Shown here piece after piece: positions 1 through 64,000 of a DNA stretch of 64,000 nt. The notes beneath the pieces are model-generated. The model searched no databases and had not been told where the DNA came from. It saw only the letters and a list, made by a program, of their open reading frames with translations. The stretch's first letter is position 1; each line of letters starts with the position of its first letter. This DNA comes from Candidatus Flemingiibacterium sp. (GTDB taxonomy: Bacteria > Bacillota > Clostridia > Oscillospirales > CAG-272): the NCBI GenBank assembly GCA_045586505.1, contig JAZNAL010000013.1, forward strand, positions 49,804 to 113,803, in the 5' to 3' direction. Position numbers and translations under genes: made by a program.

Positions 1-123
1 AAGCACGGCGGTGAGCTCACCCTTCTTTCCGAGGAAGCGTATTCTAAGCGCTTCGAGATCGGCATCGGGAGCCGCAAGCTCAGCGACTGCCGCTTTCCTT
101 ATCTGTTCAAGCTTTTCTTTCAT
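1..123 (-). CDS. pheS: phenylalanine--tRNA ligase alpha subunit, N-terminal end only (gene runs off the window)
   Basis: Reverse-strand ATG at 123-121 after an AAAGGA RBS. Translation MKEKLEQIRKAAVAELAAPDADLEALRIRFLGKKGELTAVL matches the conserved PheS N-terminus (LR..YLGKKGELT). A T-box leader lies directly upstream. Confidence 0.8.
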   Translation of the reverse strand, partial: MKEKLEQIRKAAVAELAAPDADLEALRIRFLGKKGELTAVL

Positions 124-171
124 GGTGTTGGATCCTTTCTGTAAAACAAATTATACTATCGAGGTGTTCGC

Positions 172-455
172 GACTAAAAAGCCGCTTCGCCCTCAGAAAA
201 CTCAAGGACGAAGCGGCATATTTTTATATGCGTTTCCGCGGTACCACCTTATTTTATTGCCTGTGACCAAGCAATACACTCGGCGACTCTTTAACGGGAG
301 TCGATCGTCAACAGCTACAAGTTCCCCTTCACTGTCGATGCTCGTGAGCGAAACGCCATACCGTCGGGGAAGGGACCGCTCGCACCCATGCCAAAGCAAG
401 GCGGTCATCTCTGTGCATTCCCAAAATGCGGCAGGCAAACTCCATCATCGCATTT
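172..455 (-). promoter_or_regulatory. T-box leader (tRNA-sensing riboswitch) of pheS with intrinsic terminator
   Basis: The minus strand carries the conserved T-box sequence AATAAGGTGGTACCGCGG (rc of 236-253). It overlaps a terminator hairpin GCCGCTTCG...CGAAGCGGC followed by a T-run (rc of 172-218). A TTGCTT-17-(TGc)TATACT promoter lies at 489-461 on the minus strand. Confidence 0.8.
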
Positions 456-584
456 ATATCAGTATAGCACAGTTTTTTGAAAAAAGCAAGAGGGTACGGG
501 AAGTTTTTTGAAATTTTTTGAAAATAACAAGAATTAAACATTTTTAATCGCTTTTTAACAGTCTTCGAATAGCATAAAAGAAAA

Positions 585-622
585 AAGACCATGTCCGCGT
601 TTTTTGCAGACATGGTCCTTAT
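585..622 (-). terminator. intrinsic terminator after the HPr-like gene
   Basis: Hairpin GACCATGTC/GACATGGTC followed by a T-run on the minus strand, just downstream of the stop at 639. Confidence 0.6.
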
Positions 623-638
623 ATCAATGCTTTAAGTG

Positions 639-866
639 TCAGATGATATAGGGGTTGATCTCTTCCATGAGCGCTTCAGCATTCTCGCTGTGAGCGGTGA
701 GCTGGATGGGCTTGAGAAGGTCAAGAGAGAAGATGCCCATGATGGACTTTGCGTCAACTATGTAACGTCCGGACATGAGGTCGATATCCATATCATACTT
801 TGATACGATATTTACAAAATTGCGTACATCCTCGATAGAGGAGAGCTTGATATCTACTGTTTTCAT
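639..866 (-). CDS. HPr-fold (PTS phosphocarrier-like) small protein lacking the His15 motif
   Basis: 75-aa ORF. The segment VDAKSIMGIFSLDL resembles the HPr Ser46 region (KSIMGVMSL). No GLHARP-type His15 motif is seen at the N-terminus. Confidence 0.5.
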   Translation of the reverse strand: MKTVDIKLSSIEDVRNFVNIVSKYDMDIDLMSGRYIVDAKSIMGIFSLDLLKPIQLTAHSENAEALMEEINPYII

Positions 867-1054
867 GATAATTCAACTCCTTTTGTTATTTACATATATA
901 TAATATCCTAAATTCCGTATTTTGTCAATAGCTATAACGTAAATTTTTTGCGAGAGCTTTCAAGCGTTATTAGCGATTCGACTTACACCGTATCGGAATG
1001 ACGATTTCATATTAAAATGGTATAAATTATGTCAGAATATGTATCGCGCCTTGT

Positions 1055-2317
1055 CTATAGTGTGATTTTTCTTGCCTCTAAGTAAAAGCGCTTGTCATCC
1101 GCCTCGCCCATGGAGAAGGTTTTGCGCGGCAGTGCACCGTCGCGTACCACGGTGGGGAATAGTTCGGATTTTTCCATACCCTTGAAGATAAAGCCGATGG
1201 CATTTTTGGCAGACGCCAGCTTCTTGGTGGACTCAACTCCGTGAATGTAGTCGATGACCGCACCCTCGCAGGTCTTTATGTAACCATCAAGGAAGGTTTG
1301 CAGCGTTCCCACGGGCAGGAGAGAAGTGGGATTATCCACGGTCATTTCTTTGCAGCCGCTGGCATCTATGATGCTGAAGGTCTGAGAGGGAATATCGCTT
1401 GCGGGAAGCGATTTTACATAGGCGGCGAGATCGTTTATCAGCTTTTCGGGATCGACACCGAAGATCACGCGGTAGATCGGCTCAAATTCAAGCGACTCAT
1501 CGTGAATATTGACGATCTCGCACAGTGCGTATCTTGCGGGATGTACCGCGAGCTCCTCTTTGGTGAGCGTGGGCTTCAACTGTTCCCAGAATGCCTTTGC
1601 GGAGGCGAGGGAATGGTTGCCGTCGCCCATAGCGAACACCAGCGGCTTGTCGCAGCTCTGATCTGCGGCGGCGTTGTCATAGAGAGCATCAAGCGCGGCG
1701 GAGATGCGAGCGATCTCATCAGCGGGAATGAACTTTCCGAGCGAGTGACCGCCGTTTGCCATAAGCGTGAAATCGTATGCGGTCTCATATGCGCCGGCTT
1801 TTTCGATGATCGGCTCGATTACTGTGCGCTTCGGGTCGTCGATGAGTATCATGATGTGCGGAAGCTCAACAGATGCCCCCTCGCGAATCTTTACGCGCGG
1901 CGGTATGCGGTCGAGTACCGTGCCCTCGGTGGCGCGTACCAGCGATTTTGCACCCTTGGTGTAATCGTAGCACTCAAGATCAATGGCGCCCACCAGACCA
2001 CGGCGGATCTTGCCGTTATTCTGGGTGCGCTCAAGGTAGATCATGGTATCCTTGTGCTCGCAGAGTATGCCGCCTGCGTACTTTTTCATGGTTTCGTTGA
2101 TACCGGGGATGCGTTTGTCGGCTTCGGAAAGATAAATTTCGGGAAGTGTTATGCGAAGCGTCGACGGTGCCGTGCCGACGATACTCTCGATGTTGTTCCA
2201 ATACTCCGGCTCGGAGGTGTACTGGTCGCAGGCGATGCAGGACCAGCTTTTCATCGCCTCAGCGTTGTTTGCGAAGCTCGGCAGAAGTATATCAGCGGGA
2301 TAAAAGCAGTGTTTCAT
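1055..2317 (-). CDS. DUF1015 family protein
   Basis: 420-aa ORF. GDGNHS (compare the ADGHHR core), FEPIYRV and the C-terminal LPRKTFSMG..K.FYLEARK resemble DUF1015 signatures. The long + strand ORF 1241-2323 is its antisense shadow. Confidence 0.5.
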   Translation of the reverse strand: MKHCFYPADILLPSFANNAEAMKSWSCIACDQYTSEPEYWNNIESIVGTAPSTLRITLPEIYLSEADKRIPGINETMKKYAGGILCEHKDTMIYLERTQNNGKIRRGLVGAIDLECYDYTKGAKSLVRATEGTVLDRIPPRVKIREGASVELPHIMILIDDPKRTVIEPIIEKAGAYETAYDFTLMANGGHSLGKFIPADEIARISAALDALYDNAAADQSCDKPLVFAMGDGNHSLASAKAFWEQLKPTLTKEELAVHPARYALCEIVNIHDESLEFEPIYRVIFGVDPEKLINDLAAYVKSLPASDIPSQTFSIIDASGCKEMTVDNPTSLLPVGTLQTFLDGYIKTCEGAVIDYIHGVESTKKLASAKNAIGFIFKGMEKSELFPTVVRDGALPRKTFSMGEADDKRFYLEARKITL

Positions 2318-2609
2318 GGGTGAGACTCCTTGTAAGGTTTTTTATATAGTAGTATGATACCATATTTTGTTGTTTCTTGCAAGAGGTATTATAAAAATAT
2401 TTCTATCGGATATTTTATATTAAGGGGCTCATATAAAAATAAGATCAATCAGGCTATTACAAACAAGGTTGGTTTCCAAAAAACTTTATCTTTCAATAAT
2501 TTTTCCGTACTTCATCATACAGCCGTCACATTCGGGCTTTATAATATGTGCGTACGATAGAGAAAAAGCCGCAAACGCGGTATAACCTATACAGGAGGAA
2601 TATATATTT

Positions 2610-4076
2610 ATGGATAACGAACGTAATTTTAACGAAATTGATAATAATGAACCAGCGCCCGCTGCGGAGGATACCACGTCTCCCGTCTCCCCGGAGCCTG
2701 TTCAGGAAGCGGCTGGTTCCGAGGCTGCCACTCCCGAAGTAATTGGGGCACCCGAACCCGCATCTTCCGAGCCTGTGCGTGATTTCAGCCGCTATCAGAC
2801 GGCGGCGCCCACTTACACCACAACCACGTCCTATGAATCTCCTCGCGAGACAGTTTATGCGGGCGCTCCCAAAACCGAAAAGAAGCCTAAGGCAAGACTC
2901 GGAGTCGGAGCGACGGCGATCCTTATCGCGGCTTGTATGCTTCTGTCGGGAGGTGCGGCATTCGCTGGCACTTACATTGCAAACAGCATGACCCAATCTG
3001 CCGAGGCTCCCGCGGGCGGTGCGGGCAAGACAAACGCAGGTATCCCGTCCGTGGTGCTTCAGTCCTTTGCCAATCCCAACAAGACAGCGGGCGCCTATGA
3101 GCAGGTGGCGGCGGCTGTCGCACCTACGGTTGTTGAGATCACCACTGAGTCCATCGTTACGGACTCCGTGTTCTGGGGCGGCAACTATGTCACCTCCGGT
3201 GCGGGAAGCGGCGTCATCATCAGCGCCGACGGACTTATCATTACCAACAACCACGTAGTCAGCGGCGCCAATGCCATCACCGTTACCACTACTGACGGCA
3301 CCGAATATATCGCGAAGGTTATCGGTACCGATGCCGACTCGGATATTGCCGTTATCAAAGTGGAAGCAACAGATCTCCCCTTTGCTCTTATGGGTGACAG
3401 CGATACGCTTGTGGTCGGACAGGAGGTACTCGCGGTGGGTAACCCCCTCGGTGAGCTTGGCGGCACTGTGACAAACGGCATCGTCAGTGCACTTTCCCGC
3501 GATGTCAGGATTGACGGCACAGAGATGACCCTCATCCAGACTAACGCGGCGGTCAATCCCGGCAACTCCGGCGGCGGTCTTTTTAATCTCTACGGTGAGC
3601 TTGTCGGTATCGTAAACGCAAAATCCAGCACCACCTCCTCCGGCACATCCGTCGAGGGTATCGGATTCGCGATTCCCGCAAACACCGCCGTGAAGGTTAC
3701 CGAGGAGCTTATCAATTATGGTTATGTGCGCGGTAAGGTAATGCTCGGCATCACCTACGTTGATGTTGATACCTCTTATGAGGCTATGTACTATCGTGTC
3801 AGCGCGCTGGGCGTATATATCGCTACCTCCGAGTACACCGACGAGCTGAAGCCCGGCGACCGCATCGTTGCTGTTGACGGCACAGAGGTCACATATGGAG
3901 CCGAAGTCAAGGCGGCGATCAAGGATCGCGCGGTAGGCGATGAGATCACCGTGACCGTTGTACGCGACGGCAAGTATGTAGACGTCAAGGTGGTGCTCCG
4001 CGAGTACGTTCCCTCCGAAGCACAGGCAACCGAGGAGCAGACCTCACGCTTTGAAAGTAACTTCGGTATCAAATAA
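2610..4076 (+). CDS. htrA: HtrA/DegP-family serine protease (N-terminal TM segment, trypsin-like domain, PDZ)
   Basis: AGGAGG RBS. Catalytic motifs TNNHV, DSDIAVIK and GNSGGGLF are present. There is a hydrophobic anchor ILIAACMLLSGGAAFAG and a PDZ-like C-terminus. Confidence 0.85.
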   Translation: MDNERNFNEIDNNEPAPAAEDTTSPVSPEPVQEAAGSEAATPEVIGAPEPASSEPVRDFSRYQTAAPTYTTTTSYESPRETVYAGAPKTEKKPKARLGVGATAILIAACMLLSGGAAFAGTYIANSMTQSAEAPAGGAGKTNAGIPSVVLQSFANPNKTAGAYEQVAAAVAPTVVEITTESIVTDSVFWGGNYVTSGAGSGVIISADGLIITNNHVVSGANAITVTTTDGTEYIAKVIGTDADSDIAVIKVEATDLPFALMGDSDTLVVGQEVLAVGNPLGELGGTVTNGIVSALSRDVRIDGTEMTLIQTNAAVNPGNSGGGLFNLYGELVGIVNAKSSTTSSGTSVEGIGFAIPANTAVKVTEELINYGYVRGKVMLGITYVDVDTSYEAMYYRVSALGVYIATSEYTDELKPGDRIVAVDGTEVTYGAEVKAAIKDRAVGDEITVTVVRDGKYVDVKVVLREYVPSEAQATEEQTSRFESNFGIK

Positions 4077-4230
4077 TCCACTTATCTGAATATATTTCGC
4101 TTCATATTCATATATATCCCACGAGGTGATAGCGTGAAAAACTTTTTCACGCAGGGGTTTGCTACGCAAAACCACCCACAATTACCCGAGAAAGGAAGCT
4201 TTCGCTAACGCGAAAGCCACAGTGATTATT

Positions 4231-5373
4231 ATGAATATGAAGCGATTTCTTTCATTATTATTAGTAGTTATTCTTACACTTGCATTTGCACTTCCTGTCG
4301 CTGCCGGGGATTATAACGCGCGTTCCTACATACTTATGGAAGCTTCCACGGGTACGGTGCTTCTGGAGGAAAACGCCGATGAAGCGCTTCCGCCGGCTTC
4401 GGTTACCAAGATTATGACGCTTCTTATTGTTATGGAAGCCGTCGATGACGGACGGCTTAAGTGGGACGATACCGTGCAGTGCTCCGAATATGCCGCATCT
4501 ATGGGCGGGTCCCAGGTATATCTCGAGCCTGGCGAGGAGATGAGCGTATCAGAGATGGTAAAATGCGTAGTGATCTCCAGCGCCAATGACGCCGCAGTTG
4601 CGCTTGCGGAAAAGGTGGCGGGCAGTGAGGAGGCGTTCGTCGGGATGATGAATGAGCGCGCCGCCGAGCTAGGTATGACGAACACCGTGTTCAAAAACAC
4701 CAACGGACTTGACGATGACGTGGACGGACACGTCACCAGCGCTCGCGATATCGCGATCATGTCCCGCGAGCTTATCACAAAGCATCCGCAGATACTTGAA
4801 TATTCCTCCATCTGGATGGACAGCATCCGAAACGGTGAGTTCGGGCTGACCAATACCAACCGTCTCGTGCGATTTTACCGCGGTGCCAACGGCTTAAAGA
4901 CCGGTTCCACCTCAAAAGCAAAATTCTGTATCTCAGCCACCGCCCTGCGGGACGGCATGCAGCTTATCGCCGTAGTTATGGCATCACCCACCCGTGACGA
5001 GCGCAATGAAACTGCGAAAAAACTGCTGGACTACGGCTTTGCGGGGTGGGAGATCGCGAATATTACTCCCGATGCGCCCCTGGAATCGCTCAGAGTGGTC
5101 GGCGGAGTCACAGATTCGGTGGCGCTTGTATGCAGGGCGGACTCTGTACTGCTGAAAAAAGGTCAGACTGCGAAAATTACGCAGGAAATTTTTCTTCCGG
5201 AATATATTTCAGCACCGGTAAAGGCGGGAGATGAGGTCGGACGCATAGATTTTTCTGTAGAAAATGAAGTTGTCGCCACAGTTCCGATCACAGCGGCGGA
5301 AAATGCCGAAAAGATAGGCTACAGCGGGATTTTTTTGCGTTTGCTGAGTAAAATGCTGTTGGTCGAGCTTTAA
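4231..5373 (+). CDS. D-alanyl-D-alanine carboxypeptidase (S11, PBP5/DacF-like)
   Basis: Signal peptide MNMKRFLSLLLVVILTL. Motifs SVTK (SxxK), SAND (SxN) and KTGST (KTG) are present. The internal ATG at 4231 is preferred over the TTG at 4159. Confidence 0.85.
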   Translation: MNMKRFLSLLLVVILTLAFALPVAAGDYNARSYILMEASTGTVLLEENADEALPPASVTKIMTLLIVMEAVDDGRLKWDDTVQCSEYAASMGGSQVYLEPGEEMSVSEMVKCVVISSANDAAVALAEKVAGSEEAFVGMMNERAAELGMTNTVFKNTNGLDDDVDGHVTSARDIAIMSRELITKHPQILEYSSIWMDSIRNGEFGLTNTNRLVRFYRGANGLKTGSTSKAKFCISATALRDGMQLIAVVMASPTRDERNETAKKLLDYGFAGWEIANITPDAPLESLRVVGGVTDSVALVCRADSVLLKKGQTAKITQEIFLPEYISAPVKAGDEVGRIDFSVENEVVATVPITAAENAEKIGYSGIFLRLLSKMLLVEL

Positions 5374-5597
5374 TATTAAACCCCATTTAAAATTACAAAT
5401 ACCTTACAAGATAAGGAAACCTATTGCAAAAAAAAAGGACTTGTAGTATCATATGTACAGGGAAAATCTTCAATCATTGCAAAACCAGCGCCAAAAGGTG
5501 CAGGACATTCATGTGAGACCGGATGTCGGTACCCAAGGCAGGGAATGCAAATGAAGATTTTACCGCAAAAATTATTTTTAAAAGGAGAAACACCACA

Positions 5598-8500
5598 ATG
5601 AGAAATCTCAAGAAGTTTCTTGCATTAGTGCTTGCTATGATCATGGTAGTAAGTGCTGCTGCAGTAGTTTCCGCTGATTTCACTGACGTTGCCGCTGATG
5701 ACCGCTATGCAGCAGCTATCAACGACCTCGCTGTGAAGGGTATCGTTAAGGGTACCTCGGACACTACTTTTGGTCCTACTCAGAATGTTACCAGAGAGCA
5801 GATGGCTCTCTTCGTAGCAAGATCCATTACCGGTGAGCTCAACGACGAAGCTTGGGCTAACGGTATCATTCCTTTCGCTGATGTTACTCGTTACAAGGGC
5901 GCTATTCAGTGCGCATACCTCAACGGTATCATCAACGGTACTCCCGCTGGCACCTTCGATCCCGAGGGTGGCATCACCTACGTTGCAGCTCTCAAGATGG
6001 CAGTTTGCGCACTTGGCTACGGCGAAGGTCTTGAGTGGCCTTGGGGCTACTACAACAAGGCAGTTGAACTCGGTCTCACCGCTAACATGGCAGTTGATAC
6101 CCTCGAGGCTGAGCTCAACAGAGCTGAGACCGCTCAGGTTATCTACAACATGATCTATGCTGCTCGCAAGGACAGCGATAAGACTTTTGCAGCTGAGAAG
6201 TTCGATATTGCACTCGAAGAGAACACCACTCTCTTTGCAATTACCGCTACTCCTAAGCAGTATGCTTACACCGAGTCCGGCGCAGGCGCATACAACTCTG
6301 CTGCTGATGTCGACGGCACCTTCGTTGGTCTCCAGACCATCGTAAACGGTGTTCCCAGCGGCAAGATGCTGTATGTAGCAGTTGAGTCCATTGGTCTTAC
6401 CGAGGAAAACGTTGAAGATTACTTCAACTATGCTGTAGAGCTTATCAACTTTGACGCAGCTACCGGCGCATTTACCGGCTACGTTCTTGGCGAAGCTCCT
6501 AAGACCATCACTCAGAAAGATGTAGGTTATGCTTCTAATTACTCCAAGATTAAGGTTGACGATGTAACCTACACCGGCGTTGATGAATTCACCGGCGCAT
6601 CCCTCATCAACGAGATCGTAATCTACGACGGTACCGGCGTTGCTACCGCCGCTAAGATGCTCCTCACCAACAAAGATGGTCATATCATCGACGGTAAGGG
6701 TAATCTTCTTGCAACCTTGGCTCACAACTCTTCTACCGGCGCTAAGTACTACTACGACGAGGAAGGCGGTAATAAGAAGGTAATCACCGAAGCTACTGCT
6801 CTTGCTAAGTACGGCGTATATATTGATGATGCTGAGGCATCTGAGTATATTGAGTACAACACCATCAACAGCGTTGGTGGCGGCGTTAAGTCTACTCTTT
6901 ACACAAAGGCATATGAGCTGAAGCTCTTCGATGACGACCACGATGATCTTTACGATCGTGCATACTACAGCCCCATCTACATGAGCGTTTACAACACCTA
7001 CAAGGGTAATGTAGGCGGCAAGGAAAAGGTTGTCGACGGTATGCTTGCTAAAGTATTAGGTGATGATTACATCATGGAAGCTTCCACTGTTACCTACACC
7101 GATACTGCTGCTCAGGAAGAAGGCGCTGTTGTAGTATTTACCTACAACAAGCAGCTTAAGACCGTTAATGTAATTGATGTTGTTGAAATGCAGACCGGTT
7201 TTATCGATAAGATCGACGCTACCGAATACACTAAAACTTCCAACAATATCGGTAAGGGTGACCTTAATCTTACCATTGACGGCACAACCTACGCTATCGC
7301 ATACTACTATAATGGCAGCAGCTACACTACCGATGCTGCACTTGGCGCAGATCTCGTAGCTTTCAATGAATACAACACCAATCGTTCTGTTGAGGATGTA
7401 GCAAACAAGCCTTTCATTAGCCTTATCCCCCAGAGAGGCCTGTTCATCGATGACCTTAAGGTTGATGAGTATGTTGGCTTCTACGCTTACAACGGCTATA
7501 TCATCTACGCTTCTGAGCTTGAAACTAAGGATCTCTATGACTTCGCAGTTGTAGAAGAATTCGAAGATTTCAATCTTGGCGAGATCTTCCTTGATATGTG
7601 GGTAGGCGCTGAGGTTCAGAAAGAGGCTCGTGTAACCTCTATCGACGGTAAGGATCTTGAGGATCTTTCTTCCTACAAGCTCTCTATGCTCATTTCTAAG
7701 GGTGAGTACTTCTATCCCGGCACTATCTACGCATTCAACAAGGTTGAGGACGCTTACAACCTTAAGGAAATCGTAGATGAGGATAACTATGAAGATTATG
7801 ACCTCATCGATGCTAAGTATGCAGATGATGCATATACTGGCGACTCCGGTGTTCTCGCTTTCGAGGACGGTTCTACCAGAGGCGAAGACAGAGAACTCAG
7901 ACTCCGCACATCCTCCAACACTGTATTCTACTTCATCAATGAAGCAGAGTGCAACAATCCTAAGGGCAAGTGCGATCCTACCAATGATAAGCATGATGTG
8001 AAGTGCGACAGCCTTGATCCTTACCTCACCGAAGTAAGAGTATTCGTTGGTCAGCCCGACGATGCTAAGATCTACTTCGATGAAAACTCCAAGATTTGGG
8101 TAGACGCTCTTGGCCACGGTACAGGCAAGTCCTTCGGTAAGGCTTCCGTTGTATTCGTAATTGACGCTTACGACGAAGGCTTCTTCGGCAAGACCGATTC
8201 CGTATATGCATTCTCCATTATCGCTAACAGCATGGATAGAGTTCTTGTTGACAATGCTGAAGACCTCGGTATGCCTGAGGGCTACACCGGTGTATACTAC
8301 AAGTACGCAAACGGTGCTGTAAACCTCGATACCGGTAAGAAGATGGACCTCTACTCCAAGGTTAAGCTCAGCTACAATAAGGTTTACAAGGTAAATGAAG
8401 ATGGCGTAGTAGCTCTCTCTGACGATAACAACTTCAATCCCAACGACGCAACTTACGGACCTTACCTTGATGAAAATGGTTTAATCCCGGATGCTTCCGC

Positions 8501-9290
8501 TGATAATAAGAATCACGACAAACTTGAGGTAAGATGGACCACCGCTGGTGCATTAGATAGATACGAACCCGAAGCATTCAAGAACTATATCAAGTACGGT
8601 ATCTATGATGTAAGCGGCGATACCAAGGAACAGATCGATGACGCTTGGGGCATATCTAACGGCGTAGTTAACTACTTTGACTACCTCTGGTATAAGGGCA
8701 GATATAACGATCCTGACACTGTTGCTGAAGCAGTTGATGCATACGCTGAAGGTCTCGCAGATGTAGCTAACGCAGTTATTGGCGGAGCTACTTACGAAGA
8801 CGCTTACAAGGAAGAGTTTGTTGTAGGTACTGCAACTCCTGTTATTGCTGGTGCAGGCGACAAGATGTGGGATGTTGTTGAAGACTTCCTCGCTCCTTTT
8901 GTTGACGCTGGCGAAACCGTTACAGCTGCTGACGTTAAGGATGCATTCGCTCCTATCGATGACATTGATAACTACTATGAAATCGAAACCTATGAGCCTC
9001 CGTTCTTTGCAGAATATAATGATGACGGTAATGTAGTAATCGAAATGCTCGAAGACGTTGCTGGTTACACCGGTAAGTACTTTATCAGCGAGCAGGATGA
9101 TGTAACCGATATCTACGTTATCAACGTTGGCGATTATTCGATTTATGACGGTGAGGAAGCTTGCGCAATCCTCAACTCTGCAACTCAGTTTGGTTGGGTT
9201 GGTCAGGGTCATACCGAGAATCTCTTTGATGAGTACATCAAGGATGGTAGCATCGTATTCATCGTAAGCTACACCAACAAAAACAAATAA
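5598..9290 (+). CDS. large SLH-domain cell-surface (S-layer-like) protein
   Basis: AAAGGAGA RBS and signal peptide MRNLKKFLALVLAMIMVVSAAAVVSA. N-terminal SLH repeats are visible (FTDV..AINDLAVKGIVKG..FGP..VTREQMALFVAR). Codon usage is strongly biased and a strong terminator follows. Confidence 0.8.
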   Translation: MRNLKKFLALVLAMIMVVSAAAVVSADFTDVAADDRYAAAINDLAVKGIVKGTSDTTFGPTQNVTREQMALFVARSITGELNDEAWANGIIPFADVTRYKGAIQCAYLNGIINGTPAGTFDPEGGITYVAALKMAVCALGYGEGLEWPWGYYNKAVELGLTANMAVDTLEAELNRAETAQVIYNMIYAARKDSDKTFAAEKFDIALEENTTLFAITATPKQYAYTESGAGAYNSAADVDGTFVGLQTIVNGVPSGKMLYVAVESIGLTEENVEDYFNYAVELINFDAATGAFTGYVLGEAPKTITQKDVGYASNYSKIKVDDVTYTGVDEFTGASLINEIVIYDGTGVATAAKMLLTNKDGHIIDGKGNLLATLAHNSSTGAKYYYDEEGGNKKVITEATALAKYGVYIDDAEASEYIEYNTINSVGGGVKSTLYTKAYELKLFDDDHDDLYDRAYYSPIYMSVYNTYKGNVGGKEKVVDGMLAKVLGDDYIMEASTVTYTDTAAQEEGAVVVFTYNKQLKTVNVIDVVEMQTGFIDKIDATEYTKTSNNIGKGDLNLTIDGTTYAIAYYYNGSSYTTDAALGADLVAFNEYNTNRSVEDVANKPFISLIPQRGLFIDDLKVDEYVGFYAYNGYIIYASELETKDLYDFAVVEEFEDFNLGEIFLDMWVGAEVQKEARVTSIDGKDLEDLSSYKLSMLISKGEYFYPGTIYAFNKVEDAYNLKEIVDEDNYEDYDLIDAKYADDAYTGDSGVLAFEDGSTRGEDRELRLRTSSNTVFYFINEAECNNPKGKCDPTNDKHDVKCDSLDPYLTEVRVFVGQPDDAKIYFDENSKIWVDALGHGTGKSFGKASVVFVIDAYDEGFFGKTDSVYAFSIIANSMDRVLVDNAEDLGMPEGYTGVYYKYANGAVNLDTGKKMDLYSKVKLSYNKVYKVNEDGVVALSDDNNFNPNDATYGPYLDENGLIPDASADNKNHDKLEVRWTTAGALDRYEPEAFKNYIKYGIYDVSGDTKEQIDDAWGISNGVVNYFDYLWYKGRYNDPDTVAEAVDAYAEGLADVANAVIGGATYEDAYKEEFVVGTATPVIAGAGDKMWDVVEDFLAPFVDAGETVTAADVKDAFAPIDDIDNYYEIETYEPPFFAEYNDDGNVVIEMLEDVAGYTGKYFISEQDDVTDIYVINVGDYSIYDGEEACAILNSATQFGWVGQGHTENLFDEYIKDGSIVFIVSYTNKNK

Positions 9291-9321
9291 TCACTCTTAC
9301 GACTGATTAGACGTTAGACAC

Positions 9322-9350
9322 AAACCGCTCCCCTCGGGGAGCGGTTTTGT
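9322..9350 (+). terminator. intrinsic terminator of the SLH protein gene
   Basis: Hairpin ACCGCTCCCC/GGGGAGCGGT followed by TTTTGT. Confidence 0.75.
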
Positions 9351-9365
9351 CATACTTAAATAACC

Positions 9366-9405
9366 GAAAAAAAGAGCAGTCACAAGTTGAAAGCTTGTGA
9401 CTGCT
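9366..9405 (-). terminator. intrinsic terminator on the minus strand (end of the dnaD/dnaC-like operon transcript)
   Basis: Hairpin GAGCAGTCACAAG/CTTGTGACTGCTC followed by T7 on the minus strand, about 125 nt past the stop at 9530. Confidence 0.6.
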
Positions 9406-9529
9406 CCTAGCGCGTATATACCCAAACAAAGCGTTTTTTCGTTTGAAGCATAAGAAGGCTTCACATTGTCGGGGTGGGTTGTATCGTACAGGGGTGCTGC
9501 ACTTATGAGCAGCACCCCTGTTTTACTAT

Positions 9530-10504
9530 TCACGAAAGCTTCTGCAGGCGGATATCCTTGCCTTGGAAGCGCATGACCATGAAATCGCCGAACAGACGGC
9601 TAGTGATGCGATCGCTGTAGCGGTCGCGGATCTCGTTTTGGGTAAGATTGGTGCTGATTATCATCGAGCCTGAGTTGTTGATGCGGGTATTGATTATGTT
9701 GTACAGACAGGAGACGGTGAATTGATTGGCGACCTCGGTACCAAGGTCATCGATTATAAGAAGATCGCAGTTGAAATACTTGTCTGTGCGCGACTCGGAG
9801 GTGTCGCCGTAGCCGCGAGTAAAGCGCTCGTATTCGAAATCTGCCAATATGTTCTGTGAGGTGTCGTATACGACATCAAAGCCACGCTCGATCAGTCTTT
9901 TGGCGACCGATGTGGAAAGATGGGTCTTACCGAGCCCAGTGGTACCGCAGAAGAACATATTATCGCTACTGTCCGCCGAGAAGCGCTCGGCATAGGTACG
10001 GCAGGTGTCGAGGATCAGCTTCATGTTGCGGCGTTCCTCGGGGGTGCGGTTGTAATAATCGAGGCTGAAGGTGTCGAAGGTCTGTGTGCGGATAAGATTA
10101 CCGATACCGGAGCTTTCATAGCCGGCAAGGATCAGATCGCGGCGCATACATTCGCACAGCTTTGTGCCGATAAAGCCGGTGTCACTGCACTTCTCGCACT
10201 CATATTTTACTGCGGTGTAGTCTGACGGGTATCCGATGGATCTGAGATACTCCGCACGTACCGCCTGCAGCTCGCGATTGCTCTCGCGCAGCTTTGCAAT
10301 ACGCTCTTCCAGCCCTTCCTTGCCTTTAAGCGACTCGCGCATGATATTGAGTCCTGTCTCGGACAGAACGCGGTCGATCTTCATAAGCTCGGGGTATTTT
10401 TGATGCAATTCATTGGCACGGTGCTCGGCGGCTTCCTTGGCACGCAGATTTTTGTCCGCGTATTCCTGCCGTATTCTCAGATAGTTGTCTTTATTGTATC
10501 CCAT
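9530..10504 (-). CDS. DnaC/DnaI-like helicase-loader ATPase
   Basis: Walker A GTTGLGKTHLS and Walker B LLIIDDLG. An N-terminal Cys cluster CEKCSDTGF..CEC is present. It lies immediately downstream of a DnaD-domain gene. Confidence 0.75.
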   Translation of the reverse strand: MGYNKDNYLRIRQEYADKNLRAKEAAEHRANELHQKYPELMKIDRVLSETGLNIMRESLKGKEGLEERIAKLRESNRELQAVRAEYLRSIGYPSDYTAVKYECEKCSDTGFIGTKLCECMRRDLILAGYESSGIGNLIRTQTFDTFSLDYYNRTPEERRNMKLILDTCRTYAERFSADSSDNMFFCGTTGLGKTHLSTSVAKRLIERGFDVVYDTSQNILADFEYERFTRGYGDTSESRTDKYFNCDLLIIDDLGTEVANQFTVSCLYNIINTRINNSGSMIISTNLTQNEIRDRYSDRITSRLFGDFMVMRFQGKDIRLQKLS

Positions 10505-10522
10505 GCGTTACCTCGCTTACGG

Positions 10523-11518
10523 TCAACTGCCCGATTTATTCTTCTCAAGATATTTTTGACTGCGTGCAAGCGCCGCTTCGAAATATTCGTTGGTTTCGAA
10601 GCCCGAAGCGCTCTTTTCGGCGTCAGACTTGCTCTTCTGATGTGCCGCAAGGGAGGATTCCACCTCTTCGAGGGTCCTAAGCCCTTGATCGTGCCAGTTT
10701 TCAAGCACTTTGTTCATGTAGGCAATCTTATATTCGCCGATAGAATCGATCATGATCTCATACGCCCGTGTGATGACGGAGATGTCGAATTTCCACTCGG
10801 AGATCCAGCATTCGGTCATCTTTTTTTCCCTGGGGGTAAGTGAACGTGAGCCCACACCGATCAGTGTGCGGATCTGCGAGGTCACCTCGTCGACACGCTC
10901 GCGGCGCTCGATGTACTCGCTGAGGGCTTCGGTGGTAACGATGCCGTCGTCGTGCATACCGATTGCCACCTTTTCGATGTAACGGGGTGAGGTTTTACCG
11001 TTTGCCTTGCAGTAGGAGTAAAGCGTTTCTATGTAGCCGGGGTCACTCAGGTGCAGGAAGTCGTACATGCCGACGATAGACGCGGATTCGGCGGGGGTGA
11101 ATATCTTGCCCACGATCTGCTGGCACGCGTCGATGATCTGCGAGAGCTCCTTGTGGGCATCCATCACGTCTGCCGCCTGACTTTCGGTGTAGGTTGGCAG
11201 AGAGTTTGACTGCAGCGTCTTGTTGCCGGCGACCTTTTCGGCAGGTGCGCCCGTGGGAGCCGCTTCAGCGGCGTCCATAACGCCAGCACGGCGCCAGAAG
11301 TCAAGCGCACGTCCGAGGGCAGTCTTGGTGCAGTCAAGTTGCTTGCAGAGCCGTTCACAGGCGCTGTCATAGTCGGCGCGCAGGGAATCATCCGCCGCCG
11401 CAAGGAGGAGCACCTTTAATTCAAATCCGCCCGCAGAGGGAAGTGTCAGCATAACCTTCTCGCGAGGGAGCGAGAAAACACTGTCGCCGTATTCGATTTT
11501 CAGTTTTTTCGCGCTCAT
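10523..11518 (-). CDS. DnaD-domain replication initiation / membrane attachment protein
   Basis: 331-aa ORF with two DnaD-like repeats (..FTPAESASIVGMYDF.., ..LTPREKKMTECWISEWKF..). It is gene-paired with the DnaC-like ATPase. Confidence 0.65.
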   Translation of the reverse strand: MSAKKLKIEYGDSVFSLPREKVMLTLPSAGGFELKVLLLAAADDSLRADYDSACERLCKQLDCTKTALGRALDFWRRAGVMDAAEAAPTGAPAEKVAGNKTLQSNSLPTYTESQAADVMDAHKELSQIIDACQQIVGKIFTPAESASIVGMYDFLHLSDPGYIETLYSYCKANGKTSPRYIEKVAIGMHDDGIVTTEALSEYIERRERVDEVTSQIRTLIGVGSRSLTPREKKMTECWISEWKFDISVITRAYEIMIDSIGEYKIAYMNKVLENWHDQGLRTLEEVESSLAAHQKSKSDAEKSASGFETNEYFEAALARSQKYLEKNKSGS

Positions 11519-11533
11519 ATATTCCTCCTGAGG

Positions 11534-12208
11534 TTATTTCGTTAGCTCATAGCACAGGGTCATCAGTGAATCTCCCATGTGAACGTTTTGTACGACCACG
11601 CCCTTGTGGGAGAGATCGATCTCGGTGCTGGCGAAGTTCCAAAGACCCTTGATGCCGATATCCGCGAGACGTTCAGCCATTTCGCGTACAGCGGTCTTGG
11701 GCACGGTCAGCACCGCGATGTTTACGGTGTTGTTTTTGCAGTAATCTTCAAGCTCGTTAAGGGATTTGACGGTATAGCCTGCGATGGTTTTGCCGATCAC
11801 GTTTGGCGAAACGTCAAAAAGTGCGGTGAGCTTGACTCCGCGGCGCTCAAAGATGGGGCTTGCGGCAAGTGCACTGCCGAGGTTTCCCGCGCCTATTATC
11901 ACAGCGTTGAAATTTTGTGTAACACCGAGTATTTCGCCTATTTTGCCGTAGAGATATTTAACATTGTAGCCATAGCCTTGTTGACCGAAACCGCCGAAGC
12001 AGTTGAGGTCCTGACGTATCTGGGAAGCCGTGACGTTCATGAGCTTTGAAAGCTCACCCGACGAGATGCGCAGAATGTCGTTCTGCAGAAGCTCGCGAAG
12101 ATAACGGTAATATCTCGGCAAGCGCTTTATAACCGCCGGAGAGACGTGGTTTTTTACCTCGTCGACCGAGTCTTCGTCACGGTATTTATCACGGGATTCG
12201 GGTTTCAT
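11534..12208 (-). CDS. rex: redox-sensing transcriptional repressor Rex
   Basis: VIKRLPRYYRYL wHTH, GYGYNV and the Rossmann motif IIGAGNLG match Rex. Confidence 0.9.
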   Translation of the reverse strand: MKPESRDKYRDEDSVDEVKNHVSPAVIKRLPRYYRYLRELLQNDILRISSGELSKLMNVTASQIRQDLNCFGGFGQQGYGYNVKYLYGKIGEILGVTQNFNAVIIGAGNLGSALAASPIFERRGVKLTALFDVSPNVIGKTIAGYTVKSLNELEDYCKNNTVNIAVLTVPKTAVREMAERLADIGIKGLWNFASTEIDLSHKGVVVQNVHMGDSLMTLCYELTK

Positions 12209-12286
12209 ATGCGTTCTTTCCTTTCACGGTGTGAAGCCAAGATGTAGGGCGTCGGGAGCGAAAGGCTCCCGTACGGCCATTATTTC

Positions 12287-13456
12287 TTAAAGAGACTTTA
12301 CGGTGTCCATTACGTATGCTGCAAACTCGTCGCAGGTCGCGCCGGTATCTCTGCCGGTGACAACATACTTCTTGTCCTCAAACATACAGTAGTCGAGTGC
12401 CTTTTCCAGTTTGTCCGCCTCATCCTGTCTTCCGATGTGGGAGAGAAGGAGCACAGCCGCACGGAGCATGGAGCAGGGATCTGCGTACTTGCCGCGGCCT
12501 TCCTTGATCATTCTGGGAGCGGAACCATGGATAGCTTCGAACATTGCGTACTTCTTACCGATATTAGCCGAGCCTGCGGTACCAACACCGCCCTGGAACT
12601 CTGCCGCTTCGTCGGTGATGATGTCGCCGTAAAGGTTGGGAAGCACGAAAACCTTGAAATCGGTGCGACGCTTCTCGTCAACTAACTTCGCGGTCATAAT
12701 ATCGATGAACCACTCATCGGTATTGATCTCGGGATAATCCTTGGCGATCTCCTCGCAGATGCGGAGGAACTTACCGTCGGTGGTCTTGATGATGTTTGCC
12801 TTGGTAACGATGGATACGCGATCCTTCTTGTTTTTGCGTGCGTACTCGAAGGCAAGGCGTGCGATACGGTTGGTACCCTCGGTGGTGGTTACGCAGAAGT
12901 CAACTGCGAGATCATCGGTAACGTTCACGCCCTGAGAGCCGACAGCATAGCTGCCCTCGGTATTCTCACGGAAGAAGGTCCAGTCGATGCCCTTATCGGG
13001 AACCTTAACAGGACGAACATTTGCGAAAAGGTCGAGGTTCTTACGCATTGCAACATTTGCGGACTCGATGTTGGGCCAGGGATCGCCTGCGCGAGGAGTG
13101 GTGGTGGGGCCCTTCAAGATAACATCGCACTTGTAGAGCTCTTCCATAACATCATCGGGAATAGCCTTCATGCAAGCCGCACGGTTTTCGATGGTGAGAC
13201 CGTCGATAACCTTGAAGACGACCTTGCCTGCCTTAACCTCATCAGCAAGCAGGAATTCAAGTACATCCTGAGCCGCCTTGGTGATGATGGGACCGATTCC
13301 GTCGCCGCCGCAGATACCGATGGTAAGTACGGGAAGCGCGGTGTAATCAACAAAATCCTTTGCTGCGTTTATCTTTTCAACGCGCTCGAGCTGAGAGCGA
13401 AGAACAGCTTCAAACTTTTCAACAGCCGATTTGATGTTTGCATCATAATTGTTCAT
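12287..13456 (-). CDS. icd: isocitrate/isopropylmalate dehydrogenase family enzyme, most likely isocitrate dehydrogenase
   Basis: KGPTTTP....ANVAMRKNLDLFANVRP, NLYGDIITD and FEAIHGSAP motifs of the beta-decarboxylating dehydrogenases. The substrate loop is more ICD-like than LeuB-like. Confidence 0.7.
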   Translation of the reverse strand: MNNYDANIKSAVEKFEAVLRSQLERVEKINAAKDFVDYTALPVLTIGICGGDGIGPIITKAAQDVLEFLLADEVKAGKVVFKVIDGLTIENRAACMKAIPDDVMEELYKCDVILKGPTTTPRAGDPWPNIESANVAMRKNLDLFANVRPVKVPDKGIDWTFFRENTEGSYAVGSQGVNVTDDLAVDFCVTTTEGTNRIARLAFEYARKNKKDRVSIVTKANIIKTTDGKFLRICEEIAKDYPEINTDEWFIDIMTAKLVDEKRRTDFKVFVLPNLYGDIITDEAAEFQGGVGTAGSANIGKKYAMFEAIHGSAPRMIKEGRGKYADPCSMLRAAVLLLSHIGRQDEADKLEKALDYCMFEDKKYVVTGRDTGATCDEFAAYVMDTVKSL

Positions 13457-13659
13457 TTTCTGGTACTCCGTTTCATATAATAGGTATTTATGATCAGTGG
13501 GATATCCACATTATCAACAAAGTTATCAACAGCCGTCATGGCTGTTTTTTTGAAAAAAACTGTCGCGGGATGCCATATTATCCGATATTTCGCGGCAGAA
13601 CGTACGTTTTTTGCGCACTTGTCCACAGGTTGTGGAAACTATCGATGGGTTTTCCACAA

Positions 13660-14667
13660 TTATTTACCGGTGGCCTTTGCGTTCAGCGAGGTGTCCGCGC
13701 GGACTCCCGCAAGGTATTCATAGTACCCCTGAGCCGCAATCATTGCCGCGTTGTCACCGCAGAGTGAGCGCGGCGGCATATAGAGCTTTATCCTGCGTTT
13801 GGCGGCGAATTGTTCAAGCGCGGTGCGCAGATGCGAGTTCGCGGCAACTCCGCCTGCCATAACAAGCGCGGACATACCGGTGGCATCCATTGCCATGCCG
13901 AGCTTCTTGACAACAGACGTGGTAACCGCCTTGGTAAATGATGCAGCGATGTCCTCTTTTATACAGGTCTCACCCTTTTGCCCAAGATTGTGCAGATGAT
14001 TGATGACCGCAGTTTTGAGTCCGCTGAAGGAAAAGTCGAGATTATCACCGATGACCGCTGCGGACGGGAATTTCACCGCCTCGCTGTCGCCGAGAGATGC
14101 CAGCCTGTCCATTTCCGCGCCACCCGGATAGGGAAGTCCCATCACGCGTCCGACTTTGTCGAACGCTTCGCCGATGGCATCGTCACGCGTTCTGCCGACA
14201 GTCTCGAAATCGGTATAGCTTGTGACCTTAATAAGGGATGTATGTCCGCCCGATGCCACCAGTGCAAGAAACGGCGGCTTCAGGTCGGGATGGACGAAAT
14301 AATTCGCCGCCACATGACCTCTGATGTGGTTGACCGGTATCAACGGTTTATTGTTGGCAAATGCCAGCGCCTTGGCAAAGTTTACGCCCACCAGAAGTGC
14401 GCCGATCAGTCCGGGGGTGGATGTGACGGCAACGGCGTCGATATCGTCAAGGGTTACGCCCGCCGTATCAAGCGCTTCGTAGGTGATGCCGGATATGGCA
14501 TCGCAGTGCGCGCGACTGGCGATCTCGGGAACCACACCGCCGTACAGCTTATGCGTCTCTATCTGTGATGCGATTATATTAGAGCGAATGACACGCTCAT
14601 CACCGTTGAATTCGCAAACGGCGGCAGAGGTCTCATCGCAGGAGCTTTCAAGTGCAAGTATCAGCAT
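13660..14667 (-). CDS. tsaD: tRNA N6-adenosine threonylcarbamoyltransferase
   Basis: MLILALESSCDETSAAV.., HC..H, GGVAAN: classic TsaD/Kae1 signatures. Confidence 0.95.
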   Translation of the reverse strand: MLILALESSCDETSAAVCEFNGDERVIRSNIIASQIETHKLYGGVVPEIASRAHCDAISGITYEALDTAGVTLDDIDAVAVTSTPGLIGALLVGVNFAKALAFANNKPLIPVNHIRGHVAANYFVHPDLKPPFLALVASGGHTSLIKVTSYTDFETVGRTRDDAIGEAFDKVGRVMGLPYPGGAEMDRLASLGDSEAVKFPSAAVIGDNLDFSFSGLKTAVINHLHNLGQKGETCIKEDIAASFTKAVTTSVVKKLGMAMDATGMSALVMAGGVAANSHLRTALEQFAAKRRIKLYMPPRSLCGDNAAMIAAQGYYEYLAGVRADTSLNAKATGK

Positions 14668-14678
14668 TGTTTTGATCC

Positions 14679-15128
14679 TTATCTGTCATCTTCTGTTATC
14701 ACGCGGCTCATGAGTACTGCATCCTCGCGGGGCTTTGAGTAAAAGCCCTTGCGTATGCCGTCGACGGAAAAGCCGCATTTTTCATACAGCGCACGCGCCG
14801 CTGTGTTGGATACGCGCACATCAAGCAGTAGACGTTCAAGCCCATCTACCCTGTAAAGCTGTGCAAGCAGTGCCGAAGCGGCACCGAGACGGCGGTATTT
14901 TCCCGTGACCGCGAGATTGGTGATCTCACCCTCGCCGAGGATCAGATGCATTCCCACATATCCGCAGACTTCGCCATTGTATACCGCCGCAAAGCAGTGA
15001 GAACAGCCATTGGCGAAGAAATCTTCAAAGCTTTTTGCACTCCACGGAGAGGAAAAGCATTCAAGCTCAAGTGCGCATAAAGCGGGGATATCGTCATATG
15101 TAGCTTTTCGAATTATAATATCAGCCAT
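14679..15128 (-). CDS. rimI: ribosomal-protein-alanine N-acetyltransferase
   Basis: 149-aa GNAT with the RRLGAASALL acetyl-CoA motif, in the conserved position upstream of tsaD. Confidence 0.85.
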   Translation of the reverse strand: MADIIIRKATYDDIPALCALELECFSSPWSAKSFEDFFANGCSHCFAAVYNGEVCGYVGMHLILGEGEITNLAVTGKYRRLGAASALLAQLYRVDGLERLLLDVRVSNTAARALYEKCGFSVDGIRKGFYSKPREDAVLMSRVITEDDR

Positions 15129-15759
15129 TGTTTGTTGATCGGGGCAGATATTTATACATAACCTCGCCTACAGCGGCGCAGGTCTTGGTGGAGCGATCGT
15201 AGATATAATTCTCGCCACCGTCCGCCTCTATATATACGAGATTGTAATAGATGCCCTCATATTTGTCGGAGGAGAACTTAAGCTTGTACACCTCTCCCTC
15301 TGGGATGATGGTGGTGCGCTCACCGCTCTCGAAGGCTTTGATTATCGCTTTAATATCCTCAGAATCGGTAATTACGCCGATGCCTGTGGTGATCATCTGC
15401 TCGACACAGATGATTATCTCGTTTGCCTCAAACTCGGTGAGTGTGGGAAGCGATATCGCGCCGTCGGCATAGTAGATCGAGCCGATCCCCTCGTATTTTT
15501 CACTGAGCCACAGTGAGGTATCGCAGCCCACGATGCCGTAAAGCTGAAGCTTTAGTTCGGCGCATTCGGCGTAGGGTGTGATCTCGGTGGAGATAGGTTC
15601 AAAGCACATCGGGGCGTTTATATATGTAATTCCGTTCGCCTTGTCGATGAGATTGCCCCCCTCGTTTGTCAGCTTGACGAGCTTTGGTGAGCCGCAGGAG
15701 GCAACGGATGCCGCAAGCAAAAGCAATGCCGCGAGTACCGCTAAAATAGGCTTTTTCAT
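15121..15759 (-). CDS. hypothetical lipoprotein
   Basis: MKKPILAVLAALLLLAASVASCGS is a signal peptide with a lipobox. The internal ATG at 15759 is preferred because it avoids overlapping the upstream deaminase gene. Confidence 0.55.
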   Translation of the reverse strand: MKKPILAVLAALLLLAASVASCGSPKLVKLTNEGGNLIDKANGITYINAPMCFEPISTEITPYAECAELKLQLYGIVGCDTSLWLSEKYEGIGSIYYADGAISLPTLTEFEANEIIICVEQMITTGIGVITDSEDIKAIIKAFESGERTTIIPEGEVYKLKFSSDKYEGIYYNLVYIEADGGENYIYDRSTKTCAAVGEVMYKYLPRSTNNG

Positions 15760-15763
15760 TTTT

Positions 15764-16252
15764 TTAATAACCAAACTTTCCGGAAAGACTGTCGTCATCG
15801 TCTATCCAGCTCTGTACATCGATCTCGTTATAGGTATCGGGACCGGTTCTTACGATTACCTTTTCGATACCTGCGTTGATAACCAGGCGCTTGCACATCA
15901 TGCAGGAGCAAGTGTCGCCCACAAGCTCACCGGTCTTGCCGTCAACGCACGCCATGTAGAGGGTGGCGCCCAGCATCTGCTCACGGGAGGCGGCAATGAT
16001 CGCATTGGCTTCCGCATGCACAGAGCGGCACATCTCATAGCGCTCACCGCGGGGGATGTTCAGCTTGTCACGCATACATACACCGAGGTCGGTGCAGTTT
16101 TTTCTGCCTCTGGGGGCGCCGTTGTAGCCTGTGGAAACAATGGTGTCGTTTTTGACGATAATGGCGCCGTATTTCTTGCGCATGCAGGTGGCACGCTCGG
16201 CCACAGTCTGGGCTATATCAAGATAGTAGTTTGTCTTGGAAACTCGCTCCAT
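15764..16252 (-). CDS. comEB: deoxycytidylate (dCMP) deaminase, ComEB-like
   Basis: Zinc motifs HAEANAI and CSCMMC..L plus a dCMP_cyt_deam fold pattern. Confidence 0.85.
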   Translation of the reverse strand: MERVSKTNYYLDIAQTVAERATCMRKKYGAIIVKNDTIVSTGYNGAPRGRKNCTDLGVCMRDKLNIPRGERYEMCRSVHAEANAIIAASREQMLGATLYMACVDGKTGELVGDTCSCMMCKRLVINAGIEKVIVRTGPDTYNEIDVQSWIDDDDSLSGKFGY

Positions 16253-16269
16253 AGGTATCTCCCCCTTTA

Positions 16270-17145
16270 TTATTCTATAGTCTTTGCAAATTCAAGAAGG
16301 AATTTTTTGAAATCCTCGCCTACTTCGGGATGGTCGACGGCAGACTTGACGTTTGCCATCAAGAATCCCAGCTTTGAGCCGAAATCGAAGCGCTCACCCT
16401 CGAAGTCTACGGCGGTCATACCGCACGTTCTCGCAAGCACACTCATTGCATCGGTAAGCTGGATCTCACCGCCTGCTCCGGGAGGAGTTTCTTCGAGAAT
16501 ATCGAAGATATCGGGAGTCAGTAGTACACGTCCGAGGATGGACAGATTTGTAAAGACCTGCTCGGGCTTGGGTTTTTCGATCATATCGGTAACATGATAA
16601 GTGTTGTCACCGTTGGAATCAGCTTTGAGTGAGCAGTATCTGGATACCAGCTCCCACGGCACGGGCTTGACGCCGCAGCAGGGCTTGCCGTACTTTTCAA
16701 ATGCATTTGCAAGCTGTGTGCAGACGGGAGTTTTTGAGAGAATAACGTCGTCACCGTAAAGGATATAGAAGGGCTCATCCGCGATGAAGTTTTTGGCTGT
16801 AAGTACCGCGTGTCCGAGACCTTTGGTCTCCTTCTGACGGATGAAGTACACATTTGCCATGGAGCAGATGCGGCGCATTTCCTCTATCTGCTCGGTCTTG
16901 CCGGACTCGGCGAGCTTTTTCTCGTATTCTATGTTAAAGTCGAAGTAATTTTCGATAGTATCCTTGCCTCTGCCGGTGATGATGAGGATATCCTCCGCAC
17001 CTGCCGCCGCTGCCTCCTCCACAAGGACGGATATTGCGGGGCGGTCAACGATGGGGAGCATTTCCTTGGGCACGGACTTTGAAATAGGCAGCATTCGCGT
17101 GCCAAGTCCTGCGGCGGGGATTACGGCTTTTTTTATTTTAGGCAT
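16270..17145 (-). CDS. galU: UTP--glucose-1-phosphate uridylyltransferase
   Basis: KAVIPAAGLGTRMLPISKSVPKEMLPIVDRP N-terminus. The start is taken at the ATG at 17145, which has an AAAGGGA RBS. Confidence 0.9.
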   Translation of the reverse strand: MPKIKKAVIPAAGLGTRMLPISKSVPKEMLPIVDRPAISVLVEEAAAAGAEDILIITGRGKDTIENYFDFNIEYEKKLAESGKTEQIEEMRRICSMANVYFIRQKETKGLGHAVLTAKNFIADEPFYILYGDDVILSKTPVCTQLANAFEKYGKPCCGVKPVPWELVSRYCSLKADSNGDNTYHVTDMIEKPKPEQVFTNLSILGRVLLTPDIFDILEETPPGAGGEIQLTDAMSVLARTCGMTAVDFEGERFDFGSKLGFLMANVKSAVDHPEVGEDFKKFLLEFAKTIE

Positions 17146-17401
17146 ACTTATTCCCTTTCTGCAATTATTAGTAAAAATTTGCATTCTACAGGTAAAAACA
17201 ATTTATCACTATATATTATACCGCGAATTTATGAAGAAATCAAGTAGTTTACAGCACAAAAACGAGGCTTATTGAGGAAAACCACGTTATTTTTATCGAT
17301 GCGGACAGCACTGCGGCGTAATTCGACATTTTTTGCGTCACACCTTGCATTTGTTTTCCGGATGGTGTATAATATAATTACTACTTATATTGGAGCTTGA
17401 T

Positions 17402-18520
17402 ATGATTAAAATTCTGCACTGCGCCGATCTTCACCTTGACAGCCCGCTGTCATCGCTTGATATTGATAAAGCCGAGATGCGTCACAGCGATATGCGTGCC
17501 TCGTTTACCTCGCTGACCTTGTCCGCCAAGATGAACGAGGTTGATTTTCTTTTGATCTCCGGCGATCTTTTTGACGGCGCGTTCGTGTCGCGTGATACCA
17601 TAGCGCTTATCTGCCGCGAATTTGCCGCGATTCCCGACTGTAAGATCATCATTGCCCCCGGTAATCATGATCCCTATACTCAGTCAAGCTACTACCGACT
17701 CGGAGAATTTCCCGAAAACGTGTATATTTTTGATTCTCCCGAGCTGTCCTGCTTCGAGTTCCCGGAAAAGAACACCACGGTCTACGGCTGGGCATTCACC
17801 TCGGAGCATATGGAAAGCTGTCCGCTTGAGGGCTTTTCCGTGGAGGATCCCACACGCATAAATCTGCTTTGCGCACACGGTGAGCTTGATGTGAACGAAT
17901 CAAAATACTGTCCGATTCCCTCAAAGCTTCTTGCCGACTGCGGCTTCGATTATGCGGCACTGGGGCATATTCACGCCTACAGTGATACGAAAAAGCTGGG
18001 GGCTGGTTATGCCGCATACAGCGGATGTCTTGAAGGCCGCGGATTTGATGAATGCGGTGAGAAGGGGGCAGTACTCGCTGTAGCGGACAAGGAAGTATCC
18101 CTGCAGTTTGCCGCCAAATTCGTGCGCTTCTGCAAGCGGTGCTATCAGATCGAGCGGCTGGATATCACCGGAGCCGCATCTAATGCCGACGCGGTGGACA
18201 AACTGTCCGCGCTGATAAATGAAAAGCATTACGGCGCGGATACCGCGCTGAAGGTTCGGCTTGTCGGAAATGTGGCAGGAGATTTCAAGCTGTCGCCGAA
18301 GTTCTTGTCCGAGCAGTTTCCACAGCTATTTATGCTCGAGGTCATCGACGACACTCTGCCGCTCCTTGATGGAGACAAGCTGCGCGATGATCCCACCCTT
18401 CGCGGTGAGTTTTACCGCAGCCTTGAAGCGATGCTGTCAAGCGATGATCCCGAGAGCCGTGCAACTGCGGCGGCGGCACTGCGATGCGGACTTGCGGCAC
18501 TTTCGGGCGAGGAGATTTGA
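17402..18520 (+). CDS. metallophosphoesterase DNA-repair exonuclease (SbcD/YhaO-like)
   Basis: MIKILHCADLHLD, GDLFD, GNHD and GHIH motifs. Confidence 0.8.
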   Translation: MIKILHCADLHLDSPLSSLDIDKAEMRHSDMRASFTSLTLSAKMNEVDFLLISGDLFDGAFVSRDTIALICREFAAIPDCKIIIAPGNHDPYTQSSYYRLGEFPENVYIFDSPELSCFEFPEKNTTVYGWAFTSEHMESCPLEGFSVEDPTRINLLCAHGELDVNESKYCPIPSKLLADCGFDYAALGHIHAYSDTKKLGAGYAAYSGCLEGRGFDECGEKGAVLAVADKEVSLQFAAKFVRFCKRCYQIERLDITGAASNADAVDKLSALINEKHYGADTALKVRLVGNVAGDFKLSPKFLSEQFPQLFMLEVIDDTLPLLDGDKLRDDPTLRGEFYRSLEAMLSSDDPESRATAAAALRCGLAALSGEEI

Positions 18521-18525
18521 GGTGC

Positions 18526-20688
18526 ATGATGTTTATTGAGAAGATACACATTGATACCTTCGGAAAGCTCTCGGACTTTGATCTTGAGCTGTCTCCGGGG
18601 ATGAATATAATCGAGGGCGCCAATGAAAGCGGAAAATCCACCCTCGCGGCATTTATTAAGTTTATACTTTACGGAATGAATTCCCGAGAGCGCGAGGCAA
18701 TGGCTTCCTGGCGTACCGGCGGCGCGGCGGGAAGTCTGACCGTTTGTGTCGATTCTCACCGTTACCGTATCGAACGTACTATGGTAGGGAGTCGTGAGGC
18801 GGTACAGCTTATCGACGGCGAAAACAATATGCCCATGCGTGGAAAGCTTGATGGGACAACTCCGGGTGAGATGTTCCTTGGTGTTGACGCCGAGATGTTC
18901 GCGTCAACGGCATTTGTGTCTCAGCTTGGTGGTATGTCGGCGGGCGGTGCAAAGGTTAGTGAGGGAATAGAAAACATCCTGTTCTCCGCTGATGAAAGCG
19001 TGAATACACAGCGTGCGCTGGCAAAGCTGGATGCGGCGCGTGCCGCCTTGCTTCACAAAAACGAAAAGGGCGGACGGCTTTATGAATTGGATGATGAGTG
19101 CGCAAAGCTTGAAGTAAGACTGGCAGACGCGCTGCGTGTACACGAAGACATCCTTTCAAGAGAAGCACAGCTTGCTGATTCTAAGGGGAAGCTTGAGGCA
19201 TCCTCAGCGAAGGCGAGTGAGCTTGGCGGTAAGATACAGCAGTTTGAAATTAACGCTCTGCTTGAGCTGTTTGAACGCCGCCGCTCCATTAAAGCGCGGA
19301 CTGAGGCATTAAGTGCTAAGCTGGAAAGTACAACTGCGCAGGAACTTGCAGTGCTTTCGAAGATGGACAGCTATGAAAAAAAGCACGCACTGCTCAAAAA
19401 GGAGCTTGAGGACGTTACATCCCGCCTGGCGGAACAGCAACAGGCGACCGTCGATTCCGAACTGGACGAATACATAAGTCTTGGCGGCAGAGAGGTGTTG
19501 GAAGCGAAACTTGAAAGCAGCCGAGTCAAGGCAAAAGCCTATGTTGCAGTAGGCATTGCGGCGTTGTTCTTTGGACTTGCGGAGCTTGCCCTCGGTCTGC
19601 GTCCTATGCTGATGGGCGGAGATGCGCATACTGCGCTTTGTGCTGTCGGTGCCGTATTGACGGCGCTTGCGGTTACACTGTTTATGCTCAGTTTCAGTGC
19701 GAGAAAGCGTGTCGAGGAGATTGAGCTATACTATGATTTTGATGCGCTTGACCGTGCGGCGGATGAGCATAAAGCGGCACAGGAGACGGCAAAATTCACA
19801 AGCCTTACGGCAACTGACGTACGGCGCCGGTATGATGAGCTGTGCGAGGAGATAGCCCGTGAGTGCGGATGCGAGGCGGATGAGCTTGCGGCAAGATGCA
19901 CCGCGCTTGATGCCAAAATGCGGGAGTCAAGCAGTCTCAAGGCGGAGCACGACAAGTATGCAACACTCTTGTCACAGATGAACGCGCAGTTAAGGAGTTA
20001 CGACGAGGACGAGCTTCGTGGGATGCTTGTTGAAGGCGCGGATATGTCGGATATCGACATCGATAATCTGCCGGAGCTTCGTCGGGAGGCGGATTTTGCC
20101 GCCAAAATGGCGGATTCCCTTGAAAAGCACTGCGGAGAGCTTGAAAAGACGCTGGCGGGTCTGTATCCTGTCTCCGAGGATCCGAAGCTGCTTGCGGATA
20201 AGCTGGCGGCGCTGAAGGTCGAGCGCGGTGAGCTTCAGAAGAAGCATTCGGCTTATAAGCTGGCATACGAAAAGCTCGTTGAAGCGAGTGAGAGCCTGCG
20301 CGGCAGTGTGGCACCCAGACTTGCCATCGACGCGGCGCAGAATATGGCTTATATCACAGATGGTAAATACCGTGAGCTTGGCGTGGGAGCCGATCTCTCC
20401 ATGTCTGCTGAGACCGAGAGCGGTCAGCGCGCACTTGCCGTGCTCAGCGCAGGCACACAGGATGCGGCGTATCTCTGTTTGAGACTTGCGCTCATATCCC
20501 TGCTTTACCGTCACTCCGAGCCGCCCATGATTTATGATGAATCGTTTGTAAGGCAGGACGACGTGAGGCTTTCGAATCTTTTGCGGCTGATCTCGGTGCA
20601 GAAATCCCAAAGTCTGATCTTCACCTCAAACGATCGCGAATCCACCCTGATGCGCAAATTTGGAGAGTTCAAACACATAAAACTGTAA
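18526..20688 (+). CDS. AAA/SMC-like ATPase (SbcC/YhaN-like) with central TM hairpin
   Basis: N-terminal Walker A GANESGKST, long coiled-coil and a hydrophobic segment AYVAVGIAALFFGLAELALGL. The C-terminal signature is followed by YDESF (Walker B-like). It is paired with the SbcD-like gene. Confidence 0.75.
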   Translation: MMFIEKIHIDTFGKLSDFDLELSPGMNIIEGANESGKSTLAAFIKFILYGMNSREREAMASWRTGGAAGSLTVCVDSHRYRIERTMVGSREAVQLIDGENNMPMRGKLDGTTPGEMFLGVDAEMFASTAFVSQLGGMSAGGAKVSEGIENILFSADESVNTQRALAKLDAARAALLHKNEKGGRLYELDDECAKLEVRLADALRVHEDILSREAQLADSKGKLEASSAKASELGGKIQQFEINALLELFERRRSIKARTEALSAKLESTTAQELAVLSKMDSYEKKHALLKKELEDVTSRLAEQQQATVDSELDEYISLGGREVLEAKLESSRVKAKAYVAVGIAALFFGLAELALGLRPMLMGGDAHTALCAVGAVLTALAVTLFMLSFSARKRVEEIELYYDFDALDRAADEHKAAQETAKFTSLTATDVRRRYDELCEEIARECGCEADELAARCTALDAKMRESSSLKAEHDKYATLLSQMNAQLRSYDEDELRGMLVEGADMSDIDIDNLPELRREADFAAKMADSLEKHCGELEKTLAGLYPVSEDPKLLADKLAALKVERGELQKKHSAYKLAYEKLVEASESLRGSVAPRLAIDAAQNMAYITDGKYRELGVGADLSMSAETESGQRALAVLSAGTQDAAYLCLRLALISLLYRHSEPPMIYDESFVRQDDVRLSNLLRLISVQKSQSLIFTSNDRESTLMRKFGEFKHIKL

Positions 20689-20693
20689 AAACA

Positions 20694-20740
20694 AAAGCGC
20701 ATCCCAACCGAGCATTATTTCGGGCGGGATGCGCTTTTTG
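20694..20740 (+). terminator. intrinsic terminator
   Basis: Hairpin AAGCGCATCCC/GGGATGCGCTT followed by a T-run. Confidence 0.7.
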
Positions 20741-20922
20741 CATAAAAGCAGATACGAGGGGCAATCCTATTCTTTGAATCAAGTCTGAAAAATGGATCAT
20801 TTTTCAGACGATGAAGTTTTGTGCCTTTCGCATCTTCGATGCGAATTTCCTAACGGAAACCGCCACAAAACTTCGTATTCGTTAGAAAGGAATGGTCATA
20901 ATTAAGCTGTATTTTGGAGAAA

Positions 20923-21333
20923 ATGATGCGAAGAATCGGTGAATATGCGATCGTATATACTATAGGTGGTGTAGGGTACACCATAATTGAAATACTGTGG
21001 CGCGGCTACACGCATTGGACTATGGCGATGACAGGTGGGATGTGTCTGACGCTTATCTACATGAATGAGGCGTTCCACAATCATGCGCCGTTATGGAAGC
21101 GATGCCTTGTGGGCAGTCTCATAATTTCGCTGTCCGAGCTTGCTGTCGGATTTGTGGTAAATATCCTCCTCGGCTGGAAGGTTTGGGACTATTCTAACCA
21201 GCTTTTCAACCTTTTTGGACAGGTTTGTGTGCTTTACTCCGCGCTTTGGTATCTTCTCTGCATCCCTGCCGCAGGTCTCTGCACCTTCCTGCGAAAATGG
21301 CTTCGCGGTGCAAACGGCAAGTCTACAGTATGA
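20923..21333 (+). CDS. small polytopic membrane protein (CmpB / putative ABC-transporter type IV-like family)
   Basis: The pattern GGVGYTIIEILWRGYTHWTMAMTGG plus four hydrophobic helices resembles that family. Assigned from memory only. Confidence 0.45.
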   Translation: MMRRIGEYAIVYTIGGVGYTIIEILWRGYTHWTMAMTGGMCLTLIYMNEAFHNHAPLWKRCLVGSLIISLSELAVGFVVNILLGWKVWDYSNQLFNLFGQVCVLYSALWYLLCIPAAGLCTFLRKWLRGANGKSTV

Positions 21334-22801
21334 TGCAGATCAGCCCGCCACTGCCTTCGTTTATGATGCGTCCGAGAGTTTCCGAGAGCTTTGCACGGGC
21401 GTCCTCGGGCATATGACCGAGCTTGGTGTGAAGCCCCTCGTTGACAAGCTGATGGAGGGTCTTGCCAAACATATTGGAGCCCCAGATCTTCCTCGGATCC
21501 TCCTCGAACTCCTTTAACATATACTTGACCAGCTCCTCGGATTGCTGTTCGGTGCCAACAACAGGGTTTATTTCTGTCTCGATGTTGGCTTTGATCATAT
21601 GGATGCTGGGTGCCGATGCGCGAAGACGCACTCCGTACCCTCCCGACTGCTTGACGATCTCGGGCTCCTCCAAACGCAGGTCCTCGATCTCAGGCATTAC
21701 GATACCGTAGCCCTTTTCGCTGACATCCGCCAGTGCCGCGGAAACGCGGTCGTATTTTTCCTTCATCCCCGCAAGCTCGCGAAGGAGAATGATCAGCTTC
21801 TCCTCGCTTGAAATGTCGAATCCGCACAGCTCGCTGATTATCTTATAGTAAAGTCCGTCGGCAAGCTCCACTGACAGCTCTGCAGTGCCCTTGCCGAGGT
21901 CGATCTTGTCGGCTTTGACGCACTTGACGTATTCGTTCTCGCAGGGCTCGGTGAAAATACTTCCGATCTCGCCGATCTTATAAACACGGTCAGCGCGCTC
22001 CATGATAAAATCACAAAGCGCGGTGCGCAGACGGTGAGATGGCTCAAGGGCGTTTGTCCAGTCGGGGAGTTTCACCTTGACCTCGCTGATTGGGAACTCC
22101 ATGAGCACAAGCTCTAAAATATGGCGGATGTCGTCCCCGTCAAGGCGCAGACAGTTGACCAGCGCTACGGGGGCACCATATTTGCTCTCCAGCTCGTATG
22201 CAAGGCGAACTGCGTCGTCGCTTTCGGGGGCTGCGGAATTCAGTATGATGGCGAAGGGTTTGCCTGTTTCCTTAATCTCACGTACCACGCGCTCCTCCGC
22301 TTCGACGTAATTATCGCGCGGAATCTCACCGATGGTGCCGTCGGTGGTCACAAGCATCCCCACGGTGGAATGCTCGTTTATGACCTTGCGGGTGCCGTAT
22401 TCCGCCGCCTCTGTAAACGGCATCGGCTCTGCCTGCCACGGCGTATGCACCATGCGCGCGTGTCCGTCCTCGATATGTCCCATGGCATCGGGAACTATGT
22501 AGCCAACGCAGTCTACCATTTTCACCTTCATCACCGCATTGTCGGCGAGTGTGATTTCCACCGCTTCGTCGGGGACGAATTTGGGCTCGGTGGTCATGAC
22601 GGTCTTTCCCGCGGCACTCTGCGGGATCTCGTCTCTGGCGCGCTCGCGCTCATGCTCGTCGCGGATGCCCGGAATGACCAGCGCTTCCATAAACTTTTTG
22701 ATAAACGTGGATTTTCCCGTGCGCACAGGACCGATCACACCGAGGTAAAAGGTGTTGGCGCACCGCTCTGCGATGTCCCTGTAGATTGATGTGTCTGCCA
22801 T
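21323..22801 (-). CDS. spoIVA: stage IV sporulation protein A (spore coat morphogenetic ATPase)
   Basis: 492 aa. Colinear with B. subtilis SpoIVA from IYRDIAERC..YLGVIGPVRTGKSTFIKKFME to the C-terminal RIINEGSGGLICIIL. Confidence 0.95.
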   Translation of the reverse strand: MADTSIYRDIAERCANTFYLGVIGPVRTGKSTFIKKFMEALVIPGIRDEHERERARDEIPQSAAGKTVMTTEPKFVPDEAVEITLADNAVMKVKMVDCVGYIVPDAMGHIEDGHARMVHTPWQAEPMPFTEAAEYGTRKVINEHSTVGMLVTTDGTIGEIPRDNYVEAEERVVREIKETGKPFAIILNSAAPESDDAVRLAYELESKYGAPVALVNCLRLDGDDIRHILELVLMEFPISEVKVKLPDWTNALEPSHRLRTALCDFIMERADRVYKIGEIGSIFTEPCENEYVKCVKADKIDLGKGTAELSVELADGLYYKIISELCGFDISSEEKLIILLRELAGMKEKYDRVSAALADVSEKGYGIVMPEIEDLRLEEPEIVKQSGGYGVRLRASAPSIHMIKANIETEINPVVGTEQQSEELVKYMLKEFEEDPRKIWGSNMFGKTLHQLVNEGLHTKLGHMPEDARAKLSETLGRIINEGSGGLICIIL

Positions 22802-23081
22802 TACTTAAATCCTCCTCGAGATAGTTACTGACATATTTATATTTACGTGTGGGGGAAAATATGCAGGAATGGTTTACACCGGGGAGAAGTTCAGTGAAAA
22901 AAGCTTCGATAATTCTCCCATGGGCGGCAGTATGCCACAAAAAACCTGCCGCGTAGACGGATAAAACGCGCTGTTGATCAAAAATCTACTGCTACGTGGC
23001 AATAAAGGGTGTATTTAACCTTGACAAATCGCGAGATTTAATGTATCATATATTATATCACAGCAAAAAGGAGGCTTTAAC

Positions 23082-24137
23082 ATGAAGGAAATGAAAATGA
23101 CATTCCGACACTACGGTGACAGCGACCCCGTAAGTCTTGAGTATATCTCGCAGATTCCGGGTATGAGCGGCATCGTGTCGGCTGTTTACGATGTATCCCC
23201 CGGAAAAGAGTGGAGTACTGAAAGCATTGCTAAGATCAAATCCGACGCGAAGGCTCACGGTCTTGCTTTTGAAGTAGTCGAGAGCGTTCCTGTACACGAG
23301 GACATCAAGCTCGGCAAGCCCTCCCGCGATGAGTATATCGAGGTTTACCGCAGAAATATCAAGAAGCTTGCAGATGCAGGTGTTAAAGTTATCTGCTACA
23401 ACTTTATGCCCGTATTCGACTGGCTTCGTTCTGACCTTTCTCACAAAAATCCCGACGGCTCCACCTGCCTCATCTACCGCGACGCGGAGGTTTTAGCGAT
23501 GGATCCCAACACCGAGAAACTGTCGCTTCCCGGCTGGGACGAGAGCTACACTCAGGACGGTCTGCGCGCACTGCTCGCAGAGTATAAGTCCGTTGACGAG
23601 GAAAAGCTTTGGGAGAATATGAGCTACTTCTTGCACGGAATCATTCCCGTGTGTGAGGAGAGCGGCATCAAGATGGCTATCCATCCGGACGATCCGCCGT
23701 GGGGCATCTTCGGCCTGCCCAGAGTTATCACCAACGCAAAGAATCTGGAGCGCTTCTGTAATCTCATTGACAGCGAGTGCAACGGTCTGACTCTCTGCAC
23801 CGGTTCTCTCGGTGTTAATCCCGCCAACAATGTTGTTGACATGATCCGCCACTTCGGTGCAAAGCGCCGCATCCACTTCCTGCACGCGCGCAACATCAAG
23901 ATCACCGGTACCCGCGACTTCAACGAAACGGGTCATCTCAGTGAAGACGGTTCACTTGATATGTACGATGTGCTGAAGGCGGCTTGGGATGTTGATTTCG
24001 ACGGCTATATCCGTCCCGACCACGGTCGTATGATCTGGGGTGAGACAGGTAAGCCCGGCTACGGTCTCTATGACCGCGCACTCGGAGCCGTTTACCTTAA
24101 CGGTATCTGGGAAGCTATCAACAAAGAGAATAAGTAA
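23082..24137 (+). CDS. uxuA: mannonate dehydratase
   Basis: [46 protein letters not shown] and RPDHG match UxuA. Confidence 0.9.
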
Positions 24138-24190
24138 ATATTAAAAGACAGCGTAAATGCATACACATTTACGCTGTCTTGTTGTATAAT

Positions 24191-24225
24191 AAAAATCTGC
24201 AGCTCGTGCGAGCTGCAGATTTTTT
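24191..24225. terminator. bidirectional terminator between uxuA and hom
   Basis: Perfect hairpin ATCTGCAGCTCG/CGAGCTGCAGAT flanked by A5 and T5. A second hairpin at 24145-24180 follows uxuA. Confidence 0.75.
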
Positions 24226-24234
24226 GGCTGTATA

Positions 24235-25428
24235 TTAAAGAATGCGCATAGCTGTGAAGTTTTCGCTGAGAGTGATGCCGATCTCAAGCAGACTTACTTC
24301 TCCGGTGACTACTGCATAGCAGTCATCGCTGTCCTCAAGCACCTCAGCCTCAAGCATACAGAGGCAGTGATTCGGCTTCTTGTCGAAGCGCATGTACCAG
24401 CGGGATTTCAGCTTGTCCGCAGACAGTATCTCATCGTCATTCAGACGCTCCCAAACGGGGGTGTTGTGAGTCGGATGAGTGATAAAGGTAGCAATTTCAA
24501 TAATATCGGAGACTACTGCGCTGGCGGTGGGAAGCTTGCCCGCACCTCTGCCGTAGAACATTACATCGCCGATAGCGTTTCCGTTGACCAGCACACCGTT
24601 GTAAACGTCGCTGATGCTGGAAAGGGGATTGGAGTGGCGTACAAGGGAGGGGGCTACACAAGCGCTGATCTTGTCGCCTACACGAACCGCTTTACCGATA
24701 AGCTTGATGGACGCACCGAACTTTGCGGCATTTGCCACATCACGTAGTGTTACATTACGGATACCTTGGGTCTGAACCTTTTCGGGTGGAATGAGCTTGC
24801 CGAAAGCCATAGCCGAGAGAATGGAGATCTTGCGGCAGGTGTCGATGCCGTCAACGTCTGCGGAGGGGTCGCGCTCGGCATAACCCTTTTCCTGAGCTTC
24901 CGCGAGAGCGGTGTCGAAATCCTTGTTCTCATTTATCATCTGAGTAAGGATATAGTTGGTGGTGCCGTTCAGAATGCCGTTGACCTCGGTGATATCGTTT
25001 GCGGTCAGACAGTTGCCGATGGGGTGGATTACGGGGATACCGCCGCCAACGCTGGCTTCAAAGAGATAACGCACATTGTTTTCCGCCGCGATTTTAAGAA
25101 GCTCGGGGCCGAAATTTGCCACAACCTCTTTGTTGGAGGTAACAACGCTCTTGCCCGCCTCCATAGCGGCGCTGGAAAACTCGAATGCGGGATGGGAGCC
25201 GCCCATCAGCTCCGCGCAGATCTTGACCTCGGGGTCGTTTAAGATAACATTCACATCATGGACTATCTTATCTTCAAAGGGACTACCGGGAAAATCGCGC
25301 AGATCGAGGATGTATTTTATATTGATGTCGTCGCCGACACGCTCGGAGATGAGCTTGGCGTTCTGGGTAAGCACCTCGGCGGTACCGCCTCCGACCACAC
25401 CGAATCCGAAAATTGCTACGTTAATCAT
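24235..25428 (-). CDS. hom: homoserine dehydrogenase (with C-terminal ACT-like domain)
   Basis: MINVAIFGFGVVGGG NAD motif and NKEVVA, GGIPVI, ILNGTTNYIL motifs. The ATG at 25428 has an AAAGGA RBS. Confidence 0.9.
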   Translation of the reverse strand: MINVAIFGFGVVGGGTAEVLTQNAKLISERVGDDINIKYILDLRDFPGSPFEDKIVHDVNVILNDPEVKICAELMGGSHPAFEFSSAAMEAGKSVVTSNKEVVANFGPELLKIAAENNVRYLFEASVGGGIPVIHPIGNCLTANDITEVNGILNGTTNYILTQMINENKDFDTALAEAQEKGYAERDPSADVDGIDTCRKISILSAMAFGKLIPPEKVQTQGIRNVTLRDVANAAKFGASIKLIGKAVRVGDKISACVAPSLVRHSNPLSSISDVYNGVLVNGNAIGDVMFYGRGAGKLPTASAVVSDIIEIATFITHPTHNTPVWERLNDDEILSADKLKSRWYMRFDKKPNHCLCMLEAEVLEDSDDCYAVVTGEVSLLEIGITLSENFTAMRIL

Positions 25429-25518
25429 TGTCTTGTTCCTTTGTTTCAAATAGAATTATACTCTATTGTATCACATATATCGCTTTAATGCAATAAAAAC
25501 TTCAAAATTTTACAAAAA

Positions 25519-26952
25519 TCAGCTGAAATATCGAAGTATCGTCTTGATGACCGAATAATTGTCGTCAAAAGGCGGATAACGGAAGCTGTTCAAGTCAAGG
25601 CTTGTGGCTTTCAGTACCGAGGACTCGGTGCTGAAGGTGTCAAAGCCCGCCTTGCCGTGATAACGTCCCATGCCGCTCTCTCCAACGCCGCCGAAGGGCA
25701 GGTTGGGGTTTGCAACCTGAAGAAGGGTGTCGTTTACACAGCCACAGCCGTAGTCGAGATTCATCATCACGTTTTTCTGCATAGCCTTGCTTCTTGTAAA
25801 GAGGTACAGTGCCAGCGGCTTCGGACGCTTGCGGATGGTGTTGATCACCACATTGATATCACTGAACTCAAACACAGGAAGGATGGGGCCAAAGATTTCT
25901 TCGCTCAGGAGCTTGCTGTCCTTGTCGATCTCCTCCATGAGCGTCAGCGCGATTCTGCCGGTGGATTCATCGGCATCGCCGCCCATAATGACTTTACCGT
26001 CATCCAGATAACCACGCAGGCGGTCGAAGTGCATACGGTTGATGATACGAGGATAGTAGCTGTTCTCGCAGGGTTCGGTGGTGCAGTATCTGTCGTGGTA
26101 TTCCTTGATATAGCCGAGCAGTTCATTCTTGACCGAGCTTTCCACAAACAGGTAGTCGGGCGCGATGCAGGTCTGACCGGCGTTGATGAGCTTACCGCAG
26201 ACGATACGGCGAGCCGCAAGGCGCAGATTTGCGGTCTTGTCGACAATACAGGGACTCTTCCCGCCAAGCTCCAGCACCACAGGGGTAAGCTGAGCCGCGG
26301 CTGCCTTCAATACGATGCGCGCCACAGCAGAGCCGCCGGTGTAGAACACCATTCCCAGAGGCTCACGGCGGATAGCCTTGATTGCTTCGAAGCTGTCCAT
26401 ATATGCGGCGATGTATTCGCGGTCGAAGTATTTGAAGATCAGATCGCAGAGCAGGCGGCTTGTGTGGGGCGCGTGCTCGGAGAGCTTTAAAATGGTACAG
26501 TTTCCTGCCGCGATGGAGGAAATGAGCGGGATCATCGCAAGCTGGAAGGGGTAGTTCCAGGGCGAGAAGATCATAACCAGTCCGCGCGGACGGGGGAGCT
26601 TACTGCTGGTGGACGGGAACATATAGAAGGGCGTGGGAACACTTCTCGGCGCGCTCCATGCACGCAGATGACGGATGGCGTGGTTGATCTCCTGCTCCAC
26701 CATACCGATCTCCGTAAGATAACCCTCGCCGAAGGACTTCCCTAGATCGGCGCGAAGCGCCTCCAAAATAAGCCCTTCGTTATCTCGGATCATGATTTTC
26801 AAATTTATAAGAAGCTGACGGCGGAATCTTATATCGCGGGTTTTGCCGGTGGCAAAAAACTCACGCTGAGCGGTAATGATCTCGTGGAGATCCGCAGCGA
26901 TGCCGTTATTGTCCGATTGCTTGCTGTATTTGCTGTTTTCTTGGTTGTTCAT
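25519..26952 (-). CDS. aldehyde dehydrogenase (ALDH3-type, NAD(P)+)
   Basis: FSPWNYP, ELGGKSPCIV, catalytic Cys in GQTCIAPDY and FGGVGESGMG. Confidence 0.85.
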   Translation of the reverse strand: MNNQENSKYSKQSDNNGIAADLHEIITAQREFFATGKTRDIRFRRQLLINLKIMIRDNEGLILEALRADLGKSFGEGYLTEIGMVEQEINHAIRHLRAWSAPRSVPTPFYMFPSTSSKLPRPRGLVMIFSPWNYPFQLAMIPLISSIAAGNCTILKLSEHAPHTSRLLCDLIFKYFDREYIAAYMDSFEAIKAIRREPLGMVFYTGGSAVARIVLKAAAAQLTPVVLELGGKSPCIVDKTANLRLAARRIVCGKLINAGQTCIAPDYLFVESSVKNELLGYIKEYHDRYCTTEPCENSYYPRIINRMHFDRLRGYLDDGKVIMGGDADESTGRIALTLMEEIDKDSKLLSEEIFGPILPVFEFSDINVVINTIRKRPKPLALYLFTRSKAMQKNVMMNLDYGCGCVNDTLLQVANPNLPFGGVGESGMGRYHGKAGFDTFSTESSVLKATSLDLNSFRYPPFDDNYSVIKTILRYFS

Positions 26953-27243
26953 TGTAGTCCTCCGAAAGAGTAGGATGCTTGTATATATATATTATATACT
27001 ACAAATTGTTAAAAAAGCAACCCTAAATGCAATATTTGTTAGAAAAAAGTAGTGATTTTTTGATTTTAGCTCATGAAAACCCGCTGATTTTCCTGAGTTT
27101 CATAATTTTACTTAACATTTATCATCTTTTGACGCAGTACAGACATTAACTATAACATCAGGTGCTATACTATGTAAAGCAAGTTTCGCACAGGCGAGCT
27201 TCGCGATCTGTACATAGTATAAAGTAAAGGATAGGTAAAATTT

Positions 27244-28986
27244 ATGACGATTTTTGATGTACTCACCCTTATTGGAGGACTGTGCCTGTTCCTCTTCGGC
27301 ATGAATATTATGGGAGAGGGACTTGAACGACGTGCGGGTAACGGTCTTAAGGCGTTGCTCGGAAAGCTGACTGGCAGTAAACTGAAAGGCTTTCTCACAG
27401 GACTCGGCGTTACGGCTGTAATTCAAAGCTCATCTGCTACCACCGTAATGGTAGTGGGTTTTGTAAATTCAAAAATAATGACCCTGAAGCAGTCTATCGG
27501 AGTTATTATGGGAGCAAATATCGGAACTACTGTTACTGCATGGGTGCTTAGCCTCGGAGGAATTTCAAGCGATAATATTTTTATAAAGCTTCTTAAACCT
27601 ACATCCTTCACCCCTGTTCTTGCCCTTATTGGCACAGCGCTCCTTATGTTTGCAAAATCCGGCAAGAAAAAGGATGTTGGAACAATACTCCTTGGATTTG
27701 CAACCCTTATGTTCGGCATGGATACCATGTCGACCGCGGTGTCGGGGCTTGCGGATGTACCTGCATTCCAAAATCTGTTCCTTCTCTTTAAGAATCCCAT
27801 ACTAGGTGTTGTTGTGGGCGCAGTGCTTACCGGCATAATTCAGTCAAGCTCCGCTTCTGTGGGCATTCTACAGGCGCTTTCCGCAACAGGTGCGGTATCC
27901 TATGGTGCGGCGGTTCCGATTATAATGGGACAGAACATCGGCACTTGCATTACCGCGCTGCTGTCTTGTGTTGGCACAAACAAGAATGCCAAGCGTGCGG
28001 CGGCGATACACTTATCATTTAATGTCATCGGTACAGTTGTATGGCTTTCTGTATTCAGCGTAATATCCGCACTTTTCCATCCTGCCATACTTGATATGTC
28101 TGCCGATTATTTCGGCATTGCCGTGGCGCATTCTGCATTTAACACTCTGTGTACAATTCTTCTTCTGCCGCTGTCATTTGTGCTTGAATGGATTGCTTAT
28201 AAAATCGTTCCGGAAGATGGAGAGGGTGAAACTCCTGTTGTGCTTGACGAAAGATTGCTTGCGGCTCCCTCGGTTGCACTTGCAGAGAGCGGCAGTCTTG
28301 TCTGCAAAATGGCGCACTTAGCTGTTGACGGATTTAAGTCAAGTCTTGCTCTCATTAGTGAGTACAGTGCGGAGACGGCGGAAAATATCAGGTGTCTTGA
28401 AAACGAGACGGACCGCTATGAGGATATACTCGGAACGTATCTTACAAAGATATCAAGTCATCAGATAGGTGATGAGGACAGCACGGAGATATCAAAACTT
28501 CTTAAGGTTATAGGTGATTTTGAGCGTATTTCCGACCACAGTGTAAACATACTTGAATCTGTGGAGGAGCTGAGGGAAAAGGGAATCGAGTTTTCCGATG
28601 GCGCAAAGGCAGAGCTTGGTACTCTATCGGCGGCGCTTTCCGAAATACTTGACTTGACCCTTGATTCGTTTGAAAATAATAATGTTGACCTTGCGTATTG
28701 TGTCGAGCCGCTTGAGCAGGTTATTGACCGCCTTAAGGAAAAACTACGTGACAGTCACATAATAAGACTTCGAAGCGGCGACTGTACGGTTGAAGCAGGA
28801 TTTATCTGGGTGGACCTTCTTACCAATCTCGGGAGAGCGTCGGACCATTGCTCAAATGTGGCAGGATGCATAATAGATGCAAAAAACAGCAACATGAATC
28901 TTCACGAGTCCCTTCGCGAGATAAAGGCAGGCAGTCCTGAATTCAGGGCGAGATACGAGGCATATGCGGCAAAGTATTCTCTGTAA
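27244..28986 (+). CDS. Na/Pi cotransporter family protein with C-terminal PhoU-like domain
   Basis: Duplicated motif G(A/Q)NIGTT/C..A and QSSSA(T/S) of the Na/Pi-cotransporter II-related family, plus PhoU-like helices (..ERISDHS.., ..GRASDHCSN..). Confidence 0.85.
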   Translation: MTIFDVLTLIGGLCLFLFGMNIMGEGLERRAGNGLKALLGKLTGSKLKGFLTGLGVTAVIQSSSATTVMVVGFVNSKIMTLKQSIGVIMGANIGTTVTAWVLSLGGISSDNIFIKLLKPTSFTPVLALIGTALLMFAKSGKKKDVGTILLGFATLMFGMDTMSTAVSGLADVPAFQNLFLLFKNPILGVVVGAVLTGIIQSSSASVGILQALSATGAVSYGAAVPIIMGQNIGTCITALLSCVGTNKNAKRAAAIHLSFNVIGTVVWLSVFSVISALFHPAILDMSADYFGIAVAHSAFNTLCTILLLPLSFVLEWIAYKIVPEDGEGETPVVLDERLLAAPSVALAESGSLVCKMAHLAVDGFKSSLALISEYSAETAENIRCLENETDRYEDILGTYLTKISSHQIGDEDSTEISKLLKVIGDFERISDHSVNILESVEELREKGIEFSDGAKAELGTLSAALSEILDLTLDSFENNNVDLAYCVEPLEQVIDRLKEKLRDSHIIRLRSGDCTVEAGFIWVDLLTNLGRASDHCSNVAGCIIDAKNSNMNLHESLREIKAGSPEFRARYEAYAAKYSL

Positions 28987-29022
28987 AATCGGGAAAAGAG
29001 CGCAGATAATGCGAAAAAACAC

Positions 29023-29051
29023 TTGACAAACTTAAAACTCAGGTGTATAAT
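29023..29051 (+). promoter_or_regulatory. sigma-A type promoter of the thrS leader
   Basis: TTGACA-17 nt-TATAAT. Confidence 0.7.
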
Positions 29052-29057
29052 GTATTG

Positions 29058-29341
29058 TATAAAGGCCGAATGGATTCATCCGGGAGAATGCGTTTTCAGA
29101 GAGAGTCTTGTAGCTGTGAGAGACTTAACGCGGCATCGGATACGAGACCGCCATTCAGCAGATGTTTTTTGCTATAGGCTCCGCGCAGGAAATGGCGCGG
29201 CGGGTGACGCCGTTACACGGACACGCGGTATATACCGATACGGTGCTTGCCGCAGGACAGAGTTAAAAAATCGGGTGGAACCGTGGGAATTATCTCACCC
29301 CGAAGGTATAATTTTATTATTATGCCCTCGGGGTGTTTTTG
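29058..29341 (+). promoter_or_regulatory. T-box leader of thrS with terminator/antiterminator
   Basis: T-box sequence AAATCGGGTGGAACCGTGGG at 29268-29287 overlaps the terminator hairpin CACCCCGAAGG...CCCTCGGGGTG plus T5 (29296-29341). Confidence 0.8.
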
Positions 29342-29375
29342 TATCCTCGGGGCACGAAAGGAATGGTATTATACT

Positions 29376-31313
29376 ATGTTCAAAATCAAGTTTGACGGCA
29401 TCGAACAGCCCATCGAGTTCGATGCTCCCATCACTGTTTACGAGGCAGCAAAGGCTCATAATCTTACTGACCGCTCCTCGCTCGCCGCAAGTGTTAACGG
29501 CAATGTTGTTGCGCTTTCCCACACACTTTCCGAGGATGCTGAGGTAAAGATCCTTACCTTCAACGATGCTGACGGCAAGCACGTTTTCTGGCACACAGCA
29601 TCCCATATCCTCGCGCAGGCGGTCAAGCGCCTCTATCCCGCGGCTAAGCTGACCATCGGCCCCGCGATCGAGACCGGATTCTACTACGATATTGACAGCG
29701 AGGTTGCATTTACTCCCGATATTCTCGCAAATATCGAGGCTGAGATGCAGAAGATCGTTAAGGAAAACCTCCTCATCGAGCGCTTCACTCTCCCGCGCGA
29801 CGAGGCAATCAAGCTTATGACTGAGAAGGAAGAGCCTTACAAGGTACAGCTCATTGAGGAGCTTCCCGAGGGCGAGGAAATTTCTTTCTACAAGCAGGGT
29901 GAGTTCACTGACCTCTGCGCAGGACCTCACATCTTCTCCACCGGCGCTGTTAAGGCATTAAAGCTTATCCAGTGCACAGGCGCATATTGGAAGGGCGATC
30001 AGAACAATAAGCAGCTTCAGCGTATCTACGGTGTGGCGTTCCCCGCGAAGGATATGCTGAAGGAGCATCTTGCGCAGGTGGAGGAAGCCAAGAAGCGCGA
30101 CCACAACAAGCTTGGACGTGAGCTTGAGTTGTTTACGACGGTTGATTCTATCGGTCAGGGACTTCCTATCATGCTTCCCAAGGGCGCACGCCTTATCCAG
30201 CTTCTCCAGAGATGGATCGAGGATGAGGAGCAGAAGCGCGGCTATCTGCTTACCAAAACTCCTTTAATGGCAAAATCCGATCTTTACAAGATTTCCGGTC
30301 ACTGGGATCACTATAAGGACGGTATGTTCGTTCTCGGCGATGAGGAAAAGGACAAGGAGGTCTTTGCACTCCGTCCCATGACATGCCCCTTCCAGTATCA
30401 GGTATTCCTTAACCGTCAGCGCTCCTACCGTGACCTTCCCATGCGTCTCGGTGAGACCTCCACTCTGTTCAGAAATGAGGACAGCGGTGAGATGCACGGT
30501 CTTATCAGAGTCCGTCAGTTCACCATCTCCGAGGGACATCTCATTCTCCGTCCCGAGCAGCTTGAGGAAGAGTTCAAGGGCTGCGTTGAGCTTGCGAAGT
30601 ATACTCTTGACACACTCGGTCTTGGCGAGGACGTTTCCTACCGCTTCTCACAGTGGGATCCGGACAACCGCGACAAGTACGAGGGTACAGACGAGCAGTG
30701 GGCTGAGGCGCAGGACGCTATGAAGAAGATCCTTGATAATCTCGGTATCAATTACGCTATTGGTATCGGTGAGGCGGCATTCTACGGTCCTAAGCTCGAT
30801 ATCCAGATCAAGAACGTTCACGGCAAGGAAGACACCCTTATTACCATCCAGATCGACCAGCTTCTTGCTGAAAAGTTCGGTATGGAGTATATCGATGTCG
30901 ACGGTCAGAAGCGCCGTCCCTATATCATCCACAGAACCTCCGTGGGCTGCTATGAGCGTACACTTGCGCTTCTTATAGAGAAGTACGCAGGCGCGTTCCC
31001 CACATGGCTTGCTCCCACCCAGATCGCAGTGCTTCCTATCGGCTTCGATCAGCACGAGTATGCGGAAGCGCTAAACGCAAAGCTTGAAGCGGCAGGCATA
31101 CGCACCTTCCTCGACGAGCGCAACGAAAAGATCGGCTACAAGATCAGAAGCGCACAGCTTGAAAAGATTCCCTATATGCTTGTCATCGGCGACAACGAAA
31201 AGAACGCAGGTACCGTTGCGGTACGCTCCCGCAAGGAGGGCGACCTTGGCGTCATGAGCCAGGATGAGTTCCTTGCTAAGGTACTCTGCGAGATCGCAAC
31301 CAAGGCAAGATAA
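29376..31313 (+). CDS. thrS: threonine--tRNA ligase
   Basis: TGS domain start MFKIKFDG, editing domain HTASHILAQA, class II motifs FRNEDSGEMHGLIRVRQF and GFYGPKLD, anticodon-binding C-terminus. The ATG at 29376 is chosen because the upstream part of the ORF is the T-box leader. Confidence 0.95.
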   Translation: MFKIKFDGIEQPIEFDAPITVYEAAKAHNLTDRSSLAASVNGNVVALSHTLSEDAEVKILTFNDADGKHVFWHTASHILAQAVKRLYPAAKLTIGPAIETGFYYDIDSEVAFTPDILANIEAEMQKIVKENLLIERFTLPRDEAIKLMTEKEEPYKVQLIEELPEGEEISFYKQGEFTDLCAGPHIFSTGAVKALKLIQCTGAYWKGDQNNKQLQRIYGVAFPAKDMLKEHLAQVEEAKKRDHNKLGRELELFTTVDSIGQGLPIMLPKGARLIQLLQRWIEDEEQKRGYLLTKTPLMAKSDLYKISGHWDHYKDGMFVLGDEEKDKEVFALRPMTCPFQYQVFLNRQRSYRDLPMRLGETSTLFRNEDSGEMHGLIRVRQFTISEGHLILRPEQLEEEFKGCVELAKYTLDTLGLGEDVSYRFSQWDPDNRDKYEGTDEQWAEAQDAMKKILDNLGINYAIGIGEAAFYGPKLDIQIKNVHGKEDTLITIQIDQLLAEKFGMEYIDVDGQKRRPYIIHRTSVGCYERTLALLIEKYAGAFPTWLAPTQIAVLPIGFDQHEYAEALNAKLEAAGIRTFLDERNEKIGYKIRSAQLEKIPYMLVIGDNEKNAGTVAVRSRKEGDLGVMSQDEFLAKVLCEIATKAR

Positions 31314-31647
31314 GACGATAGGTTTTACAGAAATAATCACGCTTCAAAAAGAAAAAACGAAACGGACACGATCAAGTAAATAACGGCGAAAGCAGTATTG
31401 AGCTTGAAAAGTCCGCCAATCGCAATTTAATTACGGGCAGCCGCGTGGGCGGTTGCCCATTTTTATGCCTTGGGGATCTAGCTTCCGGTGAACGGCTCTA
31501 AATATTCTTTGAAGCTTAACTGATCTGATGCCATATCTTCCTGCAACTGGTTGCGCACATATACAGCAATTCGCTTATTGTTTTTTCTGCTTGAATCAAA
31601 AGATTTTTAATCCCACCACCCCAAGCGGTGGTTATTTTGCGCTATAG

Positions 31648-33174
31648 CTACAAAACAAAAACACCATCCACAAGGGATGGTGTTTCGTTTTGGTGAGCCA
31701 CGGTACTTTGCAGTCGAACGCCCTGCTGTAATCCGGCGTCAATCTCCATAAGTGTAATTGTTCGGTTGTCGCCAGAATAGTTAAACGTTAATACGACCTT
31801 ATCGTCATACACAAATACGGAGTTTATGAAAGTCTTTATCAAACGTTTCTGGCATTCCAAATCAGTGTAATCCATATTGGAAAACTGATGCAGAAAATAA
31901 ACGATGTGTTCTTTCTTCAGTCCTAAGTTTTCCTTCAACTTTGCAGAAGCAAGTGCCGCCTTAATTTCTGCTTTCTGTTCATCAAGCTCGTCCATTCTAT
32001 GTTTTGTCGCATCGTTAAAAATGCCTTGCTCAATGGCTCTTACTAAGTTTGAGATAGATTTTTCTACTTCAGCCAAACTCTTTTGCAGAGAATCCGTATA
32101 CGAGGTATCGGTGTTTTGTGCTATGTAATACTGATATGTGTTTTCCGCAATAAACTCTAAGAGTTCTTCGTCCTGAACAAGCTTGATTGCATATTCAAGC
32201 ACGAGATTTTCTATCCACACCTGTCGCACAGGCTTTTTATTACACAGCTTCTTTCGTTGATTATGACAGTAATAGTAGTGATGTCGGTTTCCTGTTCTGC
32301 TTGTGCCGCACACGCCTACCATCATAGCACCGCATTTGCCGCAGAAAAGCTTTTCTGTCAGCAGATACTCAACCTTTGAATTCTTGTGTGCCGCTGCTTT
32401 CTGATTGTATTTGAGCATTTCCTGCACTTTATAGAAAGTATCTTCGCTTACTATTGGCGGAACTGCATTCTCAATGCGTACCTCGTCGTTGTATGTATAA
32501 ATACCGATATACTTTTCATTTTTGAGTATGGTTCTCAAACTATTATAGGTAAACGGTGTGCCTTTTGATGTTCTGTGCCCTTTTTCATTTAAAACCTTTA
32601 TGATTTGTGAAACAGTATGACCTTTTGCATACATATCATAAATCAGCCGTACTGTCGGGGCGGTCTTTTCGTCTATAACATATTTTTTATCGTTGTCTAC
32701 TGCATATCCAAGTGGAATGTTGCCGCCGGTACATTGTGCCTTTGTTGCACTTGCTTTCATACCTCTGCGGACATTTTGTGACAACTGCTCGGAGTAATAT
32801 GCCGCCATACCTTCAATAACAGATTCAAGGATAATTCCCTCGGGTGTATCGGGTATCATTTCGGCAACATAGTAAATCTTAATCCCGTTTTTCTTAAGAT
32901 GATATTTGTTAAGGGCAATCTCTTCCTTGTTTCTTCCTATGCGGTCTGTTTTCCATACGATAAGCGCATCAAACTTATTTTTTGTCGCATCTGCAAGCAT
33001 TAGCTGAAACTGTTCGCGGTTATCGTTTCGTCCTGTCTGTGCTCTGTCAGCATATACATGTATGATTGTCAGTCCGTGTTCAGAAGCAAAGCGTTCTGCT
33101 TCGGCGACTTGACCTTCTATTGACTGCTCACCTTGTCTATGGCTCGAAAAACGGGCATAAACAACAGCGTTCAT
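31648..33174 (-). CDS. large serine recombinase (resolvase/invertase N-domain + recombinase domain + zinc ribbon)
   Basis: MNAVVYARFSSHRQGEQSIEGQ (catalytic Ser region), LIVWKTDRIGRN, a recombinase domain and CGKCGAMM...HHYYYC zinc-ribbon motifs. Confidence 0.9.
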   Translation of the reverse strand: MNAVVYARFSSHRQGEQSIEGQVAEAERFASEHGLTIIHVYADRAQTGRNDNREQFQLMLADATKNKFDALIVWKTDRIGRNKEEIALNKYHLKKNGIKIYYVAEMIPDTPEGIILESVIEGMAAYYSEQLSQNVRRGMKASATKAQCTGGNIPLGYAVDNDKKYVIDEKTAPTVRLIYDMYAKGHTVSQIIKVLNEKGHRTSKGTPFTYNSLRTILKNEKYIGIYTYNDEVRIENAVPPIVSEDTFYKVQEMLKYNQKAAAHKNSKVEYLLTEKLFCGKCGAMMVGVCGTSRTGNRHHYYYCHNQRKKLCNKKPVRQVWIENLVLEYAIKLVQDEELLEFIAENTYQYYIAQNTDTSYTDSLQKSLAEVEKSISNLVRAIEQGIFNDATKHRMDELDEQKAEIKAALASAKLKENLGLKKEHIVYFLHQFSNMDYTDLECQKRLIKTFINSVFVYDDKVVLTFNYSGDNRTITLMEIDAGLQQGVRLQSTVAHQNETPSLVDGVFVL

Positions 33175-33194
33175 CTATTCACCCCCTATGGTTA

Positions 33195-33902
33195 TTACAT
33201 AGTACCGCCATTATATATATAACATTCTTTTATAAAACTAAACACCCTGGAATTATTGCACATTTCTGATGATGTAAGTATAGTGTAAAGTATTCTTCTC
33301 ATTAGTTGGATTTCTTCATTTCCAAAACAATTATAATCATGATCGTAAGCACCATTACCAAGCTGCAAATGCACCCTGTTTCGTAACTCGCGAAGTATTT
33401 TTAGTGCTGGAAATGCATTATGATCAATAGATAATAAGTGCCTTTTTTCAATTTTTTTAATCATTGAATCCAAATCCATACGCATATTGTGTTCTGGAAC
33501 TTGTTTAAATAAGTGTGTTTCGATTTTTGTATTAATATTATTTACGATTTTTGGATTAGAAGCAATGGTAGAAACTTCTTCCCATATAGTTGTGTTCCAA
33601 TTGCCTGTACGATGTAGCAAGTTAACAAATAAAGCTTCGATTATAGACATTGATGTAATTATATAAGATTTGTATAGCATCGTAATTATTACAGTCGATA
33701 GATTTAATTCACGCAGTTGCTTTTCGATATATTCTATATATTGCATACTGTAAGCAAAATTACTTTTTAACCGTTTTGCATCATCGTCATTACCTGAAAC
33801 CTTAATAGCATTTTTATAATAATCAACCGGTTCAGGATACCATCTTTCTGCTGTTTTATTTTTTTCGTTTTGAATAAGCGTAATAAAGGGTAATTCTGGC
33901 AT
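33195..33902 (-). CDS. hypothetical protein, possible HEPN-type (Abi-like) domain
   Basis: AT-rich 235-aa ORF. The C-terminal LKILRELRNRVHLQ fits the HEPN Rx4-6H pattern. It is co-oriented downstream of the XRE gene. Confidence 0.35.
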   Translation of the reverse strand: MPELPFITLIQNEKNKTAERWYPEPVDYYKNAIKVSGNDDDAKRLKSNFAYSMQYIEYIEKQLRELNLSTVIITMLYKSYIITSMSIIEALFVNLLHRTGNWNTTIWEEVSTIASNPKIVNNINTKIETHLFKQVPEHNMRMDLDSMIKKIEKRHLLSIDHNAFPALKILRELRNRVHLQLGNGAYDHDYNCFGNEEIQLMRRILYTILTSSEMCNNSRVFSFIKECYIYNGGTM

Positions 33903-33965
33903 CGTTATATTTCACCTCATATTTTGCATTGTAATCATCTTAAAAACTGCAACTAAATTTTGTTA

Positions 33966-34589
33966 TTACTCCGTAAGTGTTTCCAAATTCAGAGCAAGTC
34001 TTGCAGTGTTTCTGTCTTTTAGACTTGCCTTGTCATACGCTCTTGCAATCTCATATGCACCGGCGGATATTTCGCTTGGTACATACACTTTCCCGCCTGT
34101 CCACACCTCAAGAGGAACATTGAGTGCTTCGGATAACTTCAGCGCAATAGGCAGAGGCGCATCTTTCATGCGGCGTACAATAATGGAGCGTACCTGTCTG
34201 TCGGTAAGTCCTGTAATTCTTACAATATCGGGAATATTTAATCCTATTTCTTCTGTCACATCAATAAATATTTTATAAAAAGGCTTACCTTGCAGCTTCC
34301 CGCACAACTCGTCATAGACCGCTTCTGCTTCATTATCGCCTAAAAGATAGTCCACAGATACCTTTAATTTTTCCGCATACTTGCGTACCTGATCTATTTT
34401 GGGAGAGCGCTGTTCAAGTTCATAGCGGCTTAGTATTTGTTTCGATGAACCAAGCAGTTTGGCAAACTCATCCTGCGTAAGGCCCATTTCCTTGCGTATC
34501 TCCCTCAATCTCTCACCAAAAGAAGTAAAATGTATATCGACTTCGGGCAGGCTTTCTATTAAAGCCTGTTCTTTTTTATTGTCTTTCAT
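33966..34589 (-). CDS. XRE-family HTH transcriptional regulator (phage-repressor-like)
   Basis: LREIRKEMGLTQDEFAKLLGSSKQILSRYELEQRSP is a classic HTH_3 motif. It is divergent from a + strand module. Confidence 0.85.
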   Translation of the reverse strand: MKDNKKEQALIESLPEVDIHFTSFGERLREIRKEMGLTQDEFAKLLGSSKQILSRYELEQRSPKIDQVRKYAEKLKVSVDYLLGDNEAEAVYDELCGKLQGKPFYKIFIDVTEEIGLNIPDIVRITGLTDRQVRSIIVRRMKDAPLPIALKLSEALNVPLEVWTGGKVYVPSEISAGAYEIARAYDKASLKDRNTARLALNLETLTE

Positions 34590-34814
34590 ATAAGATAGCT
34601 CCTTTTTTGTAATCTACACACATATTATAGCACATAAAATCAACATTGTCAATATATTTTATTTATATATACAAAATTATCTCCAAACGGTTGACAAACG
34701 GGGCGTTTTGATGTAAAATATAATCAAAGTCAACCGAATGGTGACAAATAGAGCAAAATGGAGGTGATTAAACCTATCCTCTCAGTTCGGATTATTCCGA
34801 AAACCATTCCGAGT

Positions 34815-34973
34815 ATGGAAAAGAAATTACTGTGTGCCACAGTTCTTGATGCAGTCATACGTTTTTACGAGAATCCCGAAAACGAATCAGCATTTGAGAA
34901 GTGGTACGCAGAGAAAGGAGAAAACATATATGGACAAGAGAACAGCGGACATGCTTCGAGAAAAATACCCTAA
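34815..34973 (+). CDS. small hypothetical protein (uncertain)
   Basis: The ORF contains RFYENPENESAFEKWYAEKGE. It overlaps the next, better-supported ORF by 44 nt in another frame. Confidence 0.25.
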   Translation: MEKKLLCATVLDAVIRFYENPENESAFEKWYAEKGENIYGQENSGHASRKIP

Positions 34974-35160
34974 TCATATCCCTCTTAAGGTAGCATCGCA
35001 ATTCCTCGGCGTATCACCCCGACAGTTATCGATGCTTATTGCGGATAACCGCGAACCCTTTGCATCAATCGGTGCCAATATTGGAACCAGACAGAAGTAC
35101 GCCAGAATCTACACCGAAAGAATGATTGCCTATCTGAACGGTGAACTTCCGAATATTTAA
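34930..35160 (+). CDS. small HTH protein (excisionase/regulator-like)
   Basis: AAAGGAGA RBS 7 nt upstream of the ATG at 34930. The HTH-like segment is VASQFLGVSPRQLSMLIADN. Confidence 0.5.
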   Translation: MDKRTADMLREKYPNHIPLKVASQFLGVSPRQLSMLIADNREPFASIGANIGTRQKYARIYTERMIAYLNGELPNI

Positions 35161-35285
35161 GTGAGAAAGGCTCTTACTTGTATTGGAGGGTGGTTAGCTT
35201 CCTTGAAGGCAAAAAATAATTGTCAGGTGATATGACTGCACTTTTTGCTTTTCATATCACCTGATTTTTTCATATGGAGGTTATT

Positions 35286-36350
35286 ATGAAACTTCACGAC
35301 AACCAGTTATATCTTATACGGCACCTTATTCGTTTTCATTATCTTGATTATGAAAGCTGTCTTGACATACTTGATACCCAAAACACTCATGACAGAATTG
35401 CACTTTCCTATGTGTTCCGTCCGCTTACTAAAAATAGGTACATATCAAAGAATAAAGATGGCATTGTATCCGTACTGAAAAGAGGCAAGGCTTTATTTCC
35501 AAATGAAAAGCCGCTCGTATCCTCGGGTGGTGAAAAACAGCGTATTATTCAAGTGTCAAGGATGGTATCACTTTTGGAGCGAAACGGGATTACCATCACA
35601 GACACCATCCCGAACAGTCAAAATCCTCATTTCATTCCATCTGCTTGTTGGCGAGACATTGCTCCCGGAATACTTTCTACTACACGTTTTGTCGGAATGC
35701 TGTTGGCATACGGCAAGAAGTATGCTGTTTACGATATTGGTGACGGCAGTGTTGAATGGCAAGTTCGCGCGGAAAGTTCACTCTTTTACACAAAATACGG
35801 TTTGTATGAAACAAAGGCAGACGGAATGATACTTGTTTGTGATGATGACAAAAGAGAGGCTATCGCAACAAACATAATCCGTCAGACTATGTGGCATAGA
35901 AAAAGCCTGATGAATGAGAACTATACCGAGCGTGAAAGGCCGGTCCGTTTTTCAAGATCTCCGATAAAACTGCGAACACAATACGAGCACGTTTATCTTA
36001 CAACGCCGTCAACACTGAAAACATCATTATACCGCATATATACTGAAGATTCGGTGATTCAAGGTGTTATGGAAAATGGAGCAAAAACAAACGATCCGAA
36101 ATCAGGAGATTTTGAAATTTGGCCAAGCCGCTACTATGTAAATCCAGCATTTGACCTATTGAAACTGGTATATTTTTTCTCGGCTGTAAAACTGCATGTT
36201 GAAATGGATAAGGAAAGTTATGCTGTTTCAGAACTCACATATGCAATAGTGATGTACAAAAAGGATTTGTCCATCATTAAAATGTACCCGGATGTACTGC
36301 ATTCAGAAAGGGTGGTGCTTTATGAACTTGAATCTGATGAAGACTCTTAA
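35286..36350 (+). CDS. hypothetical protein with N-terminal winged-helix-like region (possibly replication-relaxation-like)
   Basis: GGAGG RBS. LYLIRHLIRFHYLDYESCLDIL resembles the N-termini of replication-relaxation family proteins. Weak assignment. Confidence 0.3.
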   Translation: MKLHDNQLYLIRHLIRFHYLDYESCLDILDTQNTHDRIALSYVFRPLTKNRYISKNKDGIVSVLKRGKALFPNEKPLVSSGGEKQRIIQVSRMVSLLERNGITITDTIPNSQNPHFIPSACWRDIAPGILSTTRFVGMLLAYGKKYAVYDIGDGSVEWQVRAESSLFYTKYGLYETKADGMILVCDDDKREAIATNIIRQTMWHRKSLMNENYTERERPVRFSRSPIKLRTQYEHVYLTTPSTLKTSLYRIYTEDSVIQGVMENGAKTNDPKSGDFEIWPSRYYVNPAFDLLKLVYFFSAVKLHVEMDKESYAVSELTYAIVMYKKDLSIIKMYPDVLHSERVVLYELESDEDS

Positions 36351-36924
36351 AAATATTGAGAAGAAGATTGCTGGTGACCGTATCCCCAAAATCGAAGAAT
36401 TGGAGAAAGCATACGAATACACACTGCGTTTGCGGAGTCAATTGATTTCGGTGATATATGATATCAGGCAGTATGTTGACACCGATAATCCAAAGGAAAA
36501 TATATCGGCAAAAGCATGCGGATATCATGCTGACAAAAAGGCAGTAGTATTAACGATCAGAGAGCCATTGCCGGCGATCAAAGAATTTACGGCTTCGGTG
36601 GAGGAACACTGGATAGAGATGATACACGGTGCTATTGCAGAGGCAAGCAAAGACGGTCTCCCAAATTTCGAAAAGGCGTTTGTCATGATTGAAATCACAA
36701 CCTCGAGGGGGACTGCTAATCATCAGGTGTGGGATACTTCGAACCGCGCTATCAACGTTATCATCAACAATCTCAAAGGCATATTCTTTAGAGATGATGA
36801 TTTCGAGCATATGGCTTTCGGTATTGCCGCAAAGTGGGGCGAAAATGCCAAGACGGTTATTAAAATCTGTGAATTTGACGAACGATTCAAAGCAAATCTT
36901 GATATCTTTTTCGAGGATCCATGA
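36322..36924 (+). CDS. hypothetical protein (weak RusA-like pattern)
   Basis: Start overlaps the previous stop. WDTSNRAINVIINNLKGIFFRDDD loosely resembles the RusA D.DN..K...D motif. Confidence 0.25.
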   Translation: MNLNLMKTLKNIEKKIAGDRIPKIEELEKAYEYTLRLRSQLISVIYDIRQYVDTDNPKENISAKACGYHADKKAVVLTIREPLPAIKEFTASVEEHWIEMIHGAIAEASKDGLPNFEKAFVMIEITTSRGTANHQVWDTSNRAINVIINNLKGIFFRDDDFEHMAFGIAAKWGENAKTVIKICEFDERFKANLDIFFEDP

Positions 36925-37106
36925 TACTTCTGAAATTACCATGGAGAAAAGATATGTAAGTTTGGAAACACGATGTAAAATGCCATGTAAAACCCGCATT
37001 GGCTCTGATAGGCGAAACTGTATGGCTGTCAGACCGTATCAAATTCAGAGAGGTTCAGAGAGGGGATTTCGCGCGAGCGTAATCCTCTCTCTGAACAAGC
37101 GGAAAT

Positions 37107-37156
37107 AAGCCCAACCTGAACTTGCCTTTTTCGCAGGCTTTGGTTGGGCTTTTTAA
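37107..37156 (+). terminator. intrinsic terminator
   Basis: Hairpin AAGCCCAACC/GGTTGGGCTT followed by T5. Confidence 0.65.
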
Positions 37157-37268
37157 AAACAACAGGACTTATGTAAATCATTGACGACTCATCCCTGCAA
37201 AAGTATGACATTGTTACGATGTGGTAAAATATATACACAGCATAATGAAACAGAGGAGTTGTCAAGTT

Positions 37269-38108
37269 ATGAAAAAAATCACTGATAAACTTATACAAAA
37301 CTTTAAAAATCACCTTATTAATGAAGAGAAAAGCAGTGCTACTATTGAGAAATATATCCGAGATATTTCCGCTTTTCTGGGGTGGCTTCACGGAAGAACT
37401 GTTGATAAAGCGACCGTTCTTGCATACAAAGCATATTTGGTAGAGCGTTACAAGCCGGCAAGCGTTAACTCGGTTATATCGTCCCTGAACAGTTTCTTTT
37501 CTTTTGGCGAATGGTACGATTGCAAGGTAAAATCTCTAAAAATACAAAAACAGATTTTTGCTTCAAAGGAAACCGAACTAACCAAGACAGAGTACGAGCG
37601 ACTGCTTGACGCAGCAAGGTCAAAGAAAAACGAGCGGCTGTTTCTGCTGATGCAGACAATCTGCTCGACCGGAATCCGCGTGTCGGAGCTGCGTTTTATC
37701 GATATAAACGCTGTAAACACAGGAGTTGCTAATATCAATTGCAAGGGCAAACTCCGTCAAGTGTTTTTGCCGAAAGTTCTTCGTAAGATGCTTACAAGGT
37801 ATGCAAAAGAGCAAAATATAAAAAGCGGTCCCGTGTTCGTATCGCGAACAGGTAAACCGCTTGATAGATCGAATATTTGGTCTGATATGAAAAAACTCTG
37901 CGAATCCGCAGGAGTATCAAAGGATAAGGTCTTTCCGCATAATCTTCGCCATCTTTTTGCACGCACTTACTATTCGCTCCAAAAAGATATTGTTCGTCTT
38001 GCAGATATACTCGGACATTCAAGCGTGAATACCACAAGAATCTATACAATGGAGACAGGAGAGGTGCACAAGAAGCATATCGAGAAATTAGGGTTGCTCA
38101 AATGCTGA
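37269..38108 (+). CDS. tyrosine site-specific recombinase (XerC/D-like; candidate invertase)
   Basis: N-terminal SAM-like domain (ATIEKYIRDISAFLGWL). Catalytic residues in GIRVSELRFI (R), HNLRHLFA (HxxR) and LGHSSVNTTRIY (H..Y). The stop lies 5 nt before inverted repeat IR-L. Confidence 0.9.
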   Translation: MKKITDKLIQNFKNHLINEEKSSATIEKYIRDISAFLGWLHGRTVDKATVLAYKAYLVERYKPASVNSVISSLNSFFSFGEWYDCKVKSLKIQKQIFASKETELTKTEYERLLDAARSKKNERLFLLMQTICSTGIRVSELRFIDINAVNTGVANINCKGKLRQVFLPKVLRKMLTRYAKEQNIKSGPVFVSRTGKPLDRSNIWSDMKKLCESAGVSKDKVFPHNLRHLFARTYYSLQKDIVRLADILGHSSVNTTRIYTMETGEVHKKHIEKLGLLKC

Positions 38109-38112
38109 AATA

Positions 38113-38134
38113 ACATAATCACTATTATGTGGTA
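38113..38134. repeat. left inverted repeat (IR-L) of invertible DNA segment
   Basis: ACATAATCACTATTATGTGGTA is the perfect reverse complement of 38358-38379. Confidence 0.9.
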
Positions 38135-38177
38135 AAAGTATTTGATATGGAATAATCCACCCCAATTACACCCATTT

Positions 38178-38206
38178 ATTATATCATAAATCGGGGTATA
38201 AGTCAA
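38178..38206 (-). promoter_or_regulatory. consensus promoter inside the invertible segment, currently pointing away from the surface-protein operon
   Basis: Minus strand TTGACT (rc 38206-38201), a 17-nt spacer, then TATAAT (rc 38183-38178). Confidence 0.7.
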
Positions 38207-38357
38207 TGATTTACATAAAAAATATAAATACTTTTTGAATTTAGGCATAACAAAGCCGACCAATGTAATTTTTGTTTTTTGCATTGGTCTTTTTGTGCTG
38301 CAATGATTACTATGAGTTTAATTTTTTAGAATGGCGTGAATTTACATGAGTTTTTTC

Positions 38358-38379
38358 TACCACATAATAGTGATTATGT
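38358..38379. repeat. right inverted repeat (IR-R) of invertible DNA segment
   Basis: TACCACATAATAGTGATTATGT is the perfect reverse complement of 38113-38134. The two repeats are 223 bp apart. Confidence 0.9.
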
Positions 38380-38397
38380 CATAGAGAGGATGAGTAT

Positions 38398-38949
38398 ATG
38401 AGCAAGGACGAATATATGATGATACGGGAAGAAATGATGTTTAACCAAAAACGTCAGGACAGTATTACGCAGTTTACATATACGACTGCAGTTGCGATAT
38501 GGGCGGCTGCACTAACCGTAAACAATGCGTGGATTGTTTACTCATCATTGTTTGTAACATTACTAATGGCATTAAGAATATCTGATTGCAGGAGAGCAAT
38601 TTCTTTTTTAGCCGGGTATATGAAAGTAATGTTAGAACCAAATATTGAATTTGAGTGGGAAACAATGAGTTGTAAGTACTATGAAACACATAGGAGAACC
38701 GCAATGGAATGGCTCTTATATGTGGGCTCAAAGTTTGATTTTGCAATTCTTAGTATCGTAAGTTCAATATTGTTTTGGGGACTTAGAGATTGGACTTTTA
38801 TAGTGCATGACTCTTTGATTTTGGCTTATGTGGTTTTAATTGTTCAAATTTTTATTGTAGCATTTGAAATTCTTCTTTATTTCAAATATTCAAGTGTTGC
38901 ATCAATGAAAAATAAATTTATTAGCAATTGGGAGGTTGTATTGAAATGA
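38398..38949 (+). CDS. hypothetical polytopic membrane protein
   Basis: GAGAGGA RBS. 183 aa with about 4-5 hydrophobic helices. It is the first gene after IR-R. Confidence 0.6.
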   Translation: MSKDEYMMIREEMMFNQKRQDSITQFTYTTAVAIWAAALTVNNAWIVYSSLFVTLLMALRISDCRRAISFLAGYMKVMLEPNIEFEWETMSCKYYETHRRTAMEWLLYVGSKFDFAILSIVSSILFWGLRDWTFIVHDSLILAYVVLIVQIFIVAFEILLYFKYSSVASMKNKFISNWEVVLK

Positions 38950-41900
38950 TGAAAAAAGATTTAATAATCCAAAAGACAGCACCTTGTAAAGCAGGTAAGA
39001 GAGTATTATCTGCGATTATGGCATTGGCAATGCTATGCACAATGATGTGCGGAATAACCGTTCCTGTAACGGCAACAAGCTATGAATTACTCAATCCTAT
39101 TACGGGAACTGTACAAGGTGCTGGTTATGACGAAACCGCGGGACATTACGGCATCGATTTGTATCCGTACAATTACGGTGATCCAGTATATGCAGTTGCA
39201 TCGGGAACAATTATGTATTCTTGTCCGAGAAATCACACGAAAGAATATCAATCCGGTGACGATTGCTGTACCGTAAAGATTATTCTTGACGAACCGATTA
39301 CATACAACGGCACAACATATGTGTGTGCATTCTATACACATATGTCCGCGCTTGTATATGACATTTACTGCGGTTACAAGGCAGCATGTGTAGAGGAATA
39401 TAACGCAGGGTTGCGTACAGATGCACTTCCTACCGAATCCGTTCACGTAGAAGCAGGCGACCTTATTGGATATGTCGGAAAAGGCAACGGTGCGACACAT
39501 CTTCATTTTTCCTTTGAAGCATCCGAGGCCGATGGATACGCTATGATGCCGAATAGTGAGTATTATGACGTATTCGAGTGGTGCTATAATGATAGTATTA
39601 CTGCTGGCGGCACGACAAGTGTATCGAACAATGTTGCTTCTGCATACTCAACGGGTATGACATTGACTCAGCTTCAAGCCAAATTCCCAGAGGGGAAATA
39701 TTGGAATGGAGGAAATGCTGATGGTTATACTTCCTATGCATGTACATGTCATGGTCAAGGAATATGTATTGCAGGAACGTCTCCATGCACTTGTAATCAC
39801 TTTCAAGGTGGTACGCAATGCAATGGATTCGCAAGGAAATTAGCGTATGATGCTTATGGTTCGCATTTGAGCACCTGGCAAACAACATCATCATCTAGTT
39901 ACGTGGATTCGCTCAAACCGGGAGATGTAGTATATAACGATTCGCCACACTGGTTTATGGTTATTTCGGTTAGCTCGGATTCGGTTACTGTAGGTGAATG
40001 CAACTGGGGAAGCAGATGTGTAATTAAATGGAGTAGAACAGTAAAAAAATCAACGATAAAAGGGTATGATGGATTAAATATTTTTATTGCTCCTTATTCA
40101 TTGACTAGTGGTTCTTCAACAAGTGTTCATACACATACATATTCCATAACTGAATATGAAGCAGCACATCCTCATAAGGCATATATTAAGTGCTCCTGTG
40201 GGGAGTTTGGTGGCTATACAGGAGCAACAAAGTATGTGTCTAGTTGTTCATCTTGTAGCGATACTTGCACTTGCTCCTCAAGTTACGCAGGAACATATAC
40301 ATGCATTACTACCAATTATCCTCTGACAATTCGTTCAGGACATGGAACAAGCTATGATGCAATTGGATCTATTCCTTCAGGTGCGTCAGTTACCGTTACA
40401 AGAGCTAACGGAAGTTGGGCTCACGTTACATATAATGGTGTAAGTGGATATGCTTCAATGGAATATTTGGCAAAGCCATATTCTACTTCAAGTGCATATC
40501 CTGTACCTTTTAAATGTTATACACTTTCTGATGACAATCATGCAGCAGACGCATTTGATGCTCCAAATGGTAATCATATTGGATATATTTACGGAACGGA
40601 TTATTGTACTGTAAAGGAGATATACTCAAACGGTTGGTGCTTGGTAAACGTACCGTGGGATAGCGGAACTAAGGATGTGTATACATATACGGGAAACTTT
40701 TTTAATACCTCTTTTACTCCTGTTATAGATGTTGTAGAATCATCGGGAAACACCTATATACGATACAATACATCAACTAGATTGGGAAATGTTGATGCTG
40801 GTGATAAAGTAACAATTGTAGATAGGTATGGGGTTCAAGTTCAGGCGATATATCCACACACCGATGGAACGTATCGCTGTGCTTGGATAAACGCATATCA
40901 TTTTGATCATACGCATACTCCAGGTGCTGCAGCGACTTGTACATCTCCACAAGTGTGTACAACTTGTGATGCGATAATCGCTGGTGTTACAAGCCACACA
41001 CCCGGTGCTGCTGCAACCTGTACTTCTAACCAAACTTGCACAGTTTGCGGAGTGATTTTGAATACGCAGACTGCACATACCCCCGGTGCTGCAGCCACTT
41101 GTACGACTGTTCAAAAGTGTACGGTTTGTGGAATTATACTTGCAGGAACTATAGAACATAGTTACACTGCTGGCGACTACACTGATCCTACCCATCCGCA
41201 TACTATTTACAATACTTGTGATTGTGGAGCAATGTCTGATTCGGGCTATTATGCGAAAGTTTTAAGTTGCACTGAATGTTATCCTACCCCTACAATATCG
41301 GGTATCACATACAGCCCGTCAACCGTAAAGGTGGGTGATACAGTAACATTTACTTTGAATGCTACCGGAGGTACAGAACACTGTATTTGTATCGGCGATG
41401 GAACCGATGAAATATTCAAGTCGCTGACAAGCTCTTGTACATATCAATTCACAAAAGCCGGTACCTATTACATTTACGGATGGGTAAGAAACGCAAGCGG
41501 AACAAAATATCCCGATACTGTTACCCTTGTTGTTGAAGATAATATTGTATCCGTAAACAGTGTATCTCTGAATAAGACAAGTGCAACCATTGATGTAGGC
41601 GATACACTGAACCTGACAGCGACTGTAGCCCCTTCAAATGCAACGAATAAGAATATTACTTGGAATTCCTCTAACACGAGCATCGCTTCTGTTTCAAACG
41701 GTGTTGTTACAGCAAAGTCGGCAGGAACTACAACGATAACCGCAACAACAGTGGATGCTTCAAAGACTGCTACCTGCATAGTCATCGTATCTGCACCGGA
41801 AGAACCGATAAATCCAAATGCCGCAGCAATAGTAGTAAATGATATTACTACAAGAGCAGGCGAAACATTTGATGTAACAGTAGATGTAGCAAATAATCCC

Positions 41901-42431
41901 GGTATGTGCTTCCTTCAGGTAACTCTTGAATATGATGAATCGGTGTTAACGCTGAAAGGTGCCTCCAATGGTTCTGTACTCTCAACTTTTGAAAATGGCG
42001 TAAACTTGCAATGGAGTGCAGATGCAGATACCTCAAAAAACGGCACTCTTGTTACTTTGACATTTGAAGTGAATGAAGATGCAGAGGCAGGAGAATACAC
42101 GGTAAACACAATTTTCCGTGAAGCGTACGATTCGGATCTGAATGATGTTGTCTTTACTGTCGCAGCCGGAACGATTACTGTCGCAGACTTTATCTACGGT
42201 GATGCTAACGGTGATGGTGAAGTAACTGGAAAGGATGCAGTGCTGCTTCGTAAATACATGGTGAATTACAATTACGATACAGGGACATCTTCTGTTGCGG
42301 TTTCCCCCGGAGCGGATGCCAATGGCGACGGTGAAGTAACTGGAAAGGACGCAGTACTGCTTCGCAAATACATGGTGAACTATAACTATGATACCGGAAC
42401 ATCATCAGTCGTTCTCGGTCCACAGCAGTAA
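38946..42431 (+). CDS. secreted multidomain peptidoglycan hydrolase: M23 peptidase + CHAP/NlpC-P60-like + SH3b + Cys-repeat + Big_2 + cohesin + dockerin
   Basis: Signal peptide. M23 motifs HYGIDL (HxxxD) and HLHFSF (HxH). CHAP-like QCNGFARKL ... PGDVVYNDSPHWFMVISV..GECNWG. SH3b (YPLTIRSGHGTSYDAIGSIPSGASVTV..WAHVTYNGVSGYA). Big_2 (VNSVSLNK..ITWNSSNTSIASV). Cohesin-like AGETFDVTVDVANNPGMCFLQVTLEYDESVLTL. Two dockerin EF-hand repeats DANGDGEVTGKDAVLLRKYMV. Confidence 0.8.
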   Translation: MMKKDLIIQKTAPCKAGKRVLSAIMALAMLCTMMCGITVPVTATSYELLNPITGTVQGAGYDETAGHYGIDLYPYNYGDPVYAVASGTIMYSCPRNHTKEYQSGDDCCTVKIILDEPITYNGTTYVCAFYTHMSALVYDIYCGYKAACVEEYNAGLRTDALPTESVHVEAGDLIGYVGKGNGATHLHFSFEASEADGYAMMPNSEYYDVFEWCYNDSITAGGTTSVSNNVASAYSTGMTLTQLQAKFPEGKYWNGGNADGYTSYACTCHGQGICIAGTSPCTCNHFQGGTQCNGFARKLAYDAYGSHLSTWQTTSSSSYVDSLKPGDVVYNDSPHWFMVISVSSDSVTVGECNWGSRCVIKWSRTVKKSTIKGYDGLNIFIAPYSLTSGSSTSVHTHTYSITEYEAAHPHKAYIKCSCGEFGGYTGATKYVSSCSSCSDTCTCSSSYAGTYTCITTNYPLTIRSGHGTSYDAIGSIPSGASVTVTRANGSWAHVTYNGVSGYASMEYLAKPYSTSSAYPVPFKCYTLSDDNHAADAFDAPNGNHIGYIYGTDYCTVKEIYSNGWCLVNVPWDSGTKDVYTYTGNFFNTSFTPVIDVVESSGNTYIRYNTSTRLGNVDAGDKVTIVDRYGVQVQAIYPHTDGTYRCAWINAYHFDHTHTPGAAATCTSPQVCTTCDAIIAGVTSHTPGAAATCTSNQTCTVCGVILNTQTAHTPGAAATCTTVQKCTVCGIILAGTIEHSYTAGDYTDPTHPHTIYNTCDCGAMSDSGYYAKVLSCTECYPTPTISGITYSPSTVKVGDTVTFTLNATGGTEHCICIGDGTDEIFKSLTSSCTYQFTKAGTYYIYGWVRNASGTKYPDTVTLVVEDNIVSVNSVSLNKTSATIDVGDTLNLTATVAPSNATNKNITWNSSNTSIASVSNGVVTAKSAGTTTITATTVDASKTATCIVIVSAPEEPINPNAAAIVVNDITTRAGETFDVTVDVANNPGMCFLQVTLEYDESVLTLKGASNGSVLSTFENGVNLQWSADADTSKNGTLVTLTFEVNEDAEAGEYTVNTIFREAYDSDLNDVVFTVAAGTITVADFIYGDANGDGEVTGKDAVLLRKYMVNYNYDTGTSSVAVSPGADANGDGEVTGKDAVLLRKYMVNYNYDTGTSSVVLGPQQ
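40914..41156 (+). repeat. three tandem 81-bp coding repeats (27-aa HTPGAAATCT..C..C units)
   Basis: Repeat units start at 40914, 40995 and 41076. Each encodes HTPGAAATCTxxQxCTxCxxI. Confidence 0.85.
42201..42410 (+). repeat. tandem duplicated dockerin segments (114-bp period)
   Basis: DANGDGEVTGKDAVLLRKYMVNYNYDTGTSSV is encoded twice, starting at 42201 and 42315. Confidence 0.85.
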
Positions 42432-42473
42432 TTCACATTTGGTTTAATAAAATACGAAAGAGGAAATATTACG

Positions 42474-45400
42474 ATGAAAAGATTTTGGTCATCAGTTTTG
42501 ATCTTTTTGATGGTGTTTAGCACCATTGTTATACCAGTAGAAGTAAGTGCGGCAGATGCACTTATGATAAGTGCCGACACACAATCTGCAGAAGCTGGAG
42601 AAACTGTCACAATTACACTGTCAGCTTCAAACAATCCTGGTCTGTCATTTTTGCAAGTGACGCTCCAGTATGACACATCTGTATTAACTCTCGAAAGTGC
42701 CACAAATGGAAACGTATTTTCTACCTTTGAAAAAGGCGTAAATCTTCAATGGAGTTCGGACGAAGATTCTACAAATAACGGAACACTCGCAACATTAAAA
42801 TTTAAAGTTACTGAAAATGCGGCTGTGGGGAGTTATGCCGTAAATGCAATCTTTCGCGAAGCATACGATTCGGATATCAATGATGTTGCCGTAGTCGTTA
42901 ATCCTGGTGCGGTAATCGTTACATCTGAACTTGTAGGCAAACAAACTGTAGCCGTTACCGCTCCTGTTAAAGGTGCAGTTCCGCAGGCTACAATCGCCGC
43001 TGGAAGCGGATACACAGGAACAATCGCTTGGGAAGGAAATCCCACAAAGTTTGCAGCGGATACTGTTTATGTCGCAAACATTACACTCACCGCGGCAGAT
43101 TGGTACGTTTTTGCTCCAACCGCAACCGGTAGTGTCAGCGGCGCAACTGTTACGAATAACTCTGTTTCAAGTGACGGAAGCACTCTGACATTCAAGGCAA
43201 CATTCCCGAATACCGCAGGTAAAGATACTCCTGCTTGTACCGCACCTGCGAATGTAACAGCAACCTATGGTCAGAAGCTCTCCGATATTACACTTACCAA
43301 TCCCGCAGGTAATACCACAGGCACTTGGACTTGGGCAGCTCCTACGACCTCTGTCGGAAATGTCGGAACAAAGACCTTCAAGGCAACATTTACACCAACT
43401 AATACAAACGATTATGTAGCTGTTGAGAATATCGATGTATCCGTTACGGTAAAGCCCAAGCCAATTACCGTTACTGTCGATAACATTGCCGATCAGCAGT
43501 ATACCGGTAGTCAGATCAAGCCTACAGTTACAGTAAAGGGCGATGGCAAGACTCTCGTTCTTAACACTGATTACACTGTCGAGTACGGCACAAACAAAAA
43601 CGTTGGTGCAACTGGCGGTTCTGTAACCGTTAAAGCAAAATCCGGCAGTAACTATACTTTCAGCAACACCACAGAGAACTTCAATATTGTTGCCCAAGCA
43701 GGTCAGGTTACAATCAGTGGAAATCTTAATGTAACTTATCCTAACACTGTTCCCAACGCAACGATTGATAAGCATGGCAGTGACGGCAGCGTAACCGTAT
43801 ACTACTACACCAACGAAGCCTGCACCAGCGGTAGGACAACTACCAAGCCTACCAATACAGGCAACTATTGGGCAAAAGCTGAAATGGCAGCCGGAACTAA
43901 CTATGGCTCTGCTGTAAGTAATGTCCTCGCATTTACTATTTCCCGTGCAAGCATAACACCTAGTGTTTCTATTGCAAATTGGACTTATCTCGGCAACGCA
44001 AGTACTCCATCCGTTACAGGCAACACCGGCAACGGCACTGTAACCTATCAGTACAAGGCTAAGGACGCTAACGATAATACATACACTGCAACGGTTCCCA
44101 CTAAAGCAGGTGATTACACCATTAAGGCTACTGTGGCACAGAGCTCGAACTATAACGGTGCAACTGCAACAGCAGATTTCAAGATCAACCCCAAGAATAT
44201 CTCCGAGGTGACGATTGACGCAATTGCTGATCAGACCTATACCGGCAATGCAATCACTCCCAAGCCTTCTGTTAAGGATGGCATCACTCCGCTCGTTCTC
44301 GACACTGATTTTACATACAGTTATGAGAATAATACCAATGTAAGTACTACCGCAACCGTTAAGGTAGTCGGTAAAGGTAACTACACCGGCACTGCAAGCA
44401 AAACCTTTACTATCATTCGCAAAGATCTTTCCATTACAGTAAGCATAACAGGATGGACTGTTGGCGGTACACCTAACGCTCCTGCTGTTACAGGTAATCT
44501 CGGCAACGGTGCTGTAACTTATCAGTACAAGGTTAAGGGTGCAGCAGATAGCACATATTCTGCTACAGTTCCGACAGCTGTAGGCAACTACACAGTAAAG
44601 GCGACCGTAGCACAGACTGCAAATTATAACGGCGCTACCGCAACAACCGATTTTGCTATCAGCACAAAATCGGCACAGAACATTACCGCTGACAATGTAA
44701 CAGTTACCTACGGCGACTCCGGAAAGAAAGTTTCCGGTACAACCAACGGTAACGGAACAATCAGCTATGCTGTAAAGAGCGGTTCCGATGTTGTAGAGGT
44801 CAACAGCACGACCGGTGCACTGACCATCAAGAAGGTTGGTACGGCTACTATCACTGTTACTGCATCTGAAACAACTTCTCATGCAGCAGCTACAAAGGAC
44901 ATTACCGTAACCGTCAACCCCAAGAAGATTACCGCACCTGCGGCTGACACCACTGTTTATACCTATAACGGAAGCGAACAGACCTACAAGATCACAGCAA
45001 ATGATGCTTATACCGTAACAGGTAACAAGCAGACTGCGGCTAATGAAACAGGTTACACTGTAACCGTAGCTCTCAAAGATAAGGTGAACTATCAGTGGAG
45101 TGATGGTTCCACTGAAGATCAGACATACACCTTCATCATAAAGAAGGCAAGTGTTACTGCACCGGCAGCTAACAATACGACTTTCGCATATACCGGAAAA
45201 GAGCAGACCTACTCTCTTACTGCAAATGATGCTTATACCATCACCGGGAACAAGCAGACTGCGGCTAACGAAACCGGCTACACCGTAACAGTGGCTCTTA
45301 AGGATAAGGTAAACCGTCAGTGGAGCGATGGCACTACCGATGACAAAACCTACACCTTCATTATTAAGAAAGCAACTATTACAATTACCGCAAAGAACAA

Positions 45401-46460
45401 GAGTGCATATACTGGAAATACTGCGCCTACCCTCGGTGATAGCGATTATACAGTAACCGGACTTGTAAACGGCGAGACACTGAAAACAAAGCCCACCATC
45501 GCTTATGAAACTACACCGGATATGAGCAAGGCTGGTACAACTAATATCCTTGTTTCCGATGCTGTAGCTCCCGATGGCAGCAACTACAATGATATCGTAT
45601 ATATCAGCGGTACATTGACAATAGCGAAAGATGCCGATGAATATGAGTGGTTGTGGTATTACCTCATGGTACTCCAGAGCCAGAAATTCGATGTTACGGC
45701 AACCGCAACCGCAGGAGGCGAAATTGATCCTGCCGGTGTGAGCAAGGTACAGTATTCCAAGAGCATTACCTATACCATCACTCCCGATGCCGGCTATGCA
45801 ATCAAGTCTGTTCTCGTAGACGGCGAGGATGTTGGCTCTGCCAGCGAATACACCTTCAAGAACGTTACCAAGAAACATACTATTCACGCTGTCTTTGAAC
45901 AAGTCAATCCCTACACCGACATAAAAGCTGACGATTGGTTCTATGATGATGTGCTTTATGTAACTTCTAAGGGCCTGATGGAAGGTACAGGTAACGGCAA
46001 GTTCTCTCCCGAAATTTCCACCGACCGCGCGATGCTCGTAACGGTTCTGTGGAGACTGGAAGGCTCTCCTGTTGTTGACAATCCTGTTGATTTCCTCGAC
46101 GTTGCAGACGGACTGTGGTACTCTGATGCTATCGATTGGGCTTCCGCAAACGGCATCGTAAACGGTTACGGTGATGGCAGATTCGGCCCCACCGACACAA
46201 TTACCCGTGAACAGATGGCAACCATCATGTGGCGTTATGCAAAGTACAAGGGATACGATGTATCGGTCGGCGAGAACACCGACATTCTCTCCTACACCGA
46301 CGCTGAAACGGTAAGCGATTGGGCAATTCCTGCAATGCAGTGGGCGTGCAGCAAAGATATGATTAAGGGTATTGTAAATAACATTCTTGATCCTGCCGGC
46401 GACGCAACCCGAGCACAAATTGCAGCAATTCTGTATCGTTTCTGCCAGACAATCAAATAA
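42474..46460 (+). CDS. cell-wall-anchored cohesin protein: N-terminal cohesin + many Ig-like/MBG-type repeats + C-terminal triple SLH
   Basis: Signal peptide. The cohesin-like domain is clearly paralogous to the one in the upstream gene (AGETVTITLSASNNPGLSFLQVTLQYDTSVLTL). Repeats of the YTG..I.P.V.V..G...L...DYTV.Y type are present. The C-terminal SLH repeats read YTDIKADDWFYDDVLYV.., FLDVADGLWYSDAIDWA.., YTDAETVSDWAIPAMQWA... Confidence 0.8.
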   Translation: MKRFWSSVLIFLMVFSTIVIPVEVSAADALMISADTQSAEAGETVTITLSASNNPGLSFLQVTLQYDTSVLTLESATNGNVFSTFEKGVNLQWSSDEDSTNNGTLATLKFKVTENAAVGSYAVNAIFREAYDSDINDVAVVVNPGAVIVTSELVGKQTVAVTAPVKGAVPQATIAAGSGYTGTIAWEGNPTKFAADTVYVANITLTAADWYVFAPTATGSVSGATVTNNSVSSDGSTLTFKATFPNTAGKDTPACTAPANVTATYGQKLSDITLTNPAGNTTGTWTWAAPTTSVGNVGTKTFKATFTPTNTNDYVAVENIDVSVTVKPKPITVTVDNIADQQYTGSQIKPTVTVKGDGKTLVLNTDYTVEYGTNKNVGATGGSVTVKAKSGSNYTFSNTTENFNIVAQAGQVTISGNLNVTYPNTVPNATIDKHGSDGSVTVYYYTNEACTSGRTTTKPTNTGNYWAKAEMAAGTNYGSAVSNVLAFTISRASITPSVSIANWTYLGNASTPSVTGNTGNGTVTYQYKAKDANDNTYTATVPTKAGDYTIKATVAQSSNYNGATATADFKINPKNISEVTIDAIADQTYTGNAITPKPSVKDGITPLVLDTDFTYSYENNTNVSTTATVKVVGKGNYTGTASKTFTIIRKDLSITVSITGWTVGGTPNAPAVTGNLGNGAVTYQYKVKGAADSTYSATVPTAVGNYTVKATVAQTANYNGATATTDFAISTKSAQNITADNVTVTYGDSGKKVSGTTNGNGTISYAVKSGSDVVEVNSTTGALTIKKVGTATITVTASETTSHAAATKDITVTVNPKKITAPAADTTVYTYNGSEQTYKITANDAYTVTGNKQTAANETGYTVTVALKDKVNYQWSDGSTEDQTYTFIIKKASVTAPAANNTTFAYTGKEQTYSLTANDAYTITGNKQTAANETGYTVTVALKDKVNRQWSDGTTDDKTYTFIIKKATITITAKNKSAYTGNTAPTLGDSDYTVTGLVNGETLKTKPTIAYETTPDMSKAGTTNILVSDAVAPDGSNYNDIVYISGTLTIAKDADEYEWLWYYLMVLQSQKFDVTATATAGGEIDPAGVSKVQYSKSITYTITPDAGYAIKSVLVDGEDVGSASEYTFKNVTKKHTIHAVFEQVNPYTDIKADDWFYDDVLYVTSKGLMEGTGNGKFSPEISTDRAMLVTVLWRLEGSPVVDNPVDFLDVADGLWYSDAIDWASANGIVNGYGDGRFGPTDTITREQMATIMWRYAKYKGYDVSVGENTDILSYTDAETVSDWAIPAMQWACSKDMIKGIVNNILDPAGDATRAQIAAILYRFCQTIK

Positions 46461-46469
46461 TTCATTTAT

Positions 46470-46510
46470 AGAAGAAACCACACTCTACAAAATAGAGTGT
46501 GGTTTCTTCT
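46470..46510 (+). terminator. intrinsic terminator of the surface-protein operon
   Basis: Hairpin AGAAGAAACCACACTCT/AGAGTGTGGTTTCTTCT. Confidence 0.75.
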
Positions 46511-46658
46511 ATATGGAGACATTTTTTAAGTTTTATTCAACTCAATAGTTATAATTCTTAACACTAATTATAATTCACAAAGAATGTGTAGATTGCTGGA
46601 AAATTATGTGATATAATACACTTTAGTAAAGATATTTGGTGCCATGGGAGAAATAATT

Positions 46659-46802
46659 ATGATGCTAGATATATCTGATACGCAATTTAAAAGAATTTTC
46701 TCTAACCCTAAATTTTATCTTCCTATTCGCTGGGATAATAAAGACTTTTTATATACATTAAAGGCGTTAATGTGGATGGGTGTGTTGTTTGTGTTATTGT
46801 AA
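46659..46802 (+). CDS. possible 47-aa small protein with hydrophobic C-terminus (below the ORF-track cutoff)
   Basis: GGGAGA RBS. MMLDISDTQFKRIFSNPKFYLPIRWDNKDFLYTLKALMWMGVLFVLL. Confidence 0.25.
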   Translation: MMLDISDTQFKRIFSNPKFYLPIRWDNKDFLYTLKALMWMGVLFVLL

Positions 46803-46872
46803 TTAGAGACAACTCAAGTAATTGATTATTTGGATACGTTTTACTTTATGTGTCGATTTTTACATATTAATG

Positions 46873-46901
46873 TTGCAAAATATAATGTGTTGTGATATAA
46901 T
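46873..46901 (+). promoter_or_regulatory. promoter of the 46943-49277 two-gene module
   Basis: TTGCAA-17 nt-TATAAT, 42 nt upstream of the ATG, which has a GGGAGG RBS. Confidence 0.6.
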
Positions 46902-46942
46902 AATAATTGAAAAAGAAAAAAGTATAAAAGGGAGGATGTATT

Positions 46943-47566
46943 ATGGTAAATACAGTAGTGGATATTAGTGAATTTTACCAGACAATCAATGATATTGAAA
47001 CTTTAGGATTTGACACACATTTGTTTATCAACGCAATTAACAAAATATATAATTCGCCTATTTTTATATTAATAAATGATAAAACTGAAGATAAGGTTTT
47101 ACCATCTGATGAATTAAATTCATTGCGAATTTTGGGTACACCGGTCTATGTATCTGTTACGCAAATTAAAGACAATTTAAAAAGTGATTTTTTCAATATG
47201 GTACTACGTATTTTTTTAAATAGTATTTCTAAACAAAATAGAGAAATGGTTGTTTCTTTGCTTGAACAGTTGTTGCCTCAAATAATTGCAAGCATACACT
47301 ACATTACTAAAGAAGAAAGATGTATGTATGCTATTGCAATAGAATTTTATTTAAGAGATAGTCAAAAGTTTCATAGCCCCGAGGAATTCAAACCCAAGCT
47401 GTTAGAAAATTATTGTGATAACCTTACCGTAAACTGCTCACATAGAAAGAACACAAAATGTTTTATTAGTATGGAGCGAGTGTATAATTCGTTAAATAGT
47501 TTAGAAAGCAAGCATATATTAGAGAGGAACAAGGAAACAAATGGGTACAAATACATACGATGGTAA
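46943..47566 (+). CDS. hypothetical protein, component A of a two-gene module
   Basis: 207-aa AT-rich ORF with a strong RBS. No recognisable catalytic motif. The C-terminal VYNSLNSLESKHILERNKETNGYKYIRW looks winged-helix-like. It overlaps the next gene by 26 nt. Confidence 0.6.
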   Translation: MVNTVVDISEFYQTINDIETLGFDTHLFINAINKIYNSPIFILINDKTEDKVLPSDELNSLRILGTPVYVSVTQIKDNLKSDFFNMVLRIFLNSISKQNREMVVSLLEQLLPQIIASIHYITKEERCMYAIAIEFYLRDSQKFHSPEEFKPKLLENYCDNLTVNCSHRKNTKCFISMERVYNSLNSLESKHILERNKETNGYKYIRW

Positions 47567-49277
47567 TGAAGTAATGATAAACAATAACAATGATGACTTG
47601 TTTTCCACTGCTTCCTTTGAGCCAGAGGCAATTGAAATTTTAACTGCGGATGATGTATATGGTGCAACTGCTGATATTTTAGAGAAAGAATTTGAGAGTC
47701 TTTATGAAATAAAGCAAAACTTGGAAACATCAGGAGCTACAAAATCAGCAGTTATATTTCGAGATATTCTATGGAAAATACTTTTTAGGAATAATGAAAA
47801 TATCCCCACTCCTTTTATTATTTTAAAAGAGTCGTTTCATATTAACAGAGTGTATTATGATAGTTATAGTTCTCATCTTTCTGCCAAGCATTTTCCACGC
47901 AAGCAATATTGCAAGAGACTATTCTTTTTAAGTTGTCCAATATACTCTGATGACCTTTTTGATAAAAGTGAAAACGAGTTGTGTGATTTACTAATAGGTT
48001 CTTGTGTTATAAGACCGTCTCTTGAAAACGAGAACATTATTGGGCAAACGCTTTTGAATCCAAAATGTTTTGAAAAATGGAAAAACGAATATATATGCAC
48101 AGCTTCATACAAATTAACTATGTTCGGTAAACGTGTAAGTCTCGAAGCATTTCCTTATATGATGCAAGATGGGGAAGTTATTACTTGTGCAGAAACAACT
48201 TTAATTCATTTGTTGGATTATTTTAGTAATCGTTATAGTTCATACAGATCCGTAGTTCCCAGTGATTTGTTTGAAATTGAAAAAGAGCTATCTTTTGAAC
48301 GTATTATTCCAAGTAAAGGGATGACTTATAAAACAGTTTCACATCTTTTGACCAAGTTAAACTTTCATCCTAAATTATATGGTTTTGATAATAATGATAC
48401 AATTGTAGATAAAAGAACTATGCATCATTATATTGATTCGGCGATCCCAGTCGCAGTAAGTTTGAATCCAGGGAATGCCGAACAATCCCACTCAATTGTT
48501 GCTATAGGAATATCAAAAACTTTATTGCCGATAAATAAGGTGTCCTCTAAATTAAAGCCACAAAATGGATTGTATTTTCTAGATATTTCGGATTTGTATT
48601 ATGAATATATAGTTATGAATGATTCTTCTGCACCTTATACAAAGATATCTATGGTTACAGATGGTTGCAAAGAAAAGAGATTTAAATTCCAAATAGAAAA
48701 TACAGTTGGAAATTTTGAAATTTCATCAATAATTGCTCCTTTGGCAAAAAGAATGTATCTAGACGATTTTAAGGCTTCGGAAATTGCATTAAGTTTTATT
48801 TCAAATGATAATGTAGGAATAAAAAAGGCAATTGAAATGGCTGGTATTGATGAATATAGCCAGTTGGGATTGACTAAAAATGATCCTATATTGTATCGCT
48901 TGTTTTTGGTAAGAGCCGGTAGTTTTAGAAGAAAACGATCGTTTAACTTAAAGAAAAAAACCTTGCGATGGACGGTATATAGTAGTATTCCTTTGCCAAA
49001 ATTTGTTTGGGTATGTGAATTGTATAGCAAGTCTTCGTTGGAAAAAGGGAAAGCAATTGGAGAAGTGGTTATTGATGCTACTGCGAGTGAAATGGATGGA
49101 ATTTCAAGTGCAATAATACTAAATTATCCAGGTTGCTTTTCCTATCGTACTCCGGAAGAATCATTTGATATTTTTGTAAAACGATATGAATCCAATGATC
49201 AACCGACCGATTGGTCGCTAATTGAACCATATATACATTTTCAAGAACCCCAAGAGGAATATTTAGAAAATAATTAA
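47541..49277 (+). CDS. hypothetical protein with central papain-fold (C39-like) cysteine peptidase signature, component B
   Basis: 578 aa. FPYMMQDGEVITCAETTLIHLLDYF shows a Q..C nucleophile context as in C39/papain-like peptidases. A downstream AEQSHSIVAIG is a candidate catalytic His. The N- and C-terminal regions are unassigned. Confidence 0.5.
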   Translation: MGTNTYDGNEVMINNNNDDLFSTASFEPEAIEILTADDVYGATADILEKEFESLYEIKQNLETSGATKSAVIFRDILWKILFRNNENIPTPFIILKESFHINRVYYDSYSSHLSAKHFPRKQYCKRLFFLSCPIYSDDLFDKSENELCDLLIGSCVIRPSLENENIIGQTLLNPKCFEKWKNEYICTASYKLTMFGKRVSLEAFPYMMQDGEVITCAETTLIHLLDYFSNRYSSYRSVVPSDLFEIEKELSFERIIPSKGMTYKTVSHLLTKLNFHPKLYGFDNNDTIVDKRTMHHYIDSAIPVAVSLNPGNAEQSHSIVAIGISKTLLPINKVSSKLKPQNGLYFLDISDLYYEYIVMNDSSAPYTKISMVTDGCKEKRFKFQIENTVGNFEISSIIAPLAKRMYLDDFKASEIALSFISNDNVGIKKAIEMAGIDEYSQLGLTKNDPILYRLFLVRAGSFRRKRSFNLKKKTLRWTVYSSIPLPKFVWVCELYSKSSLEKGKAIGEVVIDATASEMDGISSAIILNYPGCFSYRTPEESFDIFVKRYESNDQPTDWSLIEPYIHFQEPQEEYLENN

Positions 49278-49368
49278 AAAATAGCGATTTACTATTGACT
49301 AATAATCAAATTTGTGATATACTATATTAGCTCGGAAGTTACGGAGACGATAGAAAGAGGAAATAATT

Positions 49369-49548
49369 ATGTTTTTAAAACCTAAAAAGGTTTGTATTGA
49401 GAAAAATTTTGCACCAAGAGTGCATTCTGTAAAAATTACCCAGCAGCATATTGACGAATTGAATAGAGAAATTCAGAAAAATGTTATGGAAAAAGAAATC
49501 GAACGAGAAAAAGGCTTAGAAATTGCTGTTCGTTGTCGTATGAGATGA
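49369..49548 (+). CDS. stand-alone 59-aa basic/coiled-coil small protein (below the ORF-track cutoff)
   Basis: It has its own TTGACT-17-(TGa)TATACT promoter at 49295-49323, a GAAAGAGGA RBS and a terminator hairpin at 49602-49645. Sequence: MFLKPKKVCIEKNFAPRVHSVKITQQHIDELNREIQKNVMEKEIEREKGLEIAVRCRMR. Confidence 0.45.
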   Translation: MFLKPKKVCIEKNFAPRVHSVKITQQHIDELNREIQKNVMEKEIEREKGLEIAVRCRMR

Positions 49549-49730
49549 TTCTGATTGCCTTTTATGTCAATTACGGTCACTATGTAGTTGCAAATATTGT
49601 AAAATACCACTCGAGAACGCTATGTCTTGAGTGGTATTTGTTTTAAAATGAGTATTATCTCCACAACAAATATAATAAAAAACAATCAAATTGAATTTGC
49701 ATATCAAATATGATTAGTATGCAGATATCC

Positions 49731-49759
49731 TTGACTTTCTGCATATAATATAGTATAAT
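49731..49759 (+). promoter_or_regulatory. promoter of the Fic operon with overlapping operator-like repeats
   Basis: TTGACT-17 nt-TATAAT. The 8-10 nt element TATGCAGA(TA) occurs at 49718-49727 (direct), 49738-49745 (inverted, within the spacer) and 49762-49771 (direct). Confidence 0.65.
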
Positions 49760-49784
49760 TATATGCAGATAAGGAGCGTGTATT

Positions 49785-50831
49785 ATGAGAAAGTTTGATT
49801 ATTCGTTTTTAAATAACGGTTTGTTACCTGCTAATCTAATAAACTTGACATCAAGTATTGCATCTCTTAAAACAATGGCTGGGGTACGTAAAGAAGAGTA
49901 TGCAAAGATTTTCACTGAGCTTGAAGCAGTGGCAAAAGTGCAGTCTGTTAAAAGCTCTAATGCCATTGAGGGCATCGTTACAAGTGATGAGCGTATTGCC
50001 GCTATCGTTAATCAGGATAGTGCCCCGCTCAATCATACTGAAGGTGACATTGCCGGATACCGTGATGCACTTAATGCTATTCACTTAAATCACGATAACC
50101 TTGATTTGCGTGAATCTGACATTTTGAGACTGCATCAAACAATGATGCAGATAGCAGGTTACGAATATGGCGGTCAATATAAGACCGGAGATAATTATAT
50201 TATTGAGGAAGATAAGGACGGAAACAGAAACGTAAGATTTAGACCAACTCCCGCTAATGAAGTAAAGGAAGCAATGGAGCAGTTGGAGCTTGCTTATATG
50301 GAAGCACGAAACGATGCTAACATCAATCAGCTTTTGCTTATTCCTTGTGTTATTCTTGACTTTTTGTGTATTCACCCGTTCAGAGATGGCAATGGAAGAA
50401 TGTCAAGACTCATATCATTGCTATTGCTTTACAAAAACGGATATGACGCAGGAAAATATGTTTCCTTTGAAGAGCAGATAAATAATTACAAAGGCTTTTA
50501 TTATGAAGCCCTCAGAGAATCTTCAATAGGTTGGCACGAGAATCAAAACACATACGTTCCTTTTATTGAAAATTTCTTGTCCACTCTTTATATGTGCTAC
50601 AAAGAACTTGATAAGCGTTTTGCGGTTGTAAATGGTAAAAAGATTACAAAGACAGCAAGAATTGAAGCAACCGTTTTGAATAGCCTTGTACCCATATCAA
50701 AGGCGGAGATTTGTGACGTTTTGCCAGATGTAAGCCCTACAACCGTTGAAGCGATTTTAAGCGTTATGGTAAAGAAAGGGCAGATTAAAAAGATTGGACA
50801 AGCAAGGATGACGAGGTATATTAAAGTTTAA
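49785..50831 (+). CDS. Fic-family protein (AMPylase-type) with N-terminal inhibitory-helix motif and C-terminal wHTH
   Basis: Fic motif HPFRDGNGRMSRL. The N-terminal SSNAIEGI fits the (S/T)xxxE(G/N) auto-inhibition motif. The C-terminus is wHTH-like. Confidence 0.85.
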   Translation: MRKFDYSFLNNGLLPANLINLTSSIASLKTMAGVRKEEYAKIFTELEAVAKVQSVKSSNAIEGIVTSDERIAAIVNQDSAPLNHTEGDIAGYRDALNAIHLNHDNLDLRESDILRLHQTMMQIAGYEYGGQYKTGDNYIIEEDKDGNRNVRFRPTPANEVKEAMEQLELAYMEARNDANINQLLLIPCVILDFLCIHPFRDGNGRMSRLISLLLLYKNGYDAGKYVSFEEQINNYKGFYYEALRESSIGWHENQNTYVPFIENFLSTLYMCYKELDKRFAVVNGKKITKTARIEATVLNSLVPISKAEICDVLPDVSPTTVEAILSVMVKKGQIKKIGQARMTRYIKV

Positions 50832-50848
50832 ATAAGGAAGTAGATGTT

Positions 50849-52411
50849 ATGAAAGAGGTTATATTGCGTGAATATCAGGTAAATGCACTAAATTCCATTG
50901 AACAAGCCTTGAAACAAGGGCGAAAGCGTATAGCTATAGAAATGCCTGTTGGATGTGGAAACAGTGTTATTTTATTAAAACTATTGGAAATCCTGTCTGA
51001 ATTTAATAGGGGCAAAACTCTTGTTGTTACTCATACTCTTGAGGCGAAAAAATATGTTCTGCAATCATTATTAAAAAACAATAACGATTCTGACCAAACT
51101 GTTGTAGAAACTCAGCAGAAGCTTATAAAGCTTTCTGAAAAAGATACAATTGAATATCAGTTTGTTATTTTTTATGATGTTGTAATAACAAAAAGTTTAA
51201 GCGCAGTATTTGATAACAAAGACATAACAATTATTGCCCTCCTTAAAGACAATTCTATTGGGATGCAAGAGCGCTTTACCTCTGAGGATGTAGTATTTTC
51301 ATATAGTTATAAGCAGGCTGTTGACGATGGATACATTACTCCTGCAATGGATGCAAAAGCTTTTGAACCTGCGGTTGAAGCATTTAGCAAACAATTGTTA
51401 GAGCAATTTGGTTATACTCAAGTTAATTGCGATAAAAGCATACAGGACTTCGGCTGGGATTTGATAGTAAAAAACAATGATCAAACATTATTGGTAGAAT
51501 GTAAAGCATACAAAAGCCAAGTGGTTTCTCCGTTTGCGGCAGATTCTATGTTAAAAAGTGTTGTATTGCGAAAAACAAAACAAAATCTTCAGCAGAACGA
51601 TTTAGTTCTGTTAATAGTTTTAAGTAGTATTCCCAGTTTTCGTAAAAAAGAAATTTATGAAAGATTTGGAACCATTATTTGGGATATTCAAAATTTAGTA
51701 TTTTACAGCAAACAAGATCCTGATTTGATTAAACAATTATCCCAAATTACATATTTCCCTATTGACTATATTGAGGGACAGCCTTCCGAAGAAGCAGAAG
51801 CTGCCGGATTAAGCTATGTTGGTGTTGAAGACAAAATTGTTTCTGAAGCGGAAAAAGAAACAATTGAAGTTGAGGAACTTATTCAACAGTTAGAGGAGTG
51901 TAAAGCAGGAAAGAAGTATTCACGAGAATATGAAAGCATCTGCGAAAGGATATTAAGTAGCCTTTTTGCATCAAATTATTTCAATAGGTTAACAAACCAA
52001 CACAAAACAAGCGATGAGCATTTCAGAATGGATATGATAGGTTCTTTAAAGATAAGTCAAAAGAATGAGGAAAGTATGCACCCTCTGTGGAAAATGTTTG
52101 TACAGCATTATAATTCTCATTTTGTTGTTTTTGAGTTTAAAAACTACTCAAAAGAAATCGATCAGAATTTGATTTATATTACCGAAAAATATCTATTTGA
52201 TGCAGCACTAAGAAATGTGGCTATAATTATATCACGAAAAGGTTTTTCAAAATCTGCGAAGTTTGCGGCAGAAGGATGTTTGAAAGAACACGGAAAACTT
52301 ATCCTTGATATTACCGACAAAGACTTAATACAAATGTTGGAACATAGTGATGAAGCCGCAGATCATTTACTGATGAAATTAGAAGAATTTTTAATGCGTA
52401 TAAGCAAATAA
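50849..52411 (+). CDS. three-domain protein: degenerate helicase N-lobe + Mrr-like PD-(D/E)xK nuclease + second PD-(D/E)xK-like domain
   Basis: LREYQ followed by PVGCGNS replaces a PTGxGKT Walker A, so the Lys is missing. GWDLIVKNNDQTLLVECKAYK is a D..ExK motif of Mrr type. RMDMIG...FVVFEFKNY is a second D..ExK-like motif. Confidence 0.55.
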   Translation: MKEVILREYQVNALNSIEQALKQGRKRIAIEMPVGCGNSVILLKLLEILSEFNRGKTLVVTHTLEAKKYVLQSLLKNNNDSDQTVVETQQKLIKLSEKDTIEYQFVIFYDVVITKSLSAVFDNKDITIIALLKDNSIGMQERFTSEDVVFSYSYKQAVDDGYITPAMDAKAFEPAVEAFSKQLLEQFGYTQVNCDKSIQDFGWDLIVKNNDQTLLVECKAYKSQVVSPFAADSMLKSVVLRKTKQNLQQNDLVLLIVLSSIPSFRKKEIYERFGTIIWDIQNLVFYSKQDPDLIKQLSQITYFPIDYIEGQPSEEAEAAGLSYVGVEDKIVSEAEKETIEVEELIQQLEECKAGKKYSREYESICERILSSLFASNYFNRLTNQHKTSDEHFRMDMIGSLKISQKNEESMHPLWKMFVQHYNSHFVVFEFKNYSKEIDQNLIYITEKYLFDAALRNVAIIISRKGFSKSAKFAAEGCLKEHGKLILDITDKDLIQMLEHSDEAADHLLMKLEEFLMRISK

Positions 52412-52453
52412 CAGAAATATGTAGAAAGTGATTGATTGTTAAAGGATATAGAC

Positions 52454-53185
52454 ATGAACAATGTAGAAGATTTTGAAAACACTAAACTTTCGCTAATTAA
52501 TTCGAAACAGTTAGAAGAGATCAAAAACAATCCAGCCACTAAGGCAACCATATTGTCAGTAATTAAAGCTATCCCTGTGTTGGGAGAATTAATTGACGGA
52601 ACGATTGATGCATCTTTAAACAAATTTCAGCAAAGTAAGAGAAACGAGTTGCTGGATATTGTTTTAAGCACATCCGAGACGATTACTACAGAAATGGTAA
52701 ATGATGTAGAATTTATAATAAATTTTGCAAAGACATTAGAAGCTGTAAATAGGCTTGGCTCTAATGATAAGGTGAAATATTTTGCAAACATTATTAAAAA
52801 CGGATATTTATCAGGGCAAAGAATAACAGATGGCGAATTCGAGGAATACCTATACGCCTTATCAACGATGTCTTACAGACAAATAAATATTCTTATTGAT
52901 TTGTATATTTATGAGCAGAACAATGTTGCAGAGGACAATACCGAAGATAAGACAAAGAAAAATAACAAGCTTGCACCAAGACATGATACATGGAGCACAT
53001 TTGTTAACAGTGTGGCTGAAAAATATAGTATTACACTAGAAGATGTAATTAGTATACTGACAAGCATATCTAAAACAGGTTTTTGTAGTGAGGTAACCGG
53101 GGCATATTTTGGTTACACGGGAGGAGTCTTTTACATCACCAGTAGTTGCAAAAAATTTATAGAGATGATTTCGGATAGAATGTGA
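52454..53185 (+). CDS. hypothetical protein
   Basis: 243-aa ORF (AAAGGA RBS, ATG at 52454) with no recognisable motif, tightly packed between the nuclease and SIR2-like genes. Confidence 0.55.
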   Translation: MNNVEDFENTKLSLINSKQLEEIKNNPATKATILSVIKAIPVLGELIDGTIDASLNKFQQSKRNELLDIVLSTSETITTEMVNDVEFIINFAKTLEAVNRLGSNDKVKYFANIIKNGYLSGQRITDGEFEEYLYALSTMSYRQINILIDLYIYEQNNVAEDNTEDKTKKNNKLAPRHDTWSTFVNSVAEKYSITLEDVISILTSISKTGFCSEVTGAYFGYTGGVFYITSSCKKFIEMISDRM

Positions 53186-53191
53186 GGGTAT

Positions 53192-54456
53192 ATGGCAAAA
53201 GGATTATTGTTGGGGGCAGGTTTTTCTTTTGATTTGGGAATGCCGTTGGCATCTGAGTTTTCAGATACATTATTCGGCTTTTTAAATTCTTTTAAAATTG
53301 AGAATTTAATTAACAATATGAGAGGTCATAGACCATACAGTAATGACAGAACGCTCTGTGATGTCACACTCAACCGGTTACTTGAGATATACAATGGATT
53401 TCTTAATTCTGAGAATAAAAATTATGAAGAATTATTCAGGATTGTTGAGAGTTTGCAGGTGAACAGTAGAGAAGCACAAGAAACGGTTAGTTATTTTCTT
53501 TCAAAGATAAGAAATATCATAAACGAATTGTTCCTTATATATCAGAAAAACACATATTTTTACTATATTCTTAACAGAGATAAATACAAGTGGTTGATAG
53601 ATCAATTTGAAAAAGAAGAATTATGGGTATTTACACTGAATCACGATGTGTTAATCGAAATGCTGTGTATTGATTATAAAATACCATTAAATGAGGGGTA
53701 TTCGCGAACCATGCAAATTCCTATGTCAAATATAAATATGGAAGAGTGCATTGACTTTGGAAAAATTGATGCAACAGAGAAAGATGTTGATAAGTTAAAC
53801 TACCTCAAAAATACAAAAGGAATAAACATTTTAAAAATACATGGTGGATTAAACGAGTTTTTTCAGGGGGATGAAAAAACAGGCAGACATCGTATGATAT
53901 TTGATTACCATAAATTTGAAAGTTCTTTAAACTATTTGAATGCATTGGAGTCATTTATTCATGCTCCGCACTATTACATAAATGACAGACCTCCCAATAT
54001 AGAAAGTGAAATATGTGTAAGTGATTTTGACGGTGTTTTGCAATTTATGCACCTTCGATTTTAACCGGAAGCAAAAAGTATCACAAAACAATATCCCAAA
54101 ATCAGCGTGAAGAAAAAATCGAGCTGTTTTCATCTGGATTGACCAAAATAGATGAGCTGTATATTATAGGGTACAGTTTTGCTGACAAACATATAAATAA
54201 CAGAATATCACATGCTATGCATCTGAATGATAAATTAAAAGTACTTGTAGTAAGTCCTACAGCTCAAAAGCAGGAACTGTTCGAACCATTTGATTATAAT
54301 GCAAGAGTACGTTATTGTAATACTTCATTTCCTGTTTGGGCAGATTATGAAAAGAAAGGTGAATGGGATTCTGAATTCAGTAAAACGATAAGTGAATTGA
54401 CTGATACTGTCAGAAAGCCGTTGATTGCATCTGTAAAAGAAAGCATTATTAAATGA
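53192..54456 (+). pseudogene. SIR2-like (SIR2_2 type) NADase-family gene interrupted by a frameshift
   Basis: LLLGAGFSFDLGMP (GAGxS), FTLNHDVLIE and KIHGG lie in frame 2, which stops at 54062-54064. The expected continuation APSILTGSKKY...LYIIGYSFADKHIN is in frame 1, open from 54031. T4 runs at 54036-54039 and 54059-54062 lie in the overlap. Confidence 0.6.
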
Positions 54457-54463
54457 GCGTAGA

Positions 54464-54506
54464 AAAACCTACCACCTAAGCCACTATGACTTAGGTGGTA
54501 GGTTTT
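54464..54506 (+). terminator. intrinsic terminator of the Fic-SIR2 operon
   Basis: Hairpin AACCTACCACCTAAG/CTTAGGTGGTAGGTT followed by a T-run. Confidence 0.75.
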
Positions 54507-54559
54507 CTGTAAATGCAAAGACATTCTTCACAATGTGTAAGGTTCGTCTTTGCGTGTTT

Positions 54560-54634
54560 TGGTGACCCGTACGGGAATCGAACCCATGTTTCCGCCTTGA
54601 GAGGGCGGCGTCTTAGCCGCTTGACCAACAGGCC
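54560..54634 (-). tRNA. tRNA-Glu (anticodon CUC)
   Basis: rc = GGCCTGTTGGTCAAGCGGCTAAGACGCCGCCCTCTCAAGGCGGAAACATGGGTTCGATTCCCGTACGGGTCACCA. It forms a cloverleaf with anticodon loop CUCUCAA and an encoded CCA. It has its own TTGACA-17-TATAAT promoter (rc 54681-54653). Confidence 0.85.
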
Positions 54635-54879
54635 GATCATCAGAACACGAATATTATATCATATCCCATTTTATTTGTCAATATCTTTTTGAAAAAAACT
54701 TAAAATATTTTTATTTAATCAGCAGCATTGTAGATATGCTATATCGGCAGTTATTCCTCAAAGCTCCAGTACGCCCATATTCAAGGTGTTTATATCATGC
54801 GACAGCGGTTGTCAAGGGGGATGGCAAACATCACTTAAAAAGGAATCGCCTTTGTCAAAGGACAAAGGCGATTCCTTTT

Positions 54880-54953
54880 TGGCTGGGGATGAGGGGTTCG
54901 AACCCCCACAAACAGAGTCAGAGTCTGTCGTGCTACCGTTACACAAATCCCCA
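54880..54953 (-). tRNA. tRNA-Gln (anticodon CUG)
   Basis: rc = TGGGGATTTGTGTAACGGTAGCACGACAGACTCTGACTCTGTTTGTGGGGGTTCGAACCCCTCATCCCCAGCCA. The acceptor stem TGGGGAT/ATCCCCA is perfect and the anticodon loop is CUCUGAC. A TTGACA-17-(TGg)TATAAT promoter lies upstream on the minus strand. A terminator hairpin at 54841-54876 lies downstream. Confidence 0.85.
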
Positions 54954-55079
54954 ATGTGATTTATTCAACGGACAATATTATACCACAACATAATGGGTTT
55001 GTCAATAGGTTTTAGAAAATATTTTTCGTTTTTCAGGAGGAAATTTTTTCAAAAATTCTCCAACTTCCCGATAATGTAA

Positions 55080-55108
55080 TTGACATGGCGTCAATTATAT
55101 GTTAAAAT
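55080..55108 (+). promoter_or_regulatory. promoter of the TerB/ATPase/helicase operon
   Basis: TTGACA-17 nt-TAAAAT. Confidence 0.55.
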
Positions 55109-55146
55109 AATATAATAACCAAAACTCGGTCGAAGGAGGCGAAAAT

Positions 55147-56898
55147 ATGAGCGATAAACCGAAAAATCTCAGCGATATCGACAGATTCTGGGATCTTGAT
55201 TCCCTGCTGCCAAAAAAGCGCCCCGTTACACCCTCGGTGCGTTCGGTGAATACCGACACCGTGGAGTTTTCCGTGGGCACGGATGATAACACCCCTGATG
55301 GCGGCGCGGCGATACCGCCGAGGGATTCGAATGCACCCCTTCCCGAGCGCACCTCCCCCCACGATCAGGCACGGCGTCTGAACGAACTGCCCATGCGCAC
55401 ACGTGCGCAGGAGTACCGCTCAAAGCCGCTTGATCCGTATCTTATCTATGAGCCTGAAAACACGCTTATCCGCCGCGTTGAGGTGTCAAAATGGGACTCG
55501 CGGTTCAATTTCTACGAAAACTTTCAGTCCGATGTGAAGCGGCTGTGGTCACGCGCCGCCGTACCTGCCGACCACGTCTCCTTCTTCTCATATGTGCCGC
55601 AGTATTCCCAGCTTAAATACGCTCAACTCAAATGGTACCTCTGGTGGCGCGAAAATGTACGGCGCGGTACGTACCTACGTACCGATTTCTGCTACATCCT
55701 TTTATACATCTACGAGATCATCAACTGCCCCGACCTGATAACGCCCGAAAAGGGGCTCGAGCTTCTCTGCGACATCTGGACAAACTACCGCGGCGAACAC
55801 CGCAGGATCGACAGCTATATGTGCGACTGGCTGTGCGACTACTGTCTTATCAATAAGCTCCCCTGTCCCGCAAATCGCCTTGAACCCATAATCGGTGACA
55901 TCGTGGCGGCGGCAAATTTCAAGGAGTTCTACATCGGTTCGGGGAAGGGCGACGTTGCTGCAAGCATTCTCGCCTATTCCTCCACCTACGACTGGCGTAA
56001 AAGCCGCTATGTTACGAGCGAAAACATGGAGCTTTTCGCGTTACACATACGCGGCGCATTTGAAAAAGCGTACCGCGAGGTGCTCTCGGAAAAGGACGAC
56101 AGCTTCGCTAAGGAGTTCCGCGTGGAACGCAGTGCATACGACGGCGCGCTTTGTGTATATAATATGAAGCGGACGATCACGGTGGAATATGCATCTTACA
56201 CACGCTCGCCGAAGTTCCGTTTCGTGGTGACTGATATAATCAAATACAGCGAAAACCGCATCCGCATGGCGCTTGGCGTCAAATCCCGTCTCAAGGTGGA
56301 CTCGCTCGGAGATAAATTAAAGGCGTGCCTTGATGAATATTTCGATACACACCTCCCCCTTCCGAAAAAGAGCCGCGCATCAAAATCCGCGGCGATCCTG
56401 CCGGAGGTAAACGAATACGACAAGCTCTATGAGCCGACCTCTACCACGCTTTCTCTTGAAAACGCGCTCAGGATCGAACAAAGCTCCTGGAGCACCACCG
56501 ACATACTCACCTCGGCGTTTGAGGAATCTTCGGAGCAAGCACCATCGAAGCCTGTACCCAAAGCCGTGCCGGAGCCCATCCCGGAACCGAGCTCTCAACA
56601 AAAGTCCATCCCCGAGACGCTTTCTTACACCGAAACGCCGGAAGGTACCGACGAGTTTGAGGGATTTGTCGCTTCTCTTGACGGCATCGCCCGCGAAGCG
56701 CTGACACAGCTAGCAAACGGCGATAGTGCCGCGCTGGCAAAGGCTGCATCGACGGCGGGCATACTTGCAGATGCCCTGGCAGACAAAATCAACGAAGCAG
56801 CGTTCGATATCATCGGCGACAGCGTGATCGAACCACACGTCGGCGGATATCGGCTCATTTCCGATTACGAAGGAGATCTTGTAAAATGGCTGAAATGA
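55147..56898 (+). CDS. TerB-N / TerB-C domain protein (Shango SngA-like)
   Basis: FFSYVPQYSQLKYAQLKWYLWWRENVRRGTYLRTDFCYILLYIYEIIN matches the TerB_N signature. The C-terminal ..ILADALADKINEAAFDIIGDSVIE matches TerB_C. Confidence 0.7.
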   Translation: MSDKPKNLSDIDRFWDLDSLLPKKRPVTPSVRSVNTDTVEFSVGTDDNTPDGGAAIPPRDSNAPLPERTSPHDQARRLNELPMRTRAQEYRSKPLDPYLIYEPENTLIRRVEVSKWDSRFNFYENFQSDVKRLWSRAAVPADHVSFFSYVPQYSQLKYAQLKWYLWWRENVRRGTYLRTDFCYILLYIYEIINCPDLITPEKGLELLCDIWTNYRGEHRRIDSYMCDWLCDYCLINKLPCPANRLEPIIGDIVAAANFKEFYIGSGKGDVAASILAYSSTYDWRKSRYVTSENMELFALHIRGAFEKAYREVLSEKDDSFAKEFRVERSAYDGALCVYNMKRTITVEYASYTRSPKFRFVVTDIIKYSENRIRMALGVKSRLKVDSLGDKLKACLDEYFDTHLPLPKKSRASKSAAILPEVNEYDKLYEPTSTTLSLENALRIEQSSWSTTDILTSAFEESSEQAPSKPVPKAVPEPIPEPSSQQKSIPETLSYTETPEGTDEFEGFVASLDGIAREALTQLANGDSAALAKAASTAGILADALADKINEAAFDIIGDSVIEPHVGGYRLISDYEGDLVKWLK

Positions 56899-58256
56899 CA
56901 CGAAAGATACCAAAACGAATACTCACGGGACTGCTCTCGTCAATCTCGGCGGGTGTAGTGCCGCGTATGGGTGCGCCCTATATCGCCATAGGACGAAACG
57001 AGGAGATCGAAGCGCTGCTCTCTGATCTCGAAGCCGTCAACGACGGCGGCGGTACCATGCGCTTTATCATAGGTAAATACGGAAGCGGCAAGAGCTTCCT
57101 TATCCAGCTCGTACGCGGCTTTTCCATAGAGCGCGGCTTCATCACCGCCGATGCGGATCTGTCCCCTGAACGCCGTATCTGCGGTGCAAAGGGTACGGGT
57201 ATTGCAACCTACCGCGAGCTGATACGCAACCTCGCCTCAAAATCCTCACCTGACGGCGGTGCACTGCAGCAGATAATCGCGAAATGGCTGTCAGATCTGC
57301 AGTCATCGGTGGCGGCGGAGGGGCACGAGATTGGCTCAGATGCGTTCCTGCGTGAGCTGACCTCCCGAATCTATTCACAGACCCGCGAGCTCGAAGCGCA
57401 GATTGGCGGCTTCGATTTTGCCACGGTGCTTACACAGTATTACAAAGCGTACATGGACGGCGACGAGGAGAAAAAGTCCGCCTGTATGCGATGGCTTCGC
57501 GGTGAATACTCCACTAAGACTGAGGCGCGCAATGCTATCGGTGTATCTCTCGGAGGTATCATCGACGATGACAACTGGTACGAGTATATAAAGCTTTTTG
57601 CGGTATTTTTCAGAAAGCTCGGCTACCGCGGATTTGTGGTATTCATCGACGAGTGTGTGAATCTTTATAAGATCGCCAACCGCATCTCACGCGAGAACAA
57701 CTACGAAAAGCTACTGTCCATGTTCAACGACACCTTGCAGGGCAAAGCCGAGGGGCTTGCGCTGATCTTCGGCGGCACACCGCAGTTTTTGGAGGACACC
57801 CGCCGCGGCCTGTTCTCCTATGAAGCACTCCGCAGCCGACTGTCCGACGGACAGTTTCAAAAGGACGGCTTCAAAAACCTGATCGGCCCCGTGATCCGTC
57901 TTCGCAGACTGTCCGATGATGAGCTGTATGCGCTGATTGCACGCATCACGGGTCTGCACGCCCAGAATTACGTCTGGGAGCCGCGGGTGACAAACGAGGA
58001 TATGCTGACATTTCTTAAGATCTGCCTTGACCGTGCGGGTGCTGACACCATGATAACCCCCCGTGAGATCATCCGCGACTATATAACTCTTTTGAACATC
58101 CTCCTGCAGAATCCCGACACCACGTTTACCGATGTGGTGGGCAGCGGAGTCGTCAAGCTCTCTCACGGCGAGGATGAGGAGAATGCTATTATCGTAGACG
58201 AAGGCGGCAGACCGCAGGTACGGACCGATTTTTCGGCGGAAGACATCGAATTATAA
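56886..58256 (+). CDS. DUF2791/BrxD-like P-loop ATPase (Shango-like ATPase component)
   Basis: GVVPRMGAPYIAIGRNEEIEAL....FIIGKYGSGKSFL (Walker A) and VVFIDEC (Walker B). It overlaps the TerB gene by 13 nt. Confidence 0.65.
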   Translation: MAEMTRKIPKRILTGLLSSISAGVVPRMGAPYIAIGRNEEIEALLSDLEAVNDGGGTMRFIIGKYGSGKSFLIQLVRGFSIERGFITADADLSPERRICGAKGTGIATYRELIRNLASKSSPDGGALQQIIAKWLSDLQSSVAAEGHEIGSDAFLRELTSRIYSQTRELEAQIGGFDFATVLTQYYKAYMDGDEEKKSACMRWLRGEYSTKTEARNAIGVSLGGIIDDDNWYEYIKLFAVFFRKLGYRGFVVFIDECVNLYKIANRISRENNYEKLLSMFNDTLQGKAEGLALIFGGTPQFLEDTRRGLFSYEALRSRLSDGQFQKDGFKNLIGPVIRLRRLSDDELYALIARITGLHAQNYVWEPRVTNEDMLTFLKICLDRAGADTMITPREIIRDYITLLNILLQNPDTTFTDVVGSGVVKLSHGEDEENAIIVDEGGRPQVRTDFSAEDIEL

Positions 58257-58277
58257 AATATGAGGAGATAAAAAGTC

Positions 58278-58748
58278 ATGAACACGGCAGTAGAATACAT
58301 GAACGCGCGCGGCTACGGCGAGCGTGTCCGCATACTCACCGAATCCACCGCCACCGTAGCTCTTGCCGCACAGGCACTTGGTGTCACGGAGGGCGAGATC
58401 GCGAAAACGCTTTCGTTTATGCTCGGCGGCGCTCCCATACTCATCGTTATGGCGGGCGATGTCAAGACCGACAACCATAAGTACAAGGCAAAATTCTGCA
58501 CTAAAGCGAAAATGCTCACACCCGACGACACGGTGGAGCTGATCGGTCATGCCGTCGGTGGCGTTTGCCCCTTTGGCATCAAGGACGGCGTCACGGTATA
58601 CCTCGACGAATCGCTGAAGCGCTTCGAGCTTGTCTTTGCGGCGTGCGGCGCTATCGACACCGTCATCGGGCTCAGCATTCCCGAGCTTGAAACTCTGTCG
58701 GGGTATGCCTGTTGGGTGGATGTTACAAAGCCCCACGAGGCGGTGTGA
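58278..58748 (+). CDS. YbaK/EbsC-type aminoacyl-tRNA trans-editing (deacylase) domain protein
   Basis: 156 aa. ..EIAKTLSFMLGGAPILIVMAGDVKTDNHKYK....IGHAVGGVCPFG fits the pattern of the YbaK/ProX family. Its stop is 4 nt before the helicase start. Confidence 0.7.
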   Translation: MNTAVEYMNARGYGERVRILTESTATVALAAQALGVTEGEIAKTLSFMLGGAPILIVMAGDVKTDNHKYKAKFCTKAKMLTPDDTVELIGHAVGGVCPFGIKDGVTVYLDESLKRFELVFAACGAIDTVIGLSIPELETLSGYACWVDVTKPHEAV

Positions 58749-58752
58749 GAAA

Positions 58753-61044
58753 ATGGCAGACAACGAAATCTTCTACCGGTTCTCCCCGTTCATACAGGAT
58801 TTCATTTACCGAAACGGCTGGCAGGATCTGCGCGCGGTGCAGCTTGCGGCGGCACGGGTGATATTCGATACAAACAAGAATCTGCTTATTACCTCCTCCA
58901 CTGCATCCGGTAAGACGGAGGCGGCATTCTTCCCGATCATCTCGCAGATGTATGAGGATATGCCGAAGAGCATTGGTACGTTGTATATCGCGCCGCTGAA
59001 AAGTCTAATCAACGACCAGTTTTCGCGTCTTGACGAGCTGCTTGATCTGACGGGTATCCCCGTGTTCCATTGGCATGGCGACGTTGCGCAGTCGCACAAA
59101 TCCAAGCTTCTGAAGGATCCCCGCGGTATTCTGCAGATCACCCCCGAATCCCTTGAAAGTATGCTCATGAACCGCTCCAACGACCTCGTGCGCCTGTTCG
59201 GCGACCTTAGGTATGTGGTCATCGACGAAATACACACTCTGACGGGTACTGACCGCGGCAATCAGATCATCTGTCAGCTCGTACGCCTTGCAAGGCTCAT
59301 CGGTCATACGCCGAGGCGTATCGGGCTTTCCGCCACCATCGGTGACGCATCCCTTGCGGCAGAATGGCTTGGCGGCGGCACGGATGTTGAGACTGTAGTG
59401 CCGGAGATAAACGAGGGCAAGACCAAATGGCGGCTCGGCATGGAGCATTTCTATATCCAAGGCGAGGATCTCGATCAAAGCCACGACTTCCAGGGTCAGG
59501 ACATAAAAAAAGAGCCCGAATCCACGGAGCCCTTGCAGGGTGAAGCGTCTATAGACGAGCCGTCTCACGGCAAGGTTGAGATCGATCCCGGTTACGAGTA
59601 CATCTACGACTGCGTCAAAAACAAAAAAGCGATCATCTTCTCAAACTCCCGCGAGGAGACCGAGTATGTGACCGCCACCATGCGTCAGATTGCCGATAAC
59701 CGTCATGAGACGGACAATTTCCTCATCCATCACGGCAACCTGTCCGCTTCAATTCGCGAGGAAGCCGAGTCCAAGATGAAAAACGACGAGATGAAGTGCG
59801 TCACCTGCGCCACCGTTACAATGGAGCTTGGAATCGACATCGGACGGCTTGAGCGCATTATACAGAACGATGCGCCGAACTCCGTGTCAAGCTTTCTGCA
59901 AAGACTTGGACGCTCGGGCAGACGCGGTACGCCGCCGGAAATGATGATGGTATTCCGAGAGGAAAATCCGCTTCCCAATACTCCGCTTCCACAGCTTATT
60001 CCGTGGGGATTTCTCCGCGCCATTGCTATTGTGCAGCTGTATATTGAAGAAAAATTCATCGAACCGCCATTTACCAAAAAGCTCCCCTTCAGCCTTGCAT
60101 TCCAGCAGACTCTTTCTACCCTTGCGTCCTCGGGCGAGCTGACGCCGAAGCGTCTCGCCGAGCGCATACTGACGCTTCCTGCATTTAAAAATATCGACAA
60201 GGAAGATTACCGCACACTGTTGCTCAGCATGCTGCAGAACGACTTTTTGGAGCTGACCGAGGAAAAAGGTCTGATAGTGGGCTTAAAGGGCGAGCGACTT
60301 ATAAACAGCTTCAAATTCTACGCCGTGTTCAAGGACAGCGAGGACTACACCGTCCGCTGTGAATCCGACGAGATCGGTACCATCACCACCCCGCCGCCGG
60401 TGGGCGACCGTTTCGCACTTGCGGGACGGGTCTGGGAGGTGGAGGAGCTGGATATTGCGAGAAAGCTCATCTATGTAAAGGCGGTCAAGGGAAAGATGGA
60501 GGTCTCTTGGCCCGGCGACTACGGCGAGATACACACAAAGATTCTGGAGCGTATGCGCCGAATACTGTACGAGGATACCGTTTATCCCTACTTAAAGCCA
60601 AATGCCCGCCATCGCCTTGAGGTCGTACGAAACCTTGCCCGCAATACCGGAATGCTGTCCCATTCGCTGGTGCCGCTTGGCGGCTACACCTGGTGTCTGT
60701 TCCCTTGGCTTGGTACTCGCTCTTTCAGAACACTTCGCAAATTCATCATGCAGAACGCCGCGCGCTTCAAGATCACCAACCTCGAATTTGAGGGCTGTTA
60801 CTACATGATGTTCAAAATGGAAAATGCGAGCGACTACGCCCTCATCAAAGGTCTTTGCGACATTATTGAGCGTGAGGGCATCGACAAGTCAAAGCTGGTG
60901 AATGCAAACGAAATGCCAGTGTTCGAAAAATACGACGACTATATACCCGCCGAGCTGCTCCGAAGGCAATACGCTGCGGACAAGCTCCGCACAGATGAAA
61001 TTAAACTGCGTCTGCCGCAGATACTCTCCGAGTACGAGGACTAA
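58753..61044 (+). CDS. DEAD/DEAH-box (Lhr/BrxHI-like) helicase (Shango-like helicase component)
   Basis: Q-motif region LRAVQ, motif I SSTASGKTEAAF, motif II VVIDEIH, SAT, and motif VI QRLGRSGRRG, plus a long C-terminal extension. Confidence 0.8.
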   Translation: MADNEIFYRFSPFIQDFIYRNGWQDLRAVQLAAARVIFDTNKNLLITSSTASGKTEAAFFPIISQMYEDMPKSIGTLYIAPLKSLINDQFSRLDELLDLTGIPVFHWHGDVAQSHKSKLLKDPRGILQITPESLESMLMNRSNDLVRLFGDLRYVVIDEIHTLTGTDRGNQIICQLVRLARLIGHTPRRIGLSATIGDASLAAEWLGGGTDVETVVPEINEGKTKWRLGMEHFYIQGEDLDQSHDFQGQDIKKEPESTEPLQGEASIDEPSHGKVEIDPGYEYIYDCVKNKKAIIFSNSREETEYVTATMRQIADNRHETDNFLIHHGNLSASIREEAESKMKNDEMKCVTCATVTMELGIDIGRLERIIQNDAPNSVSSFLQRLGRSGRRGTPPEMMMVFREENPLPNTPLPQLIPWGFLRAIAIVQLYIEEKFIEPPFTKKLPFSLAFQQTLSTLASSGELTPKRLAERILTLPAFKNIDKEDYRTLLLSMLQNDFLELTEEKGLIVGLKGERLINSFKFYAVFKDSEDYTVRCESDEIGTITTPPPVGDRFALAGRVWEVEELDIARKLIYVKAVKGKMEVSWPGDYGEIHTKILERMRRILYEDTVYPYLKPNARHRLEVVRNLARNTGMLSHSLVPLGGYTWCLFPWLGTRSFRTLRKFIMQNAARFKITNLEFEGCYYMMFKMENASDYALIKGLCDIIEREGIDKSKLVNANEMPVFEKYDDYIPAELLRRQYAADKLRTDEIKLRLPQILSEYED

Positions 61045-61286
61045 CCCCGTCCCACGGACAGGTCACACACCACAGCACCGCCCACTATAAGAAGAAGTGA
61101 CATCAGTGCGTGCTCAAGTTCGGCATATAAGAGCGGATACAGCCGCGCCGCGTCATACGCCTCAAGTGATGCAGTGGTAAACGCTATGTATATAAGTGCG
61201 GCGGCGACAAGCGGCAGTCCGCAGTTAAGTATCATCAGAGCGGCTCTGGAGGGGCATGTTTTTTTTAACGGTTTCTTTGTTTTCAT
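61041..61286 (-). CDS. small hypothetical membrane protein
   Basis: 81 aa with two hydrophobic helices. Convergent with the helicase gene. Confidence 0.4.
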   Translation of the reverse strand: MKTKKPLKKTCPSRAALMILNCGLPLVAAALIYIAFTTASLEAYDAARLYPLLYAELEHALMSLLLIVGGAVVCDLSVGRG

Positions 61287-61591
61287 TGACTTCTCCTCTG
61301 CTTTTCTGCATCCATTATACCATATGAGGAGTCGAAAGTCATCAATCGCTTTTTGGGAGCAGCCCCTGTCTTAACTTGCAGAGGAAGCATTATGAAAACG
61401 ATACCCATTATCTGAAAAAACCGTAAATAATGTCGCCGAAATGTGCCGCTCGAAGGTGCATTTGATAAGCTCGTAATACATGAATTGTAAGGAGAATCGC
61501 TACGGAAAACTCAAGGATAGGAGTATCAAGCGCCTGTTTCTATCCCGATGAAACGCTTGACTCCATAAAAAGATGCATCGGACTCGGGTTT

Positions 61592-62305
61592 ATGAATATC
61601 GAGATCTTCATGAACAGCTTTTCGGAGCTTGAAGAGCCGTATCTTAAAAGGATTGCCGAGGTCTGCCGTGAAAACGGTGTCAGGGTGACCGCCATCCATC
61701 CGTTTACCTCGGGCTTTGAATATATGTACTTTTTCTCTGCCTACAAAAAGCGTGCTCGCGATTCTGCGGATTATTTTTACCGCAAGTATTTCGAGGCGGC
61801 GGCATATCTCGGTGCGGATTACTTTGTATTCCACGGAGATGGCACCAAATCGCCATTTTTCGGGATGGATAACTACTGCGAGGTGTTGTCCATGCTCATG
61901 GAGACTGCGAGCAGTGAGGGCGTGACACTGGTGCATGAGAATGTTTCCACCGCGCGTGCGGGCAATCCCGAATTTATGCGGGAGGTTCACAAACGCTTTG
62001 GTGAGGGTCGCATCAAGTTTGTATTTGACTTGAAGCAGACGGTGCGCGGAGGATATGATCCGCACCTGATGCTTGACGCTATGGGGAGCGATATCGTTCA
62101 TGTGCACATCAACGACTGGAAAGACGGCGAATGCCGTCTGCCGTATGCGGGCAGTCTTGATGTAGACAGCGTTATCTCGCGGCTTGAAGCGGCCGGATAT
62201 GCAGGAAAATATATTATCGAGGTGTACAGACAAAATTTCAAGGATGACCGCGAGATCACCGCGGCGGCGGATGAGCTGCGTAGGCGAGACTATGCGGGTC
62301 AATAG
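61592..62305 (+). CDS. sugar phosphate isomerase/epimerase (xylose isomerase-like TIM barrel); true start probably upstream of the first ATG
   Basis: GADYFVFHGD and IEVY motifs. The frame stays open back to 61484. The upstream codons encode IGVSSACFYPDETLDSIKRCIGLGF, which looks like the genuine family N-terminus, but no ATG/GTG/TTG is available there. Confidence 0.7.
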   Translation: MNIEIFMNSFSELEEPYLKRIAEVCRENGVRVTAIHPFTSGFEYMYFFSAYKKRARDSADYFYRKYFEAAAYLGADYFVFHGDGTKSPFFGMDNYCEVLSMLMETASSEGVTLVHENVSTARAGNPEFMREVHKRFGEGRIKFVFDLKQTVRGGYDPHLMLDAMGSDIVHVHINDWKDGECRLPYAGSLDVDSVISRLEAAGYAGKYIIEVYRQNFKDDREITAAADELRRRDYAGQ

Positions 62306-62679
62306 CTCACAAGACGGAGTACAAAGTTATGAGCACAGGATGACGCAGAGTAGCAACCACATATGATTTCACATTTGTTGCAGACGGTGAAAAATTAACG
62401 TCAAAATACCCAAATCTCACTATGCCCCATATGAAATCGGTGACCGGTACCCTGTGAGAAAACACGAGGGTGCCTTCGGGGGGAGCATTTTATGTATTCA
62501 AAGCGTATGTGAATCCGTAATTTTATCGTGTCGACACTTCCATAAAAAGCCATTTTCACGACTTGTCGGAGGGTGGCTTTTTTGCATTATGCCCATAGTT
62601 ATATAACGCGATAGATAAAAATTTCGTTATACCATTACATTCACCAAAAATCAACATAAATAATCGTTGAAATTACCAA

Positions 62680-62708
62680 TTGACTTTTTTGCACAGATAC
62701 TATATAAT
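62680..62708 (+). promoter_or_regulatory. promoter of nrdD
   Basis: TTGACT-17 nt-TATAAT. Confidence 0.65.
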
Positions 62709-62725
62709 AGATACTGCACGGTCGA

Positions 62726-62777
62726 CAACACTATATATTGTGGTATCGTCGGTTTCGAGGTACTATATTTTGTGGTG
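62726..62777 (+). promoter_or_regulatory. tandem NrdR boxes
   Basis: CAACACTATATATTGTGG (62726-62743) and GGTACTATATTTTGTGGTG (62759-62777) resemble the NrdR consensus acaCwAtATaTwgtgt. They are spaced about three helical turns apart, just downstream of the -10 element. Confidence 0.65.
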
Positions 62778-62854
62778 TCGTGCCAAATGCTAAAGTTCCC
62801 CCTCTTTTGTAAACGGGGAGTTAATATACATAGTTTCAGTGAAGGAGAACGTCT

Positions 62855-64000
62855 ATGATTACTAAAATTGTTAAGCGCGACGGGCGCGAGGTACCGTTCA
62901 ATATCGAGAAGATCGCACAGGCGATCTTTAAGGCGGCTCAGGCTGTAGGTGGACATGATTATTCCACCGCCATGGACCTTGCCTGCAAGGTAGCTGATGC
63001 GCTTGAAGTAGAGTGCGGCGAGCGTGGCATTCCTACAGTCGAGCAGATCCAGGATACCGTGGAAAAGGTGCTGGTTAACAGCGGTCATGCCCGCACCGCC
63101 AAGGAATACATTCTCTACCGCGCACAGCGTACCCGTGCACGTGAGATGAATACCAAGCTGATGAAGACCTATGAGGATCTTACCTTCAAGGCGGCAAAGG
63201 ATTCCGATATCAAGCGCGAAAATGCCAATATCAACGGCGATACCGCTATGGGCACTATGCTCAAGTACGGCTCCGAGGGCGCAAAGCAGTTCTACGAGAT
63301 GTACATCCTCGACCCCGTTCATGCAAAGGCACACAATGAGGGCGAGATACATATCCATGACATGGACTTCCTGACGCTCACTACTACCTGCTGTCAGATA
63401 GATATCATCAAGCTCTTTGAGAAGGGCTTCTCCACCGGTCACGGCTTCCTTCGTTCCCCTAACGATATCGCGAGCTATGCGGCACTTGCCTGCATCGCGA
63501 TCCAGTCGAATCAGAACGACCAGCACGGCGGTCAGTCCATTCCCAACTTCGAATACGGCATGGCTCCCGGCGTTAAGAAGACCTACAAAAAGCACTACAG
63601 AAAGAACCTCGCAAAGGCTCTCGATCTGCTCTGCGGTATCGAGGACGCCGACACTGATGCAAGAGCATTACTCGATACCCTTAAAAACGAGGCTACTCTT
63701 GCAAACACTGCGGATTTTGTGTCCGAGATCACCTCGGTGCTCACCGAAAAATACGGCGAGACCACCGCGGCACGCATGATCGAGTTTACCCGCAAGTATA
63801 CCCTTGCCGAGACAGAGCGCGCTACCTATCAGGCAATGGAAGCGCTCATCCACAATCTCAACACAATGCACTCCCGCGCAGGCGCACAGATTCCGTTCAG
63901 CTCGCTTAACTATGGTCTTGATACCTCCGCCGAGGGACGTCTTGTGATGAAGTCCATCCTGCTTGCTACCGAAGCAGGTCTCGGAAACGGTGAAACTCCC
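62855..64000 (+). CDS. nrdD: anaerobic ribonucleoside-triphosphate reductase, N-terminal 382 codons (runs off the window)
   Basis: GAAGGAGA RBS. ATP-cone MITKIVKRDGREVPFNIEKI, then ..ENANINGDTAMG.., HIHDMD, CCQIDI: class III RNR signatures. The frame is open to the window end. Confidence 0.9.
   Translation, partial: MITKIVKRDGREVPFNIEKIAQAIFKAAQAVGGHDYSTAMDLACKVADALEVECGERGIPTVEQIQDTVEKVLVNSGHARTAKEYILYRAQRTRAREMNTKLMKTYEDLTFKAAKDSDIKRENANINGDTAMGTMLKYGSEGAKQFYEMYILDPVHAKAHNEGEIHIHDMDFLTLTTTCCQIDIIKLFEKGFSTGHGFLRSPNDIASYAALACIAIQSNQNDQHGGQSIPNFEYGMAPGVKKTYKKHYRKNLAKALDLLCGIEDADTDARALLDTLKNEATLANTADFVSEITSVLTEKYGETTAARMIEFTRKYTLAETERATYQAMEALIHNLNTMHSRAGAQIPFSSLNYGLDTSAEGRLVMKSILLATEAGLGNGETP

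What the first reader, a model, noticed from the sequence alone, without database searches (positions are those of the whole stretch)
55147..61044. Shango-like TerB/ATPase/helicase operon with an embedded YbaK-type aminoacyl-tRNA deacylase gene
The TerB_N+TerB_C protein, the DUF2791/BrxD-like P-loop ATPase and the Lhr/BrxHI-like DEAD-box helicase form the three-gene set described as the Shango anti-phage system. The same set was reported earlier as a TerB-associated DNA-processing cluster.

Here a 156-aa YbaK/EbsC-family gene is wedged between the ATPase and the helicase. It starts 21 nt after the ATPase stop and ends 4 nt before the helicase start, so it is almost certainly co-transcribed. 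A trans-editing tRNA deacylase domain inside such an operon is not part of the canonical description as I know it. It hints at a link to aminoacyl-tRNA or an aminoacylated or nucleotide-linked small molecule. Unlike the neighbouring islet, this operon has host-like GC content.
Basis: partly seen in the sequence, partly recalled or inferred. Interest (0 to 1): 0.6.

Follow-up and report, generated by a model that had tools for sequence, protein, structure and literature searches.

The report
Shango operon carrying a tRNA-deacylase passenger
This is a genuine copy of the known three-gene Shango anti-phage system that, in one lineage of uncultured gut Clostridia, has carried an intact aminoacyl-tRNA proofreading gene between its second and third genes for a long time; the extra gene is most likely co-transcribed cargo, because the same junction holds other unrelated small genes in related operons.

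Summary
SngA (55147-56898), SngB (56886-58256), a 156-aa tRNA_edit gene (58278-58748) and SngC (58753-61044) lie on one strand, with a 21-nt and a 4-nt gap around the extra gene. PADLOC profiles call the three large genes Shango (E 4e-48, 1e-168, 1e-242).

The extra protein belongs to the YbaK superfamily but is not YbaK proper. It falls below the NCBIfam YbaK cut-off. Its model is closest to Thermus ProX (2z0k/2cx5, the ProXp-x type; TM 0.86).

The insertion is not a one-off. All 8 members of one well-supported clade (at least 72% identity) that have readable context sit between sngB and sngC, at a syntenic chromosomal site. dN/dS is 0.11-0.14 and every family-conserved residue is kept.

It is a single capture, however. 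No YbaK-family gene was found at any of 158 other Shango-type (SngB) loci. At the same junction, other lineages carry unrelated genes: a methyltransferase, two different GNATs, an ArsC-like gene, DUF3795, GH39 and a kinase-like gene.

My best reading, at about 0.6, is a stably inherited, co-transcribed passenger deacylase. A real accessory role in defence stays possible at about 0.3.

The parts
55080..55108 (+). Promoter-like site of the operon (TTGACA-17-TAAAAT with TG extension), 39 nt upstream of the sngA ATG; a GAAGGAGG ribosome-binding site lies at 55133-55140
   Evidence: Consensus scan, 11 of 12 matches; sequence read directly. Function inferred, not shown.
55147..56898 (+). sngA: 583-aa TerB_N + TerB_C protein, the fastest-evolving subunit
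   Evidence: Pfam TerB_N 4e-18 and TerB_C 3e-10; PADLOC SngA 4.1e-48; only 52-85% identical among clade members.
56886..58256 (+). sngB: 456-aa BrxC/BrxD-type (DUF2791) P-loop ATPase; overlaps sngA by 13 nt
   Evidence: Pfam BrxC_BrxD 6e-155; PADLOC SngB 1.2e-168, against BrxD 4e-48; the GKYGSGKSF Walker A motif is present.
58278..58748 (+). Inserted 156-aa ProXp-x-like free-standing aminoacyl-tRNA editing (tRNA_edit / INS-superfamily) gene
   Evidence: PF04073 3.4e-23. Below the TIGR00011 YbaK cut-off, 49 against 153 bits. No PADLOC hit. PDB 1wdv and 2cx5 at E 1e-13. AF2 model pLDDT 85.6; best fold match 2z0k/2cx5 at TM 0.86. K43-T-L, G90-H91, G94-G-V-C-P-F99 and D110 are conserved. dN/dS 0.11-0.14.
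58753..61044 (+). sngC: 763-aa DEAD/DEAH Lhr/BrxHI-like helicase, starting 4 nt after the inserted gene's stop
   Evidence: Pfam DEAD 1.6e-27 and Helicase_C 4e-18; PADLOC SngC 1e-242, against BrxHI 2e-125.
61243..61255 (+). Weak terminator-like hairpin plus T-run downstream of sngC
   Evidence: Consensus scan only. The number of such sites in the region equals the chance expectation, so this is tentative.

Best explanation
The locus is a bona fide Shango (SngA-SngB-SngC) anti-phage operon. It is fixed at one chromosomal site in a lineage of uncultured gut and rumen Clostridia, including a MAG labelled Candidatus Flemingiibacterium. A free-standing ProXp-x-like aminoacyl-tRNA deacylase gene was captured once, at the sngB-sngC junction, in the ancestor of this lineage. 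It has since been inherited together with the operon, is read from the operon's promoter, and may be translationally coupled to sngC. Purifying selection has kept its active site intact. Most likely it does what its family does elsewhere: it hydrolyses mischarged aminoacyl-tRNAs. By analogy with ProXp-x, the substrates would be small non-cognate residues such as alpha-aminobutyrate or alanine. On this reading it rides in the operon as cargo and is not a working part of the defence mechanism.

Shown: the gene identities, the spacing, the conservation, the single origin, the selection, and the variable content of the junction. Inferred: co-transcription, the deacylase activity and its substrates, and the independence from Shango function.
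For: (1) PADLOC SngA, SngB and SngC are each the best hit by a wide margin.
(2) All 8 members of the at-least-72%-identity clade that have readable flanks lie between sngB and sngC: the window, L005, L006, L007, L164, L166, L280 and L284. Six loci share downstream genes: the xylose-isomerase-like TIM barrel in all six, GH32 in every one but the window, and NrdD where the flank reaches it (the window and L166).
(3) The clade is monophyletic with SH-aLRT 100. Its sister sequences, P0058 next to tsaD and P0037, are not in Shango.
(4) dN/dS is 0.11-0.14 with dS above 1 in four of five pairs. All 63 family-conserved positions are retained and none is relaxed.
(5) No YbaK-family gene was found at 78 Shango-type loci sampled across the order or at 80 metagenomic SngB loci.
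(6) The same junction holds unrelated genes elsewhere: a SAM methyltransferase (L117), GH39 (L213, L215), GNAT (L269), an ArsC/Spx-like gene (L251), a P-loop kinase-like gene (L249) and DUF3795 (L005, behind the deacylase). In the same-genus genome G463 an unrelated GNAT sits directly in front of sngC. The median sngB-sngC gap in 120 other loci is 77 nt.
(7) Outside Shango the family sits at the ends of unrelated operons, for example after iolE/iolA/iolG-like genes in 38 of 72 loci.
(8) Each of the four genomes has only this one copy of the subfamily. G463, which lacks the embedded copy, has a 63%-identical copy elsewhere.
(9) Published Shango is a three-gene system that is active without such a gene (PMC10250203; bioRxiv 10.1101/2022.05.11.491447).
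Against: The stem leading to the embedded clade is long: 0.48 substitutions per site, against a 95th percentile of 0.26 for internal branches. The clade has 19 fixed clade-specific substitutions. These include P121A and S125A, which flank the invariant A-C-G motif. This pattern could mark a functional shift after capture.

The subfamily was found in only 36 of 120 genomes searched in the same family, so essentiality cannot explain its long retention in the operon. The very tight spacing (21 nt and 4 nt here; a 4-nt overlap with sngB in L166 and L284) has been kept over deep divergence.

The G463 locus is split over two contigs and may be misassembled.
Confidence: 0.6

Rival explanations
1. The deacylase is a lineage-specific functional accessory of Shango. 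After capture it was adapted to act with SngABC. It could tune or gate the system, counter a phage factor that acts on aminoacyl-tRNA, or serve as an effector that strips aminoacyl-tRNAs or an aminoacylated nucleotide during infection.
For: Co-inheritance with Shango in 8 of 8 clade members. Spacing that suggests translational coupling. A long stem branch and 19 clade-specific fixed substitutions, two of them next to the conserved A-C-G loop. Purifying selection comparable to that on SngA and SngB. The subfamily is dispensable in most relatives, so its retention needs some benefit. The other junction genes are also small modifying enzymes (GNAT, methyltransferase, kinase-like), which could mean the junction is a true accessory slot.
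Against: 158 other Shango-type loci lack any such gene, and published Shango works as three genes. The junction contents are functionally unrelated and include a GH39 glycosidase. All family-conserved residues are kept, which suggests the ancestral activity is unchanged. There is no PADLOC model hit for the deacylase, and no defence context for its non-Shango relatives. A full-text search found no paper linking YbaK-family proteins to TerB systems or phage defence.
Confidence: 0.3
2. The gene is a decaying remnant or a chance ORF with no function, tolerated between two defence genes.
For: It is small, and it is absent from most Shango operons.
Against: The full-length ORF is kept in every clade member. 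dN/dS is 0.11-0.14 with saturated dS. All catalytic and family-conserved residues are intact. A strong ribosome-binding site precedes it. The model is a confident YbaK-fold prediction.
Confidence: 0.02
3. The three large genes are not a defence system here. They would be a vertically inherited housekeeping DNA-processing module of these Clostridia, and the deacylase one of several ordinary genes within a core operon.
For: SngB is found in 79 of 401 genomes of the order, and in more than half of three families. The locus is syntenic among core metabolic genes. It has host-like GC. Helicase-less SngAB pairs sit next to alaS, ruvCAB and tsaC-like genes in 25 loci.
Against: The profile matches to experimentally validated Shango proteins are very strong. 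Distribution is still patchy within families. SngA evolves fast, as expected of a defence sensor. The locus abuts an AT-rich islet that earlier notes of this scan read as defence genes.
Confidence: 0.08

Closest known systems
Shango (SngA/SngB/SngC) anti-phage system of E. coli and Pseudomonas aeruginosa PA14 (Millman et al. 2022, bioRxiv 10.1101/2022.05.11.491447; Johnson et al. 2023, PMC10250203)
   Same: The same three proteins in the same order, A-B-C: a TerB_N/TerB_C protein, a BrxD-like DUF2791 ATPase and an Lhr/BrxHI-like DEAD-box helicase. Each gives its best PADLOC hit to the Sng model.
   Different: A fourth gene, a tRNA_edit deacylase, sits between sngB and sngC. The locus is chromosomally fixed and syntenic among core genes, not in a mobile island. 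The host is an uncultured gut Clostridia lineage.
ProXp-x / Thermus thermophilus ProX TTHA1699 (PDB 2cx5, 2z0k, 2z0x) and Aeropyrum pernix APE2540 (1wdv), free-standing INS-superfamily trans-editing domains
   Same: A single-domain protein of about 155 aa with the same fold (TM 0.85-0.86, about 31% identity). It has the conserved KTL lysine and the GGVxPxG loop. According to the review PMC11295145, ProXp-x deacylates Abu-tRNAs and, more weakly, Ala-tRNAPro.
   Different: Identity is only about 30%. The Clostridia subfamily has its own signature (GH-AVGGVCPF, KAKML), and its activity and tRNA preference are untested. It could also belong to one of the INS-superfamily families of unknown function (ProXp-7, -8 or -9).
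YbaK (Cys-tRNAPro deacylase; H. influenzae HI1434, PDB 1dbu; TIGR00011)
   Same: The same superfamily and fold (TM 0.79).
   Different: 18% identity. It scores 49 bits against the 153-bit equivalog cut-off. The genome has a separate canonical YbaK (L001, FKTLV motif) and a third tRNA_edit gene (L002).
FthB of Streptomyces cattleya, a ProXp-ST1-related deacylase that hydrolyses fluorothreonyl-tRNA (as cited in PMC11295145)
   Same: It is a precedent for an INS-superfamily deacylase with a specialised protective substrate. That fthB lies in a specialised gene cluster is from my own knowledge, not from a tool result.
   Different: It belongs to a different INS family and sits in a biosynthetic self-resistance context, not a phage-defence operon. 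No toxic amino-acid pathway is evident here.

Membership tests
Shango (SngABC) | SngA: a protein with TerB_N and TerB_C domains matching the SngA profile | tested here: met
   Pfam TerB_N 4e-18 and TerB_C 3e-10; PADLOC SngA 4.1e-48 over profile positions 81-527 of 528.
Shango (SngABC) | SngB: a DUF2791/BrxC_BrxD P-loop ATPase matching SngB better than BREX BrxD | tested here: met
   PADLOC SngB 1.2e-168 against BrxD 3.8e-48. It is below the NCBIfam BREX_BrxD cut-off, 162 against 350 bits.
Shango (SngABC) | SngC: a DEAD/DEAH helicase matching SngC better than BrxHI | tested here: met
   PADLOC SngC 1e-242 against BrxHI 1.7e-125.
Shango (SngABC) | Three genes co-directional and contiguous in one operon | tested here: inconclusive
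   The genes are co-directional and tightly packed, but one foreign gene separates sngB from sngC. Whether the locus rules of PADLOC or DefenseFinder tolerate one intervening gene could not be run here.
Shango (SngABC) | Protection against phage infection | not testable with these tools
   This needs cloning and phage challenge.
YbaK proper (Cys-tRNAPro deacylase, TIGR00011 / PRK10670) | Score above the curated equivalog cut-off | tested here: not met
   49.1 bits against 153.25 for TIGR00011, and 20.8 against 243 for PRK10670.
INS / YbaK superfamily (Pfam tRNA_edit, PF04073) | Domain match above the gathering score, the YbaK fold, and the conserved catalytic-site lysine and GxxxP-type loop | tested here: met
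   82.5 bits against a 25.5-bit cut-off. Fold matches to ProX, YbaK and the ProRS INS domain. K43 and G94-G-V-C-P-F99 are invariant in the alignment of 23 homologues and at 99-100% across the 163 family sequences compared.
ProXp-x | Closest to the family representative 2cx5; deacylates Abu-tRNA with a preference for A73 | tested here: inconclusive
   The best sequence and fold hits are 2cx5 and 2z0k, but identity is about 31%. No family profile was available and the activity is untestable here.

The most novel reading that the evidence does not exclude
The sngB-sngC junction of Shango is a genuine accessory slot. In different lineages it recruits small modifying enzymes that change what the system senses or does: a deacylase here, and GNATs, a methyltransferase, a kinase-like protein and an ArsC-like protein elsewhere. 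In this lineage an adapted ProXp-x-like deacylase would tie a TerB/ATPase/helicase defence to the aminoacyl-tRNA pool. It could hydrolyse aminoacyl-tRNAs or an aminoacylated signal during infection.
Probability: 0.12. Interest if true: 0.75.

Novelty: new variant of a known kind. Interest (0 to 1): 0.33.

Why it matters
Shango's mechanism is unknown, so any conserved fourth gene is a possible handle on it. This work shows the deacylase is a real, long-retained, selected part of the operon in one lineage. It also shows that it is one of several unrelated genes captured at the same junction. That tempers the mechanistic hint and shifts the more interesting question. Why is the sngB-sngC junction of chromosomally fixed Shango operons in gut Clostridia a recurrent landing site for small enzyme genes? 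For annotation, it warns against reading every gene inside a defence operon as a defence component. It also warns that strict three-gene contiguity rules may miss such loci.

Tried and rejected
1. Recurrence of the insertion. I fetched 78 SngB loci from 401 genomes of the same order and 80 metagenomic SngB loci. None has a YbaK-family gene.
2. Viral contigs. A scan with an SngB alignment found no relatives.
3. Sole essential housekeeping copy. This is rejected as a sufficient explanation, because only 36 of 120 family genomes have the subfamily. Each embedded-clade genome does have just this one copy.
4. Mobile-element signatures. No repeats, IS ends or attC-like sites flank the inserted gene, and the spacers of 21 and 4 nt leave no room for them.
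5. GAACN4GTTC does not occur anywhere in the window.
7. Literature. I searched for YbaK with TerB, Shango or defence systems and found nothing relevant.
8. PADLOC on the junction cargo genes. Only a generic methyltransferase-fold hit (mad2) for L117 and a marginal kinase-like hit; nothing for the deacylase, the GNATs, the ArsC-like gene, DUF3795 or GH39.
9. A donor for the captured gene. The 156-aa tree does not resolve one. The nearest outgroups are Oscillospiraceae-type copies at 63-68% identity.
Full report
**Observation.** The region holds four co-directional ORFs on the + strand:
- 55147-56898, 583 aa
- 56886-58256, 456 aa
- 58278-58748, 156 aa
- 58753-61044, 763 aa, counted from the ATG that homologues and the profile support

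There are 21 nt between the ATPase stop and the small gene's ATG, and this spacer contains a GAGGAG ribosome-binding site. There are 4 nt between the small gene's stop and the helicase ATG. sngA and sngB overlap by 13 nt.

A promoter-like site, TTGACA-17-TAAAAT with a TG extension, lies at 55080-55108, followed by a GAAGGAGG ribosome-binding site. Inside the operon the scan found only weak promoter-like matches (9 of 12) and terminator-like hairpins at the number expected by chance; one weak + strand match (58027-58054) lies just upstream of the small gene. Operon GC is 0.53-0.58, against 0.325 for the adjacent islet at 46.5-54.5 kb.

**What the genes are.**
- Pfam gives TerB_N+TerB_C, BrxC_BrxD, tRNA_edit, and DEAD+Helicase_C.
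- PADLOC gives SngA 4e-48, SngB 1e-168 (BrxD only 4e-48) and SngC 1e-242 (BrxHI 2e-125). It gives nothing for the small protein.

The Shango assignment is therefore as firm as sequence can make it.

The small protein scores 49 bits against the 153-bit cut-off of the YbaK equivalog model, so it is not YbaK proper. Its best solved relatives are APE2540 (1wdv) and Thermus ProX (2cx5), both at E about 1e-13. An AlphaFold2 model (pLDDT 85.6) superposes best on 2z0k/2cx5 (TM 0.86, 31% identity). H. influenzae YbaK follows at TM 0.79 and 18% identity. The review PMC11295145 uses 2CX5 as the ProXp-x representative; ProXp-x is a deacylase of alpha-aminobutyryl-tRNAs and, more weakly, of Ala-tRNAPro.

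The genome, a 1.78-Mb MAG about 85% complete, also encodes a canonical YbaK and a third tRNA_edit protein elsewhere.

**Is the adjacency conserved?** A scan of species-representative genomes with the small protein returned 80 loci.
- Only the three closest (90, 77 and 75% identity) carry SngA-SngB-deacylase-SngC. All loci at 64% identity or less lack Shango.
- Four further members of the high-identity group, looked up by exact protein (P0015, P0018, P0027, P0011), are likewise flanked by a BrxC_BrxD gene and a helicase.
- Two proteins just outside the group are not. P0037 (68%) lies next to another tRNA_edit gene and clpP. P0058 (66%, sister group) lies next to tsaD and a GNAT.

In a maximum-likelihood tree of 163 family members, the 35 sequences at 72% identity or more form one clade with SH-aLRT 100. 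Its stem is 0.48 substitutions per site, against a 95th percentile of 0.26 for internal branches.

The loci are syntenic. The six with readable downstream flanks carry the xylose-isomerase-like TIM-barrel gene; all but the window also carry a GH32 gene, which is missing here, and nrdD follows where the flank reaches it (the window and L166). Upstream are ABC2/DUF4340 genes in L164 and L166, and DUF7088/DUF4340 genes in L284.

Identities of the deacylase and of SngB to the window copy fall in step: 90/96, 80/88, 79/86, 77/83 and 75/83%. I conclude there was one capture, then co-inheritance.

**Is it under selection and still an enzyme?** Pairwise dN/dS for the deacylase is 0.11-0.14. dS exceeds 1 in four of five comparisons. 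This lies between SngA (0.08-0.20) and SngB/SngC (0.03-0.10). All 63 positions conserved across the family are retained in the embedded clade, including K43-T-L, G90-H91, G94-G-V-C-P-F99 and D110, and none is relaxed. Nineteen positions are fixed to clade-specific residues. Among them are P121A and S125A, on either side of the invariant A-C-G motif.

**How general is it among Shango loci?** SngB occurs in 79 of 401 sampled genomes of the order. I fetched all 78 non-self loci; none has a YbaK-family gene. An SngB-alignment scan of metagenome contigs gave 80 more loci, again with none. No relatives were found in viral contigs.

In 120 loci with adjacent sngB and sngC the median gap is 77 nt, and ten gaps are 250 nt or more. 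Several of these hold unrelated genes:

| Locus | Gene in the sngB-sngC junction |
|---|---|
| L117 (same family as the window) | class I SAM methyltransferase |
| L213, L215 | GH39 glycosidase |
| L269 | GNAT |
| L251 | ArsC/Spx-like protein |
| L249 | P-loop kinase-like protein |
| L005 | DUF3795, behind the deacylase |

The most telling case is genome G463, of the same GTDB genus as the window. Its SngB is 89% and its SngC 80-85% identical to the window's. An unrelated GNAT, not a deacylase, sits directly in front of its sngC. Its only copy of the deacylase subfamily (63% identity) lies on another contig. The caveat is that its sngB and sngC are on two contigs.

**The family outside Shango.** The 156-aa subfamily is widespread in Clostridia; the search hit its 8000-candidate ceiling at E 1e-10 or better. 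It is patchy, however: 36 of 120 genomes in the window's family have it. In 38 of 72 loci it follows iolE/iolA/iolG-like genes. I saw no defence association. Each of the four embedded-clade genomes has only the embedded copy.

**Interpretation.** The most economical account is that a ProXp-x-like trans-editing gene landed once in a junction that tolerates insertions. The operon concerned is a long-resident, vertically inherited Shango operon. The gene has since been kept because it is useful in its own right and is expressed from the operon promoter. I put this at about 0.6.

A true accessory role, at about 0.3, is kept alive by four points:
- the long stem branch;
- the clade-specific substitutions near the active-site loop;
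- the tight coupling to the flanking genes;
- the subfamily's dispensability elsewhere.

Nothing positive links it to the defence mechanism. Published Shango is a three-gene system (PMC10250203; bioRxiv 10.1101/2022.05.11.491447). No paper in the searched library connects YbaK-family proteins to TerB systems or phage defence.

**Relation to earlier notes of this scan.** One follow-up on another genome (e1-4446971) independently concluded that a foreign gene at the same sngB-sngC junction is cargo. My junction survey agrees and adds seven cargo types. Helicase-less SngAB pairs next to alaS (e1-4082855) also appear in my sample (L115, L116). A LexA-box promoter reported for another Shango (e1-4004895) is not present here.

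**Limits.** All relatives are MAGs or metagenome contigs. Co-transcription, enzymatic activity and anti-phage function are inferred. The surveys are samples, so 'not found in those searched' is the correct reading.

Noticed in passing
L115, L116, L121, L122, L125, L131, L132, L137, L139, L140, L142, L143, L159 and others (25 of 159 SngB loci): SngA-SngB pairs have no helicase gene downstream. They are followed directly by housekeeping genes: alaS, a beta-galactosidase-like gene, a tsaC/Sua5-like gene, or ruvC-ruvA-ruvB. This suggests a helicase-less two-gene form fixed in several lineages.
   Followed up: partly
Order-level survey: SngB is present in 79 of 401 genomes of the order and in more than half of three families (14/25, 19/26, 14/25). 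This is unusually high and clade-structured for a defence system, and fits vertical inheritance at fixed chromosomal sites.
   Followed up: partly
window 61045-61591, compared with L005 9608-11161, L006 9193-10701, L007 9095-10624, L164 and L166: Five of the six loci with readable downstream flanks carry a GH32 glycoside-hydrolase gene of about 500 aa between sngC and the xylose-isomerase-like TIM-barrel gene; the window lacks it. A small minus-strand ORF (61041-61286) is conserved in its place.
   Followed up: partly
L286 (G463 contig C81), the first ~130 nt upstream of the GNAT gene that precedes sngC: Two direct copies of a ~20-nt motif (CGCCGGAGGCGAATTTCAAT and CGCCGGAGGTGGATTTCAAT) lie just before the inserted GNAT gene, at the contig end. 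The SngB contig of the same genome switches to unrelated sequence after residue 386. This could be a rearrangement or a misassembly.
   Followed up: no
L005 6471-6791: In the closest relative, a 106-aa DUF3795 gene (cysteine-rich) is inserted behind the deacylase and before sngC. This is a second cargo gene in the same junction.
   Followed up: partly
L281 337-1381: A 68%-identical relative of the deacylase sits back-to-back with a second, divergently transcribed tRNA_edit gene, next to TSCPD and clpP genes.
   Followed up: no
window 54560-54634 and 54880-54953 (minus strand): tRNA-Glu(CUC) and tRNA-Gln(CUG) lie between the AT-rich defence islet and sngA. Homology with the closest relative, L005, begins at 54879, so tRNA-Gln is shared, whereas tRNA-Glu and the islet upstream showed no match to L005. 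The two tRNA promoters are a 46-nt direct repeat (54650-54695 and 54974-55019, 74% identity).
   Followed up: partly
L008-L084 (38 of 72 loci): Outside Shango, the 156-aa deacylase subfamily is most often the last gene after iolE-, iolA- and iolG-like inositol-catabolism genes, and it is followed by a circularly permuted ATP-grasp / alpha-E / transglutaminase-like trio. I did not work out why a trans-editing gene is tied to an inositol operon.
   Followed up: no
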